DNA of 40,641 nt from Candidatus Nezhaarchaeota archaeon WYZ-LMO8 (GCA_004347965.1 QNVF01000005.1:1-40641); one strand, 5' to 3'; numbered from the stretch's first letter, positions 1 through 40,641 are shown. The notes: generated by a model from the letters alone, not told the origin. Made by a program: numbers and translations.

Positions 1-92
1 ATGTCACTCATCCACTTCGCCAAGCCCTATAGTGAGGTTCGGTCTAATTTATCCCTAACTCAGCCCTATAAGTTAAAGTTAAAAATAATTGA

Positions 93-323
93 TTAATCAA
101 GGATTATCGAGGTCATGGTGTCTCTGATGCCATTTATTTTATGAATCCTATTTATGAGGAAAGCAGTTAGTGTCTTGGTATTGGCAACTTCAATCTTAGC
201 TATCACATCGTATGGTCCTGTAACTGAATGTGCCTCCTTAACTTCTGGTAGCGTCTTCAATTGCTTTACTACCTCTGAAATCTTGCCAGGTTCAACTCTA
301 ATGTGTATGTAAGCCTCAACCAC
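93..323 (-). CDS. Stand-alone Lrp/AsnC ligand-binding (RAM) domain protein, ~76 aa
   Basis: VEAYIHIRVEPGK...VTGPYDVIAKIE...I.GIRDTMTSI pattern. Start moved to GTG at 323 because the ORF-track extension to 434 overlaps tRNA-Pro. Confidence 0.85.
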   Translation of the reverse strand: MVEAYIHIRVEPGKISEVVKQLKTLPEVKEAHSVTGPYDVIAKIEVANTKTLTAFLINRIHKINGIRDTMTSIILD

Positions 324-404
324 AGGTAAATTATTAGCTTGAAAAATTAAGAATGTTGCGCTTACTAAAGTAGTGTCTGTTGATGGTGAGCATAGGTTCC
401 ATAG

Positions 405-477
405 TGGGGCCGCCAGGATTTGAACCTGGGTCACGAGGGCCCGAGCCTCGTAGTCTACCAGGCTAGCCTACGGCCCC
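405..477 (-). tRNA. tRNA-Pro(CGG), intronless, CCA not encoded
   Basis: Reverse complement folds as a cloverleaf: acceptor GGGGCCG/CGGCCCC, anticodon arm CGAGG-CTCGGGC-CCTCG, T-arm CCAGG-TTCAAAT-CCTGG. Confidence 0.96.
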
Positions 478-566
478 TCACGTAGAGTAACCAGTTGTAG
501 AAGTAAGCTAAAAACACTCTCTGCCATTGCTAGCTAGAGCTCAAGTTTCGAAAGCTATAAGAGAGC

Positions 567-575
567 AATTTAAGT
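567..575 (+). promoter_or_regulatory. Possible TATA box of tRNA-Cys
   Basis: AATTTAAGT just upstream of the tRNA; the spacing (13 nt) is short. Confidence 0.35.
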
Positions 576-588
576 TCTTGTTTTATGG

Positions 589-660
589 GCCGGGGTAGCC
601 GAGCGGTTAGGCGGCGGGCTGCAGACCCGCTTTACAGGGGTTCGAATCCCCTCCCCGGCT
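589..660 (+). tRNA. tRNA-Cys(GCA), intronless
   Basis: Acceptor GCCGGGG/CCCCGGC plus U discriminator, anticodon arm GCGGG-CTGCAGA-CCCGC, T-arm AGGGG-TTCGAAT-CCCCT. Confidence 0.96.
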
Positions 661-982
661 TCAATAAATACACGTGTTCTTAGTCTTCCACTTCTAGAGA
701 ATTAAATCTCTAAGTAGAACTTCTAAATCGATAAGAAGATTGCTTTAATTTAATCATTTTATCACCTTAATAGTGGGGCGGAATATCCTTAAGGTATCTT
801 AGAGCGTTGTACTAGGCAATTACGTTGTCAATTAATGGCTGTTAAGTTCCTCGCAACTCATTGATGTCAAGATAGAAGTTTAGTCAAAACCTAGTTCATA
901 GACCTCTTAATGCCTTTTCATGAGAGGTTCTACATTCCAAATCTGGTGGGGCCGGGGGGACTTGAACCCCCGACCAACGGGT

Positions 983-1040
983 CTCTCGCTCCAGAAGGTC
1001 ATCATCCCATATTGGTCTGCAGACCCGTAAACCATGACTT
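983..1040 (-). ncRNA. 58-nt canonical tRNA-Trp intron carrying a box C/D-type guide
   Basis: ACGGGTCTG (antisense to tRNA positions 35-43) followed by CAGA (D'-like), then ATGATGA (C') and CTTCTGGAGC (antisense to the anticodon region). Same layout as known archaeal tRNA-Trp intron guides. Confidence 0.75.
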
Positions 1041-1049
1041 CTGGAGCCC

Positions 1050-1072
1050 TTAACGTCGGTCAAGAGGCCGAT
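1050..1072 (-). other. 23-nt non-canonical tRNA intron at position 28/29
   Basis: BHB-like motif: central helix GACG/CGTT, bulges AC|A and AA|G, intron helix TCGG/CCGA. Cutting after the second bulge nucleotide restores the anticodon stem exactly. Confidence 0.85.
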
Positions 1073-1126
1073 GTCGTCCTACCTTGCTAGACCACGGCCC
1101 CGCAAAACAAGAAGATCACGTGAGTC

Positions 1127-1137
1127 TTTAAAAACTT
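1127..1137 (-). promoter_or_regulatory. TATA box of tRNA-Trp
   Basis: AAGTTTTTAAAG on the minus strand, about 26-32 nt upstream of the tRNA 5' end. Confidence 0.6.
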
Positions 1138-1149
1138 TATTAGAGGGAG

Positions 1150-1272
1150 TTGCCGCCAGCACGCCCCTTTCCCAGGCCCTCGCGGAGCCCAGTACTCGGG
1201 TGCGCGTTGAGCGGTTTAACTTCCGGGTTCTGATGAGACCGGGTGGGTCCCGCTCACTATGGCCGGCGGCAA
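1150..1272 (-). rRNA. rrf: 5S rRNA, unlinked from 16S/23S in this window; ends approximate
   Basis: Minus strand reads GGCCATAG...CACCCGGTCTCATCAGAACCCGGAAGTTAAACCG...AGTACTGGG...GCGAG...CTGGGAA, closed by the terminal stem GAGTTGCCGCC/GGCGGCAACTC. TTTATA box at about 1298-1303. Confidence 0.95.
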
Positions 1273-1385
1273 CTCTGTATTTTTCTCGGGAGGCCGATAT
1301 AAAGACTTTTTCAATATCTATGCGCTCTTGATTCTGGGAAAAACTTTTTTCTTTGCCTCAAAGTGTAAAGGGGGTGTAAGGGGTC

Positions 1386-2519
1386 GTGATAGCTATCTTG
1401 AATTATGTTCGTCAACTACCTGTAACAGGAGATTACACATACTTACTTGTGTATCTGATTTCCTTAGCCTTCTTCATTTTAATATGGATGTTCTTAGGGC
1501 AAAGATACCAGCTCTACTTGTGGCTTCGAGAAGCTGAGAAAGCTACTTTCAGGCTTGAGGCTATGGCTAAGAAGAGCAGAGAGGTTCTTATAAATGCGAT
1601 AAAGGAGGTAGGGAAGGTCAATAAAGATCCTTCAGAGGAAGTTGATAAGTTCATGGACTTCTTCGTTATAGAACCGGTGGATAGAGATCCCTTTGGTGTT
1701 TTAAAGAGACTTGAGCACATTCTTGATGTGGAAAGGGAGAAGTTTAAGGATGTCGTGGCAAAGGTAGCACCCAATGCAGGCGGTGAGGAGAAAGCTAACC
1801 TCGAGGTCTCTTTCGCAGCGACATGGGCTGTAAACTACATATACAAGTTCGTAAGGCACTACACACTCTTAGGCAAGAAGACCAAAAGTATGCTCGTAAT
1901 AATGCAGATAGTGTACAACCTACCGCTAATAATGAGGTTAGCTGAAGCCTATTTCAACTCGCTAGATCCATTCACTAAGGGTAAGCCTATAGGTGACAGT
2001 GTAGGCCCCATGGTTGCTGCAAAGCTCATGAGGGGCTACCCATGTAAGAACGTTGGAGACGAAATGGTTGCTGCTGAAGTACCCTTCGAGGGAAGACTTT
2101 TAGTGATTGTAAAAGCTGAGGGACCTGGAGGAAGAGTAGGTAAGCCCGGTGAGGCTATAGCTAAGCTTGCTAAGGAGTACAAGGATAGATTGAAGAGAAT
2201 AATAACTATAGATGCTGCCGTCAAGATGGAGGGTGAGGGTACTGGTCAAATAGCTGAGGGGGTTGGAGCGGCTATAGGCGATCCTGGACCTGAGAAATAC
2301 AAGATAGAGCAGGTAGCTCTTGAGCTTGGCATAGGCTTAGATGCCATCATAATCAAGCAAAGCTTTGAGGAAGCCCTCACCACAATGAGAAAAGAGATAG
2401 CTGAAGCAGTGGACAAGGCAATCGAGGTAGTAAAGCGAATCGTTAGAGAAAAAGTGGCAGAAGGAGGAGTTGCTATAATAGCAGGGATAGGTAACACTAT
2501 AGGTGTTGGAAATGGTTAG
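1386..2519 (+). CDS. DUF1512 family membrane-anchored protein
   Basis: N-terminal TM helix; conserved archaeal motifs IEPVDRDPFG, GDSVGPMVA, KAEGPGGRVG, ITIDAAVKMEGE, GIGNTIGV. Confidence 0.85.
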   Translation: MIAILNYVRQLPVTGDYTYLLVYLISLAFFILIWMFLGQRYQLYLWLREAEKATFRLEAMAKKSREVLINAIKEVGKVNKDPSEEVDKFMDFFVIEPVDRDPFGVLKRLEHILDVEREKFKDVVAKVAPNAGGEEKANLEVSFAATWAVNYIYKFVRHYTLLGKKTKSMLVIMQIVYNLPLIMRLAEAYFNSLDPFTKGKPIGDSVGPMVAAKLMRGYPCKNVGDEMVAAEVPFEGRLLVIVKAEGPGGRVGKPGEAIAKLAKEYKDRLKRIITIDAAVKMEGEGTGQIAEGVGAAIGDPGPEKYKIEQVALELGIGLDAIIIKQSFEEALTTMRKEIAEAVDKAIEVVKRIVREKVAEGGVAIIAGIGNTIGVGNG

Positions 2520-2589
2520 CTGCATAAAATTAAATAGTGCACTAAGCCTTCTACCCTCCTTTGCACAAGAGAACATAAATATTATTGAC

Positions 2590-2862
2590 ATGTTAACTAC
2601 GTACTTACTCTTCTTAGTCATCATGCTCTTAGTTTTTAGCCTGCTTTTTTCCGCAACTCGAAGAAGAAGTCCGATGATCATAAAGGCTTTGAAAACGGTC
2701 ACTGTTCTTCAATGCGAAAGGTGCGACTACAAGGAGGAGAGGGAGTTCCAAGCTGGTGACTACGTATTCAAAAAGGTTGGCGAATGCGTAAAGTGTAAGG
2801 GACCATTATACATATCCATGATATATGGGCTTCCGGAGAAAACTGCTTCATCACCGTACTAG
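2590..2862 (+). CDS. Small membrane protein with a C-terminal zinc ribbon; start uncertain (2503 or 2590)
   Basis: TM segment followed by CERC...REFQAGDYVFK...CVKC. Confidence 0.75.
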   Translation: MLTTYLLFLVIMLLVFSLLFSATRRRSPMIIKALKTVTVLQCERCDYKEEREFQAGDYVFKKVGECVKCKGPLYISMIYGLPEKTASSPY

Positions 2863-3752
2863 AAGCTTGTGATCACCTCAACGCCATCTTCACACACTAT
2901 TACTGTATGCTCGGATTGTGCAACAAGTCCTCTGCCTCTTTCCACTAATACGTGGTATCCGTAGAGTGATCCTATATGGGAGAGTTCTATGAGCTTCGGA
3001 AGTGTTTCGCCAGGTATTATGTCTCTAACCCACCTATCACAAAATGGTAGGCTTCTAAATCTGTTCCATATGGTTGCCAGAAGTTCTCTCTCAAACTTCT
3101 TAGCTTTTTTGGGACTAAGATACCTGAAGATATACGCTTCTGAAGAATCAGTTACTAAACCAGCACCATTTGTTGCAAAAGGCTCTATAGCATAAACCTC
3201 ATCGACCTCTAACGATACACTGCTAGAAGTAGCTACGTTAGGTATGCTCTTCTCTCCATGTAACGTATACTGCTTAAGCATGTGACCAGAGAGGTTTCTA
3301 ATAGGCTTAAATCCAAAGCTTTTAATTGTCGATTCTATTAGGGAACCTAAAGTCGATATCTTAACCCCAGGTTTTATAGCGTTTATCGCTGCTTCAAGAG
3401 CTTTTTCAGATGCATGGACGAGGGGCTCGTAGTCATCGGATAAGGCTATCGAAGCTGCAACATCAGCTATAAATCCATTGAAGTGTGCTCCTACATCGAT
3501 TTTCACTAGACTTCGTGGAGGTATCACCGACTGATCCCCTATATATGATGTATAATGCGCTGCCACATGATTGATAGATATGTTACATGGAAAGGCAGGT
3601 TCACAGCCCATTGATCTAATGTAGTTTTCAACATACTCACATATCTCGGTTAGTGGCATCCCCTCGTGGACCTTGCACATAATACTTTTAAGTGCTTGAG
3701 AAGCTGCTTTACCCGCCTTCCTTAAGCACCTTAATGCTTCTTCATCAATCAA
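2859..3752 (-). CDS. map: Type II methionine aminopeptidase
   Basis: AFPCNISIN.VAAHYT, KIDVGAH.NG.IAD, NLSGH, AIEPFAT, AQSEHT. Confidence 0.96.
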   Translation of the reverse strand: MIDEEALRCLRKAGKAASQALKSIMCKVHEGMPLTEICEYVENYIRSMGCEPAFPCNISINHVAAHYTSYIGDQSVIPPRSLVKIDVGAHFNGFIADVAASIALSDDYEPLVHASEKALEAAINAIKPGVKISTLGSLIESTIKSFGFKPIRNLSGHMLKQYTLHGEKSIPNVATSSSVSLEVDEVYAIEPFATNGAGLVTDSSEAYIFRYLSPKKAKKFERELLATIWNRFRSLPFCDRWVRDIIPGETLPKLIELSHIGSLYGYHVLVERGRGLVAQSEHTVIVCEDGVEVITSF

Positions 3753-3836
3753 TATGAGGGCACCTACGACATTTTATTTTTGAGTAAGAAATAGGAAGTA
3801 ATATTTTTTGCATAGAATAAAGGAAAATTTAGAGCT

Positions 3837-4325
3837 ATGAAGGGAAAGCCCTTTAATCTAGTAGCTGTGGGTGGTACGTTTGATAGACTGCATAAGGGAC
3901 ATAAAGAGCTCTTGAGAGCAGCATTTAATATTGGCCGGAAAGTCGTTATTGGCATCACGAGCGACAAAATGGTTGCTAGAAGCAAGAGTAATGCTAAAAT
4001 CAATAGTCTCGAGAAAAGGAGAGAAGTCCTTGAAAAATGGATTAAAGAAGAGGGTTTATGCGACTTAGCTGATTATGAAGTTGTTGTAATAAATGATGTT
4101 TATGGCGTGGCAATTTACGATGAGAAATTAGAGGCATTAGTTGTAAGTGAAGAGACTCTCGAGAGAGCTCTCACGATAAATAGACTTAGAAGAGATAGAA
4201 ACTTGAAGCCCCTCACAATAGTGGTGGTTCCAATGGTATTGGCTTATAATGGCAAGCCTATCTCATCTACAAGAATAAGGCAAGGAGAGATAGACCAAGA
4301 GGGTAGACCATTAATGGTACGCTAG
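3837..4325 (+). CDS. coaD: Archaeal phosphopantetheine adenylyltransferase
   Basis: VGGTFDRLHKGH, GITSD, VVSEET, IN..R, ISSTRIR.GEID. Confidence 0.92.
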   Translation: MKGKPFNLVAVGGTFDRLHKGHKELLRAAFNIGRKVVIGITSDKMVARSKSNAKINSLEKRREVLEKWIKEEGLCDLADYEVVVINDVYGVAIYDEKLEALVVSEETLERALTINRLRRDRNLKPLTIVVVPMVLAYNGKPISSTRIRQGEIDQEGRPLMVR

Positions 4326-4327
4326 GT

Positions 4328-5434
4328 CTAATCTAAATTCAGAATCTCTCTCGACTTATCTATGAAAGCCTTTCTCCTCTCCTGGTGCTCTTTAATAAAC
4401 GATGTCACAACTTCAATGGCAAAAGCTTTGTCCTCGCCGCAGAGCATATCACCGGTCTTGCACCTCCAGTATGTTTCTAATAATTTGTCATCATCCTCCA
4501 CGAAGAAGAACTTGTAAAGGTCGAATATGGGGCATTTTTCAGGCTCTCCACCCAAAGTTCTCTGTTCTTTAGCTGTAGGCCTTCCACCAGTAAAGGCGTT
4601 CTTCAGCTTAAAGGTTATACTCTCAACATCCTCTGTCAAAGTGAAGTAGCTCATGGGATTTCTCTTGCTCATTTTTGAGCTACCATCTAGTCCCCTTATG
4701 ATCTTGTGGTATGTTGCTGAAGGTAATATGAATCCGTATTTCTCCTTAAACTTGTGTGCAAGGTCTCTGCATAACCTGATATGCGGGTCTTGGTCTATCC
4801 CTACAGGAACTAATGTTGGCTTGGGTCCACCAAAGCGCTTTAATTGTGGAAGCAAGATATCGCCAACTTGAATTAAGGCTGACATGTAGAGACCCATATG
4901 TCGTACTCCATAAATAGCCTCCATGGTTGAAAGAGTTACGGCCCTTGCAAGTATGATGGCTAGATCCTTAACGTCGTTCTCCTTCGATTGCCTGTATATG
5001 TAAGAGCGAGAGGGATCTAACCCTAGTGCTAAAGCATCTACAACATTGTCCAAAGCTATCTTCTCACTCTCCTCTAACGGTATTCCGTTGTCTTCGTATG
5101 CTTCTATGTCAGCTATGCAGTAGAAAACTACACCTCCCAATTTTTGAAAGAATATCATCTCTCTCAGGGTCAAGATAGTACCGATATGTAAGGGACCAGT
5201 AGGCTTTATCCCACTCATCACGGCGAAAGGTTGTTGCTTATTTATTGCTTCTACTATGCGCTCAAAGTCCCTATGTCCAAAGATAATACCTCTACGAATG
5301 AATGATGGCTTACAAGGAAGCTTATCAACCAGTCCATCCATTCTCTGAATACCGAACTCCTCGAATAGCTTCTCATAGTTCTCTATCTCAATTGACCCCC
5401 AGGGATCTATGAGGTCCATATTAGATCTCTTCAA
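4328..5434 (-). CDS. trpS: Tryptophan--tRNA ligase
   Basis: IDPWG, RRGIIFGHRDF, HIGT (HIGH), VPVGIDQDPH, KMSKR, AFTGG. Confidence 0.96.
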   Translation of the reverse strand: MKRSNMDLIDPWGSIEIENYEKLFEEFGIQRMDGLVDKLPCKPSFIRRGIIFGHRDFERIVEAINKQQPFAVMSGIKPTGPLHIGTILTLREMIFFQKLGGVVFYCIADIEAYEDNGIPLEESEKIALDNVVDALALGLDPSRSYIYRQSKENDVKDLAIILARAVTLSTMEAIYGVRHMGLYMSALIQVGDILLPQLKRFGGPKPTLVPVGIDQDPHIRLCRDLAHKFKEKYGFILPSATYHKIIRGLDGSSKMSKRNPMSYFTLTEDVESITFKLKNAFTGGRPTAKEQRTLGGEPEKCPIFDLYKFFFVEDDDKLLETYWRCKTGDMLCGEDKAFAIEVVTSFIKEHQERRKAFIDKSREILNLD

Positions 5435-5514
5435 GTTCCACCACCAGAGTTCACTCGCTAACCTTTAAAGTGAAGATTAAAAACTTCCTTATAGCACTGT
5501 CTTTCAATTGTTGA

Positions 5515-7023
5515 GTGGTGTCAATTGAAATGCAACTAGAGCTCTCTGATGGTGAGATTAAGGTATTGAAGTGTCTCGGCGAGGTGAAGAGAGCCATGGA
5601 GGTAAATGAAGTTGCTGAACACACGAGACTAAGCGTGAGCACTGTAATGTCTTATTTAGAAGCGCTAAGCCAGAAGGGCCTAATACAGATCCTGGTAGAA
5701 GATGAGGATTACTTAACCTTAACTGACGAGGGTAGGAAGGATGCTGAGAAGGGCCTTCCTGAAAGAAGAATAGTGGAAGAGGTAATGAAGCTTGGAGGTC
5801 AAGCTGCCCTACAAGAAGTGAGGAGGAGGAGTGGCTTAAGCGATGAGGAGGTTAAGATAGCGCTAGGTTGGCTTCGAAGGAAGGGTATTGGAGAGGTAAC
5901 TGTTGTTGGTGGAGAGAGAGTCGTCAAGGTGAGACAGGGCATTGTAAGTTACTCTGTTGAAGAGGTCTTGAAGAAGTTGGCAGGTGGACATAGAGTAAAG
6001 GTTAAGGATATACCTCAAGAGGTTTTATGGGAGCTCAAGACTAGAAAGCTGATTGAAGTAGTACCTCAGAAGAAGAGGAGCGTTTTATTGACTGATACTG
6101 GATTAAGCGTTCTAGAACAGGCTCTACATGTGAAAGTCGTAGGAGCCTTAACTGCGGATATGATAAAGAGTGGTGAGTGGAAGAGCGTCTATTTAAAGCC
6201 ATACGATATTTCTGCTGAGCCCCCTAAGATATATCCTGGTAGGAAGCACTTTTACGTTGAGTTTCTCGATAGAGTTCGAAGAATACTCGTGGAGATGGGC
6301 TTCATAGAAGCTGAGGGCCCCTATGTCGAGATGGAGTTCTGGAACTTCGATGTGCTTTTCCAGGCTCAGGATCATCCTGCACGGGAAATTCATGATTGCT
6401 TCATACTCCTTGAGCCATCGAAGGGCATTCTCCCTGATAAAAAGCTCGTAGAGCAGGTTAAGAGGATACATGAAGAGAGGTGGGGGTATAAGTGGAGTGA
6501 GGAGCAAGCAGCTAGGCTTATACTTCGAAGTCATACAACAGCAGTTTCAGCTAGATTTTTAGCTGGTAAGCCAAAGCCTCCTGTAAGGATGTTCTGCATA
6601 TCAAAGGTCTTTAGACCTGACGTCATTGATGCTACGCACTTCATAGAATTCACTCAAGTCGATGGAATTTACGGCGATAAGGGAGTGAGCCTTAGGAAGC
6701 TCTTTGGAATTCTGCAAGATTTTGTAAAAAGACTTGGTTTTGAAGACATTAAGTTTAGACCTAGCTACTTCCCATTCACAGAACCAAGTGTTGAAGGATC
6801 TGTATATCATCCAAAGCTTGGTTGGATTGAATGCCTTGGCGCTGGCATGTTTAGACCTGAGGTACTTGAAAGCTTAGGGATAGATTATCCGGTTGCTGCA
6901 TGGGGTATAGGGATAGACAGGCTTGCAATGGCATTACTTCAAATATCAGATATACGTGAACTTTGTTCCCGTAACCTTAAGTTTCTTAGGGCTAGGGTGG
7001 TGGAACCACAATGCCTACTATAA
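5515..7023 (+). CDS. pheS: Phenylalanine--tRNA ligase alpha subunit (archaeal type, N-terminal winged-helix domains)
   Basis: FWNFDVLFQAQDHPARE, LRSHTTAVS, FRPD..DATH..EF.Q, YFPFTEPS, GAGMFRPE, WGIGIDRLAM. Confidence 0.97.
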   Translation: MVSIEMQLELSDGEIKVLKCLGEVKRAMEVNEVAEHTRLSVSTVMSYLEALSQKGLIQILVEDEDYLTLTDEGRKDAEKGLPERRIVEEVMKLGGQAALQEVRRRSGLSDEEVKIALGWLRRKGIGEVTVVGGERVVKVRQGIVSYSVEEVLKKLAGGHRVKVKDIPQEVLWELKTRKLIEVVPQKKRSVLLTDTGLSVLEQALHVKVVGALTADMIKSGEWKSVYLKPYDISAEPPKIYPGRKHFYVEFLDRVRRILVEMGFIEAEGPYVEMEFWNFDVLFQAQDHPAREIHDCFILLEPSKGILPDKKLVEQVKRIHEERWGYKWSEEQAARLILRSHTTAVSARFLAGKPKPPVRMFCISKVFRPDVIDATHFIEFTQVDGIYGDKGVSLRKLFGILQDFVKRLGFEDIKFRPSYFPFTEPSVEGSVYHPKLGWIECLGAGMFRPEVLESLGIDYPVAAWGIGIDRLAMALLQISDIRELCSRNLKFLRARVVEPQCLL

Positions 7024-8699
7024 GCATCAATAGAGATGATCTACTTAAGCTCGTTGGTAAAGGTGATTTAAGCGACAATGAGCTAGCAGAAGCTCTAGAG
7101 CTAATAAAGGCCGAGGTCAAGGTTCTTGGACAAAGCGAAATAATACTTGAAGTTACGGCAGATAGGGCAGAAATGTTCTCCACTGAAGGTATAGCTAGGA
7201 GCTTGAAAGGGTTCCTTGAGATAGAGCTTGGTGTTCCTAAATATCCTGTAATTGACGCTATGGAGAATTTCGTTGTGAAGGTTGATAGATCTGTTATGGA
7301 GGTCAGACCTTTTGTTGCATGCGCTGTTGTTGTAGATTGCAATCTTGGAGAGGAAGGATTGAGACAATTAATACAACTACAGGAAGTTCTTCATAAAACT
7401 CATGGGAGAAATCGTAGGAAGTTCGCCATAGGCTTACATAACTTCGATGTAGTAAAGCCCCCCATAACTTACATAGCTAAGCCACTTGACAGCTTCTCAT
7501 TCGTACCGTTAGGGGAAGATAAGAAGTTGAAGGGAGAAGAGATAGTTGAAACTCATCCAAAAGGTAGAGAGTATGGATGGATTATTAAGGATAAGGGCCT
7601 AGCACCCCTCTTAATAGACTCTAACAACAACATCCTCTCCATGCCCCCAATAATAAACTCTGAGCTTACTAGAGTGACTTCAAGAACTAAGAATCTATTC
7701 ATAGACGTTACTGGGACAGACTTAAAGGCTGTAAGAAATGCTCTGGCTATATTAACCGCAAACTTGGCAGAGAGAGGAGGTAAGATAGTCAAGTTCGTGA
7801 TACATGAAGGTCAAGGATCTGAAAGAACTGAGCCTTCAACAGATTGTAAAGTCGTGACAGTGAGTTACGATAGGTTGATTGAAGTTACGGGAATAGAAGA
7901 ATCACTTGACGTAGTTGTAAGGTGCTTGAGGAAGGCTCGAATGGACGCTATTGTAAGAGGAAGAGAGCTTGATGTCTTAGTACCATTCTATCGAATCGAT
8001 GTGATGTGTGACGTTGATGTTGCAGAGGACTTTGCCATTGGTTACGGTTACAATAGGATAGTCCCTGATGTACCTCCAATAACTACGCGAGGACGTGAGC
8101 TTGAGCTTGCCAGCTTCACAAGGATCTGTCGTGAGCTAATGATAGGATACGGATTCCAAGAGGTGGTAAGCTACATGTTTACGAGCGATAAGAAGCTTGA
8201 TGATGCACATATATACGAGGAGAGAGTCAGAGTAGCTAAACCTGTATCCTCCGACTACACTTGTTTAAGAACTAGTCTCATTCCCTCTCTGCTTGACTTC
8301 TTATCAGAGAACGTTCATGTGGAGTATCCTCAAAAAATATTCGAAGTTGGGGACGTAGTGATAGCAAGTGAAGGCTTTGATGAGAAGAGCTTCTCGGATA
8401 GAAGGCTAGCTGTACTACACGCAGACTATAGAGTCGGCTATGAAGATGTTCAAGCAATATTATACTCACTCTTGAGAGTTCTGAGAGTGGAGTTTAAAGT
8501 GAGGAGTGATAGAAGGGGGCTAATGATAGAGGGACGTTGCGGTTCAATAATTGTGAATGGTGATGCTGTAGGTATACTTGGTGAAATAAAGCCAGAGGTC
8601 CTTCTAAAGTTCGGTATACAAACTCCTATAGCAGCATTTGAAATTAGTCTTTCGAAGGTGTATAAGGCATGGAAGACAGGCATTAATACTCGCTCTTAA
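7011..8699 (+). CDS. pheT: Phenylalanine--tRNA ligase beta subunit
   Basis: MPTI, QLQE.LH...GRNR.K.AIGLH, SMPPIINS, FIDVTGT, DVAED.AIGYGY, LRTSLIPSLL. Overlaps pheS by 13 nt. Confidence 0.97.
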   Translation: MPTISINRDDLLKLVGKGDLSDNELAEALELIKAEVKVLGQSEIILEVTADRAEMFSTEGIARSLKGFLEIELGVPKYPVIDAMENFVVKVDRSVMEVRPFVACAVVVDCNLGEEGLRQLIQLQEVLHKTHGRNRRKFAIGLHNFDVVKPPITYIAKPLDSFSFVPLGEDKKLKGEEIVETHPKGREYGWIIKDKGLAPLLIDSNNNILSMPPIINSELTRVTSRTKNLFIDVTGTDLKAVRNALAILTANLAERGGKIVKFVIHEGQGSERTEPSTDCKVVTVSYDRLIEVTGIEESLDVVVRCLRKARMDAIVRGRELDVLVPFYRIDVMCDVDVAEDFAIGYGYNRIVPDVPPITTRGRELELASFTRICRELMIGYGFQEVVSYMFTSDKKLDDAHIYEERVRVAKPVSSDYTCLRTSLIPSLLDFLSENVHVEYPQKIFEVGDVVIASEGFDEKSFSDRRLAVLHADYRVGYEDVQAILYSLLRVLRVEFKVRSDRRGLMIEGRCGSIIVNGDAVGILGEIKPEVLLKFGIQTPIAAFEISLSKVYKAWKTGINTRS

Positions 8700-8705
8700 A
8701 ACTAG

Positions 8706-8823
8706 AGTTTAGGCCGCTGAGTCGAGGGAAGCCGCAGCGACGGGGTGGAGGGACTATGAGGGGGCCCCGATGAATGATCATCCACCTTACCCACCTGCGG
8801 TACAGACTCAGCGGCTCTAAGCT
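8706..8823 (+). ncRNA. Structured RNA 1 (H/ACA-like hairpin with K-turn inside an outer stem)
   Basis: Outer stem GCCGCTGAGTC/GACTCAGCGGC, inner stem GCCGCAG/CTGCGGT followed by ACA, upper stem GGGGTGGA/TCCACCTT, apical TGA-GGG..CCC-GATGA K-turn pattern. GC-rich island in an otherwise AT-richer context. Confidence 0.7.
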
Positions 8824-8833
8824 AACTTTTATA
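8821..8833 (+). promoter_or_regulatory. TATA box driving structured RNA 2 and/or tyrS
   Basis: TTTTATA at 8827-8833, about 23 nt before the RNA 2 terminal stem. Confidence 0.6.
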
Positions 8834-8854
8834 GGTGTTGTTGCCTTCATATTT

Positions 8855-8970
8855 TAAGCCGCGCCGGGGATCTTAGAAAGCCGCGCATAGAGAGTCCCCA
8901 TGGAGGGGGCATCAGGCCCGAGACTATGATATCGGGTGGGTCAATGCGCGGTGACATCCGGCGCGGCTTA
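8855..8970 (+). ncRNA. Structured RNA 2 / tyrS 5' leader
   Basis: Perfect 13-bp outer stem TAAGCCGCGCCGG/CCGGCGCGGCTTA, inner stem GCCGCGCAT/ATGCGCGGT followed by GACA, and two internal hairpins. Ends 15 nt before the tyrS ATG. Confidence 0.7.
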
Positions 8971-8985
8971 TTTCGGGGTAGGACT

Positions 8986-10053
8986 ATGGAGTTTGAAGAG
9001 AAGGTCAAAAAAGTGACAAGGAACACAGCTGAGGTCGTGGTCTTATCTGAGCTTGTAGAGGTATTGAGGAGAGGAGAGGCTAGAGGCTACATAGGAGTTG
9101 AGCCTTCAGGGCTATTCCACATAGGTTGGCTCATTTGGGCTCGGAAGGTTAGGGATTTGTCTGATGTAGGGATTAAGATGAAGATCTTAGAGGCTACATG
9201 GCACGCCTGGATCAACGATAAGCTTGGCGGTTACCTGGAGATGATACATAAGTGTGCAAAGTACATAGAGCATGTTTTGAAGTCTTTGGGAATTGATAAG
9301 GGCGATATAGAGTATGTTAAAGCTGAAGAGCTGATCAGCGATCCTGAGTACTGGAGAATAGTGGTCACGGTGGCCAAGAACTTATCTTTAGCAAGAGTGC
9401 GAAGAGCTATAACCATAATGGGTAGGAAGGAGAGTGAGGGCATCTTGGATTTCTCGAAGCTAATATATCCTTGCATGCAGGTAGCCGACATATTTTACAT
9501 GGACCTTGACGTATGTCTTGGAGGAACTGATCAACGTAAGGCTCACATGCTTGCAAGAGAAATAGCTGAAAAGAAGAAGTGGAAGAAGCCCGTTGCAGTG
9601 CACACACCTTTGCTAATAAGCCTAAGACCTCCTTTAGGGGCTGAAGAAGTGGACGAAGTCGACTTGAAGATGAGTAAGTCTAAACCTGAAACCTGCATCT
9701 TCGTTCACGATACGCCTGATGATATAGCTAAGAAGGTCGAGTATGCTTACTGTCCCATGAAGGTCGTAGAGATGAATCCCATCATCGAGATATGCAAGCA
9801 TATCCTCTTTGCTCAAAACGGCTTCAAACTCTATGTGGAACGTGAAGAAAAACATGGAGGAGATATTTATATTGAGAGCTTTGACGAATTAGTTCAATTG
9901 TATAGTAAGGGAGAGCTTCATCCACAAGATCTTAAGCGAGCCGTTGCAAAAGCGCTATCAGAGATTCTTGAACCTGTTAGAAGGTATTTCGAGGTAAATA
10001 GGGAGGCTAAAGAGCTCCTTAGAACCATGAGTAACGCTACGATAACTAGATAA
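8986..10053 (+). CDS. tyrS: Tyrosine--tRNA ligase
   Basis: YIGVEPSG.FHIGW, HAWINDK, YPCMQVADIF, GG.DQRKAHMLARE, KMSKS. Start set at ATG 8986; the ORF-track extension lies inside the RNA element. Confidence 0.96.
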   Translation: MEFEEKVKKVTRNTAEVVVLSELVEVLRRGEARGYIGVEPSGLFHIGWLIWARKVRDLSDVGIKMKILEATWHAWINDKLGGYLEMIHKCAKYIEHVLKSLGIDKGDIEYVKAEELISDPEYWRIVVTVAKNLSLARVRRAITIMGRKESEGILDFSKLIYPCMQVADIFYMDLDVCLGGTDQRKAHMLAREIAEKKKWKKPVAVHTPLLISLRPPLGAEEVDEVDLKMSKSKPETCIFVHDTPDDIAKKVEYAYCPMKVVEMNPIIEICKHILFAQNGFKLYVEREEKHGGDIYIESFDELVQLYSKGELHPQDLKRAVAKALSEILEPVRRYFEVNREAKELLRTMSNATITR

Positions 10054-10075
10054 AGGAGCTTCTAGTGTGATTAAT

Positions 10076-10088
10076 TAGTTTATATAAC
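10076..10088 (+). promoter_or_regulatory. TATA box upstream of dnaG
   Basis: GTTTATATAA in the intergenic region; a GGTGA Shine-Dalgarno precedes the ATG. Confidence 0.55.
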
Positions 10089-10134
10089 ACTCATGTAATA
10101 GCTTAACCATCTCGTCTAGGACTGGTGATACATA

Positions 10135-11328
10135 ATGGGTGGCGTTGCCGTCACTGCTAAGTACGTTATTTACGCTACAATAGAGATTAATGGGATAGTT
10201 GATAAATCTGATGTCATAGGCGCTCTCTTTGGGCAAACTGAAGGCTTACTCGGCGATAAACTTGACTTAAGAGAACTGCAAAAGGCTGGTAGAATAGGTA
10301 GAGTTCAAGTCCTCTTGGAGGAGGAGGATGGTAAGTGCATAGGGCACATCGAGATACCATCTAACTTAGACAAGGTCGAAACAGCACTGATAGCTGCAGC
10401 TATAGAGACAGTCGATAAGGTTGGTCCCTACGATGCTAAGATTACAGTAACTAGGATAGAGGATGTTAGAGAGGAGAAGCGAAAGAAGGTTATGGAGAGA
10501 GCTAAAGAACTTTTAATGAAGTGGAGAGAGACGTTACCTGATACTCGTGAGATAACAGAAGAGATCCTAAAGACCGTCAGGGAGGCTCAGCTCATAACTT
10601 ATGGTCCCGAGAAACTTCCTGCTGGACCAGATATAGACAAGAGCGACACCATAATAATCGTTGAAGGTAGGGCAGACGTCATCAACCTGCTAAGACATGA
10701 TTACCGTAATGTAATAGCAATAGAGGGGGCGTCAATCCCAAAGACCATAATCAATTTATGTAAAGAAAAGACGGCAGTAGCATTTGTAGATGGAGATAGA
10801 GGTGGAGAGCTTGTTCTAAGGCAGCTACTACAAGTAGCTGATATAGATTATGTTGCGAGGGCACCTCCAGGAAAGGAGGTTGAGGAGTTAACTGGAAAGG
10901 AGATAGCAAAATGCTTGAGAGATAAGGTACCCGTAAACGAGTATCTAGCCACTGTAGAGAAAGGCTCTCAACAAGTTCAAGTGCAGCAACCTCATGCTGT
11001 ACTTGAGAGTCCAGCAGTTCTTACTAAAAACAAGATTCCTCCTGAGGTGCTGAGAGAGGCTGAGAAGCTAATAGGAAGTTTGGAGGCCTTGATATACGAC
11101 GAGTCTTGGAAGACTTTAGCGAAGATACCAGTAAAGGATCTGGCAAACTACTTGCAATCAACTCAAGACCCTGTAAGCTACGTTGTTTTTGATGGTGTAA
11201 TAACTCAGAGACTCCTAGAGATAGCTGAAGTTAGAGGTGTTAAGATCATCGTAGGCGGGAGGGTAGGAAACATAACTCATAAGCCTACGTCAATGGAGAT
11301 ACTTACATTTAACGAGCTGGGTCTTTGA
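10135..11328 (+). CDS. dnaG: Archaeal DnaG (TOPRIM, exosome-associated)
   Basis: DVIGALFGQTEGLLG..LDLRELQK.GRIGR, IIVEGRADV, FVDGDRGG, ARAP.GKEVEEL, FDGVITQRL. Confidence 0.96.
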   Translation: MGGVAVTAKYVIYATIEINGIVDKSDVIGALFGQTEGLLGDKLDLRELQKAGRIGRVQVLLEEEDGKCIGHIEIPSNLDKVETALIAAAIETVDKVGPYDAKITVTRIEDVREEKRKKVMERAKELLMKWRETLPDTREITEEILKTVREAQLITYGPEKLPAGPDIDKSDTIIIVEGRADVINLLRHDYRNVIAIEGASIPKTIINLCKEKTAVAFVDGDRGGELVLRQLLQVADIDYVARAPPGKEVEELTGKEIAKCLRDKVPVNEYLATVEKGSQQVQVQQPHAVLESPAVLTKNKIPPEVLREAEKLIGSLEALIYDESWKTLAKIPVKDLANYLQSTQDPVSYVVFDGVITQRLLEIAEVRGVKIIVGGRVGNITHKPTSMEILTFNELGL

Positions 11329-11329
11329 G

Positions 11330-12631
11330 ATGATTCCACAGACAGAAGAGAAGGAGGATGTGAGGAAGGGGTTAGATAGAGTACTTAGAGATGCTGAAAG
11401 TTACGCTAAGAGGTTGCTTGAAGATAGCTCTGAAAAGGTGATAATAGTTCACCACGATGATGCTGATGGTGTATGCGCAGGAGCCCTCCTCAAAACAGCG
11501 CTCGAAGACAGGTTCGCTGTTCACACGATATGTCTTGAGAAAACCTATCCTATAGCTATAAAGAGATTGCAAGAGCAAGGTAAAGAGCCCATAATTTATG
11601 TGGACCTTGGTAGCCCTCACGTATCCACTATATCTACTTTTAACAGGCAAAAGAGGACGATAGTAATCATAGATCACCACGATCTAGATGGTCTCGAAGG
11701 GATAAGTGAAGAAGTAGCAGTTCTGAATCCCGAAATACATGGAGTTGATGGTGGGATCTATGCATGTGGTGCTAGTCTCGCATACTTTTTTGCACACTCA
11801 ATAAAGAAGAATGTAGAGAAGTACTCTGGACTAGCTGTTATAGGTTCCGTTGAAATACCAGGAGAAGCTAAGGGGCTTAACCTCTTAGTCCTCAACGAGG
11901 CTTTGAAAGCTGGAGTGGCAGTCTACGATAAGGATTCTGGGAGAGCTAAGGTTCTCTGGAATGGCAAGTTCACTAACCCTGAGACTTTATCGACAAAGCT
12001 CACGATAATGGCTTCTGTAGGATATTACGATGAGGGACCTCAAAAAGCCTTAAACTCATGCATTAAGTGTTCGTGGGCTGGAGTGGAAGGTTATCTTGAC
12101 TTACTAGAAGAAAAAAGGAAAAGAGCTTACTCAAGCATTATGGCAAGACTTCGATATGCAGGGCTTAATAAATTAAAGAGGATTCAGTGGTTCCACGTTG
12201 AAGATGGTTTTCGTGATATGGGCGTCAAGGTCATAGGGACGTTTTGCAGCTATTTAATGCATCAGAAGATGATCGATGAGGACAAGGTTCTGGTCGGAAT
12301 GATGAATATGAGAAGCGATGTACCAGGCCTTGGAGATCTAGGTGAAGTATATGTCAAAGTATCTGCAAGAGCACCTAAAAGAGTATTAGCATTAATAGAC
12401 TCAGGTTCTTTAGAACCTCTATCGAAAGCCCTCCCAGAAGCAGCTAAACGAGTAGGTGGGTTCGGTGATGGTCATGCTGCCGCAGCTAGTGGTGTAATAC
12501 CTAGAGGTAAAGAGAAGGAGTTTTTGGAGTTAATGGATGAGTTGCTGGTAAAAGAAGGAGTAAGGAGAGGAGAGAAGCAGGCTAGAGTAACTCTTGAAAG
12601 CTTTCTATTTCCTAAGAAAGTCGAAAAGTGA
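11330..12631 (+). CDS. DHH/DHHA1 phosphoesterase, RecJ/Cdc45(GAN)-like
   Basis: HHDDADG, VDLGS, IDHH, LNP..HG.DG, KVSAR, GDGHAAAA. Confidence 0.85.
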   Translation: MIPQTEEKEDVRKGLDRVLRDAESYAKRLLEDSSEKVIIVHHDDADGVCAGALLKTALEDRFAVHTICLEKTYPIAIKRLQEQGKEPIIYVDLGSPHVSTISTFNRQKRTIVIIDHHDLDGLEGISEEVAVLNPEIHGVDGGIYACGASLAYFFAHSIKKNVEKYSGLAVIGSVEIPGEAKGLNLLVLNEALKAGVAVYDKDSGRAKVLWNGKFTNPETLSTKLTIMASVGYYDEGPQKALNSCIKCSWAGVEGYLDLLEEKRKRAYSSIMARLRYAGLNKLKRIQWFHVEDGFRDMGVKVIGTFCSYLMHQKMIDEDKVLVGMMNMRSDVPGLGDLGEVYVKVSARAPKRVLALIDSGSLEPLSKALPEAAKRVGGFGDGHAAAASGVIPRGKEKEFLELMDELLVKEGVRRGEKQARVTLESFLFPKKVEK

Positions 12632-15001
12632 AGCTTGCTTAATACCTGAGAGTAAACTTTCCTCGTTAACTCCGAAGTACTTTAAGATTCTCATAGCTAA
12701 AGCTACAACTTGCTTCTTAACGTAGTACTCCTTGTCTATCTCATTCATGGTAGCGAATACATAGGGTTTTACCCTCTCTGATACTTTTTCAGAAGGTCCT
12801 TGAACAACTACGAAGCCAACCTTATCCCCTATTTCGAGCTTAAAACCTGCAGCTAAGAGCTGCTTTGCTGCTTGAACGTGAGCTGCTTCGACCTCGTATT
12901 CATCTAGAGATTTCGATAAAGTCTTCCAAATCACTAACTTCTTCATGTCTACCTTTCCAGCTCGAATCATGTTTATTATGTCTCTAACGTAATTCACTGC
13001 TGCTTGTACATCCTTCTTACTTAGTATTATCTCTATGACCTTGGACTGAACTTCTTGTGCTAGCTCGCACCAATCACCTCTAACAGCCTCAAAACCTACT
13101 AGGTCTATTCTACCATCTAGTGTTAGACCTGAATACTTCTTAGCTGCTTCAGTAAAGAAGCATACTTTGTAGACCTTCTCTAACTTTATTTCTAGACCAA
13201 GCTCTCTTTCAACACGTTCTATGAAGGCTTTGATCTTAGATTGATCGTACTTCACGAATATGCTATCAGTGTCTCCATAAATTACTTGGAGACCCATATC
13301 TTTTGCCATCTTTATGGTGGCCATTATGGTGTGCCTGCCATAAGCTGCTGTGGCTTCGGCACATGGCTTCAAATAGAACCTAGCTCCAGTCCAACCTAAG
13401 TACCCATACATGGCGTTGGTCATGGTCTTAACGGCTTTCTGCCTATTGTCGAGTATGGTGTAACACGGATCTTTTGAATCGAGTTTCTTCATACTCTCCC
13501 TTATAGCCCTTCTAAGTTCAAGTAGCTTCTCTATAGCCTTCCTATAGAGACTTGGAGGATTTTTCTTAAAGCGGTGGCCGACTTCGGGGGCTACGTGGCA
13601 TTCATCGGGTTTGCAAGGCTCTTCTGGAGGGACGTAAGTGTCGAAGCCTATGTTGTACTTCATCATTAAGTGTGGGTACATAGCTGAGAAGTCGAGGACT
13701 GCTATGTTTTCGTGAAGACCTTCTTTGGGCTTTAAGACCAAGCCTCCTCTATAAGGTTCATACTTCCTCTCAACTCTATTGGGCACTAGCTCTCCTTCAC
13801 TATAAGCCACTCTCATTAGGTACCACTCAACCCTAAAGCCTACAGAAGCTGCTAGTACTTGATCTAGAGGGACCCCAGTGAGTCTTGAGAGCTGCATAGC
13901 AAATGGTAGGACCTCCATTGCTACACCGTACGTAGAAACCGCGTCTTCCTCAGCATACTTCTTTAAGATAGCATGTTTTGAAGGATTGTCCCAGTACTCA
14001 GCTATTTCTAAGTAATCTATTAGTGTTCTCTTATCTTTAGGCATGACCCCTAAGTAATCTGCTACGTTCTCCAGGGTCTTGATCTTAACCTCCATCAGCT
14101 CTTCAGCGTAGTCGTATAGATCTATGTTTGCTCTGCCAACTACGGATACGTGGCCGTACACGCTTTGATGAGGTTCTGCGAAGTCACGACTTATCTTCAG
14201 CTTTACTCCGTGAAGTTTAGCTCTAGCCTGTATATATGGCCAATCGAAGTGATTGCTATTGTATCCAACTATGATGTCAGGATCGTAGGTTTGTATATAA
14301 TCGACGAACTCCTTCAGTATCTTTGAATCATCATGATCTTCAGCAAGCAGTATCTTATTTCCCTCGCTAGATGTTAATGAAATCATTATTATTGGATCTC
14401 GATGAGGTACTGGAGAGCCAGCTTTATTGTAGCACTCTATATCGAAAGCTAGTATCCTAAGATTAGGAACTTCATCTTTTGGATACGGTCTTGGTCTAGC
14501 GAGAGCTTTATACACAGCATCGACCTTAATATTGTTAACGTTCTTCTCCTCCTCAACCTCAAGCTCATGCCAGTCGCAGGGGTTAACCCCATTGTCTATC
14601 ATGTACCTCATATAGAACCTTATGTCAGCTTCAAGAACCTCCTCTACCCAATCCAGTTTAGCTATCTTCTCTCTATACGTAGGTACTGACTCAGGAAGCA
14701 AACACGTGACTTTAAGCGCCTTAACAGGCTTTCCGAAGAATTTCTTATCAACTTCCTCTACGGACAATATGGGTTCTGATGGGTCTTCGAGGAGCTTTAT
14801 GTCCTTTACGGCTTTTTTCATGTCCACGTACTCTTTAGGGAGAACGTAAAAATAGGGTCTAAAGCTGTAATCTTTTACTAATACGCGTCTTTCATTATCC
14901 GTTATACCCCACAACTTAATGACTGGAATTCTCCCTTCTACGTCGTAATTTACGTCTAGAAGCCATAAGAGTAACTTTTGAGGCATCGAGCTTACTCCCA
15001 T
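12605..15001 (-). CDS. polB: Family B DNA polymerase (PolB3-like), no intein
   Basis: Exo motifs FDIE and YNSNHFDWPY; polymerase motifs DFSAMYP, K...NAMYGY, YGDTDS; C-terminal PIP box QASLFDFL. Confidence 0.96.
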   Translation of the reverse strand: MGVSSMPQKLLLWLLDVNYDVEGRIPVIKLWGITDNERRVLVKDYSFRPYFYVLPKEYVDMKKAVKDIKLLEDPSEPILSVEEVDKKFFGKPVKALKVTCLLPESVPTYREKIAKLDWVEEVLEADIRFYMRYMIDNGVNPCDWHELEVEEEKNVNNIKVDAVYKALARPRPYPKDEVPNLRILAFDIECYNKAGSPVPHRDPIIMISLTSSEGNKILLAEDHDDSKILKEFVDYIQTYDPDIIVGYNSNHFDWPYIQARAKLHGVKLKISRDFAEPHQSVYGHVSVVGRANIDLYDYAEELMEVKIKTLENVADYLGVMPKDKRTLIDYLEIAEYWDNPSKHAILKKYAEEDAVSTYGVAMEVLPFAMQLSRLTGVPLDQVLAASVGFRVEWYLMRVAYSEGELVPNRVERKYEPYRGGLVLKPKEGLHENIAVLDFSAMYPHLMMKYNIGFDTYVPPEEPCKPDECHVAPEVGHRFKKNPPSLYRKAIEKLLELRRAIRESMKKLDSKDPCYTILDNRQKAVKTMTNAMYGYLGWTGARFYLKPCAEATAAYGRHTIMATIKMAKDMGLQVIYGDTDSIFVKYDQSKIKAFIERVERELGLEIKLEKVYKVCFFTEAAKKYSGLTLDGRIDLVGFEAVRGDWCELAQEVQSKVIEIILSKKDVQAAVNYVRDIINMIRAGKVDMKKLVIWKTLSKSLDEYEVEAAHVQAAKQLLAAGFKLEIGDKVGFVVVQGPSEKVSERVKPYVFATMNEIDKEYYVKKQVVALAMRILKYFGVNEESLLSGIKQASLFDFLRK

Positions 15002-15043
15002 TAGATTATCGTTCAGCTCTAGGATAAGTTTAGTGTAGAGAGG

Positions 15044-15499
15044 TCAGAGCTCCTTTACCATAAGGTAAGCGTCTTCGCCCCAAGGATAGTAATTTCTCAA
15101 CAAGTTTGTAATTTTAAAGCCTAAACTCTTATAGAACGCTACTGCCTCTTCATTTGAAACAGCAACTTCAAGCAACGCCCTCTTCAATCCTTTCCTCTTA
15201 AAAGCATTAAGTAGAGTGATCATGAGTTTTGAACCTATACCTCTCCTCCTAAACTTAGACTTTACTGCTATAGATATGATGTGTCCACATCCATCACTTC
15301 TCTTGGCACCAACAACATAGCCCACCACTTCTTCGTTTACTGAAGCGACATAGAACATGTCGTGATGCAAGTGTAGAAGAAGTGATATCAGCCTTGGAGG
15401 GTAAGGTCTTTCAAAGCTTGACAACTCCACTTTAACTATTTGAGAGAAGTCTGATGGTACGGCTCTTCTTATAATTACAGCATTCTGCTCCATGCTCAT
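15044..15499 (-). CDS. rimI: RimI/Ard1-type N-acetyltransferase (GNAT)
   Basis: GHIISIAV...FRRRGIG, LEVAVSN..A..FY...GF, YY..GEDAYLM. Confidence 0.88.
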   Translation of the reverse strand: MSMEQNAVIIRRAVPSDFSQIVKVELSSFERPYPPRLISLLLHLHHDMFYVASVNEEVVGYVVGAKRSDGCGHIISIAVKSKFRRRGIGSKLMITLLNAFKRKGLKRALLEVAVSNEEAVAFYKSLGFKITNLLRNYYPWGEDAYLMVKEL

Positions 15500-16512
15500 A
15501 CTGGTTCAGCTACGTAAATATTGTCTTTGCAAGCCAATATTCTAGCATGCACAATAGATCCTAGCTCAATATTAGAGGCATTTATTAGAGTTATTATGCG
15601 CTCTTGATGAAGATCTACAGCAAGTTTTTCTCCTCGAAGCCAGCCAAGACCAACTACTTGAACTCGCACCTTCTCACCTTTCTTAAAGCTCAATGGAACT
15701 TTAAGGTCTTTGACGATTCCAAAGTCCTCTGGCTTCAATACTAGTTTTACTTTGAACTTATCCTCAAGCTTACGCAGCTCCTTATAGAACTTAAACCACG
15801 TGATCGGTTTAACTCCTTTAGGCTTCCTTCCGTACTTGTGAGACACAAACTTCTGTATGCCTAAGGGGGGCCAATACTTGCCGGCCTTGATCTTTAGTGC
15901 ATACTCTACTATTCTCGGTATCTCTTGGTCGTTGAGCCCCGGGACCCAAACAGGTGCTATTAATAGGTCGATCTTACTGTTCGATATAGCTTCAGCCATG
16001 TTTAATACGTGGCTCAGGTCGTAATGTTGAGTACCAGCTAGCTTCTTAGCTAATCGTGGATTAAGGGAGTCAATTGATAGATTTATTCTAGATAGACCTG
16101 CAGCCTCTAAATCGCTTATCAATTTGTAGGATAGTAAGTACCCATGAGTTTGCATGGATATGATCTTTACACGAGGAAGCTCTGATAATCTATGAACTAA
16201 ATCGACGATCTTGGGGTATAATAGAGGATCACCGACAGTATCTATATGTGCTTCAAGGCTCTTCGATCTCTTAAACTTGATTACAGCTTTAACCCACTCA
16301 ATGAGGTGATCGAGGTCAACCAAGTATTCTGCTTGCCTATTCCTAGATGAGGGACCTGCATCAGTAGAACAAAAGATACAGGAGAGGGTACACGAAGATG
16401 ATGGTCTAACTTGTATTAAATTTGTCCCTCTATCTATTACCCCGAAGGCTATGCATCCAATCAATGGCCAGTTAATAGGAACTTCCACTAACGTTCTTTG
16501 CCGTAACGTCAT
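15496..16512 (-). CDS. Radical SAM protein with C-terminal TRAM-like domain (uncharacterised archaeal family)
   Basis: PLIGCIAFGVIDRGTN..QVRP...CTLSCIFCS (CxxxCxxC); beta-rich C-terminus. 4-nt overlap with rimI. Confidence 0.85.
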   Translation of the reverse strand: MTLRQRTLVEVPINWPLIGCIAFGVIDRGTNLIQVRPSSSCTLSCIFCSTDAGPSSRNRQAEYLVDLDHLIEWVKAVIKFKRSKSLEAHIDTVGDPLLYPKIVDLVHRLSELPRVKIISMQTHGYLLSYKLISDLEAAGLSRINLSIDSLNPRLAKKLAGTQHYDLSHVLNMAEAISNSKIDLLIAPVWVPGLNDQEIPRIVEYALKIKAGKYWPPLGIQKFVSHKYGRKPKGVKPITWFKFYKELRKLEDKFKVKLVLKPEDFGIVKDLKVPLSFKKGEKVRVQVVGLGWLRGEKLAVDLHQERIITLINASNIELGSIVHARILACKDNIYVAEPV

Positions 16513-16569
16513 ACTTCTACATACATGTTGAGGGTTATGTTATTATAGCTTTCTGAGTATGAAGAGGTT

Positions 16570-17292
16570 GTGAGTAAGAGGAAGAAGCCAGTCAAGGTGG
16601 GGGATAGGGTAGAAGTAGTTTATAGTAATGAACATTGGAGGTTACTCTCTGAACTTCGAAGTAGGGCTTTGGAGGTAATGGAGAAATTAGAGGGATTAGG
16701 ACTTCGTACGCTTGTTCATGGTAGCATCGCTAGGGGGGATGTAAGCTCTACAAGCGACATTGACGTCGTCATACCTTACGTGGTGCCATCATATCGTGTT
16801 GAGGTCATACTTGATGAGCTAAGGATCAAGCCCTTTAAGCGACTATTAACTCAAGCTACACCAGCTCATGCTGTTAAGGCCCACATATACCTTGACGAGA
16901 GGACGATAATAACATTCCCCTTGACGAGCTTGACACGACATGAAAGGGAGTTCTATAAGTTTGGGGGTGAGCTAAGCTTCGATGAGTTAAAAGAAGGTAA
17001 GAGGGTATGCGGTATAGATAAGAGACTTAAGCTTATTGAGCCGACTTCAAGAGGTCATTACGAGGAGCCGATAATTGGAAGGGAGCTTTATGCTGCCAGC
17101 AAAGTGGGCGTAAGCCTGGACGTCGTTCAAGAGAGGATCAAGGTGTTAACGCGTAGAGATGAGGTTGGCAGAACTGGGGTGTATTTAAAGTACGAGGTTA
17201 ATCCTCATGAAAGCATTGAAGAAGCGCTTATGAGCCTTGCATCTAAAGACCCTGCTTTGAGGAGGATTTTAGTCTCAAGAGGATTCCTTTAA
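16570..17292 (+). CDS. Pol-beta superfamily nucleotidyltransferase (conserved archaeal family)
   Basis: HGSIARGDV...SDIDV, EFYKFGG, GIDKRL.LIEP, RRD..GRTGV. Confidence 0.85.
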   Translation: MSKRKKPVKVGDRVEVVYSNEHWRLLSELRSRALEVMEKLEGLGLRTLVHGSIARGDVSSTSDIDVVIPYVVPSYRVEVILDELRIKPFKRLLTQATPAHAVKAHIYLDERTIITFPLTSLTRHEREFYKFGGELSFDELKEGKRVCGIDKRLKLIEPTSRGHYEEPIIGRELYAASKVGVSLDVVQERIKVLTRRDEVGRTGVYLKYEVNPHESIEEALMSLASKDPALRRILVSRGFL

Positions 17293-18681
17293 AGAGCCTA
17301 GATCCTTAAGCTTAGCTATTACCAGCTTTATCTTCTTGACGACATCTAAAGCGTCTCTTCCAAATACCCTTATCATGGGTTCCTTGCCTACATCGCCTAA
17401 GTCGTATATTACATCTGGCTCCTCCGTCAACTCCTTAATTGCTTCTCTAGCCCCCCACCTCATGCTTGAACCCTCTTTCATCTTCACTTCTAAGGGCTCT
17501 TTACTTCTATCGAAGGAAGCTACCTTAAAGTTCAGTTCTCTAATGGCCTTAAGTATGGCTTCTGAATATTTTATGTTCATGCAGGCTCTTATTGATGGCC
17601 ATTTCTTATTGACCTCTAAAAGCATAGCTCCTAAGTGCTTTGAAACTCCAAACCTTATTGTTCCTTGAGTCCTGAGGAAGCCTCTTATAGGTCTCAATCT
17701 TCCTTCTACTCCACATACTTCATCAGGTGACGTTGGGTTTCTAAGGCACATAACGATGTTCACGCCGACCTCAGGAGTTAGCTCATCTAAGCCATGCATA
17801 GATTCTATAACCTTTAGGGCCTCGTACATCTCCTCAAAAACTTTAACAAAATCTAGGGATTTGTAGTAGAGCTCAAGTGGATTAGCAATTTTCACCTCTC
17901 CTCTTAGCTTGTAAGAGCCTCTAACTACGTAATCCATGAGTAGGGAGGCTTTTGTAAAGGCATCAGTTAAGCTAAATCCATGAGCAATTAGGGCAGCTAG
18001 AGAGGATGCAAAGACACATCCTAGTCCATGAAAGGGACCCTCTAGGAAACGTTCTTTCTCGATGATTAGGATGTCACCTTGATGATAGAGGATGTCGAAA
18101 GCTTTTTGAGATGCTAAATGCCCTCCTTTTATGATTATAGACTTTGCACCCAGATCAGCTATCCTTCTAGCAGCCTCTTTAGCAGATTCTAAGTCGTGAA
18201 CGTCGACCTTACTCAATGAGCTTGCCTCTAGCGCGTTAAGCGTTACAACAGTTGATCTGGGAAGTAGTAAGTCGATGAGTGATTTTAAGCCCTCAGTCGT
18301 TATTAAGTCATGTCCGTCCCAGCTCTTAAGTATGAGGTCTAAGACTATTGGCACTTCTCTTGGCAGCTCTTCAGCAAGTACTTCAACGGTGCTACTCGTA
18401 TAAACCAAGCTTACTTTAGCTACTTGAGGGGTGCAATCTTCAAGTATTGCTTTGAGCTGTAGTCTTACAAGCTCTTGAGGGAAGGGTACAACCCCCTTTA
18501 CACCACTAGAATTCTCGATAACTATGCATGTCGCCAAAGCTAGGGGTAGAATCTTCATCATGCTTAATGTCTTTATGTCGGCATAGAGACCTGCCCCCGT
18601 GATGGGGTCAAGACCTCCTACTGCTAGAGCATGCTTAGGTTCAAGGAAGCTTAGTTCTCTCATAAATTGCAAAGATAACAC
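17275..18681 (-). CDS. thiDN: Bifunctional HMP(-P) kinase / thiamine-phosphate synthase ThiDN
   Basis: D..TGAG..ADIKT, IKGGH, HG.GC.FAS in the kinase part; PEVGVN, FGVSKH, FDRSKEP, D.G.VGKEPM in the ThiN part. Confidence 0.88.
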   Translation of the reverse strand: MLSLQFMRELSFLEPKHALAVGGLDPITGAGLYADIKTLSMMKILPLALATCIVIENSSGVKGVVPFPQELVRLQLKAILEDCTPQVAKVSLVYTSSTVEVLAEELPREVPIVLDLILKSWDGHDLITTEGLKSLIDLLLPRSTVVTLNALEASSLSKVDVHDLESAKEAARRIADLGAKSIIIKGGHLASQKAFDILYHQGDILIIEKERFLEGPFHGLGCVFASSLAALIAHGFSLTDAFTKASLLMDYVVRGSYKLRGEVKIANPLELYYKSLDFVKVFEEMYEALKVIESMHGLDELTPEVGVNIVMCLRNPTSPDEVCGVEGRLRPIRGFLRTQGTIRFGVSKHLGAMLLEVNKKWPSIRACMNIKYSEAILKAIRELNFKVASFDRSKEPLEVKMKEGSSMRWGAREAIKELTEEPDVIYDLGDVGKEPMIRVFGRDALDVVKKIKLVIAKLKDLGSLKESS

Positions 18682-18722
18682 CTTCTAGTGAAACTTTAAA
18701 GCATCAGCTTTAAGTAGTTAAC

Positions 18723-19484
18723 GTGAGAGAAGGAGTTGATGATGAGGCTCAAAAGGGCGGACTTCATGGGATGAAGAACCCACGCAGGACTGAATTGAAC
18801 TTATCTACATGCAAAGGAGTACTACTTGATTTAGGTGGCACTTTAATTTACGGTCCAAGCATTAGAGAGATCTTCGTTAAAAGTCTTCATAGTGAGAGCT
18901 TAAATCTTAAGATAGATGAGAGCGCTAAAAAAGGGCTCTCCATCACGTTTGAGAGAATTTATGATGGATTGAAGGTGATCAAAAGAAAGCTGCTAATCGA
19001 GGTTAGCTTATACAGCATTCTTAAAATGGTTCTGGAGGAGAGATTGAAGGCTGATGCAGGATTAATTGAGAGATTAAGAGAGACCCTCCTTAGTCTCTAC
19101 ATAGAAACACGTTCAGCTCATGATGATGCTCGCCTCTTCTTAAAGAAGCTGAAGACGCTAGGTTATAGGATAATGATCGTATCAAACGCCCTTGATCACT
19201 ACATGGCTTTAGGTTCTCTTGAAAAGCTAAAGTTAATCAACTATGTGGATGACGTACTAACCTCAGCTCAATTAGGTATCCGCAAACCACACCCTTTAAT
19301 ATACATAATAGCCATGGAGAAGTTGAAGACCTCCAATGTTGTGTTCATTGGAGATGATGTTGAAGCGGATGTTCTAGGACCTTTAAGAGTTGGAATACCT
19401 GCGATACACGTAGTTAGGAAAGGTGTGAGGCTTAAGAGGAGCTTAAGTACCCTCTCCGATGTTCTCGATATGATTTTAACCTAG
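18723..19484 (+). CDS. HAD-superfamily hydrolase (subfamily IA); true start probably downstream
   Basis: LLDLGGTL, IVSN, RKPHP.IY, FIGDD...DV.GP...GI. Confidence 0.88.
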   Translation: MREGVDDEAQKGGLHGMKNPRRTELNLSTCKGVLLDLGGTLIYGPSIREIFVKSLHSESLNLKIDESAKKGLSITFERIYDGLKVIKRKLLIEVSLYSILKMVLEERLKADAGLIERLRETLLSLYIETRSAHDDARLFLKKLKTLGYRIMIVSNALDHYMALGSLEKLKLINYVDDVLTSAQLGIRKPHPLIYIIAMEKLKTSNVVFIGDDVEADVLGPLRVGIPAIHVVRKGVRLKRSLSTLSDVLDMILT

Positions 19485-19519
19485 CTTGTAATATAGAATT
19501 GAGATGTGGAGGGTAGGAG

Positions 19520-20878
19520 ATGACCTCAAAGGTTATGCCCATCAGCCGCTTTGAAAGGGTAGGTGCTCACAGCCACATAAAGGGTCTTGGAGTTAGAGAC
19601 GGTAAGGCTCTCCCAGTAGCTGACGGTATGGTTGGACAGATCGAGGCTAGAGAGGCAGCAGCAATAGTTGTTGACATGATCAGAAGGGGGAAGATGGCTG
19701 GGCGAGGTATACTGCTTGTAGGTCCTCCTGGTTCGGGGAAGACAGCGTTGGCCTCTGCTATAGCTAAAGAGTTGGGAGAGGACGTTCCATTCATAGCGAT
19801 ATCGGCTTCAGAAGTTTACTCAACGGAGTTAAAGAAGTCGGAGTTCATAATGCAAGCTCTTAGAAAAGCAATAGGTGTCCGCATTAGAGAGATAAGAAAG
19901 ATCTACGAGGGTATGGTAACGGAGCTTGAAATCAAGACTGGCAAGAGCCCCTACAATCCTTATCAGCAAGTTCCTGTAGGTGCCAAGATAAGGTTAAAGA
20001 CGAAGCTCGAAGAGAAGACGTTTAATGTTGACGAAGCCGTAGCTATGGAGCTTATAGGTAAGGGAGTTCAAGTGGGAGACGTTATATGGATTGATGCTGA
20101 AACTGGAAGGATCACAAGACTAGGAAGGTGTGAGGAAGTACCATCAGAATACAAGTACGATATCGAAGTCTCACAAAAAGTTCCCTTGCCTCGCGGACCC
20201 ATATCTACAGAAAAAGAGTTCATCCATACCATCACGCTACATCAGCTTGATGTGAGTTATGCTAGGAGTACTAGTTCAAGCATCTTCAGCCTATTGTTTG
20301 GAGGAAGAGAGGATAAAGAGATACCACCTGAAGAGAGACAAAGAGTTGATAGGATGGTTAAGGAGTGGGTTGACGAGGGTAGAGCAGAGATAATACCAGG
20401 AGTCCTGTTTATAGATGACGTCCACATGCTTGATCTAGAGTCCTTCGCGTACCTAGGTAGAGCTATGGAAAGCGAGTTAGCACCAATAATAGTTCTAGCA
20501 ACCAATAGAGGCATGGCTAAGATAAGAGGCACTGATATAGAGGCCCCTCACGGAGTACCGCTTGATTTATTGGACAGGCTGCTAATCATAAAGATGAGAC
20601 CTTACACCGAAGACGAAGTTAAAGAAATATTAAAGGTGAGGGCGAAGGAGGAAGGGGTAAAGCTAAGTGACGATGCCTTAGAGGTCTTGACTAAAATAGG
20701 TGTTGAGAGTTCTCTGAGGTACGCAGTTCAACTTCTTGCACCAGCTCTTGAAATAGCTAAGTATCAAGGTAGAGACGTTGTGACGAGTGAGGATGTTAAG
20801 CGTGCTTGTGAGATGTTCATTGACGTTAAGAAGTCAGTGAGCTATCTGAAGAAGTACGAAGAAATGTTCCTTAAGTAA
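19520..20878 (+). CDS. TIP49/RuvB-like AAA+ ATPase
   Basis: GAHSHIKGLG, GPPGSGKT, PGVLFIDDVHMLD, ATNRG, PHGVPLDLLDR. Confidence 0.95.
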   Translation: MTSKVMPISRFERVGAHSHIKGLGVRDGKALPVADGMVGQIEAREAAAIVVDMIRRGKMAGRGILLVGPPGSGKTALASAIAKELGEDVPFIAISASEVYSTELKKSEFIMQALRKAIGVRIREIRKIYEGMVTELEIKTGKSPYNPYQQVPVGAKIRLKTKLEEKTFNVDEAVAMELIGKGVQVGDVIWIDAETGRITRLGRCEEVPSEYKYDIEVSQKVPLPRGPISTEKEFIHTITLHQLDVSYARSTSSSIFSLLFGGREDKEIPPEERQRVDRMVKEWVDEGRAEIIPGVLFIDDVHMLDLESFAYLGRAMESELAPIIVLATNRGMAKIRGTDIEAPHGVPLDLLDRLLIIKMRPYTEDEVKEILKVRAKEEGVKLSDDALEVLTKIGVESSLRYAVQLLAPALEIAKYQGRDVVTSEDVKRACEMFIDVKKSVSYLKKYEEMFLK

Positions 20879-21620
20879 CCACTATCTTTTTAAAGTCGAG
20901 AGCGTCATTAGCCATGTTGGTGTTGTTAAATAGCACGTAAACAATTTTGTCCTTCTCGTAGGGCTTAACCCATCTTTCGTACAAATGCCTTAGCTCCTCC
21001 ATGCTGTAGTCATAGACGTAAGCTCTTCTTCCTAAACCATGAAGCCTGTAGTAGATAACTTGACTTAAGGTTGTTGCTAGACTTTGCTTAAACGGGTCAA
21101 CTATGTGAATTATTTCTAGTTTCTCGCAAAGCTTCCTTATAGTCTCAACATCCCAACTATTATGTCTAAACTCTATCCCTATAACCAGTCCTTGAGGTCT
21201 CTCAACGTTGTTCAAAAAGCTCACAACGTTAGAGATGTTTTCGTTAGACTTTATGAAGGAGGGAGACATTTGTAGCACTAAGACCGAACACATCAAAGCC
21301 CTAGCTACTTCTAGGGTTCTCTCCCATGCCTGAAAGTTCTCACGCGTCGGCTTTAAGTGACCATATTTACCGTAATCCTCACTTGATATCTTGAGACCGC
21401 TCTTCCTCCACGTAGGACTTGAAGGTGGATGTGTTAGCGCTTGCCATGCTTTCATAGTATAAATGAAGTTTGGAGGTGCTTCATCCCGCCATTTCTTAGC
21501 AGTCTCTACTGATGGTAGCTTATAAAAAGTTGACTGCAATTCTATGAGGTCAAAGACTTCAAAGTACCTCTTCATTCCACCTTTAATAGCCCAACCACAA
21601 CAACCTATCTTAATGGTCAG
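20871..21620 (-). CDS. DUF72 family protein; proposed CTG start at 21620
   Basis: IKIGCCGW upstream of the first ATG, ELQSTFY, KAWQALTH, EFRH..W, YYRLHG, FNN. Confidence 0.88.
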   Translation of the reverse strand: MTIKIGCCGWAIKGGMKRYFEVFDLIELQSTFYKLPSVETAKKWRDEAPPNFIYTMKAWQALTHPPSSPTWRKSGLKISSEDYGKYGHLKPTRENFQAWERTLEVARALMCSVLVLQMSPSFIKSNENISNVVSFLNNVERPQGLVIGIEFRHNSWDVETIRKLCEKLEIIHIVDPFKQSLATTLSQVIYYRLHGLGRRAYVYDYSMEELRHLYERWVKPYEKDKIVYVLFNNTNMANDALDFKKIVVT

Positions 21621-21699
21621 GGTAAATCACCACTCGTATCTAAAGAAAAGTGTTGAAAGGTTTTAGAAAAACATTTAAGAGAGCATTCTTGAAGAAAGA

Positions 21700-22938
21700 A
21701 TGATGGAGAAGTCAAGTAGCGGTCTCATCATAATAAGCATTGTGGTCTCCATAACTGTTGTCTTAGTGCTTCTACTTGTTGTTTATGGAAATATACTTGG
21801 AACTATTGATAACAACTCTACTACTCTCTTTCGTTATCGATGCAATATTACGATAATAGTTCAAGGGGATGTTAGTGACCTTGAGGACGTCAATCACATC
21901 CTCATCTTCTCAAACACCACTAACCAGATGGTTTTCTTTGAAGACGTTAAGTGCATGATTAATGGCAGGGACGTCATGTGGTATTTAGCGGTTAACGATG
22001 ATGGAAATACCATATTGACATTTGATCTTCCTCAAAGTTCGATAGGAAATGGAAGCACTATGGTAATATGTTTTAGTGCTAAGATAATTCAAAAAGTAGT
22101 AGCCTGTAACTTCTCTATTGATGAGCTTAAGAAAGCTACATTGGACGAAATACCTTTAAATCTTGCAGAGCTTTATTCAAACAATGGCAGTACGTGGCCT
22201 ATCTCTATAGAGATTCATAATCTTTCACATGAACTTGCTGGAGAGAACAGAAATATTTTTGATATCTTAAGTGCATTTTCGAAATGGATTGAGGAGAGCG
22301 TCGCTTACCCCTTAAATCAGAGCGTTAAAGTTGTTATAGGTCCTCAGTTCCCCGAGGAAACTTATAGGATGAGGGTAGGTGATTGCGATGATTGTAGCAT
22401 TCTTTTCACAACAATGTGTAGAGCTTTGGGCATACCATCTTTCATGCAGATAGGTGGGATACCTAACTCAGCATTGAAAGAGGAGGTTGTGAGGTATCAT
22501 GGCAATTACGTTTATAAGTCTAGTGGGATCGGGTGGCATGCATGGAGCATGGTGTACTTTCCTGGTGTAGGATGGGTGCCAGTAGACATAGTGTATTTTG
22601 AGGGTGCAAAAATAGAATTGATACCTGGTGGTCTTGTCTCTATAAAAAGCCCTCTAGGATTGGCTCCTCGAATAGTTTCGTCAGCTTACTTTAAGGTTAA
22701 TCCAATAATTTACGCAAACATTACGACTTTAGACTACATCAAAGGAGTAAGAGCATTGGAAAACGCAATCGCGGAGGGTAGAATTAAGTATACACTTATT
22801 GAGGAGTTAGTGGCCCTGAATTATAGGTTTCCATTACCGATTGAGTTACCATTAATCTTAGGAGGAGTTTTTATACTTGCACTGCTCGTAACCTTCCTTC
22901 ATTTTAAGAGAAGAAAGCGCCTCCTGAAGGAGGTGTGA
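21700..22938 (+). CDS. Transglutaminase-like (papain-fold) surface protein with N- and C-terminal TM helices
   Basis: GDCDD...LF..MCRALGIPS, HAW, W.PVD catalytic triad; many N-x-S/T sequons; C-terminal TM followed by KRRKR. Confidence 0.85.
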   Translation: MMEKSSSGLIIISIVVSITVVLVLLLVVYGNILGTIDNNSTTLFRYRCNITIIVQGDVSDLEDVNHILIFSNTTNQMVFFEDVKCMINGRDVMWYLAVNDDGNTILTFDLPQSSIGNGSTMVICFSAKIIQKVVACNFSIDELKKATLDEIPLNLAELYSNNGSTWPISIEIHNLSHELAGENRNIFDILSAFSKWIEESVAYPLNQSVKVVIGPQFPEETYRMRVGDCDDCSILFTTMCRALGIPSFMQIGGIPNSALKEEVVRYHGNYVYKSSGIGWHAWSMVYFPGVGWVPVDIVYFEGAKIELIPGGLVSIKSPLGLAPRIVSSAYFKVNPIIYANITTLDYIKGVRALENAIAEGRIKYTLIEELVALNYRFPLPIELPLILGGVFILALLVTFLHFKRRKRLLKEV

Positions 22939-24759
22939 GGGGCTGTTAGCTATGCGTAGTTCATAGCTTAACCACCTCGGCATGTACCTCTTTATGAGGT
23001 TCTTTGTGTACCTCCTATCCATTAGGATGGCTACTGCCTCATCAGATGGGCTACGTATCAGTCTACCTACGGTTTGAGCTACTCTCCTCATTGCTGGTTC
23101 TACAAAAACAACTTCATGAGCATTCTCAAAGCCGAGACTTCTCAGCTTCTCGATTTTCTTTAAGTTGTATGGAGTTGGTTCAGGCATAGGCAATCCCACT
23201 ATCACTGCTACTGGCATTAAGTAGCTAGAAATGTCAATACCTTCAGTTAACCTTCCTCCCACCACTGATACAAGTGATGCTCTCATCCCCTTTTCCACGT
23301 AGTCTTTAAAGCGTTCGAACACCTCTCTGCTAGAAGTTCCCCTACCGTCATCAACTAATACTGGTCCAGGTATTAGCTCCTTTAGTCCAGCATTCTTTAG
23401 AGCTTGTAGAATGGTGTATGAGGGGAGGAAAATTCCTAGCCCCCTATCCACAATGCTCCTAATAATCTTCAATTTGTAGACAATCGTTTTGTAGAGCTCC
23501 TCTGACCTGTCCTTGAGGGACGTCGAAATCGAAGGATCGACTATGAAAGCAACACGACCGTACTTCGGCTTAACGTACCTCATGGCTTTGAGGCTTTTAA
23601 GATCTAAATTTAGTATCTTAACAAATTCCTTTATGGGCGAGAGGGTTCCAGACATCAATATTACACCGCGAAACAAACGTACGATTTGTGCGAAGTCGCA
23701 TGTTAACGGCTTAACCTCTAAATGCATTTCGCCGTCAAAATCTAAGTAAGCCCAAATGATGCGATCATCAGAGCATAGCACCTCTCTTAAGAAAGCGTAT
23801 GTTGAGTATGTTGGGCACCTCAAATTAAGACCCTTAACAGCCCTCATCCTAACTATGTCTATAGCTATCCTTCTTAGCTCATTTAGGTATTCAAGAGGAT
23901 TTTTGAAGTACTCAGTTATTGCATTTTGAATATTATCCTTTGTAACTTCAATGCCTTGCGAAGGTCCCTTAGCCACCATGCTTTTAAGCATAGAGCTTAG
24001 GTCTTCAAGAGGTCTTGTCAACTCGATTTCCCTAATAGAAAGTTCATCAATCGACTTGTGCAATGTTGTCTCTCGAATAATTTTTGACTCATATTCGATC
24101 ATAGCATCCACAATGTTATGTGCCTCATCCACTATTGCGACCGTACTCTGTAGCTGTAGTGATCTGAAGTAGGCTCTGTAGACGTTGCGGTTAAAGATGA
24201 AGGGGTATGTGAGGGCTATCACGTTGCAGTATCTCATTAACCTCTTCGCTACAGCTGCTGGGCAACACTTATTCTTAATAGCGTTTTGCGTTATTTCGAT
24301 TGAAGTTAGTAAGTTGAGTTCTCGACTTAAGCTATTAACGCAAGAGTCTATCTTCTCTTGATCTAAGTAGGGGCAAAGATATTCATCTCTCAATACGCGG
24401 CATGCTAAATGTGATAGCTCCTCACTTGCTTCACGAAGGTATGGACAAGAGGATGACCTACCCCTTATGGAGATTCCTCGTAGAACATCTTCATTGTTCT
24501 TCAAGCGTTTCGCTTCTTCGATTACTTTATCGCTTTCATCGTTTGTTCTCGCTAACCATAAAATCCTCTTTGCTAAGTTCCTTTTAAGGGATAGAGCTAT
24601 CCCCATAAGCGAGGCTATGGTCTTGCCAAGCCCACAAGGTGCTTCAAGAATAGCACACTTGCTTTGGACTATTGATAGATACACGATCTTGGCTATCTTT
24701 AATTGTCCTGGTCTTAAGGATGGGTATGGTGAGAGAAGTCTCAGCTCTTCATCAAGCAT
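22858..24759 (-). CDS. XPD/Rad3/DinG-family Fe-S DNA helicase
   Basis: Q-motif LRPGQ, APCGLGKT, Cys cluster (CPY..C..CPY..CCP), VDEAHN, MSGTLSP, EGID, GLPMP, QTVGRLIRS. Confidence 0.92.
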   Translation of the reverse strand: MLDEELRLLSPYPSLRPGQLKIAKIVYLSIVQSKCAILEAPCGLGKTIASLMGIALSLKRNLAKRILWLARTNDESDKVIEEAKRLKNNEDVLRGISIRGRSSSCPYLREASEELSHLACRVLRDEYLCPYLDQEKIDSCVNSLSRELNLLTSIEITQNAIKNKCCPAAVAKRLMRYCNVIALTYPFIFNRNVYRAYFRSLQLQSTVAIVDEAHNIVDAMIEYESKIIRETTLHKSIDELSIREIELTRPLEDLSSMLKSMVAKGPSQGIEVTKDNIQNAITEYFKNPLEYLNELRRIAIDIVRMRAVKGLNLRCPTYSTYAFLREVLCSDDRIIWAYLDFDGEMHLEVKPLTCDFAQIVRLFRGVILMSGTLSPIKEFVKILNLDLKSLKAMRYVKPKYGRVAFIVDPSISTSLKDRSEELYKTIVYKLKIIRSIVDRGLGIFLPSYTILQALKNAGLKELIPGPVLVDDGRGTSSREVFERFKDYVEKGMRASLVSVVGGRLTEGIDISSYLMPVAVIVGLPMPEPTPYNLKKIEKLRSLGFENAHEVVFVEPAMRRVAQTVGRLIRSPSDEAVAILMDRRYTKNLIKRYMPRWLSYELRIANSPSHLLQEALSSLKMKEGYEQCKYKNSS

Positions 24760-24768
24760 TTTTCATCT

Positions 24769-26169
24769 CTACGTCTTTAAGTTCTTGAACAGTATTTCTT
24801 CAACTTCTGAAAGTCTCTCTTTCACGAAGCTTAAGGAGTATTCAAGACTTTCAATCCTCTCAATAAGATTGATCTTTATTTTATCGATCTCGATTTTAAG
24901 AGCCTTAACAGTTGAAGGGGGAGCCATCACTTGAGCTTCTAAGAGTGAGAGCTTATCGAGGAAAGTTTTTGTTAACTGCCTAATTTCGTCGATTTCCTTC
25001 ATCAACATGCTTACGTTGTTTGATGTTTCTCTACGCCACTCATTTAGTTCTTTTAAATCCTCAATGACGCAGGACATGAGAGAAGGATCAAAACTAACTT
25101 TTTCGGCTGATTGAGCTGTTTTCGTATATTGCGCTTCAACTTGATCTTTGGCAACTTTGTTTCTTGGCTCTAAGTTCTCGACCTTGAAGACCTTGATCGT
25201 GACCTTCTGTCCCTTGCTTATGACCATACAACATCCGTTAGGTAATTTCGCTATTTTTCGCCTTTCTTCCTCAGTTAAACCTATGTCTCTAGCCTCCTCG
25301 GTTGTCAGGCTTAACCTGTGGATTACCACGTACTCAGCATTCCTGTAGGTTGTTGAGACTAGTGAGGGTATTTGAGCTATGGCAAGTACCCTCACTCCAT
25401 GCTTCCGAATCTCATCAAGTATAAGCTCGCAGCTTGTGGGAGGTTGATCTGGGCGGCGTGGTAGCAGTAAATTCTGTGCTTCTTCAAGTACAAGCAATTG
25501 TTTCGTAGGGTTGTTGTAAATTAGCCTTAAGACTACATTAGCTACAAGCCTCTTGGCATCGAAGGTAAGACCTGAAAGATCTATGGTGTCAACGTTATCT
25601 ATTGTTAGCGATCCTGAGAAAAGGTTAGCGTAAGACAGAGGTTCAAGTCTTCTTAGTAAAGCGTTCTTTATCTCTCTCCTTGTATCACTCTCAGTTGGAT
25701 ATTTTCTAAGCTTCTCTATTATTTCACTCAAGTTGCTTGAGTCCCTTGCCACTTCAAGAAGCATTGCATATTGAGGTGCTGTAAGCTGGAGGGATGATGC
25801 TAGTGCTTCGCAAAAATCAAGTATTGAAAGTTGGCTTATTGATAGCTCCGAAGGTCTAGCAACTTTACCTAGCAAGTACTCTCCATTCCAGTCTATTATT
25901 AGCTTGGATCCTTTAAACGATCTTACTATCAACCTAGCAGTGTTGGTCTTTCCAGAACCAGTAATGCCAAATATTACTATGTGCTTTGCTACCCTAAGAT
26001 CGAGGTAGAAAGGTAGGAAGAAGTGCCTTGCTCCCAATAAAACCTTTCCTTGTGATGTGAGTTTAATGCGAAGTACTATGGTTAGCGTTAGTAGAGTTAA
26101 GAAGATTATGAGATAGGGGTCTAAGTTGCTTAGCATTGCTTTAGCTTGTAGAAGTGCCTTCATCGTCAT
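24769..26169 (-). CDS. HerA/VirB4-like P-loop ATPase with N-terminal TM helix and C-terminal coiled coil
   Basis: HIVIFGITGSGKT, IIDWNGEY, LVLEEAQ, EIRKHGV, AQ.PS. Confidence 0.82.
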   Translation of the reverse strand: MTMKALLQAKAMLSNLDPYLIIFLTLLTLTIVLRIKLTSQGKVLLGARHFFLPFYLDLRVAKHIVIFGITGSGKTNTARLIVRSFKGSKLIIDWNGEYLLGKVARPSELSISQLSILDFCEALASSLQLTAPQYAMLLEVARDSSNLSEIIEKLRKYPTESDTRREIKNALLRRLEPLSYANLFSGSLTIDNVDTIDLSGLTFDAKRLVANVVLRLIYNNPTKQLLVLEEAQNLLLPRRPDQPPTSCELILDEIRKHGVRVLAIAQIPSLVSTTYRNAEYVVIHRLSLTTEEARDIGLTEEERRKIAKLPNGCCMVISKGQKVTIKVFKVENLEPRNKVAKDQVEAQYTKTAQSAEKVSFDPSLMSCVIEDLKELNEWRRETSNNVSMLMKEIDEIRQLTKTFLDKLSLLEAQVMAPPSTVKALKIEIDKIKINLIERIESLEYSLSFVKERLSEVEEILFKNLKT

Positions 26170-26234
26170 TTGCTTTTATAAACTAAGTTTTAATAAGCAT
26201 AGTAATCAAAGAAGATTGGTGAGGTGAATAGTTC

Positions 26235-26774
26235 TTGGATGTTTTTGAAGCTATAAGAGGTAGAAGGTCTATAAGAGCGTACATCCCATCGGAGATAGGC
26301 TTAGACAAATTGAAGATGATTTTAGAGGCGGCAATATGGGCTCCATCAGCTGGAAACCTTCAACCTTGGGAGTTCGTGGTAATTGACGACAAGGATGTTA
26401 TGAGGCATTTGGCTAAGGCTTCTCTACATCAAATGTGGATGTCCGAAGCATCAGCAATAGTAGCTGTCTGCGCTGATGTAGATAGAACAGGGGCTATTTA
26501 TGGCGAGAGAGGTAGGAGACTTTATGCTATTCAAGATTGTGCAGCTGCAACTCAGAACATGCTGCTTGCATCCTACTCTCTAGGTTTAGGGACATGCTGG
26601 GTCGGTGCATTTTATGAGGAGGAGGTTCGAAGAATTTTGAGGCTGCCAACCAATGTTAGACCTCTAGCTTTAGTTCCTATAGGTCAGCCGGGAGAAAGTC
26701 CTTCGCCTCCAGCTAGAAGGAGTCTTAGAGAGGTCATTCATCACAATGTCTTCGGTAAACCTTGGAGTATTTAG
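26235..26774 (+). CDS. Nitroreductase family flavoprotein
   Basis: RRSIR, APSAGNLQPWEF, QN.LLA...LGLGTCWVG. Confidence 0.93.
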   Translation: MDVFEAIRGRRSIRAYIPSEIGLDKLKMILEAAIWAPSAGNLQPWEFVVIDDKDVMRHLAKASLHQMWMSEASAIVAVCADVDRTGAIYGERGRRLYAIQDCAAATQNMLLASYSLGLGTCWVGAFYEEEVRRILRLPTNVRPLALVPIGQPGESPSPPARRSLREVIHHNVFGKPWSI

Positions 26775-26858
26775 AGATTACAAGTAACAAGTAATAGGCG
26801 TCTTTAATTAGTGGAGAGAGTAAGAAAAATTGTAGCTGAAGCGAAGAAGTGAAGTGAA

Positions 26859-27440
26859 GTGGAGGACTTAACCAAAAGTTTAGCTGACTTAAAAAAGTAC
26901 TTAGAGGAGAGACTATCAGCTCTGACCATCGAGGTTGAACACCTTAAGCTTTTAATAAAGCTAGTTGACGATGCCCTAGCAAAGGTTTCTTTTAAGCCGG
27001 CTTCCGCCTTAGAAGTAACGAAAGAAGTTATACAGCAAGTACCTCAGCCAGTCCAGCCAAGAAGTCTTGAAACAGAGACTTTAATCTTGGCGTCGTCGAG
27101 GATGGGTAACAGATTGTTGGGGAAGATGTACATAGGAGAAGGTTATTTAAGAATAGTCCCTGTTCAAGACGTGGAGTTTAACGTAAACATTCCGCCTTTT
27201 AGGCAATTCCTTATCGAGAAGGTGCTTGAAGAGATGAGGAAAAAGGATCGTGAAGCTACTGAGAGAGGTGAAATGAAGGAGGATGAGGTCATGGATTATG
27301 AGGTAAGAACGAAGGGTGACATCTTAGTGGAGATATTTGTAAAGAATATTACCGATGAACGAAGAGTGAGAGAGCTTAAGAATGCTGTACGATGGACTTT
27401 TGAAAGAATGCTTGAGAAAATATCTCAACGAAGTTCCTAA
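26859..27440 (+). CDS. Conserved hypothetical protein with N-terminal coiled coil
   Basis: 193-aa ORF with typical codon usage; heptad-rich N-terminus; PPF..FL..KVL..M and RELK..VRWT motifs. Overlaps the ligase stop. Confidence 0.75.
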   Translation: MEDLTKSLADLKKYLEERLSALTIEVEHLKLLIKLVDDALAKVSFKPASALEVTKEVIQQVPQPVQPRSLETETLILASSRMGNRLLGKMYIGEGYLRIVPVQDVEFNVNIPPFRQFLIEKVLEEMRKKDREATERGEMKEDEVMDYEVRTKGDILVEIFVKNITDERRVRELKNAVRWTFERMLEKISQRSS

Positions 27441-29233
27441 GTTTCAATCTTCTTTAGCTGCATCTTGTACATCTCAACAAGCTCCTTCACGGTTGTACTG
27501 TCTTCAGGGCTTTTGTCGAACCTCCACCGCCCAGTAAAACGTGGAAATCTTATCGCCAAGCCAGCATCGGGCTTCAAGACCCCTAAACCAGCTGTGTGAA
27601 GGGGGCTTAAGGTTATCTCGTCACCTATTATCTCTATGACTACACTAGGTGTAAACCACACATCAGCCTTCATCTTAGAATCGACTCGTGGGTGTCTATG
27701 CTCAATCACGTATGGTTGAAGGATTCCAGGAATCTTCTCAAGGTCTTCATCTGTGAAGCCACTACCAACTTTGCATACGGTTTTAAACATGTCAGCATCA
27801 GGATCATAAACTGCACACAGTAAAGCTCCATACTTACCAGCTCGCTTACCCTTACCCCAAAAGGCACCTACGACAGTTACATCTATTGGTTCTACTAGCT
27901 TTGACTGATATGACCTCTTGAACTTTATCCATAACCAACCTCTAGCACCTGCTTGATATATGGAGTCGGGTGCCAAGGATTTGCATACAAGTCCTTCACA
28001 ACCTTCGCTTATAGCCTCTTCAAAGAATCCCTCCAACTCATCGACTCTGTCAATAATCCTATAGGTCGCCGGCATTGCTCTCTCACTAGGCTCAAGTATC
28101 TTCATGAGAACTTCTCTTCTCTTAGGATATGGTTGGTTAGTAAGGTCTTGACCATCAACGTACAAGCAGTCGAAGAAGAATAACGAGACTGGATATTCTT
28201 TTATGGCTTCCTCTATTCCATACTTCCTCCTTCTATGCATTAGCTCTTGAAATGGTCTCATCTCGCCAGTGTCTGGATCTATTGCTACGCATTCTGCTTC
28301 AACTATTGCCTCTTCAGCTTTCACGTGATTTCTAATGATTTCACAGGCATCCGGATAATGATGAGTTATGTTTTCGAGTCTACGAGAAAAGAGTATAACG
28401 TTTGAGCTTAATTTATGTGCTTGAATCCTCTCGCCATCATATTTGTACTCTGCTACGCACTTGCCACCAAGCTTTTCAAGTATCTCTTCGGCAGTGGTTA
28501 AGCGTTCAGCTAACATCGGCCTTATCGGCCTTCCGATAGTGATCTTGAAGTATTTTAGCCCTTCTAAGCCGCTCTCGGACACTACTCTCGCTACATGACC
28601 TAAATCGCTTGAGAGGTTGTAGGCTCTTTCAACAAGTGAACGTGCATCTTTCCCACCACAGAAGGCTATAGCCAGAGCATCGAGTATAGTCATGTCAGCT
28701 ATTCCAAGTCTCAGCCTTCCCGTTATGGTTCTCATAAGGTACTTAGCCTCTTTTGGTGATGCATGTCTCAACAAGCTTGCTATCAAAGATATCTTCGTGT
28801 CTTGAGCTCCTTCGCCTGTTGCTCTCGCAACTTTATCTAGTGTGTTGTAAACCTCCTCAACCATCAACTTTCTTGCAAGTGCTTGTGCCGAGCTAACGAA
28901 GTCTAGTAAGCTCTTAACCTTTTTTCTTGATAGAGCTCGTTCGGCTGCTACACCTATGTCACCAGCCCTCTTTAGCTCTGCTTCTAGTTCTTCAAGTGAT
29001 AAGCCAGTCGCCATAGATAAAGCTCTTAATGCTAGCTTCTCTGCTACACCTAGTTCTATTCCAACGTATTCTGGGTACAGTCTGCCTTGAGTTAAGTACA
29101 CCACCTTATCTATGATGGTTGGAGGAGTTTTCTTGAAAAGCGTGACGAGAAGGTCTGTCATTTCAAGCCTCTTAGTAGTCGATTCTATCTTCTCGTAGAA
29201 GGTCACCAGTATTGAGTACTCCATCGTCCTCAC
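27437..29233 (-). CDS. lig: ATP-dependent DNA ligase
   Basis: PMLAERL, EYKYDGER.QAH, EGLVCK, Y.AGARGWLWIK.K, RFPRF. Confidence 0.97.
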   Translation of the reverse strand: MRTMEYSILVTFYEKIESTTKRLEMTDLLVTLFKKTPPTIIDKVVYLTQGRLYPEYVGIELGVAEKLALRALSMATGLSLEELEAELKRAGDIGVAAERALSRKKVKSLLDFVSSAQALARKLMVEEVYNTLDKVARATGEGAQDTKISLIASLLRHASPKEAKYLMRTITGRLRLGIADMTILDALAIAFCGGKDARSLVERAYNLSSDLGHVARVVSESGLEGLKYFKITIGRPIRPMLAERLTTAEEILEKLGGKCVAEYKYDGERIQAHKLSSNVILFSRRLENITHHYPDACEIIRNHVKAEEAIVEAECVAIDPDTGEMRPFQELMHRRRKYGIEEAIKEYPVSLFFFDCLYVDGQDLTNQPYPKRREVLMKILEPSERAMPATYRIIDRVDELEGFFEEAISEGCEGLVCKSLAPDSIYQAGARGWLWIKFKRSYQSKLVEPIDVTVVGAFWGKGKRAGKYGALLCAVYDPDADMFKTVCKVGSGFTDEDLEKIPGILQPYVIEHRHPRVDSKMKADVWFTPSVVIEIIGDEITLSPLHTAGLGVLKPDAGLAIRFPRFTGRWRFDKSPEDSTTVKELVEMYKMQLKKIET

Positions 29234-29246
29234 CGTACCTGCACTT

Positions 29247-31049
29247 CTATAAAAGAAGGTTTAGAGATATTAATGCAACTGCGACGCATATTAACAGGTG
29301 TTTCGTGCTAAATAAGGTGCCATCGACAGCCTTACCTAAAATAGCACCTATAGCTATGGAGGAGACAATTATCATGAGCTTGCTATAGAACATCACTAGG
29401 TTCATCTCTTCTTGAAAAGACATAGATGTTGAGAGTAACAAGCCTTCCATTGCATTTAAGTCAAGGGGCTCACCAATGTTAACCATGAAGGAGGTAGTTA
29501 AAGATAAACATACGGCCAGCATTAATGGGCTTAGATAACCTAAGACTGAGTAGAGGTAAAGAGATCTTCTGACCTTAGACCTTTGCACATTGTAGTCATC
29601 TAGGTATGAGGCGACTATCTCGAATGTTGCAGGTGAGCCTCCTCCAGTCTCTATTAAGTTGTCTAGCATGAAGAAGATCATTTTGCATAGCTTAGAACGT
29701 ACTCTAAGCGCTATTGCCGACTGATGAAGTGATAAACCTACTCTCATTCTACTTAAAGCAGTTTTAATTACTGAGGAGAAGGTCTTGTTATAATGCTCAT
29801 TAGAGGATCTTTCTATCGACGTTAAGATTGGAAAACCTAATTTCTTGTGTTCTCCTAGGTACCTTAAAAAGCGTGGTAATTCTTTCTCAATTTTAAGGAT
29901 TCTTGCCTTCTCTCTTTCATAGCTTATTGATAACGGTAGCACCATAGCGATGGAGCTGATGATTATTGCATTGAGGAGCGATTGATTGATAACGAGGATT
30001 AAGAGGACTATGGAGGTTATGGCTGAGGATAGGGAGAGGATAACTACCTTCTTGCTTGGTGCATACTCCATGCTCTCATAGGGACGAGTTATGTGGATGA
30101 AGTAGAGGGTTGTTGATGAAAGTAGAGGAATTAAACCGAATATTATAACCTCGTAAAGAGCTATGTTCACCTCACTTGCGAAGACTAACGTGGTCATGGA
30201 TAGCATTAGTGGTGTTATAAGGAAAAGCGCTAGCATAGCTTCGCCCACGATGCTAACATTGTTAACGAAATTGTTCCACTTATCCTTGAGTATTGAGAAT
30301 AAATCCTTTGTCTTTTCCTCCAAGTACTTCGTAGCATCTCCACCACTTTTTATGATACTTGTGTAGCCCAGTATTAGAGAGGATAAGAGTCTTGAGGGAT
30401 GCCTTTGAGCATAAATGTTCATTGCTGTTATTGGATCTCTACTTGCGAAGAGCTCCTCCTTCCTCAAGTATAGAGCTTCTAGTCTCAATGCTGAGAAAAC
30501 CTTGGTCTCAGCTACTACGTTGAAAACCTTTACGAGAGTCTGGCCAGCATGGGATAGAGCTGATGCTAACAAGCTGAAGAAGGGCAATTCGTTTTCTACT
30601 CTACTTTTCCTCATGGAATTGGAGAGTTTCTGGTGTAGGATTGAAGTGTAGGGAGCTATTGTTAATAGAGATAATGCTAAGAGAGGTAATGGCATGTCTG
30701 TTAAAATCGCCGCAACTACTAGGAGTGAGGCCATGAAAGCGATTACGTAAAGTTTAGTGAACCTTGTCAAGCCATATTTACGTACTTTAACCTCACTTTT
30801 CCTACTACATGTCCTGAAGCTAAATGGTCTCCAAAGCTTCTTAGACTCTTTGGGCAGCACTATCAGTATTTTTATTGATTGAAGACCACTCCTCTTATGG
30901 ACCCTCAATCTCTTACTTTTCAAGAAGAGATACATGGACACTCCGACTGCGAGGAGCGCTGAAAATGTCAATGAAGCTATAGGGGATATTATGATGAGGA
31001 GTAAGCCAATGAGTGAGAGGGCTATGAAGATCTTGGAACTTCTATTCAA
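29247..31049 (-). CDS. Type IV pilus membrane platform protein (TadC/ArlJ-like, two T2SSF repeats)
   Basis: ENELPF, ..SGGD...YLE and EKELPRFL, .ETGGG repeats with multiple TM helices; adjacent to the ATPase. Confidence 0.88.
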   Translation of the reverse strand: MNRSSKIFIALSLIGLLLIIISPIASLTFSALLAVGVSMYLFLKSKRLRVHKRSGLQSIKILIVLPKESKKLWRPFSFRTCSRKSEVKVRKYGLTRFTKLYVIAFMASLLVVAAILTDMPLPLLALSLLTIAPYTSILHQKLSNSMRKSRVENELPFFSLLASALSHAGQTLVKVFNVVAETKVFSALRLEALYLRKEELFASRDPITAMNIYAQRHPSRLLSSLILGYTSIIKSGGDATKYLEEKTKDLFSILKDKWNNFVNNVSIVGEAMLALFLITPLMLSMTTLVFASEVNIALYEVIIFGLIPLLSSTTLYFIHITRPYESMEYAPSKKVVILSLSSAITSIVLLILVINQSLLNAIIISSIAMVLPLSISYEREKARILKIEKELPRFLRYLGEHKKLGFPILTSIERSSNEHYNKTFSSVIKTALSRMRVGLSLHQSAIALRVRSKLCKMIFFMLDNLIETGGGSPATFEIVASYLDDYNVQRSKVRRSLYLYSVLGYLSPLMLAVCLSLTTSFMVNIGEPLDLNAMEGLLLSTSMSFQEEMNLVMFYSKLMIIVSSIAIGAILGKAVDGTLFSTKHLLICVAVALISLNLLL

Positions 31050-32586
31050 AGTTTGATGGCCTCCTGTAGTAGAAGTTTCTTAGATAGCGAGTCACATTCT
31101 CGAAATCTAGAATATTGTTCTTAACCAGCTTCTCAAGGAAGTTCTTCCTCTCTAAGAGGTCGTTTAAGATGCTTTCCTCATCCTGCCCTGTCGCTTCAGC
31201 GATTCGTTTAAGCTGAACGCTTTTCTCAATGAGGTCGTAGGGATCATCTGGTTCAAAAAGGTCATCAACTGGATTCCACGTGAATACCTTCAGGTACTCT
31301 CTAAAGTTTACAACTTCATCGATTTCAGTTACTCTTCTAACAGCTTGCTTCACTGACTTAGTGATCCTCTTTATCACTATCACATTTGATATTAGGTCGA
31401 TGTAGCTTGGCCCAACGTTTAAAGGTGGTGAGGTAAGCCTATTAACCATAGACTCGAAGTTTGGACTATGGAACGTGCAAGCACAGCCGTGGCCACTTGC
31501 TGCTGCTTGAAATAAAGCATATGCCTCTTCACCTCTAACCTCGCCAACTATGATGAAGTCTGCTCTTTCTCTGAAGGAGAGCTTGACTAGGTCGAATAGT
31601 CTTATCTCCGTTAAGTTTTCACCTAAAAGGTAAGTGTGTCGTGAGACGAGAGGCTTCCAGCCTGGGTGAGCTAGATTTAGTTCAGGGATGTCCTCTATGC
31701 TCACCACCTTCCAATTGGGCTTTAGAAGCATGGCCAAACTGTTGAGTAATGTTGTCTTTCCACTAGCCATGGGCCCTATTATCATGAAGAACGACTTATT
31801 CTCTAGCAGGATCCACCAGTAAGTAGCCATCAGCGATGATATTGTTCCGTTTTTTATTAAGTGACATATAGTTAATGGCTTTTCCCTGAACTTTCTTATC
31901 GTTAAGGAGGGGCCGTGAGGGGTCACTTCTCTAGAAAACGTAAGCGTTGCTCGGTGTCTATTAGTTAGTATCACCTCTGCTATTGGGTGCGCTATGCTTA
32001 TGTGCTTTCCGCCCATGTGTGCCAGTCTTATTATGTAGTTGTTCAGCTCCTCTTCACTATCAAAAATTATGTTAGTGCAAAGCCAATCATAAGGGCTAAA
32101 GCGTCTATGAAAGACTTTTGCTGGTTTGCCCACACCTTCAATCGATATGTCCTCTATATCGGGATCGTTCATTAGCGGCTCGAGAGGACCAAAGCCTAGA
32201 ACATCCCTCTTGAGGTAGTATGAGAGTTTTTGCATAGACACACTAGTTCCATTCCTAGCTTCAAAGTCATCTAACTCTTCTTTTAGAACTCTTTCAAGAT
32301 ATCCCAGAGGATCCGTTAAAAGCTGTTCATCAGGCTTCGTCTTGTACCTTAATCTCTCCATTATGGCTTGGTATACTTCGAGCTCCTCAGAGGTTAACTC
32401 AGGCTCTCTAACTATGTAGTAGCCTAGACCTTGACGAACACCAACTATTACCTCTACAAGACCATCTAAGATATAGTACTTGTCAAGCTGCTGAAAGTCT
32501 CTATCAAACTTTACTTTGTTGACCTCAGAGATCAGATTCACTTCCTTCGAATCTATGTTATCCTTTAGTGATGTTCGTGCCATCAA
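31042..32586 (-). CDS. Type II/IV secretion (pilus assembly) ATPase
   Basis: G.GPLEPLM.DPDIEDIS, TIRKF, GPMASGKTT, IED.PE, IIVGEVRGEEA, GH...TFH. Confidence 0.94.
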   Translation of the reverse strand: MMARTSLKDNIDSKEVNLISEVNKVKFDRDFQQLDKYYILDGLVEVIVGVRQGLGYYIVREPELTSEELEVYQAIMERLRYKTKPDEQLLTDPLGYLERVLKEELDDFEARNGTSVSMQKLSYYLKRDVLGFGPLEPLMNDPDIEDISIEGVGKPAKVFHRRFSPYDWLCTNIIFDSEEELNNYIIRLAHMGGKHISIAHPIAEVILTNRHRATLTFSREVTPHGPSLTIRKFREKPLTICHLIKNGTISSLMATYWWILLENKSFFMIIGPMASGKTTLLNSLAMLLKPNWKVVSIEDIPELNLAHPGWKPLVSRHTYLLGENLTEIRLFDLVKLSFRERADFIIVGEVRGEEAYALFQAAASGHGCACTFHSPNFESMVNRLTSPPLNVGPSYIDLISNVIVIKRITKSVKQAVRRVTEIDEVVNFREYLKVFTWNPVDDLFEPDDPYDLIEKSVQLKRIAEATGQDEESILNDLLERKNFLEKLVKNNILDFENVTRYLRNFYYRRPSNFE

Positions 32587-32597
32587 GAAGTATCACC

Positions 32598-34262
32598 TCA
32601 AAATTTTAAATATAAGAGTCCAGAAGGAGAAGCTACTAGTACCCCCCACGTGTCAAACATGACAGCTTTGTAAGGCTTCGATGGAAGCGCCACAATGTAA
32701 GAGTCGTCTTCAGGACTAAATGCGTACGTTTCATTGAGAACTATTACCCTAGAGCTTCCTGTGAGAACTACGTCGATTATTTGCGATGTAGTACCTAGCG
32801 AGAAGCTTTTTTCTACTTCAAGGTTGCCGTTAAGCACCATGAGACTACCATTTGTTAGCCCGATTATCAGCTTACGATAGTTTTCATCGAGCTTCAAGAA
32901 CAATACCTTGGAATCGTAATCAATCCTCTTCAACACTTGACCATCAATACTAACAAAGTATAGGTATGGCCCTGATGCGACTACTATCACGTCGTTAATG
33001 CAAGCTAAGAAGTTGGGGACTGACAAGTCACAAGGGTATAATGATAAGTACCAAGAAGGAGAATCACTATCGAATGCGTGAAGTGTTGGTGGTACTAGGA
33101 CGTTACCTCCTTCTTCTACTACGGCGCTACAACGGTACCTCACGTAAACTACGTCAACTTCACGATAGATAGCACCATTGACTAGTAGGATGCTGAAGCT
33201 TTGGTTGACAGGAGCATAGCCTACAATCCTGAACTTTGGGAATGCTTCTGGGTTTGATTGATAGTAGCCTGGCGTTATCTTCGTATTTACGTCTAACATT
33301 AAGACCCTTTGAAGGAGAACTTCCTTTATCGATGGTGATGATGGCTTAATAACGTAGGCGTAGGCTCCTGATTCAAAAAGCCAATAGTTGTTTGTACTGT
33401 AATTGCCTGAAAAGAAGCTTTTAGGTACGAGTATAATGTCTTGGCTTCTTCCGCTTAATGCTGGCTGATGTACATGCTCCCTGACTGATGAGGAACGATA
33501 TATGTAGTCGTAGAAGTTGTGCAAAGATACGAGATTCCCATCTCTGAAAGCCACCACACTAAGTATCTTAGTGCCACTCTCTCTAGCTGTTGAAATTGAA
33601 GCTATAGTGGCATTTAGAGCTTCATTGAATATCACGCTCTCAGTTCTTGACCCGAGATACTCCTTTGACCACAACAACGATGATTTCTTAACGTCTACCA
33701 TTAACACTCCGCCATTCTCATAGGAGGCCACTACTATGCCCTTTGAGCTATCTACTACGTCCACATCGTTTATTAAGCAGATGTCGCTGTATGGTACCTT
33801 CACGTAAGGTCCATCGAAGCTTGGATCACCAGTTAATGTTGGATGGAGAGCAATCCTATATGTCGTTCCTCTCTTAGCTACTAAGACGATCTCAAGTAGT
33901 GGATTTGAGAAACCTCTAGGTATAGGATAGGCTGAGAGGACTGATGATGAAGGTGGAACCTTTAGTTCCGTCCTATTTATTTGGAACATCTCTCCATGCT
34001 TAAAGACTATGTAATTGAAAGTAACTTCTCTAGCAGCATTATTAGTTAACGATAATATAATGTGAGTACCATTCGAAGATGCTTCAACAGCTACTTTTTC
34101 TTCAGATACAATCTCACTCGCCACATCGATTTCTTTGCGCAAAGTGCTTGCATAGTCATTAAATGATGAAAGAAGCGAAGCAAAAAGACTCAGCGAAAGC
34201 GAAAGCAACACCGCCATTATCATAATGCTAGGTAACGAGCTCAATGCCTTACGACCTGGCAC
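32598..34262 (-). CDS. Large pilin-like protein (class III signal peptide) with probable beta-propeller domain
   Basis: MPGRKA/LSS + hydrophobic stretch; repeated beta-blade-like segments (e.g. GGVLMVDVKKSSLLWS, LYFVSIDGQVL). Confidence 0.65.
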   Translation of the reverse strand: MPGRKALSSLPSIMIMAVLLSLSLSLFASLLSSFNDYASTLRKEIDVASEIVSEEKVAVEASSNGTHIILSLTNNAAREVTFNYIVFKHGEMFQINRTELKVPPSSSVLSAYPIPRGFSNPLLEIVLVAKRGTTYRIALHPTLTGDPSFDGPYVKVPYSDICLINDVDVVDSSKGIVVASYENGGVLMVDVKKSSLLWSKEYLGSRTESVIFNEALNATIASISTARESGTKILSVVAFRDGNLVSLHNFYDYIYRSSSVREHVHQPALSGRSQDIILVPKSFFSGNYSTNNYWLFESGAYAYVIKPSSPSIKEVLLQRVLMLDVNTKITPGYYQSNPEAFPKFRIVGYAPVNQSFSILLVNGAIYREVDVVYVRYRCSAVVEEGGNVLVPPTLHAFDSDSPSWYLSLYPCDLSVPNFLACINDVIVVASGPYLYFVSIDGQVLKRIDYDSKVLFLKLDENYRKLIIGLTNGSLMVLNGNLEVEKSFSLGTTSQIIDVVLTGSSRVIVLNETYAFSPEDDSYIVALPSKPYKAVMFDTWGVLVASPSGLLYLKF

Positions 34263-34698
34263 TAATCATAACCCCCTCTATTGTTAGAAAGCGAAGCTGA
34301 TTAAAAGGAAGGTCTTCAGGGAGGTTTATAGAGAGCACAATAATGCTTATTGGTTCTAGGACCACATTTACTCGTTGAATTTCATTACCTACTATTACTG
34401 CGACTATGCGAAAAACCACATCAGAGGGATTATAGAGTATAAGGGTAGTTTCATTTTGTTCCGTCCTCCCTACATCTACGATCTTCAATGATGCTAAGCA
34501 CTCAAGCATAGCCTTCTTGGACTCTTGAAGCACTATGTTTGACGACAAGTTAGCTCTTTGAGACAGAAATGCTATTGAAATGCTTGACACGGTGAGGGTT
34601 ACGACAAAGACTATTATTGCAGCTACTATCTCTGAGATGGCTTTGCGTTTACTAAGTAAAAGTAAAGAAGGAGGAAAAAGAGGAGATTTTAAGTCCAT
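34249..34698 (-). CDS. Archaeal type IV pilin
   Basis: KRKA/ISEIVAAIIVFVVT class III signal peptide. Confidence 0.85.
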   Translation of the reverse strand: MDLKSPLFPPSLLLLSKRKAISEIVAAIIVFVVTLTVSSISIAFLSQRANLSSNIVLQESKKAMLECLASLKIVDVGRTEQNETTLILYNPSDVVFRIVAVIVGNEIQRVNVVLEPISIIVLSINLPEDLPFNQLRFLTIEGVMISARS

Positions 34699-34715
34699 GA
34701 TCCAAAGGGCCCCCT

Positions 34716-35195
34716 CTAACTAGAGGTGCATTCGACGGTAACTTGCTGCGCTCCCTGACTTGTCGCCACAACTATGGTGTAAGTATTGCCAAGAGTAACG
34801 TTCAGTTTACCAACGTAGATTATCGTTATAGAAGATCCTGGATTTAATACTACCTTTCTATCTTGTGATGGAGGAGGTGATATTAAGGTTTCGTTCTTAC
34901 TTAGTATATCTATCGGGGTTTCCTTATCGTCATAGATGGTAACGTTGATTAACTCAGCAATTGTTGTACCCTGGTTCCTCAGTGATACCAAAACGTTAGT
35001 GGTTCCTGTTGAAGTCTTACTGATCTTTGCTTCAGTTATTGTTATAGAGGATATCCTTGACATTGATTTGGCATATGAAGTGGCGTACCAGTAGATGAAG
35101 GAGCCCATTGCCGCCGTGACCCCGATAAGTATTAGTGTTGCTATCATAGTTGAGACTGCTTTGCGCTTTCTTTCATAGCTTAAGGTTGACTTCAA
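34716..35195 (-). CDS. Archaeal type IV pilin (probable major pilin)
   Basis: RKRKA/VSTMIATLILIGVT; Ig-like L.N.G...LNPG pattern; SD GGTGG before TTG. Confidence 0.9.
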   Translation of the reverse strand: MKSTLSYERKRKAVSTMIATLILIGVTAAMGSFIYWYATSYAKSMSRISSITITEAKISKTSTGTTNVLVSLRNQGTTIAELINVTIYDDKETPIDILSKNETLISPPPSQDRKVVLNPGSSITIIYVGKLNVTLGNTYTIVVATSQGAQQVTVECTSS

Positions 35196-35247
35196 GTTCC
35201 CACCGTCAGCTCCTAATACATTGAGCTTTTAAGCTCCCTCATGACAC

Positions 35248-36009
35248 ATGTCCTATGGAGGGACAATAATGGTGTTCATCATTTTCATAGGAACTGCTGG
35301 ATGCGGAAAGACCACCTTAGTTAAGTCGTTTGGTGAGTGGTTAGAAGGGCTTGGTCTTCAAGTCTCCTATGTAAATTTAGATCCTGGCGTGGAGCATCTA
35401 CCGTATGACGCTACTTTTGATGTTAGAGATGTTGTAAGGACAAGTGATTTGATGAGGATGATGGGTCTTGGACCCAATGGAGCGATGATCTTAGCTGCTC
35501 AGTTCATGGAGGAGAGAATAAGCGACATCGTTAAGGGGATGATGAAGAAGGATTCTGACTACATCTTAATTGATACCCCTGGTCAGATGGAGTTGTTTGT
35601 CTTTAGAGGACTTGGTCCATCTCTAACTAGAGCTATTAGAAATGTCGGAAGAGCTGTAGCTGTCTATATGGTTGATGCCGAGACCATTCATGATGCTAGC
35701 GAGTACTTAGTGATAAAGCTACTTTCGCTAATAATCGAGTTAAGGCTAGACATTCCAGTTGTGACTGTGGTGAATAAGGGGGATCTCGTTGATTTATCTA
35801 AGTTGGTGGTAAGAATTGATGAAATTAAGAAGAGACTTAATCTGAAGAGAGATTTACTCTCCGATCTTGCTTTAGAGCTTGTAGACCTTGTTTTTAAGTA
35901 TGAGCGCGCCTCAAGACTAGTAGTAATATCAGCTTTAAAGAAGATGGGGTTAGATAGGCTTCACGACTTAGTCTTAGAGGCATTCTGTGTATGTGGTGAC
36001 TTAACTTAG
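35248..36009 (+). CDS. GPN-loop GTPase
   Basis: GTAGCGKT, VNLDPG, LGPNGA, DTPGQME, NKGD. Confidence 0.94.
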   Translation: MSYGGTIMVFIIFIGTAGCGKTTLVKSFGEWLEGLGLQVSYVNLDPGVEHLPYDATFDVRDVVRTSDLMRMMGLGPNGAMILAAQFMEERISDIVKGMMKKDSDYILIDTPGQMELFVFRGLGPSLTRAIRNVGRAVAVYMVDAETIHDASEYLVIKLLSLIIELRLDIPVVTVVNKGDLVDLSKLVVRIDEIKKRLNLKRDLLSDLALELVDLVFKYERASRLVVISALKKMGLDRLHDLVLEAFCVCGDLT

Positions 36010-36621
36010 CTTCTTCCTCCTTATCGGGCCCTCGGGAGCTTCTTCCTCAAATATTTCAGCCTGGAACTTATAGATCTTCGTGCGAGGATCTAGCCAAGCA
36101 TCTGGAGGTAGCAGAGCCTTCAAGCAGCAGTGGGTTAAGAACTCCTCCTCATTCCAGCCATACTCGACAGCTACTTGAGGTAAGAGGAGCCCTTTGAAAA
36201 AGCCCTTTTCCACTATTAAGCCATCTACCCCCACTTTTATCTTAGAAGGATACTCTGTTGGCTTTGACACCTTGACTAATTGAGGAGGAGTTAGCACGCT
36301 AACCTCAAAGACAACATCTTTAAGCTCAGATTCCGTTAGAGGTGGGAACCTTGGATCCTCAAATGCTGACGATAGTGATGCCCTTATCGTTGCCTCCACG
36401 AGAGGGTAGATCGGTTCTGGGAAGCCTATGCAGCCTCTCAATTCACGGTTAGGGTAAGACTCTATGGTCACGAAAACGCCCCGCTTTTCGTAGAGCCTTG
36501 TTGGAGTGTCTTGTGGAGGACTCATGACCCGCCTTGAAGAGAAGTACTCCCTCACAGCTCTTCTAGCAAGCCTTACTAAGAAAGCCCCATCCTCATCAAG
36601 TATAGAGGGTGTGGAAGACAA
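36001..36621 (-). CDS. AMMECR1 family protein
   Basis: GVFVT, LRGCIG, AFEDPRF, EVSVLT, GLLLPQV. Confidence 0.94.
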   Translation of the reverse strand: MSSTPSILDEDGAFLVRLARRAVREYFSSRRVMSPPQDTPTRLYEKRGVFVTIESYPNRELRGCIGFPEPIYPLVEATIRASLSSAFEDPRFPPLTESELKDVVFEVSVLTPPQLVKVSKPTEYPSKIKVGVDGLIVEKGFFKGLLLPQVAVEYGWNEEEFLTHCCLKALLPPDAWLDPRTKIYKFQAEIFEEEAPEGPIRRKKLS

Positions 36622-36625
36622 TACT

Positions 36626-37126
36626 TTAGCCCTCCTCCATACACTTCTCTACTTGGCTTAATACCTTCTTAATGTTTCGCCAATGAGAACCTATCCAGTA
36701 GGTCTTACCGCATTTCTCACACAACCAGAACTTCTTATATCGTCGAGCCAGATCCCCTGATGGTAATAGATGCATCACAGATTCAGGATCAACCTCTCTA
36801 AGCTTATTATTACATAGAGGGCAGCGAGTTTCTCTTGGAGGAAGCTCTATCTTGATATTTAGCTCTCGAAGCAACTTACTCATGTTCTCTACATGGTTGG
36901 TAGATGTTAGTAATATGGATTTAACCCCCCTTTTAACTGCTCTAAGATGAAGATCTTGGTCTCTTGTAACTATGATTCTACCAGTTTCTTCTGCTTTAAA
37001 GATTAAGGCTTCATCATCCACTTCTTTGAAGTACTCTACATCGAAACCTAAGAAGCGAAGCCAGCGAGCTAATCTCCCACACATGCTGTTAAGTAGTAGC
37101 TTCTCAGCATTCATGAGGTTCATCAC
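36626..37126 (-). CDS. Mut7-C (PIN + zinc ribbon) RNase-like protein
   Basis: GRLARWLR.LGFD, TRD, RCPLCN, C..CGK.YW.GSHW. Confidence 0.9.
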   Translation of the reverse strand: MMNLMNAEKLLLNSMCGRLARWLRFLGFDVEYFKEVDDEALIFKAEETGRIIVTRDQDLHLRAVKRGVKSILLTSTNHVENMSKLLRELNIKIELPPRETRCPLCNNKLREVDPESVMHLLPSGDLARRYKKFWLCEKCGKTYWIGSHWRNIKKVLSQVEKCMEEG

Positions 37127-38423
37127 CGGGTATTATTACTTTTCCTTCACCACCTCTTCCGACTATGGTGTAGTCATCGTTTACACATATGCCATTGACA
37201 TACGTTCTTACGGGGATGCCCACTAAGATTGCACCCTCAAATGGTGTGTATTTACCCTTTGATACCAGAATCTGGCTCTTTACCTTCAACTTCCTTTTAA
37301 AATCAACCTCCACTAGATCAGCGTAGTAACCTTTCCTTATCATTCCTCGTTTCTTTATCCTGAAGATTTCAGCCGGTTTGATTGTAGTTTTCTCTACTAC
37401 AGTGTTTAGAGAAAGCCTCCCTTTCTTGACTTGTGTCATTAAGGTTGGCATCATGAATTGCAAGTTTGGAAAGCCTGGCTTAGGGTCATCACCTTCTTTC
37501 TCGAAGATAGCGTGAGGTGCGTGATCCGTTACAACAATATCTACTGCTCCGCTCTTAAGCAGTTTAAACAATGATGTAGCTGTGGACTTGCTCTTCAATG
37601 GTGGATCCACATGAGCTATTGAACCGAGAAGCTCTAAGGTACTATAGTTTAGGAGCAAGTGGTGTATCGTGACCTCTAAACTCACCTCCATGAAGCCTTT
37701 ACGCTTATTTATAGCTTCTATAGCTTTGGGGCAGCTAACGTGACAGAAATGTAGTCTCGCCTTGTAGGCTTGAGCAATTCTTAGAATACTTTCAGCGAGC
37801 TCCTTCTCAATCCTGCACAGCTTGAACATGCTTCTCCTCCTGGCAAGCTTAAGGACCTCCGAGAACTTTGACTTTATGTTGCAGTGCAACATCAATACTC
37901 TATCGAGCTTAGAAAGAGAAGACAAAATCTTCACTAATGAGGATGTATCGAGAAAGCCGTCGACCATGTACTCATAGAGAAAGACTTTAAAGGCTATGGC
38001 ACCTATTTTAGATAGCTCTAAGTTGATACTGTGGTTCACTGATGGCTTACATGTGAAGCCCACGTTCGCTAGTATCTTGCTTTTAGCTAGTTCCATCCTC
38101 TCAAGGAGGTTAGTAGGGGTGTTTGTTGGAGGATCATTGTTTGGCATGTCTATTACCGAAGTGACCCCCCCAAGTACTGCGCTAGCAGTCCCAGTCTTGA
38201 AGTCCTCCTTGTAGGAGAGTAGCTGATCTCTAAGGTGCACGTGAGCGTCTATCATCCCTGGAAGTAGTATTCTCCCTCGAGCGTTAAGGTTGATGTCGTA
38301 AGAGGAGTGACCACCATGATCTATTCCGAAGTCAGCTATTAGTGGGGTCTCTATGAGGAGAAAGCAGTTCTCAACTATCCTATCGTTAACGTAGAGTTTG
38401 CAGTTGCGTATGAGAAGCCTCAT
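37104..38423 (-). CDS. pyrC: Dihydroorotase (amidohydrolase family)
   Basis: PGMIDAHVHLR, GGVT...DMPN, HHLLL, PPL, TDHAPH, TPFEG. Confidence 0.88.
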   Translation of the reverse strand: MRLLIRNCKLYVNDRIVENCFLLIETPLIADFGIDHGGHSSYDINLNARGRILLPGMIDAHVHLRDQLLSYKEDFKTGTASAVLGGVTSVIDMPNNDPPTNTPTNLLERMELAKSKILANVGFTCKPSVNHSINLELSKIGAIAFKVFLYEYMVDGFLDTSSLVKILSSLSKLDRVLMLHCNIKSKFSEVLKLARRRSMFKLCRIEKELAESILRIAQAYKARLHFCHVSCPKAIEAINKRKGFMEVSLEVTIHHLLLNYSTLELLGSIAHVDPPLKSKSTATSLFKLLKSGAVDIVVTDHAPHAIFEKEGDDPKPGFPNLQFMMPTLMTQVKKGRLSLNTVVEKTTIKPAEIFRIKKRGMIRKGYYADLVEVDFKRKLKVKSQILVSKGKYTPFEGAILVGIPVRTYVNGICVNDDYTIVGRGGEGKVIIPGDEPHEC

Positions 38424-38433
38424 GGCCGCTACC

Positions 38434-38748
38434 TTATTGAGCTAGTGAAGGAAAGCAGAACGTGGCTATTATGGACCACGTCACTAACCAGACAAAGATG
38501 TATGTAAGGACTCCACCTTTATACATGTAGGAGGGCTCATTGAGACTTGATGGATTTATCTTAATGAGATCTCTAATGAAGTAGTAAGAAGTTATGTAGA
38601 GGAAAGTTGCTATGAGGACTGGGAGAAGTGAGGCTACGATTCCATGATGTGATAGTTTGAGGAGCATGGGGTTAATTAGTGCGCTTATTATTCCAGCTAC
38701 TATTGCAAATACTATCCTAACTATGTAGATCTTCGTTCCAGGTCTCAT
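38434..38748 (-). CDS. Three-TM membrane protein, EMC6/Rab5ip-like
   Basis: R..FAIVAGIISA, central TM, GG..TYIFVWLVTW; size and topology match the family. Confidence 0.6.
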   Translation of the reverse strand: MRPGTKIYIVRIVFAIVAGIISALINPMLLKLSHHGIVASLLPVLIATFLYITSYYFIRDLIKINPSSLNEPSYMYKGGVLTYIFVWLVTWSIIATFCFPSLAQ

Positions 38749-38801
38749 TGCGAATCGTGAATCTTTAATTCTAGCCTTTAGATAAAAACTTTAAGTGGAA
38801 A

Positions 38802-40641
38802 ATGTCCACGTGGATCAAGCTTAAGCCGAAGAAGGCTTTATCAGCTCTAGACCTTAAAGCTCTAGTTAAGGAGATTGAGCAGCTAGTAGTGGGCGGCGTG
38901 ATCCTCAACATCTATGTGATAGAAAATTTATTAATGTTAAAGGTGAGGTGCAATGATGGTATAACGAGGATTTTTATGGCAAAGCCTCCTCATTGGATTA
39001 GCTTATCTATCTACGATGTTGAAAAGCCTCTACAGCCAACAGCATTATGCAAGTTATTGAGGAAACTAGTTAGAGGGTTAAGAATAACATCACTTGAACA
39101 AATCGGCTTTGATCGAATAGTTAAGATGAGGGTTGAGGGGAAAAGGGGCTCCTACGAGATCATATTTGAGCTTGTAAGAGAGGGGAATGTAATAGTCTGC
39201 AGTCCAGATATGACTATCCTAGCTGCCTATAGAGAAGTTGAGTACAAAGATAGAGTTTTGAAGAGGGGAGTTAAGTATCAACCACCTCCAAACTTGGTAT
39301 TGAGCTTAAGTAGGGAGAGAGCAATCGAAGCGATTAAGAAGAATAGATCGAAAGCCTTCCACGTTGCACAAACCCTCGTAGGCTCACCAGAATTAGCTTA
39401 CGAGGTTTTAGCTCGAAGTTCAATAGATCCTGAAACTGATGCTAGCCCTCCAGAGATAATCGAGAAGGTCATTGAGAAGGCTAATGAGCTATTTAATTTA
39501 CCTGAAGTCTTCAAGCCTAGCGTGGTGTATGTTGATTGTAAGCCCTTCTCTGTTGTCCCCTTGGACTTTGTGATTTATGGTGAGTGTCAGAAGAGAGCTT
39601 ACAATCACTTCTATGAGGCAGTATCTGACTTCTTCATAGAGGAGGTCAGGAAGAGTCTCTTAAGAAGGGAGGAAGTTGAAAGAGAGAGGGCTAGGATAGA
39701 GTCTTCAATTAAAGACGTTAAGAAGGCCATCGTTGAGCTTGAAAATAGGATTGAGAAAATGGCTAAGGTCATAGAGCTCATGAATAGGAAGGCTGAAGAG
39801 TTTCAAAGACTTCTTGATGCGTTTAGAGATTCTTGGACCAAGGGGGAGAGAACCCCCAGCTTTATACCGAGTATTGAGGGTGTAAGGGTTGTTCAGATTA
39901 ATCGAAGAGATAAAACTGTTAAGATCGAGATTGAAGGGCTTGAGCTATCCTTAAAGCCTAGCGAGAGCTTGATGGCTAACATCTCTAATATGTACGATGA
40001 GCTCAAGGGCCTTAAGAGGAAGCTTGAGTCTAGTCGTAGAGCTCTTGCTGAGCTTGAGTCTAAGCTTACCACTTTAACAGAAAAGGAGAAGGAGACTATT
40101 AGAGAGGCAGAGAGGAAGATAAGGAGACGGAGAGAACCGAGGTATTGGTATGAGAAGTACCTGTGGTTTAGGTCGAGCGATGGCTTCCTCGTTGTTGCTG
40201 GTAGAGATTCTACTCAAAACGAGGTCTTAGTGAGGAAGTACTTGAGGGATGAAGACCTCTTCTTTCACGCAGATATTGTTGGAGGAGCTGCCGTAATAGT
40301 GAAGAGTGAGGGTAGAGAAGTCCCCCAAACAACTATAGAGGAAGTAGCTCAGTACTCTGCTTGCTACTCTAAGGCTTGGAAAGCAGGATTTGGATCGATA
40401 GACGTGTATTGGGTTTATGGAAAGCAGGTCTCCAAGACCCCTCCTTCAGGTGAGTACTTGCCTAAAGGCTCCTTCATGATTAGGGGATCTAAGAACTTCT
40501 TAAGAGGAGTTGAGCTAAAAGTAGCTGTAGGCCTCATGTCACTTAATGGTGATGTTATCGTAGTCTCTGGACCTCCCTCCGCAATAGCTAAACAAAGCAT
40601 AGCTTACGTAGTGCTAACTCCAAGCGGTGAGGAGAGAGGGC
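38802..40641 (+). CDS. rqcH: NEMF/Rqc2/RqcH (NFACT) ribosome quality-control factor, truncated at window end; absent from the ORF track
   Basis: Translated by eye from ATG 38802: KKALSALDL, LEQIGFDRIV, ELVREGNVI, coiled coil, WYEKYLWFRSSDGFLVVAGRDSTQNE, FHADI.G, SKAWK, QVSKTPPSGEYLPKGSFMIRG. Confidence 0.93.
   Translation, partial: MSTWIKLKPKKALSALDLKALVKEIEQLVVGGVILNIYVIENLLMLKVRCNDGITRIFMAKPPHWISLSIYDVEKPLQPTALCKLLRKLVRGLRITSLEQIGFDRIVKMRVEGKRGSYEIIFELVREGNVIVCSPDMTILAAYREVEYKDRVLKRGVKYQPPPNLVLSLSRERAIEAIKKNRSKAFHVAQTLVGSPELAYEVLARSSIDPETDASPPEIIEKVIEKANELFNLPEVFKPSVVYVDCKPFSVVPLDFVIYGECQKRAYNHFYEAVSDFFIEEVRKSLLRREEVERERARIESSIKDVKKAIVELENRIEKMAKVIELMNRKAEEFQRLLDAFRDSWTKGERTPSFIPSIEGVRVVQINRRDKTVKIEIEGLELSLKPSESLMANISNMYDELKGLKRKLESSRRALAELESKLTTLTEKEKETIREAERKIRRRREPRYWYEKYLWFRSSDGFLVVAGRDSTQNEVLVRKYLRDEDLFFHADIVGGAAVIVKSEGREVPQTTIEEVAQYSACYSKAWKAGFGSIDVYWVYGKQVSKTPPSGEYLPKGSFMIRGSKNFLRGVELKVAVGLMSLNGDVIVVSGPPSAIAKQSIAYVVLTPSGEERG

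Follow-up and report, generated by a model that had tools for sequence, protein, structure and literature searches.

Candidate box H/ACA guide RNAs closed by an outer helix beside the tyrosyl-tRNA synthetase gene of Nezhaarchaeota and other Thermoproteota

Background

Box H/ACA guide RNAs are poorly catalogued beyond a few cultured archaea, but the shape of the described ones follows a compact set of rules. The lower stem comprises 7-9 bp, 14-16 nt separate the ACA from the pair that closes the upper stem, and this upper or GA stem counts 8-11 layers, with 10 in crystals (PMC4652768). The strands of the internal loop measure 5-11 nt (PMC2377435), and the hairpin holds a K-turn or K-loop in its upper portion (PMC7991803). 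As these accounts present them, single-hairpin archaeal guides consist of a hairpin followed by the ACA at the 3' end or on the 3' tail, and internal ANA boxes are described only between the hairpins of multi-hairpin RNAs (PMC4652768, PMC11077068, PMC7991803). One guided position belongs to tRNA-Tyr: in Sulfolobales and Aeropyrum its U35 is served by H/ACA RNAs (PMC2651775, PMC11077068).

An H/ACA RNA has also been described next to the gene of the synthetase that charges this tRNA. RNA-seq of N. equitans revealed a single 159-nt H/ACA sRNA, in which two kink-turn-bulge hairpins are separated only by ACA. It is reported as the only H/ACA sRNA of this organism, is expressed, possesses its own promoter and a T-stretch, and lies in the intergenic region adjoining NEQ389, the tyrosyl-tRNA synthetase gene (PMC3491384).

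Here we analyse a stretch of 40,641 nt from Candidatus Nezhaarchaeota archaeon WYZ-LMO8 (the window), with attention to a short region upstream of tyrS. An earlier sequence-only reading of this DNA had proposed a tandem pair of structured RNAs between pheT and tyrS and implied that their link to tyrS was novel. The latter part was anticipated by the published N. equitans sRNA beside tyrS (PMC3491384). The H/ACA class is likewise known. What is new is the closed architecture, its breadth (50/60 members of a tyrS-adjacent family and all Nezha-type copies) and two models for annotation.

Results and discussion

Two structured units between pheT and tyrS

The TyrRS encoded in the window shares 72-92% identity with proteins labelled Candidatus Nezhaarchaeales or Nezhaarchaeota. 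According to NCBIfam equivalog models, the gene order is pheS (5515-7023), pheT (7011-8699), tyrS (8986-10053, plus strand; NF006330 tyrosine--tRNA ligase, E 2.2e-131, ATG at 8986), dnaG and a recJ-like gene. Two GC-rich structured units are present between pheT and tyrS where the sequence-only reading had placed them, unit 1 at 8713-8815 and unit 2 at 8858-8967, both on the plus strand, as are all of their parts given below. Their GC content is 0.65 in each case and that of the whole window is 0.43. Unit 1 folds with an MFE of -51.5 kcal/mol (z -3.41) and unit 2 with an MFE of -63.6 (z -6.13), and 0/200 dinucleotide shuffles equal the fold of either one.

The outer stems of the two units (GCCGCTGAGTC/GACTCAGCGGC and GCCGCGCCGG/CCGGCGCGGC), the inner stems GCCGC.../...GCGGT and the ACA in the 3' strand of the internal loop (8802-8804 and 8954-8956) were all recovered. 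The short words said to be shared by the units do occur in both, but their order differs: unit 1 has GGGTGG at 8743, GACTATGA at 8752, GAGGGGGC at 8758 and CCCGA at 8766, and unit 2 has GAGGGGGC at 8903, CCCGA at 8917, GACTATGA at 8922 and GGGTGG at 8934. Hence, the words do not occupy homologous positions. The differences between the two copies had also been taken for covariation, which in the strict sense they are not; true covariation of the stems emerged through orthologues.

Each unit is preceded by a TATA-like box at the distance of about 24 nt that had been noticed from the sequence. The box of unit 1, TTAATA (8683-8688), lies within the 3' end of pheT, 24 nt before G8713, and the 5 Nezha-type loci with a unit 1 have an A/T box in the equivalent place. 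The box of unit 2, TTTTATA (8827-8833), stands 24 nt before G8858, and the element TTTATAGG with its flanks is identical or nearly so in 5/5 related loci whose sequence covers the spacer. The conservation of both boxes at this distance fits two separate archaeal transcription units.

Anatomy of the units among orthologues

By TyrRS alignment against species-representative genomes we examined 80 of 271 confirmed loci, and 6 of these 80 are Nezha-type, with a TyrRS identity of 72-83%. Both units are found in the same order directly upstream of tyrS in 5/6 Nezha-type loci, and the contig of the sixth begins exactly at unit 2. Unit 1 is kept in 5/5 related loci that reach that far, and unit 2 in 6/6.

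Unit 1 (an H/ACA-type guide RNA with an outer closing helix, judged by its fold and orthologue conservation) is enclosed by an outer helix of 11 bp formed by 8713-8723 and 8805-8815, with 100% of cells paired across 6 sequences. Next comes the 5' linker (8724-8730), the 5' strand of the internal loop opposite the ACA, whose sequence and length (7-10 nt) vary among orthologues; the purine-rich linker that the sequence-only reading counted among the shared traits is present in the window and is not conserved in the related loci. The lower stem of 7 bp (8731-8737 with 8795-8801) also shows 100% of cells paired, with six invariant pairs and one that goes from G-U to G-C. Between the lower and upper stems lies a pocket with strands of 6 and 8 nt (CGACGG and UUACCCAC). 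Its 5' guide strand, CGACGG (8738-8743), is invariant in 6/6 sequences, and its 3' guide strand, TTACCCAC (8787-8794), is invariant save for the last base, which changes from C to T in one orthologue (L005), where pairing with G would survive.

The upper or GA stem of unit 1 is built from 8744-8753, ending in G8752 A8753, and from 8776-8786, beginning with G8776 A8777. It consists of 6 bp, a 1-nt bulge (8780), 2 bp and the G.A/A.G layers, which makes 10 layers. The invariant A-U-G-A at 8774-8777 is by its pattern a putative bulged K-turn strand. Above it, the apical part (8754-8775) holds a short stem, a second GA/GA pair, a GGG/CCC hairpin and an AAU bulge, and may constitute a second K-turn-like motif; one of its pairs (alignment columns 52-63) is G-C or A-U, 3 against 3. 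The ACA box (8802-8804) reads ACA in 6/6 sequences, at a distance of 15 nt from the pair that closes the upper stem. Altogether the model contains 30 pairs, with 98.9% of cells paired in the 6 sequences and 8 pairs changed on both sides (outer helix 4/11, upper stem 3/8 standard pairs, apical stem 1/3), and at most 1/500 shuffles gave pairing and covariation values as high.

Unit 2, assigned to the same type on the same grounds of fold and orthologue conservation, has an outer helix of 10 bp (8858-8867 with 8958-8967), in which nine pairs are invariant and one goes from G-C to A-U. Its lower stem of 9 bp (8880-8888 with 8944-8952) has 98.4% of cells paired and one pair changed on both sides, from C-G to U-A in L004. 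The pocket strands measure 7 and 7 nt, or 6 and 6. The 5' strand AGAGAGT (8889-8895) is nearly invariant, and its AGAG adjoining the upper stem is common to the wide tyrS-adjacent family described below. The 3' strand TGGGTCA (8937-8943) is invariant save for the last base, which is G in L004.

The 5' strand of the upper stem of unit 2 comprises CCCCATG with G8903 A8904 (8896-8904); it is partnered by 8930-8936, with one C.C layer, following G8928 A8929 on the 3' side (8928-8936 together; T-G-A at 8927-8929 is invariant). Written as RNA, CCCCAUG/UAUCGGG and then GA/GA make 9 layers, and the column pair 43-75 passes from A-U through G-C to G-U. The strand between the apical CCC and GA counts 8 nt against the usual 3. 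One spacer base after the lower stem follows the ACA (ANA) box at 8954-8956, which reads ACA in 6/7 sequences and ATA in 1/7. It lies 17 nt from G8936, or 16 nt, with 10 layers, if T8895/T8937 stack as a closing layer. This model has 28 pairs, with 99.5% of cells paired and 3 changed on both sides in 7 sequences, values again reached by at most 1/500 shuffles. An alternative MFE-like fold of the unit 2 core with two hairpins was rejected as slightly worse (96.8% paired, with one broken pair in L004), although the two-hairpin fold is almost as compatible with the small number of substitutions available.

Two similar-looking units in tandem could also be non-functional GC-rich palindromes or remnants of mobile repeats, an explanation that we find barely credible. 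Their locus is fixed across Thermoproteota classes, the stem changes are compensatory and the loops invariant, and neither the 40.6 kb window nor the rest of the loci holds further copies.

A wider family of RNAs adjoining tyrS

The sequence-only reading had treated the pair as one RNA family. Covariance models of unit 1 (R1) and unit 2 (R2) do not match each other: R1 is without match to unit 2, and R2 without match to unit 1, and therefore the units represent two guide families of one class. R1 gives full-length matches upstream of tyrS in 4 Methanomethylicia-type loci (E 5e-6 to 1e-5 in three of them and 0.013 in one), and R2 gives weaker matches adjoining tyrS in Desulfurococcales and Bathyarchaeia loci. 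Moreover, unit 1-type RNAs are found in tandem in 3 Bathyarchaeia loci, upstream of the RNA of the tyrS-adjacent family, with the pockets GA(C/A)GG and UUA(A)CCCA. Across Nezha, Methanomethylicia-type and Bathyarchaeia sequences the 5' guide strand of unit 1 thus reads CGACGG, CGAAGG and GACGG, and the 3' guide strand UUACCCAC, UAACCCAC and UUAACCCA, respectively.

A third model, R3, was built from 23 non-Nezha RNAs located upstream of tyrS (alignment A6), in which 18/21 pairs are changed on both sides, a value that 0/500 shuffles reach. R3 matches 60/74 non-Nezha Thermoproteota loci at E <= 2.3e-4, 42 of them on the same strand as tyrS and 18 on the opposite one. Almost all matches (59/60) are found upstream of tyrS at no more than about 450 nt, and the remaining one is 5.3 kb away; in the four Sulfolobales loci R3 found no match. 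With a G.U closing pair, the family has the canonical geometry of 10/5/8-9 layers. An outer helix, searched for as 8 or more pairs beginning no further than 9 nt after the ACA, was found in 50/60 R3 loci. Among the ten others, 3 are artefacts of this simple search and 7 are true exceptions, namely opposite-strand, Pyrodictiaceae-type copies. The ACA or ANA is present in 13/13 Nezha-type copies and in 22/23 rows of A6, the last row stopping two bases before its ACA.

Unit 2 resembles the R3 family in its position, in the AGAG beside the upper stem, in a seven-layer upper stem with an internal mismatch and in the outer helix. It differs in the 3' guide strand, which reads (U)GGGUCA where the family has an invariant (U)GUUAG, and R3 therefore matches the Nezha copies of unit 2 only marginally: E is 0.009-0.13 in 4/7 copies (0.07 in the window, at 8877-8956) and three copies are not reported. 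Judged from these sequence comparisons, unit 2 is a divergent copy of the tyrS-adjacent RNA found in 60/74 other Thermoproteota loci, and its target has probably changed relative to that of the family. The sequence-only reading had looked to related genomes for structural conservation and for linkage to an aaRS gene, and both were found there, with covariance models matching many tyrS loci.

The close spacing of RNA and gene invites a different explanation, namely that the units are cis-acting elements of the tyrS leader in which, for instance, binding of L7Ae or TyrRS masks the ribosome-binding site. Unit 2 stops 18 nt before the tyrS ATG in the window; this gap contains a purine-rich, Shine-Dalgarno-like stretch, and inspection of its sequence revealed no A/T box, the gap being too short for a TATA element and leaving no room for a promoter. 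The corresponding distance is 22-26 nt in 6 Nezha-type loci and 13-24 nt in 14/27 loci measured, and kink-turn leaders that bind L7Ae and regulate translation have been published (PMC5539422, PMC6298567). Against this stand the 18/60 loci with the RNA on the strand opposite to tyrS, which make a purely cis-regulatory function unlikely, and the one locus where it lies 5.3 kb off. Furthermore, unit 1 adjoins no start codon, each unit has its own conserved TATA box, and neither an ACA at fixed distance nor an invariant pocket is needed in a protein-binding leader. We thus consider the leader explanation very unlikely, and the suggestion of a new aaRS-associated regulatory RNA, the second alternative of the sequence-only reading, finds no support for the same reason of strand.

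Assignment to the box H/ACA class

We propose, with a probability of about 0.85, that units 1 and 2 are single-hairpin archaeal box H/ACA guide RNAs, each transcribed from its own TATA promoter. Their geometry was measured on the alignments (A2 and A3) and then compared with the published H/ACA rules. The lower stems, with 7 bp in unit 1 and 9 bp in unit 2, both have at least 7 bp. The pocket strands of both units fall within 5-11 nt and are invariant or nearly so in 6 and 7 orthologues. The distance to the ACA is inside the range of 14-16 nt in unit 1 (15 nt) and borderline in unit 2 (16-17 nt). A K-turn-like motif of tandem G.A/A.G is recognised by sequence pattern at the end of the GA stem, with 10 layers in unit 1 and 9-10 in unit 2, and its GA and xRUGA words are invariant in the alignments of both units; the bulged strand of unit 2 departs from the usual length with its 8 nt. 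What makes the units a variant concerns the free 3' tail of the single-hairpin form, in place of which the 3' strand of the outer helix follows the ACA. This helix of 10-11 bp encloses each hairpin, abuts the ACA directly and covaries; through it the initial 10-11 nt of each unit pair with the final ones, so that the ACA is placed in an asymmetric internal loop.

The first alternative offered by the sequence-only reading, an atypical H/ACA RNA whose ACA is enclosed by an extra helix, is therefore the one that holds: the geometry fits, pocket and ACA are invariant, the stems covary and GA/GA pairs of K-turn type are present. In the alignments, conservation is distributed as in a guide RNA. The covarying R3 family, the unit 1-type copies in other lineages, the conserved TATA boxes and the H/ACA sRNA beside tyrS in N. 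equitans (PMC3491384) speak for the assignment as well; expression of the latter also lends indirect support to expression of the units. Against it weigh the ACA distance and the long bulged strand of unit 2, together with the absence of a free tail.

That no Rfam family has this shape was correctly recognised, since an Rfam search of the window and of 7 homologous loci gave no match to the units or their homologues. In the whole window only a 5S rRNA and three tRNAs reach the gathering score. Between 8650 and 9020 only two chance-level matches appear at E <= 10, and none of the H/ACA families RF00058, RF00060, RF00064 and RF00065 is among them. The homologous RNAs of the 7 loci match no Rfam family either. 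In open-access full text we found no relevant report of archaeal H/ACA RNAs with an extra, terminal or closing helix, nor of sRNAs of Nezhaarchaeota.

Two other known structures were considered and rejected. A bulge-helix-bulge motif has two 3-nt bulges on opposite strands with a 4-bp helix between them, and the junction in the units is one asymmetric loop, with 7-12 nt opposite 3-5 nt and without a 4-bp spacer. Box C/D sRNAs carry, besides C'/D', two terminal boxes, C (RUGAUGA) towards the 5' end and D (CUGA) towards the 3' end, and the units have GC helices at both ends without CTGA near either 3' end. The ATGA/GATGA words of unit 1 do resemble C boxes, and one may ask whether the units belong to some other kind of kink-turn RNA, a box C/D guide or a new class, in which the ACA is incidental. 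This seems highly improbable, given that the ends are GCCGC...GCGGC helices without a terminal C/D box pair and that ACA or ANA recurs in all 13 Nezha-type copies and all but one of the A6 rows.

Search for target sites

Canonical targets, defined by an unpaired U-N with G.U pairs allowed, were sought in E. coli rrnB, in the H. marismortui rRNA operon on plasmid pHMA288, and in 5S, SRP RNA and tRNA genes taken from the window and from several loci. In these E. coli and H. marismortui rRNAs and local 5S, SRP RNA and tRNA genes, no canonical site was found for either pocket, which counts against the guide assignment. The 80 loci contain no rRNA operon, and the absence of a target is weak evidence because the rRNA scanned was only heterologous (E. 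coli, H. marismortui). The pockets predict the target words GUGGGUAA-U-N-CCGUCG for unit 1 and UGACCC(A)-U-N-(A)CUCUCU for unit 2.

Several imperfect candidates were rejected. At U2243 of E. coli 23S rRNA the 3' strand of unit 1 forms 8/8 pairs but the 5' strand only 3/6, and the upstream word is absent in H. marismortui. In the peptidyl-transferase region of H. marismortui 23S rRNA, the strands of unit 1 pair with UGGGU and CCGUCG, corresponding to E. coli 2580-2584 and 2590-2595; the stretch 2580-2595 lies near known archaeal pseudouridines. At this site 5 target bases would lack a partner, the Methanomethylicia copy is mismatched in the centre, and the match is not significant, as 165/500 shuffled guides score equally when held to the same relaxed rule. 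Two 8-of-9 matches of the wide family, in E. coli and H. marismortui, fall at non-homologous sites. U35 of tRNA-Tyr is preceded by C/U32-U33-G34, and neither pocket pairs there beyond two wobble pairs; the 78 tRNAs that ARAGORN found in the loci include no tRNA-Tyr(GUA) gene.

The lack of a canonical target in any RNA scanned would also be expected if the units had the H/ACA fold and proteins and modified no uridine, serving rRNA or some other RNA as, for example, a chaperone or processing factor. A eukaryotic precedent is snR30, which pairs at the bottom of the pocket and is described as not guiding modification (PMC7991803). Such a role appears unlikely to us, in that the scans used only heterologous rRNA and hence weigh little, and the pocket strands beside the upper stem are the most conserved, as a modification guide predicts.

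Proposed mechanism

As box H/ACA guides, each unit would be transcribed from its own TATA promoter as a single-hairpin RNA. If they work like the H/ACA RNPs already characterised, the GA/GA kink-turn atop the upper stem would be the binding site of L7Ae, the two invariant loop strands would pair with the target RNA on either side of one uridine, and Cbf5, with Nop10 and Gar1, would turn that uridine into pseudouridine. Because the pockets differ, the two units would guide different sites.

The outer helix is most simply read as protecting the ends and insulating the fold, in hyperthermophiles and amid crowded transcripts. It may seal the RNA ends against heat and exonucleases, and may keep the guide fold apart from the transcripts of pheT and tyrS on either side. 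The 5' linker, being long and unconserved, could let the helix swing clear of the PUA domain of Cbf5.

It is probable that tyrS is read through from the promoter of unit 2. If tyrS is transcribed through the unit 2 gene, the guide would be cut from the tyrS leader or compete with it. Such read-through cannot be the general cause of the linkage, because the RNA is on the opposite strand in 18/60 loci. A bolder proposal, to which we give low credence, is that the closing helix marks a distinct form of the H/ACA guide, ancient in Thermoproteota, that this helix lets the guide ride on the tyrS leader and be released from it, and that the linkage to tyrS is a functional coupling. If true, TyrRS would be co-regulated with a translation-related pseudouridine, or the target of the guide would be tied to tRNA-Tyr function, and the H/ACA-tyrS linkage from Nanoarchaeota to Thermoproteota would be more than inherited gene order.

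Significance

Descriptor searches expect the ACA on a free 3' tail and would thus miss a conserved form in which it lies in an internal loop; this closed form is absent from Rfam. The models can be used to annotate many uncultured Thermoproteota, and the persistent place beside tyrS offers a simple landmark and raises the question of co-transcription. In closed guides Cbf5, if it binds them as we suppose, must tolerate a helix directly after the ACA of a single-hairpin guide. One carrier, Methanosuratincola petrocarbonis LWZ-6 (locus L055), is listed as an isolated strain (PMC12244365), so experiments are possible.

Comparison with known systems

The units share much with classic single-hairpin sRNAs such as Pyrococcus Pab91 and S. 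islandicus sR115 and sR435. The lower stem, the pocket and the kink-turn upper stem are alike, and in both the ACA lies about 15 nt from the upper stem within a core of about 70 nt (PMC4652768, PMC2377435, PMC11077068). The classic sRNAs, as described in these papers, carry the ACA on the 3' tail, whereas in the units the ACA is followed by a helix strand of 10-11 bp that pairs with the 5' end, and a linker of 7-12 nt, unconserved in sequence, stands opposite the ACA. The atypical H/ACA-like RNAs of Pyrobaculum and Sulfolobus are likewise pseudouridine guides of Crenarchaeota with a shape other than the classic one; the units differ from them in that an extra helix is added. In multi-hairpin sRNAs (Pab35, Pab40 and H. 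volcanii sR-h45) the ANA is also internal and not at the 3' end, but there the next guide hairpin follows it, and in the units a helix that closes back onto the 5' end.

The H/ACA sRNA of N. equitans comes near to the pair as a whole, since it too presents two kink-turn-bulge hairpins directly adjoining tyrS. Compared by its published description, it is one transcript with hairpins joined only by ACA, whereas units 1 and 2 would form two transcription units, each with a TATA box and a closing helix. Our data show that the linkage of H/ACA RNA and tyrS extends across Thermoproteota in a different packaging, with two putative promoters and two closed hairpins.

Gene neighbourhood of tyrS

The tRNAs, 5S rRNA, pheST, H/ACA RNAs and tyrS constitute an old syntenic block. 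A stand-alone 5S rRNA gene precedes tyrS at 6-8 kb in the window (1151-1270, minus strand) and in several tyrS loci from both related and distant species-representative genomes (L004, 2167-2287; L057, 4280-4401; L032, 1823-1948; L010, 3915-4034; L011, 2772-2890). Downstream, two distant lineages have the archaeal SRP RNA gene at 9-10 kb from tyrS (L011, 20705-21019; L057, 18789-19103). Directly after tyrS, the window encodes archaeal DnaG, which is associated with the exosome, together with a nuclease of the RecJ family (10135-12631); the guide RNAs are hence flanked by RNA-metabolism genes.

One tRNA gene of the window (947-1101, minus strand) was recovered by an Rfam match of 39.2 bits, while ARAGORN made no call for it. 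About 94 extra nucleotides separate its anticodon arm from its T arm and include the C box-like word GATGATGA; this insert may be an intron with a C/D-like element.

The two probable guide RNAs between pheT and tyrS are units 1 and 2. An in-frame ATG at 8926, inside unit 2, lies 20 codons ahead of the tyrS start (8926-8985), and the alignment of TyrRS homologues begins at the ATG at 8986. The window's TyrRS has 355 aa, compared with 367 aa for one database relative, P0002, whose extra length may be due to such an upstream start.

Lineage-specific features of the probable guide RNAs

Among the Nezhaarchaeales-type copies, the apical part of unit 1 (8754-8775 in the window) carries a second GA/GA pair, related to the first by a near two-fold symmetry with GA-2 nt-NRU-GA on both strands. 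This second pair could represent a second kink-turn-like element. The unit 1-type copies of Methanomethylicia have ordinary base pairs at the corresponding place. One Nezhaarchaeales-type genome, L005, carries an insertion of about 140 nt (9736-9873) in the stretch separating unit 1 from the promoter of unit 2; the spacer at this place is about 42 nt in the other loci.

In many Desulfurococcales-type members of the wider tyrS-adjacent H/ACA family (the loci L011, L020, L023, L039, L048, L009, L027 and others), the 5' loop strand opposite ACA is conserved as G-A/U-C-A-A/G-C-C-C, just before the lower stem, whereas this linker is not conserved in the Nezhaarchaeales-type copies.
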